Origin: Monocercomonoides exilis PA203
Lineage: Eukaryota > Protista > Preaxostyla
NCBI GenBank assembly: GCA_001643675.2
Contig: LSRY02000013.1
Span: forward strand, 434,001 to 498,000
Direction: 5' to 3'
DNA: 64,000 nucleotides
The notes under the pieces were generated by a model, which saw only the letters and a list, made by a program, of their open reading frames with translations, was not told the DNA's origin and did no database searches. A program made the position numbers and the translations under genes. Shown here piece after piece: positions 1-64,000 of this stretch. Every line of letters starts with the position of its first letter. Position 1 is the stretch's first letter.

Positions 1-756
1 GGAAGTGGATCGTCTACAGTTTCTCTATCTTCACATCTTAAAAAATGGAAGACAGAACATTTAGAGGAATATGATCAGCTATTTAAAAAATTAAGTAAAA
101 TCAACAAAGAATTGATTGAACACTTAAGGGATTTCAAAGTTGAGGAAAGCAAAAGTGAAGATGACGAAAGTAATACATCTAAATGTGATGATATAAGCAG
201 TCAAATGTCTTCTTCATTTTCTTTCCACCTCATTCTGCACAAGAGAATTTCTTAATCGCTCTTTCAATTTTATTTGAAAAATATAGAAAACAACTTCTTA
301 CCATCAGTACAAAAAGTGGGGTTCCTATTTGTCCGTTGTTAATTGATGAGGTTGCAGATGTCCTAAAATTAGACGAAGATGGTGTAGTTGCCGTTGGAGT
401 TCCAGGAGGCGTGACTTTTGAATATTCAGAATTGTATTAATTTTTTGAGATTATTATTATTATAATTTAACTTTATGAATATTCTTTATGATTATTATGC
501 ATCAAAAAAATTCGATTCCTCAACTGCAGCTGGAGGGGAAGATGCATTCTTCATCTTGCTTTCGCGAATAAATTCACTGGAAAGTGTAGCAAAGAAAATA
601 AATTCTATCTGCAGTAAATACAAACGAAACATTGTTCTGCATCAACTATTTCAGATAAATACTGCACAAGAATTTTCAAATCAAATTGTTACAGATGGAT
701 TTTCAGTCCAAATTTTAAAAGACAAACTTTTATCAATTCAAAAGCATGAAATATGA
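1..756 (+). CDS. 3' part of a GHMP kinase, ERG8-type phosphomevalonate kinase (spliced; 5' end outside window)
   Basis: Spliced reading gives ...ISTKSGVPICPLLIDEVADVLKLDEDGVVAVGVPG/AGGEDAFFILL..., matching the ERG8/plant PMK C-terminal motif (SGVPIEP...GVPGAGGxDAxF). Joining it needs an intron at 409-529. Confidence 0.6.
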
Positions 757-1123
757 AACGAACATTTTAAAATTAGATGTTCTATGCGAAAGAAAAATAG
801 GAAGAAAAATATTGAACACATGATACCCTCTTATTTTTTATATTATTTGTCAAAAGAGAATAAATCACAAAAAATGAAATGAAAATTCAATTAAAAGAAT
901 TAAAAATACAAAATAACAAAACGCTAAATAAGAACAATTAAAATGCAACAGAAAGAGCATTTGACGTGAAGAAGTTCAATATAAGTGATTGCAAAGTAAA
1001 TATAATTTCCAATTTCCTCTAATTGTGCTTTTTTGCAAAATCCGCTGCTTTTGAAAACGAATCTACAATCTTTTCAAGTTTTGATTTTGAGACTCTGATG
1101 TATTCAGTTTCAAAATTCTATAG

Positions 1124-2580
1124 AACATATATAAAACATTAAAACGTAACAAAACATTGCAAACTTCTGTGCCGTTATCATCAACAGTGCTGAAAACAGC
1201 TTCTAAAACGGCGTGTGGAGCAGAAACTTCGTCATCATCTTCCTCTTCTCCAACCTTGACAGGAACATCAATTCTCCAATTTAATCCACATAATTTCTTT
1301 CCCCATCTGACTTTCGTTTCATCTGCAGTTGCACCTTGCCCGCTAATTTCCATTTCCTCATCATCTTCTTCGTTGATTGTTTCAGTTTGATCTCGTTCTT
1401 GTTCCATTTAATTGACGAAAAAATTACTGATCAAAGACAGTCAAATAAAAAGGTATGGGGAAGATGTTATTAGGCCACAAGCTATCTGCTGTTCCTGCCT
1501 TGATACACGAGGTATGTCGTGGTAGACTAGTGTAAAAATATCGAGGAATTTGATTATTATTATTATTAGGTGCTTGTGGCACCTCCAGCGCCAACTGATG
1601 AAATTACTCGTATTCTTGTTGCGTCTCAGACGTATGCAATTGTTTCTTCAAGAACTTACTCAATTTCGATGAATTTTTCTATTTAGATTTTATCATGACT
1701 TAGTTTATGATCGTGCTCTTGCTTGTCTTGAAGATGCCCTGGATAAATGGACTTCTTTATGGTTTGGAGGATTTTTTCGTTATTTATCTGACTTTATGTT
1801 GATTGCGTAATACTGTAATTATGATTGACATCCCTGAACACAGCAAGAACGGAGAACCCCCAATTGAAGTATCGTTGTATTTTCATTGTGCCTGCGGTGA
1901 AATTGAAGAAAGCATTGGAAAAGATGACGAAGCACTGGCAATTTTTAAAGTGTGAATTTTAAGCAATTACCATCAAATCAAATTTGCGTTTTTTATGATA
2001 TCAGGCCGCTCAATGCATTTCTGCGTGGCTTCCTGAAGATCATGTGGACATTGCCATTCCTCATTCTCACATGGGAAGATTGTTCTATCATGCTCAGCGA
2101 GTATGATTTAATCATTGTTAAAAACTTATTTTTAACTTTCATTTATTTGAATGAAGTATGATGAAGCGCTGACTGAATTTCGACGTGCAAAGCAGATTCG
2201 AGAAGAGGTATGAAATATGAGAAATTATCATCTCCACTTAAAATTTATAATTTATAAAAACAATTTTTCAATAGATATTAGGAACAGATCATCTCGACAC
2301 ATGTACACTCTATAATAATATAGGTGCAATTCTTCTCATTCAAGAACAACTTAAACCTTGCGTCGAATTATTTGCAAAGGCACTTGAAGTTTTTCAAAAA
2401 GAACTAGGAATGGAACATCCAAGAACAACCATTGTAAGAAGGAATTTGAGCATTGCACATTCAGAACTTTTAACAATACCAAGAACATTACCTACACTCC
2501 CACCACCACCTCCAAAGCCAGTGATTGAGAAGCCATCAGGAAAGAAGAAGAAGAAGAAGAAAGGAAAAAAGAAGAAATGA
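1124..2580 (+). CDS. Multi-exon TPR-repeat protein (kinesin-light-chain/TPR_12 type) with Lys-rich tail; 5' end uncertain
   Basis: Exons bounded by GT..AG read EDHVDIAIPHSHMGRLFYHAQR/YDEALTEFRRAKQIREE/ILGTDHLDTCTLYNNIGAILL...KELGMEHPRTTIVRRNL. Stop at 2578-2580. Confidence 0.6.
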
Positions 2581-2783
2581 ATTAAAAATGTGTCAATAAA
2601 CTTTTCATCGTATTTATTTCTTTTTTAAAAATGATGTACCATTTCAAATAGCTTTTAATTTGATTGTTTATCTCTTGAAAATAACTAATTTACATGAAAA
2701 ATTTTATTTGCCCATCGTTTTTTTTAAGTTTGATCTTGACAAAATAATCCCTTTAACGTCCAAATAGTTAAGAAAACTGAAAA

Positions 2784-3623
2784 ATGTTTTTCTTCTTTAT
2801 TGCGTCAGTGTTTGCTGAATCTATCGTTGAGCAAGTCAACAACGATCCAACATCAACATGGGTTGCTGTCGAGTACCATCCTTCAATTATTAACCATGCA
2901 AGATTCATTGCTCGCCTTGGCCACACCATATCCCAAATTCCAGCTGAGGAATACATCTATCGTAATGATGTTCCCGAATCATTTGATTCTCGCGATCAAT
3001 GGCCCGGAAAAATATTGCCGGTGAGAAACCAACAACAATGCGGTTCATGCTGGGCATTTGCCATCGCTGAGTGCGTTGGAGACCGTTTGGAGGTTGCGGG
3101 AAAAGGGCAGGGAGACATGTCTCCACAAGATTTGGTTTCATGCGACAAAACAGACCAAGCATGCAACGGAGGAGAATTTGATCCTGCATGGACTTGGACC
3201 CGCGACAATGGTATAACAACTGACCAATGCTTACCATATGTTTCTGGTTCAGGACGTGTTCCTCAGTGCCCAACAAAATGCCAAAATGGCTCTGAAATTA
3301 TTAGAACAAAAGTGAACTCTTACAAGCATTTGACCTCAAACGAAATTCAGGAAGAAATCATTGCACACGGACCAGTATCTGCTGGTTTCACAGTGTACAT
3401 GGACTTCCAGTTTTATAGAAGTGGTGTTTACAAGCACAAAGTCCCTATCAAGGCAGGAGGTCATGCTATTTTGATTATTGGCTGGGGTGTTGAGAAGAAC
3501 ACGCCATATTGGCTTTGCCAAAACTCATGGGGCAACACTTGGGGAGAGAAAGGACATTTCAAGATCCTTCGTGGTAAAAACGAATGTGGCATTGAGCAGG
3601 ATGTATACACTGGAATGGTCTAA
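2784..3623 (+). CDS. Cathepsin B-like cysteine protease (papain C1A), intronless
   Basis: Signal peptide, QQQCGSCWAF (catalytic Cys), GGHAILIIGWG (His), QNSWG (Asn), C-terminal RGKNECGIE. Confidence 0.92.
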   Translation: MFFFFIASVFAESIVEQVNNDPTSTWVAVEYHPSIINHARFIARLGHTISQIPAEEYIYRNDVPESFDSRDQWPGKILPVRNQQQCGSCWAFAIAECVGDRLEVAGKGQGDMSPQDLVSCDKTDQACNGGEFDPAWTWTRDNGITTDQCLPYVSGSGRVPQCPTKCQNGSEIIRTKVNSYKHLTSNEIQEEIIAHGPVSAGFTVYMDFQFYRSGVYKHKVPIKAGGHAILIIGWGVEKNTPYWLCQNSWGNTWGEKGHFKILRGKNECGIEQDVYTGMV

Positions 3624-4049
3624 GCTTTATGGGCTTGGATGAGTTCATTTATCCAATAAACTGTATGATATTTTTTCAATTTTTTTTTCATTGCAAATTA
3701 CGAATATAGACTTTAATTTTAATAGTGATTTGTATTTGTTTTACGAAAAAAAAATTAATTGGGAATTAAAAACAATCGGAGAGATATTTTGTATTTGTAT
3801 TCTTCATTAAAACAATTGATATGTTATTATGGAAAGTTAATATCATTTAAAACATAAAATTTCATATGTGATATCTGAAATCTTCATTGATTCCAATAAT
3901 AGTATTTCAACTTACAAAATGAAAAATGATGATCTTTAACCACCCTTTGAATATTTTCATATTGAATTGGATTAATGTTTACAAATAAGTTTGACCTGCA
4001 TTAAATTGCACTAATATTCATTTTAATTTATTTTTTGTTACAATTTTTG

Positions 4050-5260
4050 ATGGAAAGGAGCGATTATGATAGAGGAGTTAACACTTTTTCACCTGAAGGA
4101 AGAATTTTTCAAGTTGAATATGCTATGGAGGCTGTAAAGGTAATTATCACTTATTTTTATGTGCGAACTATTAAGATTATTTTATTGAAAACAGTTGGGG
4201 ACGACTGCGGTTGGGATTCAACTAGAAGAAGGGACTATTCTCGCAGCTGAAAAGCGTATTTCCTCAAGGCTGCTTATCCCATCATCATTGGATAAAATCA
4301 TGGTATTTTAATGTGCTTTTACAAAATTTATAATTTGGTATTGTTTTAAACATGTCAATCGTAATTGGATTCTGAATTTTTTCTCCGAATAGAAAGTTGA
4401 TGACCACATCGGAGCTGCAATTGCTGGGCTAATTTCAGATGGTAAGAAGTTGATCGATCAAGCAAGAGAAGATACAAATGTTTGAAACAAAAACAGACAC
4501 TTTCATTGATTTCATTTGTTATTTTTTCATCTTTCACATTTTCAGCACCACAGATTTATGTACGATGAACCAATGTCCATTGAAACATGTGCTCAAAGTA
4601 TATGCGATATTTCATTAAAATTTGGAGAAGGAAAAAATAAAGTGATGGTTTGAATTGCAACTGCAGTCTCTTTCGCTATTCAATAAACTCTAATCCATTT
4701 CACTCTTTTTTTTAAGTCTCGACCATATGGCGTTGCTTTGCTTCTTGCCGGATGTGATAGAGAACTAATCCCTGGAACAGATACTTACAGATACATTCCG
4801 CGATTGTTTGCCTCCTTTCTTATTTCTTTCTGATAATGCGTTTTTCTGTCACATTGTTTCAGATTCCACACTGATCCATCAGGAACTTTCATGTCAGTCG
4901 AATGCAAAGCAATTGGCTCTGCTGCTGAAGGTGCTCAAACAAAACTGTCTGATGAATATTATAAGGTTTATTTTTCTTTTTTTTTCGAACGTCCTAATGA
5001 TGGAAATGAATTTTTTAATAAAAAATATTTTGAATTGTTTTCATCCTTATTGTTCATTCTAATATTTTCAGTCTATGCCACTTGAAAAGGGAGAATTGTT
5101 GTGCATACAAACATTGAAACAAGTGATGGAAGACAAAATTGACGAATCAAATGTGGAAATGGCAATTGTTTCGGCTAAAACTGGAAAGTTCACGAGCTAT
5201 ACAACAGAACAAGTCAGAGCGTTAATACAAAAGGCACAAGCTGAAGAATCAGATGCTTGA
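4050..5260 (+). CDS. PSMA5: 20S proteasome alpha subunit, alpha5/PUP2 type (multi-exon)
   Basis: [38 protein letters not shown]...AEKRISS...[12 protein letters not shown]...FHTDPSGTF...[10 protein letters not shown]...LKQVMEDKI; several short GT-AG introns. Confidence 0.92.
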
Positions 5261-5503
5261 AGAATGATTTTGATTATTTATTTTCTTTAAATGGAAAAAA
5301 TTTAATAATTCATAATATCTACAAAAATTGTTTAAAAATCAAATTAAGTTTTAGAAAATGAAATATTACAGAATATACTCAAAGCTTTTATAAATATATT
5401 AAACATGGATATTAGTAATTTATGATAATAATAAATTGCAATTATTTTCCATCCTCATATTCAATTATGATCATGCGTCAACCATAAAAAATCAACCAGA
5501 ACA

Positions 5504-6975
5504 ATGTCAGGTTTTTAACTTTGCTTTCACAATGTGACTGAATGATATTTTTGTCGGATGCACTTTTCAGGAATATATGATCACTATATAACAATCTTCT
5601 CTCCCGAAGGAAAGTTGTTTCAAGTCGGTTTGATTGTTCATTTTAAGCTCAACAAAAGAAATATTTAACTGCATATATTAAAATATAATCTTCGAACATT
5701 CTTATATGTCCTATGATCAATAATCAAGAATATGCGCACAAGGCTATTAAATCAGAAAATCTGACTACACTTGCGATCAGGGGCAAAGATTGCATAATTG
5801 CAGTTTCGGAGAAAAAAGTACCAGTATGATTTGCACGATTTCATTATTTTTAATTCACAATAACATGTTGATAAATTTGTGATACAGGAAAAGTTGGTTG
5901 ATCCAGATACAGTTCGTCACATCTATAATGTTACTCCACACATTGGAGCTCTCTTCACTGGGATGCAAGGTTAACGAAATTATTTATGTTTATTTTATTT
6001 ATTTTAATTTGTTGTATTTCAGCCGATTCGAGAATGTTGCTTTTCAAAGCACGGCAAAAGGCTGCAAAATTTCAATTTAAAAATGGAATTGAAATACCCG
6101 TGGATTATTTGGCTAAGCTTATGGCTGGAGAAACTCAATTCTTCACTCAACATGCATATGGAAGAGCTTTTGGATGCAGGCATGTTTTTCTTTTAAAGAC
6201 TGGAATAATTTAAGTTATGAATTTCTTTTCCTGTTATTTTCAGCATTACCTTCTTTGGAATTGATGATGAAGCTGGTCCACTCATTTACAAAGTAGAGCC
6301 TTCTGGGCATTTTGCAGGATATTATGTTTGTTGTAGATATTTTGGTTTTTTTGTTTAATGCTTTTATAAAAACATTTACATTTGCATTTTTGTTAAATTA
6401 AATTCTTCCTCAGGCCACTTCATCTGGTGTGAAAGAGCTTGAGACAACAAATTTCCTAGAAAAGAAACTGAAGCTTCCTGATCGCAGCTCAAAACTCACA
6501 AAGAAAGAATTAATCAGGGTTTATATATTTTTCATCCTTTCTTTTTTATTAATTAAAAATTTGATTTTTACAAAAATCACTTTACGTTTTTTCTTTTTTT
6601 TCTATTTTCTTTCTTTCTTTCTTTTCATTGAAATCTATTGTAAATTATCATTTAACTTAAATGTTTAAGCTTGCGCTGTCTGCAATGCAAGGGTCCATAA
6701 ATAGAGAATTGCAGGGAACTGATCTGGAAATTGCAATTGCTGAACGACCAACGCAAATGAAAGGATCTTCATCGGCTTCTGCTTCGTCGTCGTCCATGTC
6801 TTCTTCATCTGCTTCTTCATCTGGAGCACTTTCAACAGAAACAGGCTTTGGAATAATTAAATATTTGACAGCAGATGAAATAGACGCAGAATTGACAGAA
6901 ATGGTGGAAAGCGGAGGACTTGTGGAATATTTGCAAAGCAGAGCTGAAATGGATAGAGAAGAAGGGTCATCATAA
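5504..6975 (+). CDS. PSMA6: 20S proteasome alpha subunit, alpha1/SCL1 (alpha type-6) type (multi-exon)
   Basis: MS/GIYDHYITIFSPEGKLFQV/EYAHKAIK...RGKDCIIAVSEKKVP/EKLVDP...NGIEIPVDYLAK...TQHAYGRAFGC...GVKELETTNFLEKK. First coding exon is 7 nt (ATGTCAG). Confidence 0.9.
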
Positions 6976-7195
6976 ATTTGAAAAGTGTCCATGCCTCATT
7001 TCACTTCTTTGCAAATTCCATAATTTTTCACTTTTTTTATTTTTCGTTCAACGAAAAAATAGATTTTTCACAGATTACATGGAAATTTTTATTTATTATG
7101 CAGGATTTTTCTTTGATGTAATAAAAAGTGAAGAACACATAATAAAACTTGATTGAACCGAACAGTAGTTTGAAAAGACCCATAAAGCGAAATAA

Positions 7196-7799
7196 ATGGA
7201 AGACGACGAAAGGCCTACAGACAAGCCGGAGGGAGATGACAGCGGAGACACCACTGATGAGTACAGAAAATTAATGAACTATCCACTTATAAAAGTTTGT
7301 CACATATTGTTAATTCTCTGAATAATTTTTCGATTTTTCTTGGTTTTTGTTAATTTAATTGTAATAACAATACAAAACGTAATTTTTAAAACATCATTTA
7401 TTATCACATACTGATGATGCATTATGCCTCTCATGTCACTATCGTATTGTCAGTATTGTGACATGAATGAAGAAATGCGTGTTGAAACTCTTGAAGTTGT
7501 TGTTACAGCTCTTGAAAAATGTCCGAATCATTATGAAAACGCAGCAAAGCTTATTAAAGATACAATGAGTCGTAAGTTTGGAGATGGATGGAACGCTATT
7601 GTAGGAGAGGGTTTTGGTTTTGAAATTTCCTCACACGTCAAACATCTTCTATTTCTGTTTTATGGTGGATATCTTGCTGTATTACTATTTAAAGGTTTGA
7701 TTCTCAATTATTTTCGAACCTTTTTTTAATTATTTTCTTTCCTTATTCCTTATTGAAATTCATATAATAATTCACACTTGAAAATTTTTAGCTTCATAA
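7196..7799 (+). CDS. DNAL4: Axonemal dynein light chain 4 (LC8 family), 3 exons
   Basis: EYRKLMNYPLIK/YCDMNEEMRVETLEVVVTALEK...AAKLIKDTMSRKFGDGWNAIVGEGFGFEI...LFLFYGGYLAVLLFK/AS*, closely matching DNAL4. Confidence 0.88.
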
Positions 7800-10414
7800 A
7801 CTATAACATCTCAATCAATCACTTTCTTTTTTAATTTTTGATATGATGTGCAAGCCTTTGCAGAAAGTTATGAAACAATATTAAAAAAATTTCATATTAT
7901 TTCTCAGCATTTTTTTTATTCTTTCTTCAATCGAATTTTTCAATTTATGCTGATTTTTATTTAACCAAAAATTGGTAAACATATAAAGAAAGATTATTCA
8001 TTTTTTATGTGATAGGTTTTGAAAAACAAGAAAGATTTTTGTAAGATCTTTTCCAATATAAAATCATGAATATATGTTAAAACAAAGAACTTCTTCATGG
8101 CTTTTAGACGCATATAATTGGATTCATAACATTTTCTCGACTTATTTCGATTTGGATATTGGGCAAAAGATAGAATAGAGAATTGGAAAAAGTTTGTCAA
8201 AAGAACAAAGAGGAAAAATGAACGGTTTTTGTTTTTGAAGAAAGTTAACGTTTTAGTGAAATTAAAAAAATAAAAAATTAAAAATAAAATAAAGAGCAAC
8301 ACATCTAAACCATTCATCAAAGTCAGATTGAGAGATTCTGTCATTTTTTTGCTTTTCAAATTATGACGAATTGATAGAATTGTTATCACGTATTGTATTG
8401 CATCTCCCATTTTCGACAAGAACCTGATTGCAGAATATGTGGAGGATTTTTCCAAAAGGCACTCGTGGTTATTTCCATCTTCTCTTATTGGCGTATTGGA
8501 ATGATATCATGCATATTGCTGGTCCGCTCTTTCATGATGAGAGGAAAATCATTGGAGAACAAATGTTTCAAGAAATTGCAAAATGGCCAATACCTTTTTG
8601 TGGGCGCTCATGCAAATTAAAATTCGTTAACGAAAATATTGAAATAGTTATTCCCACTCGTTAATCTATTCCATCTGTTTATTATGGTAAGACTTTTCCT
8701 CTTCGTTCAGATAGATTCAAACCTAATTATTTCGAGAGCTCCATGAAAAATTCTCGATTGAGACCACTGTCTATTGATATTTCTTCAACCACTTCGAGAT
8801 CTTCTTCTCCAGTTCCGTTGAGCTTGAGACTTAGCCTTTCGCGTTTTTGTTTGGAGCAGATTGGTGAGAGACTTTCTCAAAGTTTTTCGTTTGTAAGAGT
8901 ATAGCAAAGAAAACAAAGCAATATAACTCAAAATGATCAACAATGTTCAAATGTTCCGGAATCGAACCAATTTCACTTTCAAAAACTGCCCGAAGCACTG
9001 ATTCGACAGCTTCAACAGCAATCAGCTTCCCGAGTTTTTTCCCTTCTCAGCCGATGCCTTATGTGTTTGCACTCCATAAGCGAGATATGCTTTCACACAT
9101 AAACCCTTCTTTCATGTTTCTCTCATTCAGTGATCTGCTCGTGAACAACGCACCTTCTGCCTCGCTGGATGTGTTCTCCACATACTCTCCATTCATCTAC
9201 ACATGCGCTTTCTGGAGCAGCCGCTGCTTTGCGGGAAGCCACTTTGTGTATTCACCTCCTAATATTCTTTGGCTTCGCGTTGTGTTTGGCCTTTTGTCTC
9301 TTGTGGCGCTGCTCGTATATCTACTTATGTGGGCTCCTTTAGAGCTTCTCATTTGTTAAGAAAGAAATGCAAGTTGCACTAGAATTTTTCAATAAATTTA
9401 AACCAAGCGATTGACTTGATACATTCGACTCAAGCAACACTGTCTTTTTGGAATTAAACAATGAAATTAATGTTAAATGCGTTTATGATTTAAAGAACAT
9501 TTTGATTGCTTCTTTGTTCAATCAAACAAATTAAAAACTCTCCAGGCAAAAAGAAAAAAAAGAAAGGTAAGTTTAAGAAAAGTGGGATCGGAAAAGAAAA
9601 GACGTATATGAAAGTTATTTCTCAACATGATAAATCGGTTGATGAAATTGTTATAATTCGAACGTTTTTTTTTTTAAAATGAAGGAGAAGAATGCAATGA
9701 AATGATGTTGAATCATTCGAAATATTTGCAATGATATGTCTTTTTTTCAATAAATTGCAAATAATCCCTGTTTGTATTTACAGATTGTAAAAACCCATAA
9801 ATTGTTATTCTGATTTTTCATGAGAAGGAATAGATACTCTTCAAATGGTTCAACTGATGCATATTTAGGTGTTTCTGTGCTTCATTTTAAATATTTAATG
9901 TTTTGGTATTGCTTTTTTCAGGCAGCCTTCCCGATGATATTTTGAGGATGTTCGAGTTTTTTATTTCAAAATCTTTTGATGAAACAAACCTTTTGCTTTT
10001 TGTTTGTTGCAAATAGGATCTTTGAGAAATGTGATTGCTCAACGATTCTTTCGTTATCGCAGGTGAATAGCAGATTCGATCTTCTCACAAAAACGGAGGA
10101 GTTTGGATTTTTTTTCCATTTTTTCAAAGAAAGAATCAACATTTGACGCTTTGCATTGCCTCTTCTCATTGATTGAACAGATGTTCGGAAGTTAAGTGCA
10201 GATCAATAGTTCCATTTATGCACAAAATTTGTCTTCTTCCAGATTGTGCATTTCAAGATATTAACACATTTCACCCACATTCAAAAAAAGATTGGAGAGA
10301 GAGTTACAAATTCGGAGTGAGTGCAAAGGGATGGAACGAAACATTGAGGTTTGTGTGTTGATGTATTTGAACACTTATTATATATTTCTGGTAATATACA
10401 AATGAATATGTTGA

Positions 10415-11837
10415 ATGTGGGCGAAATTTGTTGCATTCAGAATTTACAAAGAGTTGGCACATATACAAGATTTTCCACGGATCTCTGGGGAAAATTGGAA
10501 AAAGCTGAAAAAAACGACTCTAAAAACATCGATTTGTTCAGTTTTGCGTTTCATAGCTGAAATTTTGTTGGTGCTTGGATTGCTCAGTTTCTTGAGGAAT
10601 AGCGAAGTTGCTTTTCGAGTGAGAGTGAATGGGGAAGCATCCAAAAAATCGTTCGCAGACACTTTGACATTTTCAACACTTCTGATTGGATCGTTTTGTT
10701 TAGAAGATTGTATCAGTTCATTTCTGTTAAAAGAAACTGAAATGATATTTCCGATTTATATTTTGGATGGAGCGATTCTATTAACTGTGGTGTATTTCGA
10801 CTATTTTTGGAAGAACGTTTCAATATTTGCGTTCGTCTGGCCATATTTTGTGCTTGCTATTCTGCTGCTTGCAGTTGTGATTGTGTGTGAATTTAAGCAA
10901 GCAGCTTCAGTTTCGAAGTACATGTTTTTGCTGTTGGATGTCATTTCAGCTGCTCTAATGCTGTTCTTTTTGGTGATTGTTTCACTGAAAGCAGACGGTT
11001 TGATCTAACTGATGAATTTTTATTATTGAAAATTATTTTTTCCATTTTCTATCTTTTTTCCCCACAAAATCCATTGCATGATGCAAAATAGCACACATTT
11101 ATCGAGTTTTGGTGTGTCTGACATCACTCAAGTGGAAAACTTTATTTTCCATATCAATTTTGAGTGTATCGATTCTCTTTGCACGTTTCTTTGCAATGTT
11201 CTGTACTGGAAGAATGTTTGGTGAAATATTGGCTCCTCTTGACAAAGGGATTATTTCAATTGGGATGGGAGTTGTCGGAATGGTTGTGCTTCCGTTTCTG
11301 ATTCTGACACCGCTGAAGCTCGATGGATCAATAAAATTGCACTTTGGCTTTTGCATTGCTTCTTTGATTGTTTCTGTTGCGGTTCTTGAATATCTTGCAA
11401 TTCCGAATGCATCCAAATACATGTGCAAAGATTTGGAAAGCAAATGGAGGAAAGAAGAGATTGAAAGCAGATGTTATTTTGCAATTCAGAAGTTTGAGTG
11501 GCTGAGAATGAAACTTGGATTGCGCAAGCTTTCAAAGGGAGAGGCAGTTGTTGGTTTTAAAGAGCCCTCCAAAAAGGGAAATTGGATGCAAATTGGAAAT
11601 GCAGGTTTCGTCAATAGAAAACGATCAGAATTTTGGTTGGATAGATTTGAAACTGAAAAAGCATTGAAAATACGAAGGGATTATTATGCAAGGCTTAAAG
11701 GCTCGGATCCCAAATGGTGGGAAGGCTTTGCGAACAAAGCAGAAACTTTTCCATTCGATCTCTTCAAGAAGATAAACACTTTATTTTTCAAGTGTTCACT
11801 TGTATCAGTCATTGTAGTTGTTTTCTTGATTCTGTAA
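10415..11837 (+). CDS. Multi-pass membrane protein, TMEM185/Fragile-X-F-like; two ORFs, split by an intron or a lesion
   Basis: Many hydrophobic helices with the repeated LK(A/L)DG motif (VSLKADGLI, PLKLDGSI). Gene structure not resolved. Confidence 0.35.
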
Positions 11838-12023
11838 AATTGCTATATTAAAATATTTAGAGTTTTTCTTTATGTTTGAAAAAATTTTTGCTTTTTGTTC
11901 ACATTTTCTTTTTCAGTTCAACTTTGTTGTTATTGAGATTACTATATTTTTTTTTTTAACTTTCTTTTAAACAAAAAACTTCAAGTTGAACAACTTGTTG
12001 AATATAGAGCTGTGCTTTGAATT

Positions 12024-12076
<53 letters not shown>

Positions 12077-12199
12077 CAAAAATAATTTGTTTTAATTAAT
12101 TACGAAAGTTTTGAATTATTATCTACAGGAAATGAAAGAAATAATTGAGAAGTCAATTTCAAGACATTAAATGATAACACAAAGTTAAAAGAGAAAAAT

Positions 12200-13420
12200 C
12201 AGAATCAGAAGCCTAATAAATCGCTCCATAATTACTTCATTCAGGTGCTTTTGTTGGCTCTTCAGAATCCTCGGCCCAAGATGGTGGATTTTCCGGAAAA
12301 TGCTTAAGAACAACTGATTTATCAAAGGGCCAGAGATCTGTGACTTTCCATGATGAGATAATTGTGCTGGAATAGCTGGCCGCTGCCAACCCATCGAAGA
12401 ATTGTTGTGAAAAGTTCTTTTTCATGTGAGACCATCTATGTCTATCCTCTTTCTGTTTCAATGGCAAACACTCTTTTCATATTGGCGAAAATGAACTGAT
12501 CATTCAGTTGAATGATATGTGACCTGCGAGATGGCAGTTAAATTAAATCCACAAGATTATCTTTGCAGAGTCTTTTCATTTCTTCAGTGAAATGTCTAAC
12601 ACAGCAGATCATTGTCAACGCTGAATGACTATGCTCCTCACATATTGTTGTCCTTTTTTTATTAATTTCTGGAAGAAAACAGACTCGGAACAATTCAAAG
12701 AACAACTTTGATGTGATATGTCCATTTTTCGAAGTGTGAAAAACTTCCAGTGAAGTTGTGGCTAACTTGTTCTCATCGGGCAAAGTTTTTTATGGAATTT
12801 CTATGGGAGTCATATATCTGCAGCCATCTGCGCTTCATATGAAGATGATTGATCTTGTAGATGAAAGAGATGTTACGGCGTTGAAACCGAAGGTGTGGAT
12901 GAAGATGAAGCGACAAAATCATTATTTCTTTTTAAAAAAATGTTGAGATTTCATCGATATGAAACGATAATTGAGGAATCGGTTTTTCCTCGTTTAGATA
13001 TTGTTCGTATATATCGAAAAAAGATATTACTTTTTTTAGCAAGAATGAGCAACACTTCCGATTGGAAGAGCTTTTGGCTTTGCAGACACAATTTCTGGAT
13101 ATCTTTCTAAAAACCGTCACGTCCGGTCCTTGTCCACTGATTTGCATTCTTCACATTCCTTCCTTTTCTTTTGCAACATTTCTTATTCCTGAAAATGGAA
13201 AAAAATCAAAAAAAAATATAAACACATCCACAACAAACTATTTGAGTTATGTATTTTTTTGTTGGATATTGACAGATTTTTATTTCTTCAAGAAATAACT
13301 GTTTCATTTCTAACTCCTCAGCTTCGTTAAATAATGTGGGCCTACCACATTTCCCAATGCTTCTGCCATTATCCCTTGCTTTGATCACTCGCTGCAGTGA
13401 AGATCTCTTTTCTAAGTCGC
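12200..13420 (-). pseudogene. Decayed pogo/Tigger-type (CENP-B HTH + DDE_1) transposase
   Basis: Fragments GRPTLFNEAEELEMKQLFLEE (HTH_CenpB-like), SADG..TP..I and SKNGHITSKLFFELFRVCFLPEI (DDE_1-like), with many stops and frameshifts. Confidence 0.55.
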
Positions 13421-14481
13421 TTTCATCAATTTGTCTAACAGGATACTCAAGAATATCGGGAATGTTGAAGGCTTTAATGTGTGGATATTCCAGTGATATA
13501 ATATTACTGGTTACGTTAATGTGCGTTAAAGAATGTTTTGTTTTTAACATATTGATGTGAAACTTTTTTAATATTTTTTGATCAAAAATACCCCGGATTT
13601 CCTCCCAGGCCTGGGTTTCCTCCTTCACTATCATTCGAAAGACATGCATTTCAGATAAACATTTATTTTGATTTTTTTCTTTTTCAAAATTCTGTTTTGA
13701 CACAATGCGTCTCTTTTATTTTAATTTAATTTTCTATATAGTGCAAAATATTTTGCTTCAAGCTTTTTCATTGAAAAATTATGCACTTTTCATTGACTTT
13801 TTGAGATCAAAAAACACAATATAAATGTGTCCATTTTTTTGCATTCGTGAAATGCCACAATTCTTTTTGATTTGATTTCAATGATGCCTGTTAATGGATC
13901 AGAAATTTTGAATTATTATAAAATCTGAGAAAGCGAAATAAAGTTGTGAGTGAAGCAATTATTCAATGTTTTTTGTAAAAAAAGTTTGTATATCCGTATT
14001 TTCGCACAAATAATTGGACTTTTTGCTTTTTTCTCGTATTTTGATTTTGCCTGTCAACTGGTGAAAAGATGTGTTTGGCTTTTTGCTCTTTCAACCTTTA
14101 ACGTAAAGTTTGGTCCTATTTATTGATCGCTTCGTCTTTGCTCTTCACACATAGAAAAATATATTTTTTCGTTGTGTTTCAAAGGACTTTTTCTGACAAA
14201 CAAAGTGTCTCACACAATATCGAGGACTTGTTTTATAGAGCACTAACTATTTCCTATCAATCTTTTATAATCTTTTTTTTTTCGCTAACACTTTTTTCAC
14301 ATTTTTTCATATTTCATAATTTTATTCAATAATAAAAGTTCAAATTTTAACACTTCTTTAAAACAATTGCGAAATGCTCTTAATTATAAACAAGTGATAA
14401 TTATTTTCTTTATTCTATTTTTTTGTGGAGCCTTTTGGTTATGTTTTTGAAATATGAGTGATGATTTTTTTAAACTTATTA

Positions 14482-15484
14482 TTTCTGTTAAACTTTTCAG
14501 TTTGACAATTAACTTTGAATATTGATAAATGAACACTAAAAAGTTAAAACCCCATTTGAAGATTATTTTTTTCATGAATGTTATCTTGAATATTGTCATT
14601 TTTTAATAATGATTATGTATTTTCCATTTGAATGATTAATTCCTTTCCTAAGAAACAATACAATCTAATAATCAACACTTTTAAAAAATTTTTGATTTTT
14701 GTGATGATTTTTGAAATCAAATTTTTTCATTCAAAAAATTCGGTTCAAGTATTTCCTTTGAACATAAATTCATAATCACTGAAGAGTGAAAAGTCTCAAT
14801 ATTGACATTTGAATATTGATTTCAATTGATTAACTTTATCTTAAAACAGTTGTGATAATTTAGCATTTGAATTTAAAAGCTCTTTTCAATGACAAGCAAA
14901 TTTTGATAAATCTGCAACACGAAAAAAGATATGATTTCAAAAAAAATAATCACCCATTTCAATAAAAAGTTATTCATTTCATGAAAATAAATATTTTTCA
15001 GTTAAGAAGAAATGTGTTCATTTTTTTGAAATCATATCTTTTTTCGTGTTGCAGATTTATCAAAATTTGCTTGTCATTGAAAAGAGCTTTTAAATTCAAA
15101 TGCTAAATTATCACAACTGTTTTAAGATAAAGTTAATCAATTGAAATCAATATTCAAATGTCAATATTGAGACTTTTCACTCTTCAGTGATTATGAATTT
15201 ATGTTCAAAGGAAATACTTGAACCGAATTTTTTGAATGAAAAAATTTGATTTCAAAAATCATCACAAAAATCAAAAATTTTTTAAAAGTGTTGATTATTA
15301 GATTGTATTGTTTCTTAGGAAAGGAATTAATCATTCAAATGGAAAATACATAATCATTATTAAAAAATGACAATATTCAAGATAACATTCATGAAAAAAA
15401 TAATCTTCAAATGGGGTTTTAACTTTTTAGTGTTCATTTATCAATATTCAAAGTTAATTGTCAAACTGAAAAGTTTGACAGAAA
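14482..15484. repeat. Long near-perfect palindrome: arms 14482-14947 and 15021-15484, ~73-bp spacer
   Basis: The right arm is the reverse complement of the left (TTTCTGTTAAACTTTTCAGTTTGAC... vs ...GTCAAACTGAAAAGTTTGACAGAAA); only isolated mismatches seen. Confidence 0.9.
14698..14956. mobile_element. MITE family B copy (~260 bp; TIR TGGGTGATTATTTTTGAAATCAT, left TIR degenerate)
   Basis: Ends in ATGATTTCAAAAAAAATAATCACCCA; diverged homolog of 26892-27156. Confidence 0.55.
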
Positions 15485-16179
15485 AGTAATTCATTCAAAA
15501 ATAACCACATAAACATTTTCAAAATCAAACTTGATTTTCCAGGATAAGTAACTTTAATGCTGTGTTAATTATATTTATGGATGGTTCAGTTTTTCCTCAA
15601 TTTTTTCTGAGTTTTTTAAAAAAATTCAGCAAGTTACACAATAAATTAAAAAATTTCAAATATGATTGTTTTGAATTTTTCCAAAAAAAGGATGTTTGTG
15701 AAATGAAAATTATTAAGAATTGTTTAATGTATTATGAAAATTAGTGCAATGCTATAAACACATACTGAATCATTTTTCTTTTTATCGAAAGAATCATTGA
15801 AAGTTGTATTCTTAAAAATAAGATTAAATTTTTTTAGAATTTTCTCAATATTCAAATTCAAATTTTGTTTTAGAGTAGATGTGTCATTTTACAATGATTC
15901 ACTGTTTTCATTATTTATTAATTTATTTTTGTGGATTGTCAAACTATTCTTATATAATAAAAGTTTTAGCTTTTAAAATTATCCAAAATCAAAACTGAAA
16001 AAGCCTCAATTCATTGAGAATAAGAAGTTGAATAAAGAATAAAAATTAAAACAATTATTGCATGCAGAAACAAAAAGCTCATCAGTTATTTTTCTCACTT
16101 TTTTCATTCCAAGAAAAAACAGAAGTTCTAAAAGATAATTATTAGCCCATGATAAAAAAAGAAAAAAAAATGTTTTGTA

Positions 16180-16544
16180 CAGTCTAAACCGGATATAATC
16201 ACATCAGTTTTTGCACAACTTTTTGTGACTATATCCGATAGTGATAATATCCGATGATGTTTTACACAGAAAAAAATAAAAATAAATAAATATTTAAAAT
16301 AATTTTGGGTTAAATTTTTAATTTTTGAAAATTCTTCATTTAAACGCATTTTTCAATAGAAAAAACTATTTTTTGGATTTTATTATGTTTTTCAGACTTA
16401 TTTTTGCATATTTTTGAAAAATCAAAAAATTGAAAACTTTGATCAAAAAATCGAATTTTCATTGAAAAAAGCACCCATAATGAAAAAATTGTGAATATAT
16501 AATTTCATCTCTGTGATTATAAGCGATGAAAAATGAATGAAAAA
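16180..16544. mobile_element. MITE family A (pogo-like TIR CAGTC(T/A)AAACCGGATATAATCAC, TA-flanked): left part of a copy split by the Merlin insertion
   Basis: Colinear with the first ~365 bp of the intact copy at 29193-29642, up to GATGAAAAATGAATGAAAAA. Confidence 0.85.
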
Positions 16545-16547
16545 GGA

Positions 16548-19500
16548 ATAGGTGTAACTGCGTCCCTTTTGCAATTCTTGTTTTTAGACATTAATTTTGT
16601 GATGTTTGAAATGCAAAAATTATTTAAAAACTTTTGTATGGACCGGTTTTTCGCAAAAATTTTTGTTTCTCATGAAAAAACCATTTTTAAAAATGACCCA
16701 TAAATATGAGTATTTTTTCAGAAAATAAATAAAATAAGATAATTTTGAATAAATAAAATGATATAATGTCATTAATGATTATGTTGTCCAATATTAATAA
16801 TAAAAATTTGAAAAATAAAACATTAAAAAATAATAAATTTAAAAACTAAAATATTTTGATCAATCCCACAATTATATTTTTAATATCCAAAAAATAAGAA
16901 ATTAGTTTCTTTCATCGCGAATTGAACCCTCGTTTGCGAACATATAACGAATCATATATATAAACATAGTTTTAAAGTGTGTGATAAATAATTATCAATA
17001 TATCATTCAAATCTTTATGAATTTTGTATGTGATTTTGAGATGATTATTTTTGTGCAGTTTGAGGATGTTTGTATTTTTCCATGATGATCTTGAACAAAG
17101 AAATACTGATGAGGCTCACGAAGTGTGATTATCGTTTTCTTTTTATTTATTAAAGATTATTTTTACTAAATGTTAAGTAAATCATATGTTTTTAACTGAA
17201 TCAACGCGGATTATCAAATGCTAGAAGAAACCTATAGATAAAACTTTTTCATCAAAGAAATAAGAGATGGAGTGCATTTTGCAACAAATGAAATGATGAA
17301 ATTAAAATTTACATCTGATTCAATGAATTCAGAATAATCTTTTTAAAGGTGGGAATGATTTTTTTGGAAACTGCTACAACCTTTAATCACTGATAAGTGA
17401 GAGTCAATTTCTGTTTGATCTTCGAGAGGAATGTTAGACTTTCCATAATGCGATAGATGGAAGAGATTCCTGTTATTTACCAAATGATACAAATCTTATT
17501 GGATTTATAACCGTCCATCAGAGTTACACAATCATTATGAGCAGCGTGCATGGATCGAATGAAAGGCAATGAAGGGCAAACACATTTCTATGTGATTCAA
17601 TTGATTATGGATTGGTGCATCTGACTGCGGACTTCATCAGCCAGATGCTTGTTGATGGGGAGAGTGCGATCAAGGGGGAAGTGGAACTGGACGAGATGAG
17701 CCTGAGCTCAAGAAGCCGCGATCTGTGCAATGTTGAAGTGGAGTCGAGGATCGAATGCACAAGGGCGGGTGCAATATCGACATCGAACACAGTGACTGTT
17801 TCAAGAGTGAGGTTTGTATTTGTTGTGGAATTTGCATCTTTTCACATTGATCTGGTTGAACCAGACAGTGGATTGGTGGAAATGGTTAACTGCTCGTTCA
17901 GGTCAAAGCACGCTGAACCTGCTGAAGCTCGTTTGCAAGCACAAATACCGTTTCACATTATTCGGATTACCTCGGGGAGATGTGTTCGAGATGGATGCTG
18001 CGTGGAAGATGTTGCGCTTTCGGTGGCTGCAATATGCATTGCATCACCGATCCAATTTGTTGTTTCTTCTTGTGCGTTCTGCAACTTGGCAACCAGCAAT
18101 CCGCTCATTGATGTCACAGGAAGTGGAGAAATTTCTGCGAGTCATCTGGAATTGGCGAATGCCACAATCTCAAAAAGAGGACTTTCTTTGCTATCGTGCT
18201 CAGGTGTGAGAAGCCCAATGATACTTAACAATTGCTCGATTAAAAATTCAGCACAAGACAATTCAAGAGGGATGCTCATCACTTTTTGCAACTGTTCAGA
18301 CGCAGTGATAGACAGTTGCCTCTTGGATGGGAATTCAAGCGAATGCGATACAAAAGAATCACAAAGAAGGTTATCCAACAAAGTGTTTAATGAAGCGGAA
18401 AATGAAATATGCAGATGGAATGGTTCAATTGTTGATTTTTCTAGCAGTTCCGTGATGATGAAAGACACAACAATCTGCAACTCCTCAAAGGGAGGGATGA
18501 CTGTGAGTGGAGGAAGCGTTGGAATTGAAATGGGGTTATTTGAGAATAACAACCCTTCAATAGCAAATTACCCATCATTGAGAAGAAATATCATCTGTTC
18601 AGATTCAGGAACATTGAATGTGATGAGTCTGAAAGGAGGAGATGGATGGGAAAGAAACACATCACTTTGGATGTTGAATGAAGGATGTGAGTTGAGTGGG
18701 ATTGTTTCTGAAAGGGTATCACTATTCTTCGTCCCAGTGTTAGAGAGTGTCGAAGAAAAGGAGAAAGGAGAAGAAATGGAGGTTGTGTTCAAAGGGAAGC
18801 TGCTGCTGCCTTGCAACTTGTCATTCATTGTTGTGAAGCAGATGGGCGATGAAAAGCAGATTGAGAAATATGAGTTTGATGAGAGTGGATATGTGTCTGA
18901 GACAGAAGTTGGAGGGAGACTGAAAAGGGAGATAATTCGTGAGGCAGGAGAGGAGGCAGAGGTGAGAGTGAGCATTCTGTTTGGGGACAGAAATAATCCA
19001 TCATCAACTGATTCTTTCATTCTGAAGAACAGAAGTGAGCCTAAAGCTAATGGGGATGAAAAGATTGTCGAGGGAGGTAAAGAAGGGAAATCGTATTGGT
19101 TGTTGATTGTTTGCATTGTGATTGTTGTTATTCTGGCTGTTCGATGGAGGAAAGTGAAGGAAAGAAATGAGGAATTGCAAGAGATTGTGAATGATAATAT
19201 CAGAAAAGATCCGAAGGCATTTGAGATGGTTACGATGGAGATGTCACCTGAGACTCAGTGGAGGAGAGCAGAAAGAGAAGCTGAGAAGAAGAATGAGGAG
19301 AGGATGAAGAAGAGAATATATGAAAAAAGCCTGGGACATTCAGAATCATCAGAGCATCTTCTGTCTGAGAGTGGCTCAACTGAATATATTCTTGGAAGAG
19401 ATTCAGACAAGATTCCAGAATGGGCATTGGAGAAGGTTGATGATGAGGAAGAGATAAGGAAGAGAACTCAATCTCCATCCATCTCATCCACATCCACCAC

Positions 19501-20279
19501 TGATTCAGATTCAACATTTGTTCGGTCGGAGAGTTTGTGTCCAACTACCTCATCGATGTCGAATCTGGTGGATGCAATGGCCTGCTCGTCTCCCCATGAG
19601 AAGCTGATTGTGGACTTGAGGGATTCGCTGTTCATGCTTCTTCATGGGAGAAATGAGAAAAAAGAGATGGCGATTGGAAGTCTTCAAGAGAGAGAAATGA
19701 CAGCTGCTCAGATCCTGTTCTGGGTGGCTAATCTCGCACTCCATTCATTTGATGAAATGGACAACCCTCTTCAATCATTGGATAATCTGAGTCCTCACAT
19801 TGTGCTGTTCTCTGAACACATGGTCATCTGTATTGTGATGCACTCAGATTTATTGTCTGATAATTCTGACTCATCGTCGATCTCATCATCAACTGTTGTG
19901 ACGTCTGCCAGTGGTGATGATGATGAAGACTCTCTGCCCTCATCTGCATTTGAGGATGAAGATAGTTTCAAAAAAGAGTGTCTGAGGTGGAAGGCGCCAG
20001 AACTGCAGATCAATAAGAAGATGGGGGTAACAAAGAAGTCAGTGGTGTTTTCGATTGGGATGATGTTGTGGGAGTGCTTGACTCTTCAAATCCCATTTGG
20101 AGATTATGAGGCAGAGGTGGCTGGGCAGAAGATAGTGAATGGGGAGCTTCCGAATATTGGGGTGGTTGAGTGCGAGTGGGGAAGAGAGTTTGTGAAGAAG
20201 TGTGTGCTGGGGGATTTGACAGAGAGGCCGACGCTGACAGATGTGAAGCGGTGGCTGATTGGACACTTTCCGGAAGAGG
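16548..20279 (+). repeat. Left inverted arm of the Merlin element (3732 bp)
   Basis: Reverse complement of 22619-26372. The length difference equals one 21-bp indel plus one homopolymer base. Confidence 0.95.
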
Positions 20280-20323
20280 CAATAATTGTGACGGAAGCAG
20301 ATGCAATATTCATTGAAGACTGA
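17612..20323 (+). CDS. Cargo copy 1: 5'-decayed transmembrane receptor-like pseudokinase (Cys-rich beta-solenoid-like ectodomain, TM, Ser-rich linker, kinase C-lobe)
   Basis: 903-aa ORF with TM ...LAVRWRK and kinase subdomain VIII-XI motifs LRWKAPE...SVVFSIGMMLWECLT..IPF...RPTL. Highly similar to 58892-63949. Homologous reading continues upstream (~17350-17611) through in-frame stops, e.g. TGA at 17570. Confidence 0.8.
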   Translation: MVHLTADFISQMLVDGESAIKGEVELDEMSLSSRSRDLCNVEVESRIECTRAGAISTSNTVTVSRVRFVFVVEFASFHIDLVEPDSGLVEMVNCSFRSKHAEPAEARLQAQIPFHIIRITSGRCVRDGCCVEDVALSVAAICIASPIQFVVSSCAFCNLATSNPLIDVTGSGEISASHLELANATISKRGLSLLSCSGVRSPMILNNCSIKNSAQDNSRGMLITFCNCSDAVIDSCLLDGNSSECDTKESQRRLSNKVFNEAENEICRWNGSIVDFSSSSVMMKDTTICNSSKGGMTVSGGSVGIEMGLFENNNPSIANYPSLRRNIICSDSGTLNVMSLKGGDGWERNTSLWMLNEGCELSGIVSERVSLFFVPVLESVEEKEKGEEMEVVFKGKLLLPCNLSFIVVKQMGDEKQIEKYEFDESGYVSETEVGGRLKREIIREAGEEAEVRVSILFGDRNNPSSTDSFILKNRSEPKANGDEKIVEGGKEGKSYWLLIVCIVIVVILAVRWRKVKERNEELQEIVNDNIRKDPKAFEMVTMEMSPETQWRRAEREAEKKNEERMKKRIYEKSLGHSESSEHLLSESGSTEYILGRDSDKIPEWALEKVDDEEEIRKRTQSPSISSTSTTDSDSTFVRSESLCPTTSSMSNLVDAMACSSPHEKLIVDLRDSLFMLLHGRNEKKEMAIGSLQEREMTAAQILFWVANLALHSFDEMDNPLQSLDNLSPHIVLFSEHMVICIVMHSDLLSDNSDSSSISSSTVVTSASGDDDEDSLPSSAFEDEDSFKKECLRWKAPELQINKKMGVTKKSVVFSIGMMLWECLTLQIPFGDYEAEVAGQKIVNGELPNIGVVECEWGREFVKKCVLGDLTERPTLTDVKRWLIGHFPEEAIIVTEADAIFIED

Positions 20324-20734
20324 ATGGGGGCAGTGGATGAAGAAGAAAGTTCACGAGGGGATGAAATTCAGATGAGCATGCGAATGCTTTGAACCATCAT
20401 TTGGAATGGACAAGAGCTGCAGAAAGCGGTGTTGAAAAGAAACTGTCACTGTGCATGGAGAAGGGGAGAGGAAAGAAAATGAAGGACCGCTGGCTATAAA
20501 AAAAAAGAATAACATTACACCACCGCAAACACATCAATTTTGATTTTTTTTTTTGTTGTGTTTTGAAACAACCAAAAAAACTGTGCAATTAATATTTAAA
20601 AAAAAAAATATTTTTTTCCTTAAAAATTTAAAATATAAAAGTGCATATTTCACTCGAATACACAAAAAAAAGAGCCATTATTAATATATATTAATTCAAA
20701 TTTTTAACTTTTGCAAAGTCAATTTATTTCACAA

Positions 20735-22109
20735 ATGGTTGAAAACAAATCATCTGAAAAAGAATTAACATTCAGTGAGTTTTTAATGCAATCGAATGGA
20801 AAAAATCAGTTGGCTATTGAATTGCTGTCCAAATTTGGGATAATTAAAAGGAATCGAATGTGCTGGAAATGTGAAAAAGCAATGGAATTAAGGATGCAAA
20901 AAAAAAGAAAGTGATTACTATGCTTATAAATGCACGAAATGCGGGAAAAATTACAGCTGGAATTATGATTCAATTTTTATGGAATTTCATCTTTCACCAT
21001 TCAAACTTCCATCATTGTTGTATCATTTTTGGTACAAACACTCGATTAAGGAAGTCACTTTTGAATCGAAAATATCAAACAAAACAGTCGTGAAATTATT
21101 CGAAAAGTTAAGAAGGATATGCTGTTATTTTGATGAATTCGAAATGGAAAAAATTGGAAAAGATCGAATAGTGGAAATAGATGAAACTTTAATTCATAAA
21201 AGAAAGAACGGTGTTGGGAGATGCAGAGAACAGTAATGGTTATGGGGAGTAGTAGAGAGAAAAGAAATTGGAAAGCCACAAAAATTGATAGTCGTATTTC
21301 TTCCAGATCGAAAAGCTGATACCATATTGTATTTTGTTAAAAAGAACATTGAAAGATCTTCAACAATAATGACTGATAAATGGTCAGCATATAACTGCAT
21401 TAGTGAAAACGGCTTCACCATTGACAGTGTTAATCATTCTCTCAATTTTGATAAGCCTGAAAATCCTAAAGTTTACACTCAAACAATCGAAAGTGTGTGG
21501 TCTCATCTGAAAAACCACATTCCAAAAAGAGGAAGAACATTCATTAAGACAAAAGAATATGTCTATGAATTTCAATATCGATTCAACAACAGACTCACAC
21601 CTACAGCATATATCAAGGAACTTTCAAAAATCAGCAAGAAAAGTTTGGATATTTTTCTTCGTTCTTACAACGAAAGCGTTGCAAGCTTGAAAAGCATTCT
21701 TCTGAAAGAAAAGAAATTTAAATTGTCTTCTTATTTATTAAAGAAAGAGGAATTGAGAAAAAGAAACAACTATGAAATGTGTGATGAAAATGAACTTGAT
21801 GAAATGTTGAAGAAAAAAAGATCATCAAAGCTAATATCAGATATAAAAGAATCAACAAAATCAAAAAGAAGAAAAATAGATGATGAAGAAGAAAAAGAAG
21901 AGAAAGAAGAGAAAGAAACAGAAACAAAAGTTGAAACTGAAGATGACATATTTTCATCAGACGTTGATTGCAAAACTGCAAGAAAGAAGAAAAAGAAAAG
22001 ATATAGATCATGCGACGGAAGATTTCTGAAAAACAACGACAGCCAACAGTTAAAAACGTTAGAGTTTGAAACCCTAAAGTTTTGTGAAAAAAAAAGAGAG
22101 AAAGATTGA
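20735..22109 (+). pseudogene. Merlin/IS1595 (ISXO2-like) DDE transposase, ~457 aa, with two lesions
   Basis: Zn-ribbon CWKC...CTKC; VEIDET (D), WLWGVVER, LPDRKADT, IMTDKWSAY (D), VNHSLNF, TQTIESVWSHLK (E). One extra A in the A9 run at 20898-20906 and one in-frame TAA at 21234-21236. Confidence 0.9.
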
Positions 22110-22481
22110 AGAAATGAAGAAAAAAGTAAAAGATAAAACAAATGCAATTCTTAATCGAAAAATACAAAGAAGTTTTATTAAATCAACAAATATTGGAACA
22201 CAACAGTCTCCAATAAATTTATGAATTTTTATTTCACAACACTATCAATCATATTACATTTTTATCACGTTGCAAAAAAAAAAACGAATTAACACAAGTG
22301 TTCGTGAATGAATTTCAAATAAAAACAAACTTCATTTCCTTTTAGTGAAATTTGAATTACGCATTTCAATGCAAATGTGAAAACATTCTTGTAATCGTAA
22401 ACATAAATAAGTCCATACGTATATCCATCTACATATAAATTTTCATTTGTTTCATTACATTGTTCCAACCATGCTTCACAG

Positions 22482-25308
22482 TCACAGATTGGCATTAACA
22501 TTTGCTTCACTTATTTGTCCCATCTTCACACACAAGACACAAAAATGCTCAGACAATGCACTCTTTCCAATGGACTCTGCTGCAATCCCGATTGTGTAAC
22601 TCATTGTCTTCACAGTTACCTCTTCCGGAAAGTGTCCAATCAGCCACCGCTTCACATCTGTCAGCGTCGGCCTCTCTGTCAAATCCCCCAGCACACACTT
22701 CTTCACAAACTCTCTTCCCCACTCGCACTCAACCACCCCAATATTCGGAAGCTCCCCATTCACTATCTTCTGCCCAGCCACCTCTGCCTCATAATCTCCA
22801 AATGGGATTTGAAGAGTCAAGCACTCCCACAACATCATCCCAATCGAAAACACCACTGACTTCTTTGTTACCCCCATCTTCTTATTGATCTGCAGTTCTG
22901 GCGCCTTCCACCTCAGACACTCTTTTTTGAAACTATCTTCATCCTCAAATGCAGATGAGGGCAGAGAGTCTTCATCATCATCACCACTGGCAGACGTCAC
23001 AACAGTTGATGATGAGATCGACGATGAGTCAGAATTATCAGACAATAAATCTGAGTGCATCACAATACAGATGACCATGTGTTCAGAGAACAGCACAATG
23101 TGAGGACTCAGATTATCCAATGATTGAAGAGGGTTGTCCATTTCATCAAATGAATGGAGTGCGAGATTAGCCACCCAGAACAGGATCTGAGCAGCTGTCA
23201 TTTCTCTCTCTTGAAGACTTCCAATCGCCATCTCTTTTTTTCTCATTTCTCCCATGAAGAAGCATGAACAGCGAATCCCTCAAGTCCACAATCAGCTTCT
23301 CATGGGGAGACGAGCAGGCCATTGCATCCACCAGATTCGACATCGATGAGGTAGTTGGACACAAACTCTCCGACCGAACAAATGTTGAATCTGAATCAGT
23401 GGTGGATGTGGATGAGATGGATGGAGATTGAGTTCTCTTCCTTATCTCTTCCTCATCATCAACCTTCTCCAATGCCCATTCTGGAATCTTGTCTGAATCT
23501 CTTCCAAGAATATATTCAGTTGAGCCACTCTCAGACAGAAGATGCTCTGATGATTCTGAATGTCCCAGGCTTTTTTCATATATTCTCTTCTTCATCCTCT
23601 CCTCATTCTTCTTCTCAGCTTCTCTTTCTGCTCTCCTCCACTGAGTCTCAGGTGACATCTCCATCGTAACCATCTCAAATGCCTTCGGATCTTTTCTGAT
23701 ATTATCATTCACAATCTCTTGCAATTCCTCATTTCTTTCCTTCACTTTCCTCCATCGAACAGCCAGAATAACAACAATTACAAGCAGAATCACAACAATC
23801 ACAATGCAAACAATCAACAACCAATACGATTTCCCTTCTTTACCTCCCTCGACAATCTTTTCATCCCCATTAGCTTTAGGCTCACTTCTGTTCTTCAGAA
23901 TGAAAGAATCAGTTGATGATGGATTATTTCTGTCCCCAAACAGAATGCTCACTCTCACCTCTGCCTCCTCTCCTGCCTCACGAATTATCTCCCTTTTCAG
24001 TCTCCCTCCAACTTCTGTCTCAGACACATATCCACTCTCATCAAACTCATATTTCTCAATCTGCTTTTCATCGCCCATCTGCTTCACAACAATGAATGAC
24101 AAGTTGCAAGGCAGCAGCAGCTTCCCTTTGAACACAACCTCCATTTCTTCTCCTTTCTCCTTTTCTTCGACACTCTCTAACACTGGGACGAAGAATAGTG
24201 ATACCCTTTCAGAAACAATCCCACTCAACTCACATCCTTCATTCAACATCCAAAGTGATGTGTTTCTTTCCCATCCATCTCCTCCTTTCAGACTCATCAC
24301 ATTCAATGTTCCTGAATCTGAACAGATGATATTTCTTCTCAATGATGGGTAATTTGCTATTGAAGGGTTGTTATTCTCAAATAACCCCATTTCAATTCCA
24401 ACGCTTCCTCCACTCACAGTCATCCCTCCCTTTGAGGAGTTGCAGATTGTTGTGTCTTTCATCATCACGGAACTGCTAGAAAAATCAACAATTGAACCAT
24501 TCCATCTGCATATTTCATTTTCCGCTTCATTAAACACTTTGTTGGATAACCTTCTTTGTGATTCTTTTGTATCGCATTCGCTTGAATTCCCATCCAAGAG
24601 GCAACTGTCTATCACTGCGTCTGAACAGTTGCAAAAAGTGATGAGCATCCCTCTTGAATTGTCTTGTGCTGAATTTTTAATCGAGCAATTGTTAAGTATC
24701 ATTGGGCTTCTCACACCTGAGCACGATAGCAAAGAAAGTCCTCTTTTTGAGATTGTGGCATTCGCCAATTCCAGATGACTCGCAGAAATTTCTCCACTTC
24801 CTGTGACATCAATGAGCGGATTGCTGGTTGCCAAGTTGCAGAACGCACAAGAAGAAACAACAAATTGGATCGGTGATGCAATGCATATTGCAGCCACCGA
24901 AAGCGCAACATCTTCCACGCAGCATCCATCTCGAACACATCTCCCCGAGGTAATCCGAATAATGTGAAACGGTATTTGTGCTTGCAAACGAGCTTCAGCA
25001 GGTTCAGCGTGCTTTGACCTGAACGAGCAGTTAACCATTTCCACCAATCCACTGTCTGGTTCAACCAGATCAATGTGAAAAGATGCAAATTCCACAACAA
25101 ATACAAACCTCACTCTTGAAACAGTCACTGTGTTCGATGTCGATATTGCACCCGCCCTTGTGCATTCGATCCTCGACTCCACTTCAACATTGCACAGATC
25201 GCGGCTTCTTGAGCTCAGGCTCATCTCGTCCAGTTCCACTTCCCCCTTGATCGCACTCTCCCCATCAACAAGCATCTGGCTGATGAAGTCCGCAGTCAGA
25301 TGCACCAA
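22482..25308 (-). pseudogene. Cargo copy 2 of the receptor-like pseudokinase (inverted); +1 frameshift and a different C-terminal tail
   Basis: ORFs 23167-25308 and 22482-23255 match copy 1 except for a 7-aa longer TM segment, a T7 vs A6 homopolymer (23235-23241) and the tail after GHFPEE. Confidence 0.8.
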
Positions 25309-26372
25309 TCCATAATCAATTGAATCACATAGAAATGTGTTTGCCCTTCATTGCCTTTCATTCGATCCATGCACGCTGCTCATAATGATTGTGTAACTCT
25401 GATGGACGGTTATAAATCCAATAAGATTTGTATCATTTGGTAAATAACAGGAATCTCTTCCATCTATCGCATTATGGAAAGTCTAACATTCCTCTCGAAG
25501 ATCAAACAGAAATTGACTCTCACTTATCAGTGATTAAAGGTTGTAGCAGTTTCCAAAAAAATCATTCCCACCTTTAAAAAGATTATTCTGAATTCATTGA
25601 ATCAGATGTAAATTTTAATTTCATCATTTCATTTGTTGCAAAATGCACTCCATCTCTTATTTCTTTGATGAAAAAGTTTTATCTATAGGTTTCTTCTAGC
25701 ATTTGATAATCCGCGTTGATTCAGTTAAAAACATATGATTTACTTAACATTTAGTAAAAATAATCTTTAATAAATAAAAAGAAAACGATAATCACACTTC
25801 GTGAGCCTCATCAGTATTTCTTTGTTCAAGATCATCATGGAAAAATACAAACATCCTCAAACTGCACAAAAATAATCATCTCAAAATCACATACAAAATT
25901 CATAAAGATTTGAATGATATATTGATAATTATTTATCACACACTTTAAAACTATGTTTATATATATGATTCGTTATATGTTCGCAAACGAGGGTTCAATT
26001 CGCGATGAAAGAAACTAATTTCTTATTTTTTGGATATTAAAAATATAATTGTGGGATTGATCAAAATATTTTAGTTTTTAAATTTATTATTTTTTAATGT
26101 TTTATTTTTCAAATTTTTATTATTAATATTGGACAACATAATCATTAATGACATTATATCATTTTATTTATTCAAAATTATCTTATTTTATTTATTTTCT
26201 GAAAAAATACTCATATTTATGGGTCATTTTTAAAAATGGTTTTTTCATGAGAAACAAAAATTTTTGCGAAAAACCGGTCCATACAAAAGTTTTTAAATAA
26301 TTTTTGCATTTCAAACATCACAAAATTAATGTCTAAAAACAAGAATTGCAAAAGGGACGCAGTTACACCTAT
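22619..26372 (-). repeat. Right inverted arm of the Merlin element (3754 bp)
   Basis: Reverse complement of 16548-20279. Confidence 0.95.
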
Positions 26373-26383
26373 GCAATGAAAAA

Positions 26384-26467
26384 CAAACAAAAAATGTCGG
26401 TGTATCGAAAAATGTGACTATAAACGAATGTGATTATATTCGACGTGATTATATCCGGTTTTGACTG
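26384..26467. mobile_element. MITE family A: right part of the split copy
   Basis: CAAACAAAAAATGTCGGTG...GTGATTATATCCGGTTTTGACTG followed by TA; matches the last ~85 bp of 29193-29642. Confidence 0.85.
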
Positions 26468-26744
26468 TATTTTCTTTATATTTAATCAAAAAATGAAATA
26501 TCACGAAATGTTGATCCAATGATCACTTCGATCTGAAATGTGCAAATGAAAAATTCTCTTGAAAAAAAATATTCTAAATAAAAAAAAGTTTTTGCAGAGA
26601 CCACTTACGTATATTTGCATCTTTTAAGAAACAGAGACATTTTTCAAGGATGAAAAATTGTGAATTCCTAAAATTCTCAAAGTTTTTCCAATTTTTTCTA
26701 CTGATCAAAAACTTTAAAGTTAATTTATCCATTTATTTTATCAA

Positions 26745-28017
26745 GGGTCAGCTTTTTAATGGGACTTTTTCCTTAATTGGCACTTTTTTTGTTTTTGCTT
26801 GCAAAATTCTGAGAAATGAGAAGTAGTTTTCAGCATTTTAAAAATCCTTTTTAACAAGTTTTATTCTATTTATTTGAAGTTTGTTTTTATGTGGGTGATT
26901 ATTTTTGAAATCATATCTTTTTTCGGTTTGTTGATTTTTCGAAGATTGCTCGTTTTTTGAAAGAAAATTTTAATTCAACAGAGAAAAAGCATGATTGTTG
27001 TTTTTTTAAAAACAAATGGTTTTTCCGAATCAAAGATTAAAATGCATTCAATAAGCCTTTTCACTTTTCTTTTTTTTTTTTTAAATTGATATTCTGGAAA
27101 TATTTTAGCAACGAAATTTCAATATGAAATAACATGATTTCAAAAAGAATCACCCATATTTTTACTTATTACACATTGAGAAATTTCGTTTTTTTGTTAA
27201 ATTTAAAAGGACTTTTTCTAGCCAACTGGGAATCGCTCAAAATATTGGGGACATGTTTTATAAAGCATTTTCTTCGAACTATTAATCATTAAAACCTTTT
27301 TTTTCACAAACATTTTTTTCTTGTTTTTTTCGCATTTCAAATTTTCATCAACATGATAACATAAAACTGTTTATTTCTTTATTAATATAATGAAATGACA
27401 AAAATAAAAATATGATATGAATGACAAGCACTTTTAAAATCAAGTGTTGCGAGAATGAAACACTAATTCTTTGTATTTGTCTTTTACAGACAAATGGCAC
27501 CCGCTACTTTTGATCTTCGATCAAACTTTTGTTACCATGTTCAGCTAAAGACAAATAAAAAAATTTAATGTTTTATTTTTTTCAACACTTCATTATAAAA
27601 GTATTTGTTATTCATATCATATTTTTATTTTTTTCATTCCATTATATTAATAAAGAAATAATCAGTTTTATGTTAGCATGTTGAAAATTTGAAATGTGAA
27701 AAAAACAAGAAAAAAATGTTTGTGAAAAAAAAGATTTTAAAGATTAATAGTTCGAAGCAAATGCTATTTAAAACATGTCCCCAATATTTTGAGCGATTCC
27801 CAGTTGGCTAGAAAAAGTCCTTTTAAATTTAACAAAAAAACGAAATTTCTCGATGTGTAATAAGTTAAAATATAAAAACAAACTTCAAATAAATAGAATA
27901 AAACTTGTTAAAAAGGATTTTTAAAATGCTGAAAACTACTTCTCATTTCTCAGAATTTTGCAAGCAAAAACAAAAAAAGTGCCAATTAAGGAAAAAGTCC
28001 CATTAAAAAGCTGACAC
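26745..28017. mobile_element. Non-coding foldback element with ~430-bp inverted arms; left arm interrupted by MITE B
   Basis: GTCAGCTTTTTAATGGGACTTTTTCC... at 26747 vs ...GGAAAAAGTCCCATTAAAAAGCTGAC at 28015. Arms stay complementary inward to ~27449/27583. Confidence 0.75.
26892..27156. mobile_element. MITE family B (265 bp), TIR TGGGTGATT(A/C)TTTTTGAAATCAT, probable TA target
   Basis: Present in the left arm of the foldback and absent from the right arm, which shows the empty site; clear TIRs. Confidence 0.8.
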
Positions 28018-29192
28018 TATAAAAGATATGGTGAGAAATTTTCATTTTCAGACAAACGTTCCACACACAATATAAGATTTTTCCATATTCTGTTTTAGTC
28101 TAAAAAATTAATTTTTATTTATTTATTTATTTTTTTTTATTTTTTAATTTTCGTTTTTATTTTTTTTTTTTTTTTTTATTTTTGTAATAATTTTTGCCAT
28201 ATCCCAATTCACTTTTATATCAAAAAAATCTTAATAAATGAAAGTCAACCTGTGAGGTCATATCTGAACCAAAATCCTGCAAGTTTTCATGATTTATGAC
28301 AAAATCATAAAAACAGGACGGATATGACCTTGACCTCAATAATTTTTCATATTTCATTGGGTAAGCTTAGAATTTCATTTATTAATTATTTTATTATTTT
28401 TTTTACTGAATTTTTAATCAAAAATATTATTGAAATGAAAAACATTTGAAGATAATGACATACTTGGAGAAATCAATTCTTCTTCAGAGCTGCTAAAATT
28501 TTGTTGAAAAAGAATAGGTGAATTTTCAGAAAAAAACAATAAACCTGAATTGTCTGTTGATGAATTTGAATTAAAAAGATCACTTGAATGACAATTGTGA
28601 TATGAAAAAGAGTTATTTGAATTGGAAGAAAAAGAATTATTACTTGAAGAATTATTGAAACACATGTTTTGTTCATCAATTTTATTATAATCTTTTATCA
28701 AAGATAATCTTTCTTTGATCATTTTTCTCACGCCCTTTCCCATCATTCCTCGATTATCTCCAGCCATGTCAATCTTCGAAGTTCTATTGAAATATTTTCT
28801 TTCATTTTTATCTTCTCTAACACTTTCTGCGAATGATAGTTGAAAGCATCTCGATGTTATCATGCCACTTAAAGGAGATCCATAGAGTTTTCCATTTTCC
28901 TTGAAAAAATGCAAGTATTTTTTCATTCCTTTCACGGACATTTCTCCCCACATGAAACAGTTTCCAGGCTGATGTCTGTATTAACACATTAATTCAAACA
29001 ATTCAAATGAAATCACACACTGAAAATCAGAAATTATGAAAAAAATATGAAGGACAGACTTTTATAAATAATGCTTTATTGAATAATTAATTTTGAAGGA
29101 GTTATCTTCAGATATCGCATTGCTTTGATAATTCTCTCAGAACGGTCATCTTGTTTGTTGAACATGTGAATTTGTTGAACAAGGAAGATATA

Positions 29193-29642
29193 CAGTCAAA
29201 ACCGGATATAATCACATCGGTTTTTGCACAACTTTATGTGACTATATCCGATTGTGATTAAACACGATGCTGTTAAACACATAAATAAATAAAAATTAAT
29301 AAATAAAATAAGTAAATTTGGGTCGATTTTTTTATTTTTGGAAATTCTACACAAATACACTTTTTTCACTTGCTTGAACAATTTTGATCATAAATACACA
29401 TTATTTTGACTTATTTGAGCACATTTTTGAAAAATCAAAAAATTAAAATTTTTGATCAAAAAATCGATTTTTCATTGAAAAAATCACACATTATAATAAA
29501 AAATGTGATTATACATTTTCTTCACTGTGATTATATGCGATGAAAAATGAATGAAAAACAAGCAAAAAATGTCGGTGCATCGAAAAATGTGACTAAAGGC
29601 GAATGTGATTATATTCGACGTGATTATATCCGGTTTAGACTG
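29193..29642 (+). mobile_element. MITE family A, intact (450 bp)
   Basis: TIRs CAGTCAAAACCGGATATAATCAC / GTGATTATATCCGGTTTAGACTG; TA on the left flank. Confidence 0.9.
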
Positions 29643-29699
29643 AATTGTTGAAGAATCATCTTTATCTCCAAATAAATATGAGTTGCATTGGCCACAGAA

Positions 29700-31880
29700 A
29701 AAGTCGATCAAGTCATAAATTGTTGTCAATTCACGATTTCCAAGATGATTATTAAATAAGTTCGTCAGAAATCCGAATTCGCTATCGCACTCATTCTTTC
29801 AGTGGTGTTCTGCAAAAAATGAGTGCGAACATCTTTTCCACGCAAACAACCGTGATGCCGAAGAAAATATGTAATGCATAACACGAGCGTTGCGAAAGTG
29901 AGGTCCATTGTCGCTGAAGAAATGAAAAGAATTCACATTCAAAATAAATCATAACGAAGCAATTTATTCAAACATTCACAAACGAATATATAATCATGCG
30001 TTAAAACATCAGAAAAAAAAAACACATTTTTTTTTAAATAACAATTATCATCAATACTAAATACAATAAAGCACAAATGAGAAATTTGCTTTTTCTCATA
30101 AAAATTTTGTCCAGTTTAGCGATTTGTAATCGGCAAGCTCCAGTTCTCCTTAAAATCCATAAGGATCATAGCTTCACCTCATTTCAGATTGTCTTTCATA
30201 CAGTGAAAATAGTTTCGTTGATTTTCTGTCATTTTTTTGTGCTCTTGTATAAGATTCATCTCATTCTTTTCCGATTCAGATAATTTCATCGATTTCTTTT
30301 CCATTTCAATCTTTTTTCTCTTCAAATACTCTCACTTCTCGCAGATCTCACAAAGATCTGCTCTTCTTTTTGCTTTTCTGAAATTCCTTGTTTTTCGACA
30401 GAAAGTTGAATATGGCATTTTCAGTCCAGTCTCTTGTAATAATTGACGATGCAGCTCTTTCTTCGTTTTTTCAATGATTCGCTTTTCTCCTATTGAGAAA
30501 ATCTTTTCATTTTAAAAACGACTAGAGCTATTGGAACTTCCGTTCTGTGTTCTAGACTCATTCAGTGCTTCTTTATGAATAACAGCGTTTGCATTTGATG
30601 ACGCTTCTTGGCTGGTCTGGCTTTTATCTCCTTTTTTTTCATTTTTCATTGATTTATTTTTTTTGATGTTTGTTTTTTCTTTTTTTGAGGGTTGAAGAGT
30701 TCTTTTTGAAGTCTCAATGAGAAGACAATATGAACAGGTGTAATGATCAGAGATGTTTTCATCTGTCCCATTATGATAATTCGTTTCAGAATCATCTATA
30801 ATAGATGTATTAACAGAATCGATCGCATCACTTGGAGAATTGATGGAGAAGTTGCTTTGTGTAGATATATTTTTCGATGAAGCTATTCAAACACAATACG
30901 TGATGATCAAAAAAACAAACAAACACAAGGATAACATTAAAAGCATTTTCATCATGAATACATTTATGTGAATTAGCTCAAAAAGCCTCTTTTTTTCCTT
31001 CTCCCGTTGCTCGAGCTGCAGGAACTATGACCATTCAGCCAACGTTCAGCAATTTCAAATTGAGAATTATCTGTTTCATCAATATTTTTCAGAAAACACA
31101 TACAAAAAAACAAAAAGCTAATAAACAAACACTGCTTTTTTGCTCCGTTGCTTTTGTTGGAAGTTTTGTTTTCGTGTCTTTTGCTTTTTCGCGTGAGTAA
31201 TAGTATTCTCCGCGAGTTAATTCCCAACCGTTATCTTTGAGTTCTTTTAAAGATATCTCAGAAGATAGCGCCGACAGAAGGGATACACAGTCTTTTTTTG
31301 ACAAAAACTTTGAATATAAAGCAAGGTTCTGAAGTATTTTGTTGAATTTCTCTTCCAACAAAGAAAATATTGCAAACAGCAATTGCCAAAGAAGATAAAA
31401 ATCATTGTTAATTATTCATATGGGGGAAAATACGGACTTTCAAGCTTTTTTTGCTCAAAGCATTGAAAAATTGCTTCACACATAACTTTATTTCACTTTC
31501 TAAGATTTCAAAATAAATTTGATTTTCATGTACGAAAACAGGCATCATTGAAATCGAAACATAAATCATTGTGTCATTTTACTAATTTCAAAAAATCGAC
31601 CAATTTTTATTGTGTCTTTTGAATTCAAAATGTCAATGAAAAGGACGTAATTTTTTAATGAAAATGCCTGAAGGAAAATATTTTTCCCCATATGTTATCA
31701 AAAATTAAACATACCAGCGCAATTAACCTCCAACACTTTCCGGAAGGATTCACCAAATTTGGAGCGGAAAACAAAATATTCAAAACATCCCTTCGGATCC
31801 TCAGGTGATGCATGAAATATCGTATCTGCAATAGTTGATGCAATTCGACTTTTAGCCGCTTTTGATTTGTTATTAAACAT
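29700..31880 (-). pseudogene. Decayed DNA-transposase relic (Sola-like motifs)
   Basis: The minus strand gives FSDVLTHDYIFV...HFFSDNGPHFRN...FFAEHH*KNECDSEFG, resembling the SDxxxHD / SDNxxxFK / FxxxHGKxxCD motif series. Many stops. The superfamily call is tentative. Confidence 0.45.
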
Positions 31881-32271
31881 TTTTATAAATTATCTAATCA
31901 CAGACTAATAATAAACACTATTCAAAAAATTGAGTGTTAGAAAAACGACAAAATGATTAAATCTCATTATATTAAAAATGAACAGAAATATCTTAATGAT
32001 GATAATAAATGGTCAATAATAGATTCGAATGCAAAAATTAAAACAAATGATATTCTTTTGAATTCTTTCTTGCTTCAGCTGAAAACCGATTGAAATCAAT
32101 GTTAATTTCATCGGATTCGATTATCTTTCAGTTAACATTTCTATATTCTTCATGAAGGAGGGAGACATATTTATATTTATTTGCTATGTTTTAACAAGAA
32201 GAACAAGAGATCATTACTGGATAAGTTTTTATCGAAGGAGAAGATATAAAAGCGAATGATAGAAGCAATTA

Positions 32272-32721
32272 CAGTCTAAACCGGATATAATCACGTCGAA
32301 TATAATCACATTCGCCTTTAGTCACATTTTTCGATGCACCGACATTTTTTGCTTGTTTTTCATTCATTTTTCATCGCATATAATCACAGTGAAGAAAATG
32401 TATAATCACATTTTTTATTATAATGTGTGATTTTTTCAATGAAAAATCGATTTTTTGATCAAAAATTTTAATTTTTTGATTTTTCAAAAATGTGCTCAAA
32501 TAAGTCAAAATAATGTGTATTTATGATCAAAATTGTTCAAGCAAGTGAAAAAAGTGTATTTGTGTAGAATTTCCAAAAATAAAAAAATCGACCCAAATTT
32601 ACTTATTTTATTTATTAATTTTTATTTATTTATGTGTTTAACAGCATCGTGTTTAATCACAATCGGATATAGTCACATAAAGTTGTGCAAAAACCGATGT
32701 GATTATATCCGGTTTTGACTG
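32272..32721 (-). mobile_element. MITE family A, intact (450 bp), inverted copy of 29193-29642
   Basis: Appears to be the exact reverse complement of 29193-29642 (the same 61-aa shadow ORF occurs on opposite strands); TA on both flanks. Confidence 0.9.
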
Positions 32722-33532
32722 TACTTCAACGAGTCCCACAAGCTGGAAGCAATTGTCGCAGACAAAAGAGGAGCAGAAGATCAGGATTTTGCAGAAGGAG
32801 AAGAAAAGAGAAGAGCAATATGAGAGAGAAAGAGAAGTGCGTGATATATGCAACCTCACTCCAATGAAGTCCGCAACGAAACGAACATAAAGAAAGAACA
32901 AATGTGATTTGGAGCTACTGAGGGAGTGGCAAAGAAGCGTTTAAGGAGGAAGAAGGATGGCTCACGGCAACGATATAAGTGGAGTAATTGGATCTCAAAC
33001 TTCCTTGTTGAATTCTTCTTTCAGCTCATTAAATGGTCTGGTTCGGTTTCTGTTTCCGTTCTATTGTATTCTCAACAGGGATTGGTATAGCAGGTGTCGT
33101 GCAACACCAGGAAATTTGGTGCGTTCAATAGCTAAATCCAACAGGAGCAATGAACAAGCAAAGCATCGAAGTTCGTTTGTTTCATTTGAGAATGCAAGAG
33201 CCAAATGAAGGAGGAAGAGGGCATAAATGGAAGATATCGCTGTTGAAAGAGAAGTTTGATGGATTCAATGGACTGCAGGATTTTGATGAATACAATTTGT
33301 TAGAAGAGATGAAGAGTTTTCTTGGCGAGGAAGATGAGGAATGTGAATGAAATAACCATTGGAGGGAGTCAGGTCAGAAGATATTTTTTATATGTCTTTC
33401 AAAAGCAGCTCGACTTACAGAGAATTTGAATAGCACTGAGCTTCTTTTTTCATGAATATATTTCTGTTTCTGCCTCCGCTCAGTGTGAACAAAAATGGAG
33501 AAATTTCTTCTGTTTCTTCTTCTTCAGTTTCT

Positions 33533-33564
<32 letters not shown>

Positions 33565-33822
33565 CTCTTCTTCCTCTTCTTCCTCTTCTTCTTTTGCTTC
33601 TTCTTCGTCTAATACTTATTCTTTTTCTTTTCCAACTTTTTCCACCTGAACGCTTTCCACAGACAAATCTGTGGATGATCCTGAACCAGCGAGCATAAAT
33701 GTTGCCTTACAGTATCTGATGAACACGATCTTAATAACGGAGAGCCAACCAAATATAATTATGGGAATGTGTTTTTGAAACGAAAAATTCAAAATGCTCA
33801 CTCAATTTGCCTTCTATCCTGT

Positions 33823-33854
<32 letters not shown>

Positions 33855-33866
33855 TCTCTTTCTCTT

Positions 33867-33897
<31 letters not shown>

Positions 33898-34025
33898 TTC
33901 TCTCTCTCTTTCTCTCTTTCTCTTTCTCTTTCTCTTTCTCTTTCTCTCTCTCTTTCTCTCTTTCTCTTTCTCTTTCTCTTTCTCTTTCTCTTTCTCTCTC
34001 TCTCTCTCTTTCTTTCTCTTTCTCT
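33823..34025. repeat. (TC)n/(TCTTTC)n compound microsatellite
   Basis: Direct reading. Confidence 0.95.
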
Positions 34026-37000
34026 TTAACCAACTTTAACTGCACCTTCGCTGCCTGCTTCTTCACAGCAAAGCACTCAGGCTTTCAAAGCTGATGTCAT
34101 CATCGAGCAGTTCAAAAAGCAGATGTTGATGAAACACTTGCTCATAAATCCTCGTTGTTCGAACTGATGAATTTGTCTCCACACATTATGCGCATGTGAA
34201 CTCTGCACTCTTCAGCAACAGGGAAGTTCAGCAACACCCACAGTCGCTCCTAGCATCACAAGATTTCGGTGGGCCTTTTGTAATGAAGGAGTTATGTGGA
34301 ACACCTCATTCAGATCTGTCTTTCTAGCATCAGATGCAACATTTCCAGAGGTCTGTGCTTCAGTCTCCATCGTCTCCGCTGCAGAACGAGTCTTAAAATG
34401 GAATGAGCATTGTCTTTGTTGAAACATTCATAACGAAGCACACATAACTAGCTTCTAAGACACTTATTATCTTTCATTTGTCCAATCGTTTTTGCTGAGA
34501 TGGCTCACGAAATCGAAACAAAGGGCAAGATGTGAGGAAAGAAGAAGAAGAAGAAGGAAAACTGCAAAGGAAGTTATTGGAATGGAAGAAGAAGTAGGAG
34601 GAGGATAAGGAGAAGACGATGATGATGAGTATGATGAATCAGAAATAAGAGAAGGAGAAAAAATAAACATTGAAGGTCGAAGTGAAGAGCGAACAAATGT
34701 TGAAGAATGAGGATAACGTACAGATGGTGGAGCGGTTGTGCAAAGTGGAGAAGAAGGAGAGGAGAAGGAAGAAGAATAAGAAGAATGAAGTGGAGCAGGA
34801 GGAAGTGAAGATGAAGATGAAGAAGGAGTTGAAGGAGTTGAAACAGACAAAATACAAGAATATGAGAAAAAGACGAAAAATGATAAAATAGTGATAGAGG
34901 AGAAGAAGAAGTGGTAAAAAATGGTAAAGAAGAATGGAAAGACGAAGACGATGGTGAAGACGAAGGAGAAGGAGAAGGATAATTCGATATAAGTTCCGAA
35001 GAAAAAACAGACTGCCTGAGAATTGAAGAAGAAGGATAATCAAACTGAAGAGAAGCAGATGAAATGGATTACACTGAGAAGTTTTCTGTATTAAATAGTT
35101 TGTTTTTCTTTTCCGTCTCAAATGAAATTGTCCATTTATTTTTCTCTTTAACAGCCCCAGACTTTTTCTTCGTGTTGATCATCTTGATTTCCGTGCTTCT
35201 TCTCCATCTTCATCAGAATGCAGGCAAGACGCAAGTTCTCTGCCATTACTTTATCTGTGCTTCTTCCGCGTGCTCCTCTGCGCCTTTTCGGCTATTCTGA
35301 AGTCAGTCTCAGTGTATTTGTCCAAAACAGACGCCTCTCTGTCACAACAATCCCTTTCCATTCTGCTCCAGCAGCTCTTCTTCTTCTTCACATAGATGCT
35401 TGATCTTCTGCCTGCCAAGCAGAAGAAAGCCATCCAATTCGTCCCTCTGTTCGCCTTCCTGCTCGATGTCTGCTTTCTGTCTCCTGTTTGCTCTTGGTTG
35501 CTCCTCCTTGCCAATTACCCTCAGCGCTGTCAAGACTTTCTTTCTCCTTTTGTCAAAACAACAGGGATAGTGGACATATGCAGTGAAGTCGCGATATTAT
35601 TTTGCTCCTCTGGATGGTGACGGTGCTTGTCAGGATGAGCTGCCTCCGGTTCCTCGTGAAGCAACCATTGCGTTGTTGACCCCTCTCATTTCTTGTTTGT
35701 ATAATGCCCCATCTCCATCTACGTCTACTTCTCTCTCCATTCTTATGTTTTTGAAAGGAACGAAGCCGACTTCTCTTTTTGCTTCGGATTCATCCTTTAC
35801 CACAATTTCGCTTCCATCTATTCCAATTTCACCAGAAGATGCATTAAATACGATCATTTCGCAGTCATTTTGTGATGTTCTTCTTTCTTCGACAAAAGCA
35901 CACAGCCACGTTGCTTCCCTTTGCTATTTCGCTTTGTCCTGTTTTTATTCCATTCGTCCCGATGTTGTTGAACATAAGTCATATCTTTTGCTTTTGGAGA
36001 TACATTTAACACAGATTGGGGTTGGCTGGATGCTCCTCAAGTCAGAAGAGTTGCTGTGCACACAAAATAGAGAGATGAATGAAAAGTGGATGGAGGTGTA
36101 TTTATCTGTTGTGACATGCACAGTTACACAAGCATATTCATCATCATCTTCCACTCCTCCTCCTCCTTCCTCTTCATCTTCACCTTCACTTTCTTCCTCT
36201 TCTTCTTCTCTTTCTTCTCCTTCTTCTCCTTCTTCTTCTTCCGAAAAGATATCTTCCCCACTGCAAACAGCACAAGCCCATTCAACACTATGAGACATAC
36301 AAGCGCAATTAGCAGCTATATTATTTTGTCGTTTTTCTTATCTGTTTTATGGAGTGAGACATGCTCCAGAAACACATCTAATGGTTGCTCTGAAATTGTA
36401 TGTGAAGAACAAGTGCATTCTGCAAAGGCAGATATCTCAGAGAGAGGGAAAACAGGGAGAAATAAGAGAAGTGACAGGGGAGCAGAAGTGTGCTTGAAGA
36501 GAAGAGACAAAAGCGAAGCAGCAGATGGTGCTTGTGGTCAAAGTGTTGCAGCGGGAGAGGGTAGTGGATTGAATTAGGAGATGTGTTGGCTTTGATGATA
36601 AAATTGTTTATGATGATGATGAGAATGAAAATGAATGAAAATATAAATGAGTATTGAATGAAGTCGTGAAGCTATTTCTTTTTAAAAAAAATTGTTAAAA
36701 AAAACAAAATCAATCAAAAAATAACAAACCTTTTTGTTAAAACCTAAATTTCATTATTCTTCCACTCTTGATGTCTTTTATTTCATCCTTCAACAGCCCA
36801 ATCTTCTTCCATGCTTTTGCGCACTTCATCTTTCCCTCAGCCAAAGAGTGCATCAGTTGCACTTGCAATTTCCCTGTTGAGCTAGTCGTATTTTGCTGAC
36901 ACAACAGCACCCAAGCCATGCAAGGAAACACCACTGCCTTTAAACACGATCATCAAAAAGCAGAAATCTATTGTGCAGAACCTCGCCGACTGCGCAGCGA

Positions 37001-38446
37001 TGCTTGAGATTGAGGCGAAGATGGAAAAGACGATGGAAAATGCAGACTGCTCGATGATAATAAACAAAAGTGAACAACAAACACATAAGATAGAAGAGAG
37101 GGATGGATGTGTTTGAAAGGAGTGAAAAGAATAGGAGAAAAAGGAAGAGGAAAAAAAAAGATAATGATAAAGAAAGAAAGGAAGCTGTTTCCACACAGAT
37201 AGTGATTATTCTTTTTCTTAATAATTTTTCTTGAAAATTTCGAGAATTCAATAAATCCTCATATTATCATGTATTCATCCAATTTTCAGTTTGAGAAAGT
37301 TATTTATCAATATTCAATGACAGTCATATGATGTTACTACTAACGATTAATATAAAATCTCTATATGCAGCATTGAGAATTCTACGAAACTTCTTCTCTT
37401 CTTTATCAAATTTTAAAGTAAAAACAATATTCAAATCACATCTTTCATGAATATTCTCCTGATATTACTTTAAAAAACACATTTGTTTTCAAAAATGAAA
37501 ATAAATTATTATTATGGATTTCGATGCAAATATTTTTTTGCATAATAATGTTGTATGCATTGTGATATGTGTGCAGAATAAGTTTGGAACAAAACATGGT
37601 TTTTTTCACAAATAAAAAAATTTTACCACATATATTTAATTTCATCAAGCATTCACAAAATAATATGAAATATCCAACGGTAATTCATGAAAAGATGTTT
37701 TTCCGTTCAGTAAATCAAATATTTCATAAAAGCTTGTGATGTTATCTTCGTATCCTTCTTCCTCCATCTTTTCAAATATCTCCTTTGTTGATAGAACGCA
37801 GTGAGCAGGATTTGCTCCGAAATAATGAGTTTGATCTTAAATTATGGGTGGTTTGAGTGAAAAACTTCGCCCTCCCCAATGACGTGGAAAAAAGGGCGAG
37901 ATGAAAGAACAAAACAATAACATTAAGAATTAATAATAATAATAAAATAATGCATTGTCCGCTTCACTCCACCACCGACTTCGCCTTTTGCCATGGTCTC
38001 GAAGACCAGAGGGCAGGGGGCATACCCCTCGGAGCTCCCTCCTGCAGGCTGTGCAGGGATCCGGTGAGGCGAAAATTAAAAACGGAGCAGAAAGAAAAAC
38101 CACTCTCGCTTTCGCGAGGCGTGGAAAAGAAAACTGCGTGTATTATGCTCTGCCTCCCACTCTTCTGCTGCATCAGCAGAGCAACCACAATCATCACACA
38201 CTGCATATTAAATATTCAATTCTTCTCTGTAGAAACAATAATAATCTTGTAAAGGAGTAGGATCATGCTTGAACTTTTTATTTGTTTCCATGTTTCTCAA
38301 AAGGTTCTAGGTGCACATTAATACCTTCGGGCGGTTGATCTTTTCCTCTATCCTTCTCTGTCTCGCCCTTTTTTCTCGTCATATTCCTCCAAATATGTTT
38401 CTCTCTTACGCACCCAGCCGCTCTGAGTCTCTCCATCCGCGTTAGT

Positions 38447-38544
38447 ATTATTTCGGAGCAAATCCTGCTCACTGCGTTCTATCAATTCGCAATAGAGCGA
38501 ATATACGAACGCAAGGAGCAGGTTTGCTCCTCAATAATGAGTTT
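38447..38544. other. Internal complementary region (ICR) of the DIRS element
   Basis: Reverse complement of the left terminus joined to the reverse complement of the right terminus at ...TTCTATCAA|TTCGCAATAG... Confidence 0.92.
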
Positions 38545-38652
38545 TGAAATCCCTCATTCTCTTCTCTCCTCTGATCTTAAACCCTCATAACTAGCACCTT
38601 GCCGTGCGGCGGATGACCAGAGGGACTGCGGCTGAAGGTGCGGCCTCTATCC

Positions 38653-41600
38653 CTACTCCCTCCCCCTCTTGCGCTGTCTTCGGGGGGTTCTCGATCGGGT
38701 CTTCTGTACCTGAGCGGGCATGACAATTTGTCCTATGCTTCTCTCTCCGCGTTTCCTCCGATCGGTCTCGAGTTTCTTCTGCAAGGCAGGTTGTCTGCCC
38801 TCCGCCAGCTCCATGATGCTGCGGGGAATTATGGAAGGTGTCTCATCACCCCTGGTGGGTTGTGTTATATCGTCCTCCTGCTGCGAACTCTTCTCTCGAG
38901 TCGACCCTTGTCTCTTCGAATTCTTTCTCTTGCACGTCTCCGCTTCTCCCCCAGATTGTGATGTTTCTTCAGGATACTCCTTTGTTTCAGATTCTGTATT
39001 CTCATTTGAAATCTCTTTTCCTTTGCTGTCCTTCTCCGACTTTCCTCCCTTCTCTGCCAGGGGTACTGGGCCACCGATTGTCTCCAGGATCCATCTCGTG
39101 TCCTGAACTGGTAACACGGTGTAATACTCCTGGGCTACTCTAGAGCCTGGCGCCCATCTCGCGTACGCATTGATTGCTTTCCAATCTGCAGCCTGTTGTC
39201 TAGCCAAATGTGTTATCACAGCGTGTCTTATCGAGTACGCGGTAAATGTGTCGGGTATTCCGTTCTCTCTCAAGACAGCCACTAATTCTTCCTTAATCCT
39301 CTGCAAGTTTGCAGGTTGCCTCTCCTTGATGTCGAACCACACATGTTCGTCTCTAAAGGTTGTCTTTATATAATCCATCCAACGTTGGAGTGCTACAACC
39401 GCATCGATACTTGGGTTTGGGTGCTTATTTATAATAACCTTAACAGTCTCTCCCCCTGATGTTTTCGTTCGTACTTGTGTCTGGACTAAATCCTCTTTAA
39501 TTATCGTTGTCTCTCTTCTCATCCTCTCCAGCTCTGCTGGCCTTAACGCACCAAATATCATAGTTAGAACGAGAGCCCTCCTCTGGAGGGTCTGTGGGTC
39601 TTTCATATCGTGAGTGGCTTCAGCCCATTTTGTGATAATTGTCAAGTCCCACATCGATTTGTATCGTTTTCCTCTTCTTGGTTTCTCCCCCACATAGGTC
39701 TTTAGAAATATCTCTATGTCTTTCACGTCAACCTTAGTCTCTCTGAAGAGGTTAATAGAATCCAGCACTTTCCGTACTGTCTGATTTATCACTCCGCTTG
39801 AGAGGTTTGTATTCGAGAGTGTTTCAATGAACTCCGCCATAATCCACTTTGCATCTCTGTTTGTGAGGGGGTCAGTGTCATCCATGCTCTCTCTATCCAG
39901 GAACTGCTTGAATCTTCGCAGCGCTCTCCACGTATCTCTTTCGCTCTTTTGATTTCTAAGTATTGCTGCTGCTATTTCTTTTGCTCCAACGTGTTCTCCC
40001 CATGTTAAGAAGAGGTCTCTCCCCTGAATATTCTCTTCTCCAGTATAACGCTTATAACCTCTCCTGGGGGTAATTTCCAGCCTTCCTTCCTCATCTTCGC
40101 TCCCGGTATCATGCACTCCTGAAAGGTCCCTAGGGTCTTTATCGAATGCCCAGGCTGCAGTAGCGGGGTCCAGGTCTGCCCCCGCCAGGCTGGTAGAATC
40201 AGAATCGTCAGATCCCTCTGAGCCTCGTTCATCTTCTCTTTCATCACTCGTCCAATGTTTCTCAGGAACGGGTGGACTAGCACTATGTCGTCTTCTGGTG
40301 TTCCTCTCTCTTTCTTCCTTCTCACGGAGGATAGTCTCCAAGTACTTCCGCAGGGCACCGGCACAAACTGTTCTGAAATTGTATCTAGTGTTCTCGGTGC
40401 GATTGTCTGTAATATCTCTGCGACTTTCTTCCCCCTCAGTGCATAGTCCGGCTTTTTCGCCATCCGGCTGAGTGCATCTGCTTCCGTGTTCTGCTCTCCC
40501 GGGAGGTGTTCCGTTTGTATTGTCAAGTCCAGGCTGTTCAGTTTCTTCTCCAATGCTCTCAGTGTTGGGATAAGCGATGGCGCTCCTCTTTTCTTCTGGA
40601 TTGTCCATCTCGTGGACATGTTGTCTGTCTTCAGACGAATATGATCTATCTTCTGTTCTTTCAGCCATGCTCCTTTCCTCTCCAAAGTCCTCAACACTGC
40701 TCTGGACTCCTTTTCGTTTATCGCTAATGCGCTCTCCTGGAGGGTCCAACTCCCGTGGACATATATCTTCTCCTCCTTGTTCTCTGTTGGTATTGTCAAT
40801 ACTGCACCCCATCCCAGCTCTGAAGCGTCTGTTGTTAGCTCTGCTGGTGTGTTCCTTCTCTTCAGACTCCTTGGTCTGTTCTCTCGCAGAGTTTTCCTCC
40901 AATGTGTTAGTTCTCCTAACATCATTGGGTTGGGTATCACGATCCCCTTCCAGCCTCCGCGGGCTATTGCATGCCTCAGCACGTATTGCATGCGCTTCAT
41001 CCACAAGCTCGCTGGTGGGTGTTGTAACCTCACAAAATTCAGCCTCCCGAGGAGTGCTGCTAGGTCCCTCGTCTTTTGTCTCCTCCTCTTCTTTGCATGT
41101 GCTATCCACTTTCGCACATCCTCCAGGAGCAGCACTCTCTTCCTCTCTTGGAGCGTCACTTCCATCTTCTCTGAATTCCAACTCCATCCCAAAAATTCCA
41201 CGCTCCTTGCGGGTTCTAGTTTCAGCTTCTCCTCCGACAGTATCCAGCCCAGATTTCTCAGGAACTGGGCTATCTCCTGTGAGATCGATCTCAATGCATC
41301 CCTGTCTGGGTGCATGAGGAGGATGTCGTCCAGATATATCACCGGCTTTACCTTCCAATGTTCTCTGATATATGACGCTGCCCGTCTCATTATCTTCGTG
41401 AATACTCTGGGCGCGTCCTTTGCTCCAAATGGCATCCCCACGTAAGTGTAGCATTGCTTTTGGAAGCTGAAGCACAGAAAGGGACTGAACTGCTCGTCCA
41501 CTTTGACATGTTGATAAGCACTCGATATGTCGAGCGTGGTCATCCAATCGTTCTCCTCCAGGAGTTCTACAACTGTCTCCTGGGAATCCATCTTGAAGTG

Positions 41601-42609
41601 TTTCCCTAGCACTTCCTCGTTTAAACTTCTGCAATCCAGGATCTTTCTCCACTTTCCGTTCTTCTTCCGGACCATAAATGTCGGGTTGAACCACTTTACC
41701 TCCGACTCCTGTATGGGTTTCACCACTCCTTCTTTCACTTCCTCCTCTAAGAGGGATAAATAATTGTTTGTCATCTCTGTTGTTCCCCGAAATTCTTGTC
41801 TGTGTTTTCTCTCCTCGAGTGAGATTGGGGATTGGGGACTCCTCCATCGTGCTTTTATACCACGGCTCACTAATTTGTCTCCCCCAATCTTCCTCCACTC
41901 GTTCAGCCTGTTCACCAGTCTCCCAGGAAGTGGCTCCTTCGGTGGTCCCACTGTTACGCAACTCCCCACTTCTGGTGTCCTTTGACCAGTCTGTATCTGT
42001 GCGGTCTCTTTCCCTTCGAGAGTATCTGCAGTAGCTATCTTCCAGCTCTCCTCCAGGACGCTCCCAATTAGGGACTCGATAACAGTCCCAGAAGCTCTCA
42101 AGGCTCTCTTCACTACCTCCCTCTCGGTTTCCTGATCGTTCATCTGTACTGTCCCGTGGGGATGTACGGAGTCTTCCTCTGTGTTTACTCTCCCTGTTCC
42201 CATTTCGCAATCTATCGAGCTTTCTATCTCTATCCTCTTCTTTTGGTCGGAAGGGCTCAATGCCTCTTCGTTGCTCTCGCAGACTTCCCAGGGTTCCTCC
42301 CCTGTGCTTGTCTGTCGATTGATTGGGGCCTCCCGTAGTACTGTCATTCCCCTGAACTCTGACAGCGTCATGTCCGTCCCTGTCTCGCGGCAAAGCGCGG
42401 CTCTCTCTTCTCTCTCTGTCTCGCGGCAAAGCGCGGCTCTCTCTTCTCTCTCTGTCTCGCGGCAAAGCGCGGCTCTCTCTTCTCTCTCTGTCTCGCGGCA
42501 AAGCGCGGCTCTCTCTTCTCTCTCTGTCTCGCGGCAAAGCGCGGCTCTCTCTTCTCTCTCTGTCTCGCGGCAAAGCGCGGCTCTCTCTTCTCTCTCTGTC
42601 TCGCGGCAA
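38653..42609 (-). CDS. DIRS tyrosine recombinase ORF (YR domain ~39100-39960; N-terminal part overlaps the RT ORF in another frame)
   Basis: GALRPAEL (R), RTKTSG (K), YSIRHA (HxxR variant), ARWAPGSRVAQEYY (W...catalytic Y). Confidence 0.88.
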   Translation of the reverse strand: MPRDRERRESRALPRDRERRESRALPRDRERRESRALPRDRERRESRALPRDRERRESRALPRDRERRESRALPRDRDGHDAVRVQGNDSTTGGPNQSTDKHRGGTLGSLREQRRGIEPFRPKEEDRDRKLDRLRNGNRESKHRGRLRTSPRDSTDERSGNREGGSEESLESFWDCYRVPNWERPGGELEDSYCRYSRRERDRTDTDWSKDTRSGELRNSGTTEGATSWETGEQAERVEEDWGRQISEPWYKSTMEESPIPNLTRGEKTQTRISGNNRDDKQLFIPLRGGSERRSGETHTGVGGKVVQPDIYGPEEERKVEKDPGLQKFKRGSARETLQDGFPGDSCRTPGGERLDDHARHIECLSTCQSGRAVQSLSVLQLPKAMLHLRGDAIWSKGRAQSIHEDNETGSVIYQRTLEGKAGDISGRHPPHAPRQGCIEIDLTGDSPVPEKSGLDTVGGEAETRTRKERGIFGMELEFREDGSDAPREEESAAPGGCAKVDSTCKEEEETKDEGPSSTPREAEFCEVTTPTSELVDEAHAIRAEACNSPRRLEGDRDTQPNDVRRTNTLEENSAREQTKESEEKEHTSRANNRRFRAGMGCSIDNTNREQGGEDICPRELDPPGERISDKRKGVQSSVEDFGEERSMAERTEDRSYSSEDRQHVHEMDNPEEKRSAIAYPNTESIGEETEQPGLDNTNGTPPGRAEHGSRCTQPDGEKAGLCTEGEESRRDITDNRTENTRYNFRTVCAGALRKYLETILREKEERERNTRRRHSASPPVPEKHWTSDEREDERGSEGSDDSDSTSLAGADLDPATAAWAFDKDPRDLSGVHDTGSEDEEGRLEITPRRGYKRYTGEENIQGRDLFLTWGEHVGAKEIAAAILRNQKSERDTWRALRRFKQFLDRESMDDTDPLTNRDAKWIMAEFIETLSNTNLSSGVINQTVRKVLDSINLFRETKVDVKDIEIFLKTYVGEKPRRGKRYKSMWDLTIITKWAEATHDMKDPQTLQRRALVLTMIFGALRPAELERMRRETTIIKEDLVQTQVRTKTSGGETVKVIINKHPNPSIDAVVALQRWMDYIKTTFRDEHVWFDIKERQPANLQRIKEELVAVLRENGIPDTFTAYSIRHAVITHLARQQAADWKAINAYARWAPGSRVAQEYYTVLPVQDTRWILETIGGPVPLAEKGGKSEKDSKGKEISNENTESETKEYPEETSQSGGEAETCKRKNSKRQGSTREKSSQQEDDITQPTRGDETPSIIPRSIMELAEGRQPALQKKLETDRRKRGERSIGQIVMPAQVQKTRSRTPRRQRKRGRE
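40005..42371 (-). CDS. DIRS reverse transcriptase - RNase H - methyltransferase-like ORF
   Basis: KWRKILDCRSLN, LDISSAY, GMPFG..APRVFTK, IYLDD; RNase H TDASELGWG, INEKE, TDN, HLPG.QN..ADALSR; MT-like HP...ILPAW..Q.W. Confidence 0.95.
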   Translation of the reverse strand: MTLSEFRGMTVLREAPINRQTSTGEEPWEVCESNEEALSPSDQKKRIEIESSIDCEMGTGRVNTEEDSVHPHGTVQMNDQETEREVVKRALRASGTVIESLIGSVLEESWKIATADTLEGKETAQIQTGQRTPEVGSCVTVGPPKEPLPGRLVNRLNEWRKIGGDKLVSRGIKARWRSPQSPISLEERKHRQEFRGTTEMTNNYLSLLEEEVKEGVVKPIQESEVKWFNPTFMVRKKNGKWRKILDCRSLNEEVLGKHFKMDSQETVVELLEENDWMTTLDISSAYQHVKVDEQFSPFLCFSFQKQCYTYVGMPFGAKDAPRVFTKIMRRAASYIREHWKVKPVIYLDDILLMHPDRDALRSISQEIAQFLRNLGWILSEEKLKLEPARSVEFLGWSWNSEKMEVTLQERKRVLLLEDVRKWIAHAKKRRRQKTRDLAALLGRLNFVRLQHPPASLWMKRMQYVLRHAIARGGWKGIVIPNPMMLGELTHWRKTLRENRPRSLKRRNTPAELTTDASELGWGAVLTIPTENKEEKIYVHGSWTLQESALAINEKESRAVLRTLERKGAWLKEQKIDHIRLKTDNMSTRWTIQKKRGAPSLIPTLRALEKKLNSLDLTIQTEHLPGEQNTEADALSRMAKKPDYALRGKKVAEILQTIAPRTLDTISEQFVPVPCGSTWRLSSVRRKKERGTPEDDIVLVHPFLRNIGRVMKEKMNEAQRDLTILILPAWRGQTWTPLLQPGHSIKTLGTFQECMIPGAKMRKEGWKLPPGEVISVILEKRIFRGETSS

Positions 42610-44634
42610 AGCGCGGCTCTCTCTTCTCTATCTGTCTCGCGGCAAAGCGCGGCTCTCTCTTCTCTCTCTGTCTCGCGGCAAAGCGCGGCTCTCTCTTCTC
42701 TCTCTGTCTCGCGGCAAAGCGCGGCTCTCTCTTCTCTCTCTGTCTCGCGGCAAAGCGCGGCTCTCTCTTCTCTCTCTGTCTCGCGGCAAAGCGCGGCTCT
42801 CTCTTCTCTCTCTGTCTCGCGGCAAAGCGCGGCTCTCTCTTCTCTCTCTGTCTCGCGGCAAAGCGCGGCTCTCTCTTCTCTCTCTGTCTCGCGGCGAAGC
42901 GCGGTTCTCTCTTCTCTATCTGTCTCGCGGCAAAGCGCGGCTCTCTCTTCTCTCTCTGTCTCGCGGCAAAGCGCGGCTCTCTCTTCTCTCTCTGTCTCGC
43001 GGCAAAGCGCGGCTCTCTCTTCTCTATCTGTCTCGCGGCAAAGCGCGGCTCTCTCTTCTCTCTCTGTCTCGCGGCAAAGCGCGGCTCTCTCTTCTCTATC
43101 TGTCTCGCGGCAAAGCGCGGCTCTCTCTTCTCTCTCTGTCTCGCGGCAAAGCGCGGCTCTCTCTTCTCTCTCTGTCTCGCGGCGAAGCGCGGTTCTCTCT
43201 TCTCTATCTGTCTCGCGGCGAAGCGCGGTTCTCTCTTCTCTATCTGTCTCGCGGCAAAGCGCGGCTCTCTCTTCTCTCTCTGTCTCGCGGCGAAGCGCGG
43301 TTCTCTCTTCTCTATCTGTCTCGCGGCAAAGCGCGGCTCTCTCTTCTCTCTCTGTCTCGCGGCAAAGCGCGGCTCTCTCTTCTCTCTCTGTCTCGCGGCA
43401 AAGCGCGGCTCTCTCTTCTCTCTCTGTCTCGCGGCGAAGCGCGGTTCTCTCTTCTCTATCTGTCTCGCGGCAAAGCGCGGCTCTCTCTTCTCTCTCTGTC
43501 TCGCGGCAAAGCGCGGCTCTCTCTTCTCTCTCTGTCTCGCGGCAAAGCGCGGCTCTCTCTTCTCTCTCTGTCTCGCGGCGAAGCGCGGCTCTCTTCTCTC
43601 TCTGTCTCGCGGCGAAGCGCGGCTCTCTTCTCTATCTGTCTCGCGGCAAAGCGCGGCTCTCTCTTCTCTCTCTGTCTCGCGGCGAAGCGCGGTTCTCTCT
43701 TCTCTATCTGTCTCGCGGCAAAGCGCGGCTCTCTCTTCTCTCTCTGTCTCGCGGCAAAGCGCGGCTCTCTCTTCTCTCTCTGTCTCGCGGCAAAGCGCGG
43801 CTCTCTCTTCTCTCTCTGTCTCGCGGCGAAGCGCGGTTCTCTCTTCTCTATCTGTCTCGCGGCAAAGCGCGGCTCTCTCTTCTCTCTCTGTCTCGCGGCG
43901 AAGCGCGGTTCTCTCTTCTCTCTCTGTCTCGCGGCAAAGCGCGGCTCTCTCTTCTCTCTCTGTCTCGCGGCAAAGCGCGGTTCTCTCTTCTCTCTCTGTC
44001 TCGCGGCAAAGCGCGGCTCTCTCTTCTCTATCTGTCTCGCGGCAAAGCGCGGCTCTCTCTTCTCTCTCTGTCTCGCGGCAAAGCGCGGCTCTCTCTTCTC
44101 TCTCTGTCTCGCGGCAAAGCGCGGCTCTCTCTTCTCTCTCTGTCTCGCGGCAAAGCGCGGCTCTCTCTTCTCTCTCTGTCTCGCGGCGAAGCGCGGTTCT
44201 CTCTTCTCTATCTGTCTCGCGGCAAAGCGCGGCTCTCTCTTCTCTCTCTGTCTCGCGGCGAAGCGCGGCTCTCTCTTCTCTCTCTGTCTCGCGGCGAAGC
44301 GCGGTTCTCTCTTCTCTATCTGTCTCGCGGCAAAGCGCGGCTCTCTCTTCTCTATCTGTCTCGCGGCAAAGCGCGGCTCTCTCTTCTCTCTCTGTCTCGC
44401 GGCAAAGCGCGGCTCTCTCTTCTCTCTCTGTCTCGCGGCAAAGCGCGGCTCTCTCTTCTCTCTCTGTCTCGCGGCAAAGCGCGGTTCTCTCTTCTCTATC
44501 TGTCTCGCGGCAAAGCGCGGCTCTCTCTTCTCTCTCTGTCTCGCGGCGAAGCGCGGTTCTCTCTTCTCTATCTGTCTCGCGGCAAAGCGCGGCTCTCTCT
44601 TCTCTCTCTGTCTCGCGGCGAAACGCGGCTCTTT
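42381..44634. repeat. Tandem minisatellite inside DIRS, 36-bp unit x ~62
   Basis: Unit TGTCTCGCGGC(A/G)AAGCGCGG(C/T)TCTCTCTTCTCT(C/A)TC; two 34-bp units at ~43569-43636. Confidence 0.95.
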
Positions 44635-45888
44635 CTACGCCCACTGGCTCGTTCCAGAAGATGTTCCTGCTGCTGATTCTCCCTGTGTCCTCGGGGGGGC
44701 TGGAGGAAGGGGGACTGTGAGCGAGGGGGCTCTCCCAGCTGTTGCTGGGGCCTGTTGTGGTCGAGTTTGTGTTGACCTCCTTCTTTGTTTGAAATTTGAG
44801 AAGCTTCCTTCGAAACCTTGCTTCTGGAATTGTCTGTAGGCAAAACCTTGAGCGTTCCTGCCTGTGCTGTACCTCCCTGAGCGCCCGCCCCTGAGTGGGG
44901 CGAGGCCGAAGGTTGTGGGAGAAGCGGGGGATGCTCCATATCCTGGAGCATCCCCCCCTGGACGAAAAAAGCTGGTGCTATCCACCAGTCTCCTGAAACT
45001 CTCTGGGATGTCCTTGGACATTCCCCCATCCAGAAAACACTTCACGTTCTCCCAGCTTGACTGAGGGATAACTTTCAGCAAGTTTATGCGGCTAATACAG
45101 TCTGCTATTAGGGCGTAGGCGCAAAAGAGCCCCCTCAGTCGCTCTTTCTCTTCTTCCTCTAGGCGTGTCTTTTTCAATTCTCTTATAGTGAGGGCTGCAA
45201 TCGCCTTCGCGGCTTCAAACCCCGATTCCAGGGCGGGCTGAAGCAGCTCGATAACCCGAGCGGCTTCTGGAGAGTCTTTTCTTCCCTCAGCAGTGACCCC
45301 CGTCACTGCTAAGGCGTTCCAACTGATGTCAGTGTGTCTTGTAAAAAAGTTCTTCTCCGTCTCCGGGATAAAGGTGTTCAGGATGTCATCATTTATCCTG
45401 ATAGATCCGGCTTTGCAAAAGTCCATGAATCTCTTCAGTTCTCCTGCTTGTCTCCTAGGCGTTAACCATTCGTCTGGGAAAATTCCCAAGAAGTCTTCGG
45501 ATCTATCTTGCTCTTCTTCCCGCTTTTCTGTGTTTTCGGAATCGCTCTCGCTGGTTTCTACATCGTCCCATTTCTTCATCTGGTTACGTCCGCGACTGCC
45601 CCTCAATCGCTGTCTGTGTCTCTTCTTTGCGATCATCTCTGTGTCATCAGATTCGGACTCAGATTCGCTTGATCCCGATAGAGATCTTCCTCTTGGTCGT
45701 TCCCTCTTCGTCTTTCTCACTGGTAATATTCCTACTGCTCCCGAGCGGCTCGGAACTGCTCGACTTCTCGCCATTTCCTCAATCAAATTTTCTACTCTTG
45801 AAAGTCTAATTGCAAGATCAAATCCTCTGTCCTCACTGTTACTGGTTTCCATTCTTACAGGATCCTGTGTCATTATTACTGCGGACAA
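44635..45888 (-). CDS. DIRS ORF1 (gag-like)
   Basis: 417-aa ORF just inside the 5' ITR, in the gag position, with a helical core and a G/R/Q-rich tail. Confidence 0.7.
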   Translation of the reverse strand: MSAVIMTQDPVRMETSNSEDRGFDLAIRLSRVENLIEEMARSRAVPSRSGAVGILPVRKTKRERPRGRSLSGSSESESESDDTEMIAKKRHRQRLRGSRGRNQMKKWDDVETSESDSENTEKREEEQDRSEDFLGIFPDEWLTPRRQAGELKRFMDFCKAGSIRINDDILNTFIPETEKNFFTRHTDISWNALAVTGVTAEGRKDSPEAARVIELLQPALESGFEAAKAIAALTIRELKKTRLEEEEKERLRGLFCAYALIADCISRINLLKVIPQSSWENVKCFLDGGMSKDIPESFRRLVDSTSFFRPGGDAPGYGASPASPTTFGLAPLRGGRSGRYSTGRNAQGFAYRQFQKQGFEGSFSNFKQRRRSTQTRPQQAPATAGRAPSLTVPLPPAPPRTQGESAAGTSSGTSQWA

Positions 45889-48745
45889 TGGTGTGTAACA
45901 AAGGTTTATTTGTTAGCGAAGTTTGATCTTAAACCACCCATAATTTAAGATCAAACTCATTATTGAGGAGCAAACCTGCTCCTTGCGTTCGTATATTCGC
46001 TCTATTGCGAATTGTCACTTTTCGTTTCTCTTCTTCCATTTCATCTTTCTTCTTTTCTTTCAATTTACTTGAAACTCCCGAAAAGAATTGCAAGCTATGA
46101 AATACAATTATGTAATCTATTGTTGCACGTTGAATTTCCTCTAAAACCACATCAACTGCCCCTCCATTCAACAAATCACTTATTTGAAAAGCTTTGATTT
46201 TCGCAGAAATTCTAAATAAAAAAATGCTCCGGTACCAAATTTCTCTGAAGTTATCCTTCGCTGCTCTAAATAACTGAGCAATCATACCAATAAGCAAAGC
46301 AAAGTCTTCGCTCCACAATTTGCACTTGTTGAAGAAATTCCTCAATATTTGCAACCATCTCACCAGAATGATCTCTTCTTTTGCTTCTTTTTCTCCTTCC
46401 TCTTCTCTTTTCTCTCTCTTCCAATCCACTCTTCTTGTCAGCTTTTTAAATTCCCTTGTTGCCTCTCTCGCGAAATGCAGTTTATTCACAATCACTTCTT
46501 CTAAGCTTTTGTCAACGTTCAATCTGTTGATTAGAAACTACCAAGAAGACTGATACGCAAGTTGACTCAGATTTCGATGTTCCTGATGATATTCAATAAC
46601 TTCTTTAATTTCATTCAAGAAAAGTTCTCTTTCAACCTTCTATTCAAATTAAAGAAAACATTTCAACAAGAAAGGTTTGACAATTCAACAAAGGGATAAA
46701 CAAATAAATCATACATCACCCTGCCAAATGTTGGTCAAAGCCAGAAAAGCCATTTCCACTTCTTTTTGAACTTCCTCGCTTTCCTCTTTTCTCAATGCAA
46801 CTTTCAGAAGACAAGGCACACATATTGAAACCAATTCGTTTGGCAGGATACCTAAACCATTATGCAGCATCAAATAGCATTCACATCGTCCAACAAGAAG
46901 ATTTTCGTTTTTCCCATATATTTTTTTTGTTCTCTTCAATTATCATCCTTTCAAATCTTTCACACAAAGAAAATTCTTCAAAGAATACGTTCCATATTCT
47001 TTTTAGAACTTTGCAACATCCAAGATACTTCAACAATAATAATGTATTTTCCATTGTTATTTTCTTTTCTTCAATCATTTCATGAATTTTGTTGAAATTT
47101 TTTGTCGTAAAAACAGTTTCGAATTCATTTTCATCCATTCCATCAATTACTTCATTCATTTCTTCGATTTTCAGTCTTTGATCTTCCTCGTTACAATGTT
47201 CAATCTCAGAAAATAATTCTTCATTAAAAAAAATAAAAATTTAAAGTCGCAGCAATCAAGAATTCAAATGCAATAACGATTACATGCCTATAAAATTTTT
47301 TTGTGTCGTTCGTCTGAGTTTTTGAAAATTCATTGCAGTGAGAAATTCATGTTGTTTTTATCATTCAAATTGAATGTTTATATCATTGATTGTAGAAATT
47401 GGTGCAAGTTTAAACTTAAAGCAACCATGAAAATATCTGCGTTTATACTATTTTTTCTTTTGTTGACATACCGGCAAAGGATTATGAAGAGAAACAATTC
47501 TTTATCCTTTTGTCTTTATTTGTAATGGTTATAATGATCGAATAATAATCTTTGAACGGGACTATCCTTTGGAATGACGAGAGATCAGCGAACGAATATT
47601 TTCTGCAGGATAGATGTTATTATTTTGTGTGGTTGTACGAGACAGCAACAGCGGGAAATTGATTTTGGAATTGGGGGAGATGATTTTTATGAAAATCGTC
47701 TCTAAAAGAAAGTTCTTTTTCCAAAATAACATATGAAAGTTATGATGTGTGCATTTTTTATTGTTCTTGTTCATTTTGAAGATGCTTCCCTCTGTGGTCT
47801 TCTCAGAGTAGAGAATCTGATAAATTATATAAATGGCCATTCTTTTGCTTTCCCGAGGAGAACATCAGAAGAGAGCTGGATACCGAGATGCAATCAGCAG
47901 ATAGGAAATGCATGTTTTTACTGTTCACTTGAGAGAGGGTGAGAAAATATATTCGATTTCAAAGCATTTGGAAGAGAGGAAAAAAAGAAGAATGTTAACA
48001 TTTGAACAGCACTTGGAAAGAAAAGAATTTTTTCGATATAAAAGTGGATGGCAACATCTAAAGCAGGATGTTTGTGAGGGAAAAAAAGGATGAAAGGAGA
48101 AAGGAGTACTGGGAAACTATGTAAATGAAGATTGACAGCATCTGTTATTGGACAATCCTCTGCATTTGCAATAGGGAGGGTGTATGTGTTCTTTTGAGGA
48201 ATTTTTATTATCAATTCAAAACTAATTATTTTTATGTATTTATTAAATCATTTTTCCATTCCAGCAAACAGCATTTTTTATGTTGAGCACCATTCCCAGA
48301 GACAATTCATTTAAAGTTACATTTTGCAGATTATATAATTTCTTCTCATTCTCCTTCGTTTTCTTCATTGACGATATTTTTTTAAATTTGGCTGATGAAA
48401 AGAACATCTTCTTCTTATTTGAGAACTTGTTGTTTGAAATTCCATCAAATTCTGATGTTGCAACATGGATTGGATCAATCTTCTGTTGTTACTTTTGGAC
48501 ATTACGAAATTCGAATCTGTTCATTTTGTCTGCATTTTCTTCTGTTGAGTCTTGTCCTCCTTTGTCATTTAGCTCGTCCAAAGAGCATAATCGAACTCAT
48601 TTTATTCCATTTCTCTTTCAGTTTCTTTTTCTTTCTTTCTTTCGTTTTTTCTTTATATCTGCTGCTGCAAGAATTCTGTTTGCAAAAGCATTTTTTGGAT
48701 TGAATTCTGATCAATTAACAACTTAAGCATCATATTCGTTATCGT

Positions 48746-48754
48746 CTTCTTTTT

Positions 48755-48811
<57 letters not shown>

Positions 48812-48823
48812 TTCTTCTTCTTC
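48746..48823. repeat. (TTTC)n/(TTC)n microsatellite
   Basis: Direct reading. Confidence 0.9.
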
Positions 48824-49229
48824 GTTATAATCTTATTTATCTAATCTATCACCATCAATATCAAAACAAGCAAAATAATCTTCATCTATATGATGTCCTT
48901 ATTTTTCCTCCTTATCTTTATCAATCTCTTCATATGCCTCTTCCTATTCCTCTTCTAATTCCAATTCTTCTTCGTTTTCTGAAGTATCACACCATCCTAT
49001 ATTGCCGACCTGGAAGCGAAGTTGTAAAGAGAAGAAAGCATCGAAAGCATCAAGGGTTGTTCAGTCATCACCATCAGCAGCAGCACCTGCAATTGACTAT
49101 TTAGATGCTTCGGTAGCAGAGGCTTCATGCACTTCGGCAGCAGCGATGAACTGCATCGAGAGACTGCTGCGGATTTTTGCATCTGAAGAAAGTTGAGTGA
49201 TGCAAATCACAAGAGCTCGTTACTGAGGG

Positions 49230-51470
49230 AGCAACAGACTCTTCGGGGATATGTTGTCGCGAGATGGTGGGGTGCTGTATAGATGTGTTGTATGTGCATA
49301 CGATGTTGCGCTTTTGACGATGCTTTCGGTTTCGCTGGCGGCAACGCTTCCATCGCTTGCAGCGTCGGTGGGCACGAAGTCGGGGATGAGCGGATCTTTG
49401 CAGCGGCAGATGCGAATGCGTTCCCGTCGATCTACGATCTGTTTGTCCCGTCGCTGCAGATATGGAGATCACAACAGTCGAGGCTTGTGGTGGTGAAGCT
49501 GGACGACGAAGTGATGGGGCGAGGGGTTGCAGTGTGTGAAGTGGGAGAGATTGTGGAGAAAGGGTTGGATGCTGCGGGGCTGAGGATGGAAGATGTGGTT
49601 CTGTCTCCAGCAGCGATTGCGCTGGATGTGTTGGAGGAGCGAGAAGAGGCAGAGGAAGGAGAAAGGGGAAAAGAAAAGGGAGAAGAATATGGAGGGAGAG
49701 AGTCAGGTGATGTGAATGAGGAGAAAGGCGGATATTCGACAGCGCACAGAGAGTTTGTGGAGAGAATCAAAGAGAACCGTGGAAAGCTGGAAGAAGCGAT
49801 GGTGCTGCTGGTTGAGGAGGCGCTTGGGCTGAGTGGGCTGAGGTTTGCGAAGGCTGATGCTGATGCGGACAAGTTGCATTCAGTGAAACCTGAAGTGTAC
49901 AGTTCTTCATCCGCCGATGGCATTCAACTGGAGAACAGGAGAGCAGCAGAAGAAGCAGCAGATGGGTCTTTGGGCATAACTTCAGATAGAAGTTCAGAGG
50001 GAGTGGGGAAAGATGAGGAACAGGTAAAAATATCGAAGAATGAATTAGGGATGAATGAGGAACAAGGGGGAAAGGGCAGCGCTATTGATTTGGAGGAAGA
50101 AGGAAGAGCAGATTCTGAATGAGGGATAACTGCATTTGAGGTTTTCGAGGCTGGTTGGAGAAAGTGCGTATGGGAGCTGGCGGGACTATCTGGTGACGAT
50201 GACGGTGTTGGATGTGCTGGTGGAGCTGTGCGAAGAGCAGGAGCTGATTGTGGGGAAGTCGGTTGTGGAAGGGATGATACAGCAGGACGTGACGATGAGC
50301 GTCACATTAATTGTTGAAAGACTGCTTTAGAGGAGAGAGAAGAGAAGAGAAGAGGGTAGGGGCGGGGGTGGGTGTTTGGTATCGGATGGAGTGCCGATGC
50401 ATTTGAGCTCGGACGGGCAGAGAGAGAGGATGGACGAGTTTGTTGCGATAGGGGCGGTTGTGCCGCAGGAAAGTGTGCCGTCGATTGCTCTGCGGGATGC
50501 GACGTATGCGATCGGGCAAGTGTGCCACGGGAAAGGGATGATTGGGGTGTTTAGTGTTTCGTATTGTGTGTTTGTGGATGAGTGGGAGTAGTGGCGGTAT
50601 CATCAGCATTCTTATGGATGTCGTATCTGCTGCAGGGAGGCATCGAGATTGCGCCTGGAAACTACCTCCTTCTGCATAGCACCGGCACTACCGCTTTGCA
50701 TGTGCGTGCTCCGTTCTCTGATTCTGAGCATTCTGCCTGTGCTCGGACTCATGGCTGTTCGAGCTGAGCACACAAGTCTGCCTATCCGAGCCAGGTGGCA
50801 GATTTGCAGAGAGTGTCTCCTCAGGCTACGTGTGGCTCAGCCAGTGCCTCTGCACAGGCGTGTGCCTGTCTCTCTCCAGCAGCGACACGCAGCTTTGTGA
50901 TTGTGCAGCCGTTCAACCAGCCGGAGCTGTCGCGTGTGCCGCACGGGCAGTTCTTTTCGAACTGCCGGGAGCACAACATCACGTTTGACTTTGAGGGGAA
51001 GTGCGGTGTTCTGTTCCAGCTGGCCGGGCATCTCATTGCGGGGGTTGTGGGGTTTGTTGCGTGCGAGCGGTCGGTGGAGCTTGCGGCGCGGACAGCAGCG
51101 CGAGCGCTGGAGACGGTGGCAGTGCAGATGCTGCACTGTGCGTTTGCTTCTGCGCTGAGCCATGAAGACAAAAAAAATGACGAAAAAGCGGGTGCATGGA
51201 GAGAAAGGGGCTGTGGCAAGAGGGACTGCGCTGGGGAGGCTGGCTGGGCTTGGGGGTGGGCTTGTGAAAAGCGCGCGAGAGAAAGGAGACTTGGCAAAGA
51301 CTGGTCTTAACGACCGGTCGCGCATTGGCGCTGCAGTTCCTCTGAAAGTTCCGTTTGGTCAGCTTCAAGTTTGCTTTCTTTTCTTTTTCTTTCTTTCTTT
51401 CTTTGAAATTTTATTATTATTTTATGTTGTTGTTAATCTTTTTTGTTTTTTTCTTTCTTTCCTTTCCAGA
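49230..51470 (+). pseudogene. IQCH-like (ATP-grasp-related) gene fragment with frameshifts
   Basis: Across frames: VGTKSG/ERIFAAAD...IYDL, VVKLDDEVMGRGVA, GAVVPQESVP...IGQVCHGKGMIGVFSV, FFSNCREHNITFDFEGKCGVLFQL...AGVVG. This recalls the C-terminal half of IQ motif-containing protein H. Confidence 0.55.
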
Positions 51471-52044
51471 GAGGAATAAATGGAATTTAAGATTTTCTCA
51501 AGATGAAAGATGAAGAGAGAATAAAGCAGAGCAATGTAATGCCGAATCAGGAATGATGAAGGCAAGAGGGCGAGCAATTCATCAGATTATTTTTTTTTTC
51601 ATAAAAATTTTCAATTTTAAAATAACATTATTATTTTCATTTTGAACGAATTTTTTTTCAATAAAGTTGAACGCTCACGCATTTCATGAATCTCACATTT
51701 AATTCGCATTAAAATTCTCATCACAAAAATAAACAATTGAATTCATATCAACCGAAGAAATTGAATAAAATATTCTCAATTTACAAAAAGAAAAATTAAT
51801 TATGACATTTACACCAAAAACATTTTTTGGTTTCTATCTGTCAAGTTTTTAAAAAAAATATTGTCAAAATGTTATTTTCAAAGTGTTTTAAAAATCATCT
51901 TTGATATTGGATTATTGGAATACCAATTATTTCATTTTTTGATAAATCGACAACACTTAATTAAGTGTTTATTGAAAACCAGATCTTTATGTGTTGATCG
52001 ATCTTTTTTTCTTTTGGGATATTCCTGTTTGGACTAATTGAAAA

Positions 52045-52914
52045 ATGAAGATAAGGAAGAAGATTGTAGCTGCAGTTTTGTGCGCAGTCGCTTTCTTCTT
52101 TTTTATTATATGGTATCTCCTTCCTCGTTTGGGTGATAAATTTAATCTCTATCCTCCATTCAACTCAAAATTCCAAAAATGTGTAAAACAAAAAGCTCCT
52201 CGAGTTACAAGAATTCTAGAGACAGCTCAATATCTTTCTTTAACAAACAAAAGCCTTGCACGGTTTGGAGACGGTGAAGTTGCACTTATTCTAAACCAAA
52301 AACTCCCATTCCAAGATCCAAATCCTGAACTTGGGAAAAGGCTTGAACAAGTATTTGTAGATGAGCTTCCTGACTTACTAATTGGAATACCAGATGTATT
52401 TTCATGGTATCCTCCGATGAGTGAGCGAGATATTTCGTTTTGGAATGATAGAAAGAGAGAAAGAAAATGGATTTTAAATCATATCAGAATGGATCGCCAA
52501 TATTACGCTTCACATAGCGCTAGTCCTTATGAAAACACTATAGGAACATACTGCGAATTACTTCCTCAAGTCTATGCAACATTGCGAGATATATGGAGAG
52601 GAAAAGATATTGTTATCGTTCGTGGAAATAACAGCCAAGTGTATAAATACGACATTTATGATACAGCACGCTCGCGGAGAATTTTCTTCGTTCCATCAAA
52701 ACAAGCTTGGTCAGAATATGAAAACATTAAAAGCACTTTACTTAAAGAAGATCCGTCCAATCTATTTATTTTGGCAGTTGGCCCACTGTCAAAGGTTCTT
52801 GCTTATGATCTTGTAAAAGCTGGAAGGCGTGCTCTTGACATGGGCCATTTGGCAAAGGATTACAATGCTTGGAAGCAAAATTCCGAAATAGATATTTCAT
52901 TTTTCTTTGATTAG
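52045..52914 (+). CDS. GT-D fold glycosyltransferase (DUF1792) with N-terminal type II membrane anchor, intronless
   Basis: SLARFGDGE, PFQ...L..RL, IWRGKDIVIVRG, PSKQAWSEY, LAVGPLSKVLAYDL...G..ALDMGHL. Confidence 0.85.
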   Translation: MKIRKKIVAAVLCAVAFFFFIIWYLLPRLGDKFNLYPPFNSKFQKCVKQKAPRVTRILETAQYLSLTNKSLARFGDGEVALILNQKLPFQDPNPELGKRLEQVFVDELPDLLIGIPDVFSWYPPMSERDISFWNDRKRERKWILNHIRMDRQYYASHSASPYENTIGTYCELLPQVYATLRDIWRGKDIVIVRGNNSQVYKYDIYDTARSRRIFFVPSKQAWSEYENIKSTLLKEDPSNLFILAVGPLSKVLAYDLVKAGRRALDMGHLAKDYNAWKQNSEIDISFFFD

Positions 52915-53117
52915 ATAATTAGAATTTGTACTCATTTCATCATTTTCATATTTCAGCTTTTTTTTCACTATTTAGAGACATTTGTGCCTAACTTTTGTAC
53001 ATCAATATTCACTTCTCTTTTTGTTTTATTTCATCAAAATATTCTATCCAGAATTTTTAATCATGGTTGTAAGTTACATTTTCTTTTTCAATTAATAATA
53101 AACACATTTGTAAATTG

Positions 53118-53307
<190 letters not shown>

Positions 53308-53782
53308 GACGCACACACAAAATCGAATAAAAAACAAGGAACAAATAATAATCTGTACAGAATAAAAATTGATGTTTCAATTTGACGAAAGCTGAATTTA
53401 TTCAAGTTAACAGAGAGCTTAAAAACATGCTATGATTCTTCAAAATTACCAGCTTTATTCGCAATGCATCGAATATGTTGAAATGTTTGTTGAAATCAGC
53501 CATTTTTCAGTGTTAAAACAATAATACATACAAAAAAGAAATACAAAAAAAACACTTGTAAAAAATGCATATATAAACTGCACATATGATAATAAATACA
53601 CACAAACAGTGAAGCAAAGCTATAAAAAAAAGAAGACGACAATTTCAAGATTTATTAGAAAATCAAAATATCAAAAAAAGAAAATTCGTTTGTAAAACTA
53701 CATTACACGATAGCGCAAGCTATAAAATTTAAATGATATCCACATCGGGGAATTTAACATGGCCCCGATTCCCCGCATAAAA

Positions 53783-54612
53783 CTAAATGATTGAATATTC
53801 GTGTAATTCTGGATCATTTTCCCATTTATCTTCAACACATGTGGCATTCCAATTGAAGGACCCGTGCAGCTTGAACCAATATTCCTCTGAATCTCTGAGT
53901 ATCACATTTGGCTTTCCTTTGTAATCTCGCTGGATAACTGTTTGCATACATACATAAGGCGCAAAATACGTTCCAAAGTATTCAGGTTTAGTATCAGTTG
54001 CAGCTTCGTGAATGCATGGGCTTTTCATTATTATTCCGTTGTAAATTCTGTCTTTCAGGTAAGGCTTCACTCCCATAGACAACATAATCCTGAATTCTTT
54101 CAACACTTTCCCAATAAGCGGGCCCCCCTTCGGAGCCATCAAATATCACAGCTCGATGTGATACGCAGGAGGCCAATAGGAATTGAACGCAAGCAAATCT
54201 GCTTTTGCATTAGTCAAATTCCGCTAGCTGTCTTCCAAAAATGTGTCATTGGAAATATACATCGACGTATCCATCTACAGCCCGCCGTAATCATAAAGCA
54301 ATTGAAGACGATAATAATCTGCTTTATTTACCCGTGGAAGTTTTTTTAGCTGATTCGGAATGGATTTGCTGTCTAAATACAAATTGATTGTCGAGTCTGT
54401 AACAAAAATCAGAGGAAATTTTGAGATTTTCTCTTTCATGTTGTGCAGAAGACAGCGCGCTTCCGGTTTAATTCGCCTTCCCAGTAAAGCAAGATGATTC
54501 TGGGCACTTCATACAGTTTTTCTTCTTTGAAAATTGAGCTCGCCTTTAAAAAAGAGGCTCCGAACAGAATGGCAATGGAAGAGAGGAATAAAGACATGCA
54601 AAAATGACGATT
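53783..54612 (-). pseudogene. Capsular-polysaccharide-synthesis / DxD sugar-binding glycosyltransferase pseudogene
   Basis: TM anchor, VPRIILLYWEG, NKADYYRLQLLYDYGGL*MDTS, *YLMAPKGGPLI; several in-frame stops and a frameshift. Confidence 0.7.
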
Positions 54613-57600
54613 CATTGATTCAAAAAATAATATTCGAAATTCTATGGAAAAGATTTCTATATTCATAAATAATTATAATTATAATGAAGAAAAATGCAAA
54701 TTTAACAGAATAAAACGAAAAAAACGCACTTTATAAGCAGACGGAACTGAATGTTTCGCCAATGATCCTGTATCAACGTTCATATAAGTTGTGCCTGTGT
54801 CAAAAATGTAAATAGATGATAAAAACTTTAAAAAACGACAAATGTTAATATGGAAAATTCGAAAATGCGAATCGTTAATCGGTTAATGCAAATCAAAAAG
54901 ATTTTCAAAAGAAAAATTATGCGTCAAAGCCAAAAAATCACAATTTCAATTATTTTACTCAAACAAAAAGTCAAACGAAAATAAGAAGAAAAACGAGTTC
55001 ATAAAAAGCTACATTATAAGTGTTATGTGCAAACCTTACTATCCGATGCATATACTCGAATTTCTGTCAATCGTTGGCAAAATGCACTTCAAAATTCAAG
55101 AAAAAGTCACCAAGTTGCAAATCTTGTCTTGCATCGCGCACCTAATTCTTCAGAAGAATTCTCCAATCAGAAGCAAAAATCAAGTCCATCCTTCATTGTG
55201 AGTCAATCGTATTGTTACAGCTTATAAACGGGGAATCTATCGATGTCAAATGAACACAAACACGAAAATCATCGAAATTCATATAATCATCTTTGTTCTT
55301 CAAATGAACGCGTGAAATTAGATTTTCAAGCTGATTGAATTCGTCTTTGTCAAAAAGCAATCAGTTTCAATAGCAAATTTTCCAAGCCAAAATATCCATC
55401 AAATCTTCATTGCAAATGCAGATGCAGCTGCTGATATTTATTTTTTTCAAAGCGTTCTTTAATATATGAGAAATATAAATTTCTCGAAATTTTTCTTCTT
55501 TTTCTTCATCCATCTCTTTTTCTTTTTCTTTTTCTTTTTCTTTTTCTTTTTCTTTTTCTTTTTCTTTTTCTTTTTCTTCAACTTCTTCACCTTTTGAGCT
55601 TCTTCAGCCTCCTCTTCCTCTTCCTCTTCCTTTTCTTTCTTTTCTTCTCTATCTTCCTCTTCATCTCTTTTTCTTTACCTCCTTCATATTATATATATTC
55701 GTAATCGTATTCTTCGCTTTCATCTCAATTGTCTTCATCATCCTCTTCTTCCTCTTCTTCCTCTTCTTCCTCTTCTTCCTCTTAACTTATTTCTCTCTCC
55801 TTTCTCTCTTAACTTTTAACTTCAAAATTCTAATAATAATAAATAGAATTCCTATAAATTTCTCTTAATCCTATACGCAATTTGAGAAATGCTTCATGGC
55901 TTATTTTTTTTCAATTCAGAAAGCTTCAATCATCAACTGTTTGTCGTAAAGAAGAAGGAAAAAGAGCTTATGAACACATTCATAAAGATGAGGAAGTTAT
56001 TAAAGAAGAAGATGACGAATACAACGACGAGGAAGAAGAAATAATTATTGAAGAAGAAGAAATTATAAAGAATATTAAAAAAAATTGTTTTTTGTGAATA
56101 GGAAGAGGAAAACGATGAAAAAAATGAAGCTTCTGAAGAAGAGAATGATGATGATGATAATGAATGAATTGATGAGTTGACTGAAGACTGAGAAATGTGA
56201 AGATAAATAAAGACATACAAAAATGAAAATATTCTCAAAAGTTGATCTTATCTTGTTTTTCATCTTTTAATTTACTATCTTTTTGCAAATAAAATCCTCC
56301 AATTCCTCCTCCGTTTCACTCATCAAAAAGAAATATTTTTATTACATTCAGATCTTTTTTATCATTTTTTGAATCTTTTCTCCAATTAACTTGAAAAGTG
56401 TGTCAATTCAATTGTTCTGTTAAAATAATATTTTTAATAAATAAATTCATTTATTGAATCTCGAGCAAATGCTTTGATTTTATTGATAATTAAAAAAAAA
56501 ATTCGAATTCATTTTTATTTTCCTTTTGAATCATGTCAAACCAATTATAAATTGATATGTTTGAGCATTATGATTTTAAAATAAATACATCCTCTTTGTT
56601 TGAAAGATTGTGAAGCTAAATGATCAACGAATAATAATTTCTTCAAAATCAAAAATTGAGAACAAAAAGCGTGTATTTGCTCTTTGGCAGCACAAAAACG
56701 GAAGAATGTGTTATGTTGCAGGATATAATAGAATTTAAGCATTGAGCAAAGTCTGCAATTTGTGGGGAGAGCGTATCATTTGGAAGATGATTTTTGTTTT
56801 CCTATCAATTTGTGCGTGCCGGACTGTGGTTGTTCGGTGAAGAGCGACTGTTGCGAGAAGCCACTGAGCAAAAGCTATTTTCATGGCAGATGATAATGTT
56901 CTTTTATTTCATTTCTCTCATTTTTGTGGAGATTCTTTTCGATGACTCAAAAAACGAGGGAATGGCTGGTGCCAGCACAGAAAGACATTGCTCGCAATAA
57001 AGAAATAAAACATATCTCAAGGCATGCAATCTTTTGTAATTGTCCAATATCGAGCGTGAAATGCCTTTTCTTTTCGATGTCTTATTTTTTTCCCCAAAAA
57101 TGGAAAAAGAATCTAACCTTTACTTCTGCTTGAGGATCTGAACATAAAAATACTGAATGTGTTGTATGTGCAAGATAAAAAAAGAGGTTTGGAAAATTTT
57201 ATGAATGGAAAGGATGTTTTTGTTGAAAAGACCAGCTTTTTTCTTTTTTAGAATTTTTTGTTGAGAAATTCCATGAGAGCCATATTGGCAGAAAAATCGT
57301 TTGGGAAATGGCTAACTGAAGAGGCTTCAGCTCAGTTTGCTTTTATTGGCACTTTTCCTTTTTATTTTATTTTATTTTTTCCCCTTCAAAATGCGCTGGC
57401 GCCATGTCACATTTTGTGGAAAGCGAAAATGCGAGGGATGCTTGCCAGCGAAAAGCAAAGAAAATGGCTGAATGAACAAGAACTGAAATTGACATTGACC
57501 ATCTGATACACTTGCCGACAAATAATTTTGCGTGCTTCGGTATTTGAATAGTTGCTACACCTAAAAGACAGATTCTGGAAGGAAAAGGATATGGGGAAAA

Positions 57601-58891
57601 GGAAAAGCAGCGCTTTTATTGGCGAATATGCATCCAAATAACATGTGCATGTGTTGAATGGGGGACACGGGGCTGTGGCGATAACAGATTCTTCAAATTG
57701 GAAGCAAGGGATGATGCAAATGGAAGCAGAGAAGCGATGTTCCGATCAAGTTGGAGCGTTCGAGAAATGGCCAGCAAATGTTCCATTGGTTCACAATTAC
57801 ATTTTATTGATTTCATTTTCCCCCTGGAGCATAACAAGCAAATCGAAAGCTGAAGCTTGAGTGCCTAATTTTTGTTTGTGTCATTGGCAGCGAAAGCGCG
57901 TTTCTATTTTACGAGGGGAAGAGATATTTATGCTTCGGCTGAAAGTGCCAAGCTGGTGATCAACACCGAAACGCAAAAAGGATGACAAAGCCAGCGAGGA
58001 TACTCTGTGAATCTGCGCCTTGCTAATAGAGGTGGGAATTTTTCATTGGGAAATGCAGTTATTTTGGGATGGAATGGGAATGCAAGTTGCCGGGTGCTAT
58101 CACCGAAGGAATGTTATAGATGGCTCAGCTTCTTGCCTTTTGTCTTGAATTGTTTGAAAGAAGGAGGCAATGAGCTTTCAACAAAAAAATAAAATCCAGA
58201 GTGTTTCTCTCTTCGTTTTGATGGAACTTATTTGAAGCCTCTCATTTTTTTGAGTGTCATTTCCTTTCGCATCGTTTGCTGTTGTTTTTATCACAACAAT
58301 TTTTATATTGTTATATTTTATTTTTTGAACGAATAAAAAAAAAGTCATCTTGGCATGACTCTAGAAATTAGGCCAAGGCTGAGAAAGGTGCATTCTGGGT
58401 TTTTGCGCAGGTGCCAACGATGTCACATATTTTTTTTGATTTTGATTTCTTGGCTGAGTCAAAGCAAGGATGCTGGGATTCATTTTTGAGGAACATTCAT
58501 TTCAGAGAAGAAGGCAATTCACAGAGGAAGATCAAAGGATTTCAGAAATCATTTGCCTCGATGCCTTTCCATTTTGAAGTGGGTTTACAAGCAATAAAAG
58601 GGAAGTGGTTGTGAAAAATCACTTTCGAGCGAAGTGCAAAAACAACACAGAAAAGCACAAACATCAGACTCTGGCTGGCAAATGCCAAGCCCTGTTTGGG
58701 GGCAACAGAAACAAAACAAAAGAAAACAAAAGAAAACAAAAGAAAGCCTTCAGAAGCCATGGGCAGCACTCATTTCTATCTTTCTTGTAATTATTCACCA
58801 AAAGCAAAAAAGAAAAAAGAGAGAGATTAAGAGATGAATACGAGGGGTGTGAACGATGGCGATGCTTGTGATGGGATGAGAGAAGCAAACA

Positions 58892-61800
58892 CTAATAGCT
58901 GCAGCAGCTGTTTCTGCTGATGGCAGATTGCTGGTTTGTGAAGAGTGCGTCAGTCATTGTGGGGAGCTTGGCCGACTCGGGGAACTTCTGAAAGAACTCT
59001 CTCGAAATGGAGACGAGCGAAGGCCGGTTGGAAGGCTGAAAGGAGAGGCATTCGCTGACGACCAAAGAGAATGTGCTTGGAGTATTTCTGCACATGCTCA
59101 AAGCCTCTCCTTTTGCAATCTTGTCTCCAGCAATCACAGACTCGTACTCCCCGAACGGGATGTGGAGCGTCAGGCACTCCCACAGCATCATCCCGATCGA
59201 GAACACCACCGACTTCTTTGTTGCCCCCATGTTCTTGTTGATCAGCAGCTCTGGTGCCTTCCACCTCAAACACTCTTTTTTGAAGCTATCTTCATCCTCA
59301 AAGGCGGATGAGGGAAGGGAGTCACTTTCATCATCATCACTGGCAGATGTGACAACAGTTGATGATGAGATCGATGATGAATCTGAGTCATCTGACAATA
59401 AGTCAGAATGCATCACAATGCAGATGACCATATGCTCGGAGAATAATACAATGTGAGGGCTCAGATTGGAAAGTGACTGAAGCTTGTTTTCCATTTCATC
59501 AAAGGAGTGGAGGGCGAGATTGGCCACCCAGAACAGGATTTGGGCAGCTGTCATCTCCCTCTCCTCCAGTGTGCCAATAGCCATCTCCTTTGTCTTATTC
59601 TTTCCGTGGAGCAACATGAACAGTGAATCCCTCAAATCCACAATCAGTTTCTCATGAGGTGATGAACATGCTATCGCATCCACCAGATTTGACATCGATG
59701 AAGTGGTTGGGCACAGATCTTCCCTTCGAACAAAAGAGGATTCTGTGTCTGAAGTGTCTGTGGATGAAGTGGATGAAATGGATGGTGAAGGAGATCTCTT
59801 TCTTATCTCTTCTTCCTCAACCTTTTCCAATGCCCATTCAGGAATCTTGTCTGAATCTTTCCCCAATATGTATTCAGTCGATCCACTCTCAGCCAGCAAG
59901 TGTTCTGACGATTCTGAATGCTGAAGGCTTTTCGCGTATACCCTCTTCTTCGTCCTCTCCTCATTCTTCTTCTCTGCCTCTTTCTCTGCTCTCCTCCACT
60001 GCTCTTCTGGCGACATCTCCATTGTTACCATCTCGAATGCCTTCGGATCCTTTCTGATGTTATCGTTCACAATCTCTCTCAGATCTTCTGCTTCATTCTT
60101 TGCCTTTCTCCATCTGACTGCAAGAATAACAGAAACAATCAGAACAATCAATAGAACAATAGCCATAATGATCACAATCAATGCCCATGATGATTTCCCT
60201 TCTTTTCCTCTTTCAGCAATCCTTTCATCTCTGCTTGTCTGAGACTCGCTCTTGTTTTTCAGAATGAATGAATCAGTAGATAATTGTTTGTCAGCATCTC
60301 CAAACAGAATGCTCACTTTCACCTCTGCCTCATCTTCTGCCTCACTTATTGCCTCTCTTGCCAATCTCCCTTCAACTTTTGTCTCTGACACATATCCACT
60401 TTCATCAAACGCAAACTTTTCAATCTGCTTTTCATCACCCATCTGCTTCACAATCATGAATGACAAGTTACATGGAAGAAACAGCTTCCCTTTGAACACT
60501 ACCTCCATTTCTTCTCCTTTCTCCTTTGCTTCAACACTCTCCAGCACTGGAAAGAAAAATGGAGACACTTTCTCAGAAACAATCCCTTCAAACAGACAAC
60601 CCTCATTCAATATCCAAAGAGAACTGTTTTTCTCTTGACCATCTCCTCCTTTCAGGCTCATCACATTCAGTGAAGCAGAATCAGAGCAGATGATGTTTCG
60701 ACGAAGAGAAGGGTATTTTGAATTTAAAGGATTGTTGTTCATAAACTCTCCCTTCTCAATCATTAAAGATCCTCCTTTCACAGTCAAACCTCCTTTCGAT
60801 GAGTTGCAAATCATGATATCTCTCACAACTGCTTCACTCTTCGACAAGGCAACAACTGATCCATTCCATCTGCACACTTCATCAGAAATCTCATTCCTTT
60901 TTGTCTCTGAAACAAGATTCCCTTCAAACACACACGACTCCATCAATATCTCCTGTGACAATGTTATTGCCACTTGGCTCCCCTTTGGTGATTCTGATGT
61001 GCACTCATGAAAAGAGCAGTTGCACATCTCAAATCCACTCATCGGCTGACTTGAGCAAACAATGCAAGACCCATCACTCGATCGGCTGATGTTTGTGAAT
61101 GAAGACAACACCAATGACAAAACAAGTGATGAGTGGCTGTTTTCAAGTGAGATCAGACTCCTTTCTTCCAGCTCGATGTTTGTGGCTGCCAACTTTGAAA
61201 TGCTCATTTCCTCACTTTTTCCACATTCAATCAATGAACTCTTGCATTCCACATCATCCACTCCCACATCCTCAAATGTTGCTCTTTCTGAATGCAATAT
61301 CATGAACACAGGCTTCGAGAATTTCAAGTGCCAAACACTGCACTTTTCTGCCTCAAGCAACCCATTTTCAACAACAATCAGAGAAAAGTCAAAAAGGGGA
61401 TGTGAATTCTCCATTGATCCGCTTTCTGACAAGAATGAAACAGATTCCAGAATAAGAGATCCATTCAGCTGATGAATCAAGCATGAGCAGACAACATTCC
61501 TCATTTCCTCGAAAACAAATAAAAGTTTCTCAATTCGAACAGACTCTGATGCCATCACGACTCCTTCATCAGCCAAATCGATTTCATTCACTTTTATCTC
61601 AGCATTCCTGCTTGTCTCCATAGACTTGATCGTCACCTTCTCAGCTGAGCATGAACCAGTCAATTCTGTCTCATTCCAAACAAACAGCAGTGAATAATCT
61701 GACGGGATGATGTGGCTCACCCCAACATTCAGCGATGAGCATGCACCCTTCATTTCCCCACAGTTCTTGCTGTTGCTGTTGTTCCCCGCAATCGAAGACA

Positions 61801-64000
61801 CAAATATGAATTCGCTCCTAAACACATACACTCTCCCCAACAGATCCTCTTCATCCCCATAATCATCTGATGTGCACCCCCATATCGCCATCTCCCTCAC
61901 AAATGGCTCCCCGAAATTTATCAGGAACTGTGACTCACTTATCTGCGAGTCAAGGTCTGTGCACTTCACAAACACATCCCTCCCTTTCGATGCAACATTC
62001 TCTTTGAATGTGATGTTCGACAGCACAAATGGCAATGCCTTCTGAGTTGCACTCTGTGATTTCAAAAACAGTCCTCCGCCTCTCCCAATGTTCGAACAGA
62101 AACACTCTGTCACATTCGTGTGATTCATTTCCAATCTCCCCCTTTCATTGAAAAGGAAAAACACTCCTCCTCCTTCATTCGAATTTGTTGATCCACAGCC
62201 ATCAATTGTTGAGTTCTCCATTTTCAGTCTCACTACGTTCGGCACATAACAGAAAAGAAATGAAGGGTTGTTTGACGCACTTTGCTTCACATTCATGAAC
62301 GTGCATTGTTCAAACAGAATGTTCCACACTTCTTCTGCATTTTCATTCCCAACTCCAGGAATCACACCTTCACTCATCGCAATTGCACTTTTCCCACTCA
62401 ATGCAATTTCCTCAAATATTATTTCGCTCATTGACACCACACAGTCAGCTGATATCCTCAAAATCTCGTGCATCGTTGAGAATCCAGCTATTTCTATCTT
62501 TTCAATAGAAACAATTCCTTTCAATGCACTGATCAGGACAAATGACACCTCACTTTCAGCATTGCCAATTGTGTGAATCGAACAGCTCACAACACTCGTT
62601 TTGATTGCTTCTGATCCTGTCTGAATAAGGATGTTTGCTCCGTTGTCAAAGGCACTGGGGATCAGAATCCCCAATTCACTGAAGTGAACAACCCCTTTGC
62701 ACTCAACAACAGCATCTCCGTCCCCTTCAATTGTTTGAGCAAATCGTATTTTATCTGACTCCCCATTTGTTCCTTCCACCTTCATCCCACTCACACTCAT
62801 TTCACTCCTCACATCACAATTCCCCTGAACTGTAATCGATTCAATCCCTAAGTCACTCCCTCGCTTCACCCCATAATCAACCGATCCACATGGATACTCC
62901 AACAGTCCACACACAATCACATTGTTTCCTCCTCTTGCAACAAGCACACTAGTACCAATATCTTTCCAGAAATAGATCAGTGGGATTGCACATTCCTTGT
63001 TTCCTCCATCATACCCTCTCATTGAGTCTTCATTCAGCTTCTCCAGTCTATCTCTCACAAATGGCAATGTTTCGTTCTTTACACTCTTGGCAAGTGATGG
63101 AGATGAAATGAACAGATCCTTCCCATATTTCGCATCGTTTGGCTTCTCAGATGAAAAAACAGGTGAGGATATCACAAACCCTGCTTTTCCTTCTTCTTCT
63201 TCTTTCAGTATCTTCAGCATTATTCCTCCTCCATATCCAACACTTCCCTCTTCATATGGTGCTGTGCAACAATAAAACGAACATCCATTAATTATGAGAT
63301 TCGTTTTCGAAGATGCCTCACAAAAGAGTGCTCCTCCCCCACACTCTTCTTCCTCTCCAACGACAGCACATCCTTCGAATGTGCAGTCATTTATTTCCAC
63401 TTTGTAATCTTTTCCATCATTATCATCCCCATTGTTTGCAATGCTGATGCATCCTCCACTTCCCTTCGAACGAGTGATCGATGAAAATGTGCATCCTGAC
63501 ATCTCTTCAATAATCCCCTCGTGGCACTCAACTACACATCCATCGCTGAATGTGATTTTTCCGAAATTGCTGTTCGTCATATTCATCGAAGGCACACTTT
63601 CAGCATTCCCTTCAACAACGAATATCAATGAACACCATTTGACAGCACTCTCTGACGCAAACTCACTCACTTCCACTACCCCTCCAACAGCCTTCACAAA
63701 CACAGTCGAAATAGGCTCAGTGCCTCCTTCCATCCCACATCCATTCAGTGTGAGCTTCCCTGAATGGCACTCAAACACACTTTCATGAAAGGTCAGAGAT
63801 TTCTTCAAAGAAAATACAATACCAGTCACAGACACAGAAACTGTGATTTCAATCAATCCACTTTGAGCTCCCACTTTCAGATCAGAAACATCACATTTCA
63901 TCTTATCCTCTTTGGATGCAATGCTCCATTCATTCGAAGTCAACTCCAATTCTTCCTCAAAGACAAATGGCTCAAGAAGAGCAACATCCTTTTTCTTCCC
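58892..64000 (-). CDS. Large transmembrane receptor-like pseudokinase (>1685 aa, 5' end beyond window); paralog of the Merlin cargo
   Basis: Repetitive Cys-rich ectodomain (GGG..F, F..C, G.N...CG....C.S...G repeats), TM ...LAVRWRK, LRWKAPE...SVVFSIGMMLWECLT; no intron seen in the window. Confidence 0.85.
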   Translation of the reverse strand, partial: GKKKDVALLEPFVFEEELELTSNEWSIASKEDKMKCDVSDLKVGAQSGLIEITVSVSVTGIVFSLKKSLTFHESVFECHSGKLTLNGCGMEGGTEPISTVFVKAVGGVVEVSEFASESAVKWCSLIFVVEGNAESVPSMNMTNSNFGKITFSDGCVVECHEGIIEEMSGCTFSSITRSKGSGGCISIANNGDDNDGKDYKVEINDCTFEGCAVVGEEEECGGGALFCEASSKTNLIINGCSFYCCTAPYEEGSVGYGGGIMLKILKEEEEGKAGFVISSPVFSSEKPNDAKYGKDLFISSPSLAKSVKNETLPFVRDRLEKLNEDSMRGYDGGNKECAIPLIYFWKDIGTSVLVARGGNNVIVCGLLEYPCGSVDYGVKRGSDLGIESITVQGNCDVRSEMSVSGMKVEGTNGESDKIRFAQTIEGDGDAVVECKGVVHFSELGILIPSAFDNGANILIQTGSEAIKTSVVSCSIHTIGNAESEVSFVLISALKGIVSIEKIEIAGFSTMHEILRISADCVVSMSEIIFEEIALSGKSAIAMSEGVIPGVGNENAEEVWNILFEQCTFMNVKQSASNNPSFLFCYVPNVVRLKMENSTIDGCGSTNSNEGGGVFFLFNERGRLEMNHTNVTECFCSNIGRGGGLFLKSQSATQKALPFVLSNITFKENVASKGRDVFVKCTDLDSQISESQFLINFGEPFVREMAIWGCTSDDYGDEEDLLGRVYVFRSEFIFVSSIAGNNSNSKNCGEMKGACSSLNVGVSHIIPSDYSLLFVWNETELTGSCSAEKVTIKSMETSRNAEIKVNEIDLADEGVVMASESVRIEKLLFVFEEMRNVVCSCLIHQLNGSLILESVSFLSESGSMENSHPLFDFSLIVVENGLLEAEKCSVWHLKFSKPVFMILHSERATFEDVGVDDVECKSSLIECGKSEEMSISKLAATNIELEERSLISLENSHSSLVLSLVLSSFTNISRSSDGSCIVCSSQPMSGFEMCNCSFHECTSESPKGSQVAITLSQEILMESCVFEGNLVSETKRNEISDEVCRWNGSVVALSKSEAVVRDIMICNSSKGGLTVKGGSLMIEKGEFMNNNPLNSKYPSLRRNIICSDSASLNVMSLKGGDGQEKNSSLWILNEGCLFEGIVSEKVSPFFFPVLESVEAKEKGEEMEVVFKGKLFLPCNLSFMIVKQMGDEKQIEKFAFDESGYVSETKVEGRLAREAISEAEDEAEVKVSILFGDADKQLSTDSFILKNKSESQTSRDERIAERGKEGKSSWALIVIIMAIVLLIVLIVSVILAVRWRKAKNEAEDLREIVNDNIRKDPKAFEMVTMEMSPEEQWRRAEKEAEKKNEERTKKRVYAKSLQHSESSEHLLAESGSTEYILGKDSDKIPEWALEKVEEEEIRKRSPSPSISSTSSTDTSDTESSFVRREDLCPTTSSMSNLVDAIACSSPHEKLIVDLRDSLFMLLHGKNKTKEMAIGTLEEREMTAAQILFWVANLALHSFDEMENKLQSLSNLSPHIVLFSEHMVICIVMHSDLLSDDSDSSSISSSTVVTSASDDDESDSLPSSAFEDEDSFKKECLRWKAPELLINKNMGATKKSVVFSIGMMLWECLTLHIPFGEYESVIAGDKIAKGEALSMCRNTPSTFSLVVSECLSFQPSNRPSLVSISREFFQKFPESAKLPTMTDALFTNQQSAISRNSCCSY

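Follow-up and report, generated by a model that had tools for sequence, protein, structure and literature searches.

A disabled Merlin transposon with kilobase inverted arms and receptor-kinase-family cargo in Monocercomonoides exilis

Merlin is among the less studied superfamilies of DNA transposons. Pack-MULEs, CACTA and Helitron are DNA transposons that carry and multiply host gene fragments, sometimes chimeric, and Pack-type elements hold varied fragments between short ends and have no transposase. Bacterial composite transposons of the Tn5 and Tn10 type have arms that are themselves whole mobile elements, both ends included. The Merlin family described here resembled Pack-MULEs, CACTA and Helitron in that a cut-and-paste element carried and multiplied host gene fragments, possibly chimeric, but differed from Pack-type elements in being transposase-bearing and in holding one fixed gene family inside its arms, apparently rewritten by host paralogues. 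It resembled composite transposons in having kilobase inverted arms around a centre, moved as a unit, but its arms had no inner ends.

Merlin elements form a eukaryotic DNA transposon superfamily related to bacterial IS1016/IS1595, with seven or more families in Monocercomonoides sp. PA203 (PMC8101967). The present family agreed with the superfamily in its DDE_Tnp_IS1595 domain, 8-bp duplications, GG ends in the consensus and single transposase gene, and with Merlin in Monocercomonoides in the many decayed copies in the species (PMC8101967). Published Merlin repeats measure 24-462 bp (23-29 bp in Monocercomonoides) and published elements are without host gene material (PMC8101967), whereas repeats here were 0.3-3.7 kb and host gene material was always present. 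In the supplementary files of PMC8101967, the end motif of the family occurred once, in a raw contig file, and was absent from the family alignments. Galileo (P superfamily) and Foldback-like elements of Drosophila are alike in that repeat length varies highly between copies, repeats lengthen by recruiting internal sequence, and recombination yields chimeric copies; they differ in belonging to another transposase superfamily, in having repeats up to ~1.25 kb, in bearing their longest repeats in transposase-less copies, and in that the repeats contain tandem repeats and not coding host fragments (PMC3573991). No published description of such a cargo-in-arm Merlin architecture was found.

The window was the whole stretch of 64,000 nt from Monocercomonoides exilis PA203 that was analysed, and its numbering is used throughout. 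Positions 16545-26374 held a non-autonomous copy, now disabled, from a cut-and-paste family of Merlin (IS1595-like DDE) type, with the following features:

16177-16544 (left part) and 26384-26482 (right part), no strand: host MITE of ~467 bp interrupted by the element, placed by alignment of the rebuilt empty site
16536-16544, no strand: left target-site duplication AATGAAAAA, single in intact MITE copies
16545-26374, + strand: whole Merlin element, 9830 bp, with left tip GGAATAGGTG and, on the other strand, right tip GCATAGGTG
16545-20282, + strand: left inverted arm, placed by three perfect inverted-match blocks and a global alignment
16545-17102, + strand: family-specific terminal and subterminal region, 83-92% identity to sister copies
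17346-17596, + strand: decayed older receptor-cargo layer, non-coding; the contig C61 copy has coding cargo ~75% identical to it
17597-20146, + strand: cargo core; host receptor homology begins sharply at 17597
17612-20323, + strand: open receptor fragment of 903 codons, comprising part of the ectodomain, the membrane span and a kinase-like C-lobe
19172-20559, + strand: tract of C69 host-gene type, comprising the cytoplasmic part and stop codon with a 3' flank of 237 nt
20735-22109, + strand: Merlin/IS1595 DDE transposase pseudogene (PF12762 match), lesions mapped against an intact sister
22250-22615, - strand: right-unique segment with an old element-type receptor tail (ORF tail 22615-22482)
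22482-25308, - strand: receptor fragment of the right arm, in two pieces (25308-23167 and 23255-22482)
22616-26374, - strand: right inverted arm, with 21 nt (~23780-23800) lost from the left arm and an extra A (~23240)
26375-26383, no strand: right target-site duplication AATGAAAAA, single in intact MITE copies

Aligned to 29191-29646 (+) and 32724-32255 (-), the rebuilt empty site matched at 83% identity with no break at the junction, and each of these two intact MITE copies contained AATGAAAAA once. The single ~9.8-kb unit, bounded by a duplication inside a MITE, that a sequence-only reading had proposed was thus borne out, the intact copies representing the empty site. Both tips of this copy differed from the family consensus: the left tip began GGAAT, and the right tip had its last base missing or altered. 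Because sister copies make 8-bp duplications, the duplication here may be ATGAAAAA (8 bp), with the last base of the right tip altered.

A genome search with the 24-mer end motif of the family (consensus tip GGCATAGGTG; GGCATAGGTGTAAC, starting GG, at both ends) returned 52 ends with at most 3 mismatches (control 0), forming ~23 end pairs 2.7-13.9 kb apart. Duplications of 8 bp were present in 11 copies, 10 of them sisters of this one. The Pfam domain, the duplications and the consensus ends together settled the assignment to Merlin/IS1595 that had been made from the letters. The end closest to either of this copy's had 92% identity, and the genome end search found no second copy of the exact version with 3.7-kb arms.

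The centre (20283-22615) matched PF12762 (DDE_Tnp_IS1595, E 2.6e-17), confirming the predicted ISXO2-type DDE transposase, but the gene was broken. Its ATG lay at 20735; it carried a CAA to TAA change at 21234-21236 and single extra A residues at ~20898 and ~22087, and had lost 54 nt in frame from its acidic repeat. An intact sister protein of 513 residues (L033:3739-5277:-) matched PF12762 over profile positions 6-153 of 153 (E 7.3e-21), with candidate D, D and E blocks, read by eye, at IVEIDET, SDKWSAY and VNHS...TQTIESVW, and open transposase frames were kept in the C13 (513 codons) and C61 (507 codons) copies. An intron or an alternative genetic code was rejected for the in-frame TAA, the intact sister having CAA there in an uninterrupted frame. 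The indels in A-runs may be errors of ONT sequencing or polishing (the assembly was polished; PMC8767320). No inner terminal repeats or duplication were present in the centre, which gave AT-rich chance matches only, and the end motif occurred in the window only at 16548 and 26372, even with up to 3 mismatches allowed. The transposase was accordingly no separate nested insertion, as the view of a single unit had implied. A composite transposon was likewise rejected, since the arms were not complete two-ended elements.

The left arm from 16548 to 20282 paired with 22616-26372 in perfect blocks of 2593, 548 and 625 nt (100% each). In the global alignment, the arms differed by a 21-nt indel (~19120 in the left arm, ~23780-23800 in the right), a 1-nt A indel (~19657 and ~23240, respectively) and the tips, and by nothing else. 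Counted from the first paired base, the arms measured 3735 nt (left) and 3757 nt (right); the kilobase inverted arms reported earlier therefore stood, and their lengths of 3732/3754 bp were corrected. Across the family, arm extent varied from 0.3 to 3.7 kb and the inner limit differed from copy to copy, lying here 125 nt further inward than in the sister copies.

In a profile search, both inward ORFs matched the C-lobe of the kinase domain and no other part of it (PF07714, E 4e-6, limited to profile positions 163-256), and the best solved-structure relatives were TNNI3K and ILK; the fragment is probably catalytically dead. The membrane span of the left-arm fragment was short by 7 residues, and the right-arm frame was split in two because of a 1-nt indel. 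Across 16545-17611, no frame of the subterminal region offered a start codon or signal peptide. Host paralogues had open frames of ~2,650-4,494 codons and the cargo matched their 3' end; it is identified from its alignments as the last ~900 codons, or last third, of such giant receptor/pseudokinase genes of ~2,700-4,100 codons, and not a whole host gene. The predicted source is a member of the tyrosine-kinase-like receptors, the largest gene family of M. exilis (PMC6759080). Of the earlier claim that each arm holds a receptor-pseudokinase ORF pointing inward, the ORFs and their direction were upheld; a complete host gene was not, the cargo being a 3' fragment with no start region. The dN/dS was about 0.2. 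With the open frame of 903 codons, this value is also compatible with selection on the cargo, which the favoured explanation does not require.

The receptor fragment occupied the same relative place in 18 of the 18 copies examined, so the expected existence of other loci linking these ends to receptor cargo was verified. The cargo junction was common to the whole family, and cargo, transposase and right segment were collinear in all sisters, single-cargo copies included. The receptor 3' portion is a fixed, ancient component of the family, directed inward inside the left subterminal region and followed by the transposase. Capture of the cargo at this locus was not supported: it has long been a fixed constituent of the family as a whole. 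The decayed layer upstream was aligned as WIN 1302-1581 against C61 3903-4184.

For the outer cargo (17597 to ~18500), host 'clade X' and the Merlin copy at C58:91947 were the closest matches. The C58 copy shared both this cargo and its junction (97-100% identity), so a mobile relative had that part earlier than this locus or independently of it. Cargo residues 1-334 shared 89-92% identity with clade X; no other paralogue exceeded 48%. Residues 521-903 were nearest to six genes on contig C69 (84-87% amino-acid identity). DNA identity to these genes was 89-91% and continued 237 nt beyond the stop on the left side only, 20283-20559 being found on that side alone. The 5' limit of the C69-type tract was bracketed only, between ~18500 and 19172, by comparison of search tables without local alignment. 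Identical runs of 119-195 nt stood against an overall identity of ~88% (P about 1e-5 to 1e-8). The cargo here is, on these comparisons, a mosaic of at least two host lineages. Candidate donor genes were only 85-95% identical to the cargo tracts, so that the true donors may be other genes or the events may be old. Sequence flow was observed from host to element only; flow from element to host was not seen, the single element-specific segment tested being absent from host genes.

Six copies had the receptor fragment in both arms. The right-unique segment was present in these six only (90-93% identity), and because this private sequence to the right of the transposase is common to them, the six double-armed copies probably had a single origin. 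The C40 and C13 copies were 99.9% identical across 8.2 kb but lay at unrelated sites, each with its own duplication; the double-armed unit therefore jumps whole, and it makes 8-bp duplications. C25a and C80, two of the six, had no recognisable duplication. Arm identity was 96.7-100% within copies and 79-89% between copies. In a tree, arms paired by element (support 100/100), and by side only in the recent C40/C13 pair, which points to repeated homogenisation of the arms. C40 and C80 also had sharply bounded divergent patches within otherwise identical arms. The perfect arm identity at the present locus would likewise come from arm-to-arm copying, and the unit that landed here may then have had shorter or less similar arms. 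The proposal that the whole unit, cargo included, transposes as one piece therefore held for the double-armed unit, from C40 and C13, and was weakened for the copy in the window.

The history favoured with good confidence is that of a Merlin family with a fixed receptor 3' fragment, a double-armed lineage, homogenised arms and a mosaic cargo overwritten from the host. In one lineage of six, the left end with its cargo stands, inverted, at the right end as well. After the lineages split, the arms of each element would have been homogenised repeatedly by arm-to-arm gene conversion. Host paralogues would have overwritten patches of the cargo through ectopic conversion. Here, a clade-X-type tract would have entered the left arm, then a C69-type tract including its 3' flank; the left arm would next have been copied onto the right as far as 20282, and 21 nt dropped from the left arm after copying. 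Further movement of this copy would need an intact sister transposase.

Growth of the arms in place is a possible but less likely account, in which shorter or more divergent arms, comparable to the 2.7-kb arms of sister copies, landed, later conversion made the 3.7-kb arms, and the present unit never jumped. It fits the further inner limit of the arms, the lack of a second 3.7-kb-arm copy, the tips that both depart from consensus, and arms that are 100% identical, yet contain host-like tracts 5-15% from any host gene. Sister copies show, however, that 2.7-kb double arms do transpose, the C58 copy already has the same outer cargo and junction, and the sequence carries no date for the insertion. 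A capture of complete, working host receptor-kinase genes in the terminal repeats, recent, with two functional gene copies spread at every jump, and making the element the main engine of family expansion, is very doubtful. The left frame is open with a low dN/dS, the unit is bounded by a duplication with an empty site present, and tyrosine-kinase genes overlap unclassified repeats (PMC8767320); but the frame is the last third of far longer genes with no start region, the junction is shared family-wide above an older decayed layer, many sister cargoes are broken, and the left copy lacks residues of its membrane span and the right is frameshifted. In addition, ~52 ends compare with >3,000 receptor candidates, too few for this element family to have been a main force in the expansion of the receptors. 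Also improbable is that the receptor fragment is a maintained module, not passive cargo, trading sequence with host receptors in both directions. This reading builds on the homology of the cargo to >3,000 host receptor genes; it fits the open frame and the dN/dS of ~0.2, and also the finding that all copies examined have kept the fragment. If true, these Merlin elements would carry pieces of receptor ectodomain and cytoplasmic region from locus to locus and recombine them, with the inverted arms providing a spare copy that corrects itself.

An assembly artefact, with the inverted duplication or its perfect identity made by the assembler or by polishing, is extremely unlikely. Assembly was from ONT reads with Canu, followed by Nanopolish and ten Pilon rounds (PMC8767320), which could have made the arms look more alike than they are. 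But a unique stretch of 2.3 kb, containing a coherent gene, separates the arms; each arm abuts a different half of a single MITE, next to a duplication; five other loci on other contigs share this layout, with arms that are not identical; and the same arm differences are reproduced in C40 and C13. Independent parts, namely a small transposase-bearing Merlin inside a pre-existing receptor palindrome, or two separate non-autonomous elements flanking a transposase in the manner of a bacterial composite transposon, are hardly credible: receptor palindromes joined tail to tail and lacking Merlin ends do occur in this genome (C9 and C55), but the arms here start at Merlin tips and not within host sequence, and the absence of inner ends and of an inner duplication, with the collinearity across sisters, refuted this reading.

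The family shows that a Merlin transposase is able to mobilise units whose inverted arms measure 2.7 kb and, by extension, probably 3.7 kb; under the favoured history of a fixed receptor fragment in homogenised arms, it also illustrates arm growth and the upkeep of identity via arm-to-arm copying. It is a clear case of a mobile element permanently holding a piece of the largest gene family of its host and still exchanging sequence with it. An overlap between 'unclassified repeats' and tyrosine-kinase genes was noted in the genome paper on M. exilis (PMC8767320). The Merlin family offers a partial explanation, and because the family is small, only part of the overlap is explained. Annotators should mark kinase ORFs in arms of this kind as fragments borne by a transposon, not as host genes. 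A strict Pack-type carrier was rejected for the element in the window: a host fragment was present, but the transposase here was a pseudogene and sisters had intact transposases. The short sister copies L036-L044 fitted the Pack pattern.

The window element is a decayed member of a Merlin family with kilobase-long arms that, judged from sequence comparison, would be self-homogenising and hold a host receptor-gene fragment that has been rewritten. In published Merlin elements the terminal repeats measure 24-462 bp and the duplications 8-9 bp, whereas the arms of the window family span 0.3-3.7 kb and hold a receptor fragment. More than 100 Merlin copies, which fall into at least seven families and have 23-29-bp repeats, have been described in M. 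exilis, with cargo unmentioned (PMC8101967); the end motif of the window family occurred only once in the supplementary files of that paper, within a raw contig file. The likeness to Galileo of Drosophila lies in the lengthening of terminal repeats by recruitment of internal sequence, which in Galileo reaches 1.25 kb at most (PMC3573991). No literature linking Merlin with gene capture was found. The genome paper reported overlap of unclassified repeats with tyrosine-kinase genes, without explanation (PMC8767320). Overall, what the sequence-only reading had observed was confirmed, and its interpretation was partly supported.

Features of the locus (window positions)
16177-16544 and 26384-26482: left and right parts of the MITE split by the Merlin element
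16545-26374: Merlin element, 9830 bp
16545-20282: left arm
17612-20323, forward strand: cargo frame of the left arm, 903 codons
20283-22615: centre
22616-26374: right arm
29191-29646 and 32255-32724: intact MITE copies

Inverted pairing of 16548-20282 with 22616-26372 consisted of three blocks, all perfect, and in global alignment the arms differed only at the tips and by two indels, of 21 nt and 1 nt. The 9-mer AATGAAAAA stood at either side of the element and was single in each intact MITE copy, and the reconstructed empty site aligned unbroken across the junction with both copies: the element inserted here as one unit delimited by its two ends. The inverted arms, flanking 9-mer and MITE empty site of the sequence-only reading were thereby borne out. 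For the window copy, its claim of whole-unit transposition stood to the extent that a unit bearing these ends was inserted; duplication and empty site were evidence for the inserted ends and none for the present arm length or identity at that time. Target-site duplications in sister copies were 8 bp, so the window duplication may be ATGAAAAA rather than the 9-mer, with the last base of the right tip altered. The family tip consensus was GGCATAGGTG, from which the left and right window tips each differed slightly. The published assembly was built from ONT reads with Canu and polished with Nanopolish and ten Pilon rounds (PMC8767320). Support for correct assembly of the locus was only indirect: the centre is unique, each arm joins its own half of a single MITE, and five further loci have the same layout with non-identical arms; polishing may have raised arm identity. 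The MITE, ~467 bp long and bounded by short terminal inverted repeats of its own, occurred three times in 16 kb. Nested inverted repeats, probably foldback or MITE material, clustered directly right of the insertion site (26762-28000; arms 113-195 nt, 88-100% identity).

The centre held one gene, which matched DDE_Tnp_IS1595, in agreement with the IS1595-type DDE transposase claimed in the sequence-only reading. In the sister copy on contig C13 this gene was an uninterrupted 513-codon frame (L033:3739-5277:-; DDE_Tnp_IS1595 domain, E 7e-21). Relative to it, the window transposase had one additional A within an A-run near 20898, a CAA to TAA change at 21234-21236, an extra A near 22087, and an acidic repeat shorter by 54 nt, in frame. 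ONT error could account for both homopolymer changes but less readily for the nonsense change, and the window copy is therefore probably non-autonomous. Independent nested insertion of the transposase was rejected: inverted repeats sought within the centre were AT-rich chance matches only, and a scan of the whole window placed the family end motif solely at the two outer ends. The intact transposase had an N-terminal, zinc-ribbon-like CxxC...CxxC (residues ~43-70) and a weak N-terminal Pfam match to a rubredoxin-type domain (E 0.0035); Merlin transposases have been published as being without the IS1595 N-terminal zinc finger (PMC8101967).

In the 82.3-Mb assembly (101 contigs), the first 300 bp of the element matched at least 40 places, many in facing pairs. 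The 24-mer end motif (<=3 mismatches) gave 52 ends (27 forward, 25 reverse; control 0), which formed about 23 pairs, spaced 2.7-13.9 kb, and five solo ends. This pairing of termini had been proposed in the sequence-only reading, and a receptor-family fragment lay just inside the left subterminal region, oriented inward, in 18 of the 18 elements examined. Short copies had repeats of 314-498 bp and a single fragment, without transposase; transposase-bearing copies on C19, C8, C61 and C21 had a single fragment followed by the transposase, and arms of 0.86-2.5 kb. Six copies had the fragment in both arms (window copy, C40, C13, C25:1445505, C80 and C25:1201151). The 366-bp segment adjoining the transposase on its right (22250-22615) contained an old and diverged receptor tail and was restricted to these six (identity 90-93%), which argues for a single origin of the double-armed layout and its subsequent spread. 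At C25:1200651-1214579 (L045+L050), a 3.9-kb non-autonomous member (duplication ACTTCAAT) was nested in a 12.9-kb double-armed copy (duplication CAAAAAAG), a self-insertion within the family. The left flank of another non-autonomous sister (L039, C52:363561-369547, positions 3-515) had kinase-domain homology (residues 644-807) reaching exactly to the tip; a receptor gene may have been the target of this insertion.

The copies on C40 and C13 were 99.9% identical across 8.2 kb, beginning precisely at the tips, with unrelated flanks and different 8-bp duplications (CTCCTAAC and AGAAAAAG). Both had the same 500-nt patch of difference between arms, so both arms were copied together; the double-armed unit thus does jump whole, as had been claimed, cargo included, in these sisters. 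The C13 copy also carried the intact transposase.

Each arm held sequence of the host receptor-kinase family, as previously proposed, in the form of a fragment and not a whole gene. The cargo match was always at the 3' end of host paralogues, typically single open frames of ~2,650-2,750 codons and some up to 4,494, so the arm carries only the final third of such a gene. A start or signal peptide was looked for upstream of the cargo frame, and none was supplied there. The 903-codon frame had a membrane span and a protein-kinase match confined to the C-lobe, and the nearest solved relatives of its product were TNNI3K, ILK and DLK. More than 3,000 candidate genomic places matched the cargo; tyrosine-kinase-like proteins are the largest M. 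exilis gene family (PMC6759080). The dN/dS of ~0.2 against the closest relatives may stem from selection acting on the host genes that donated the tracts. Stops or frameshifts interrupted several sister cargoes, so there was no indication of steady selection on the copies carried by elements.

The window cargo is a mosaic of host lineages. Residues 1-334 shared 89-92% identity with a small clade X and at most 48% with all else; clade X takes in host genes of C9 and C55, among them a frame of 4,130 codons, and the Merlin copy C58:91947. Residues 521-903 were closest to six genes of contig C69 (84-87%), the outer parts of which were only 44% identical. The DNA match to these six (89-91%; tract limits bracketed only) passed the stop codon and continued 237 nt into the 3' flank, on the left side only, to end at 20559, where sister-element homology returned. 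Runs of 119-195 nt were perfectly identical to single host genes against ~88% identity overall, far beyond chance. Host-gene DNA homology started sharply at 17597, and 17346-17596 was a decayed remnant with ~75% identity to the longer, still-coding C61 cargo; 17597 would therefore be the edge of a later overwrite and not the original capture point. The copies C61:436076-450312 (L034+L046) and C21 (L041+L048) had a much longer fragment (~1,830-1,870 codons, starting ~720 nt from the tip), its first ~586 codons within their 2.5-kb arms, and probably nearer the original capture. The one segment tested gave no sign of sequence having passed from element to host.

Arm identity was 96.7-100% within a copy against 79-89% for the same regions between copies. 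Trees of element arms, from the inner 1,100 nt and from the outer 1,000 nt, paired left and right arms by element with full support, and by side solely in the very recent pair C40/C13. Together with a single origin of the layout, this would mean repeated arm-to-arm homogenisation. The inner arm limit varied by copy, lying 125 nt further in for the window copy than for its sisters. Both window arms ended inwardly in C69-type sequence, which continued on the left only, so the final conversion would have copied the left arm onto the right. The left arm would afterwards have undergone a 21-nt deletion between short direct repeats, at the cost of seven membrane-span residues; the right arm, C9 and C58 retained the 21 nt.

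Host receptor genes of clade X also lay in large tail-to-tail palindromes without Merlin ends or transposase, so inverted duplication of receptor 3' ends in M. exilis was not limited to transposons.

Merlin-free palindromes of clade X genes
C9:1817600-1837599 (L054+L055): arms >=5.08 kb, 98.9% identity, spacer 164 nt
C55:203300-213299 (L053): arms 3.94 kb, 99.9% identity, spacer 115 nt
C9:1741500-1751499 (L052): arms >=2.7 kb, spacer 450 nt
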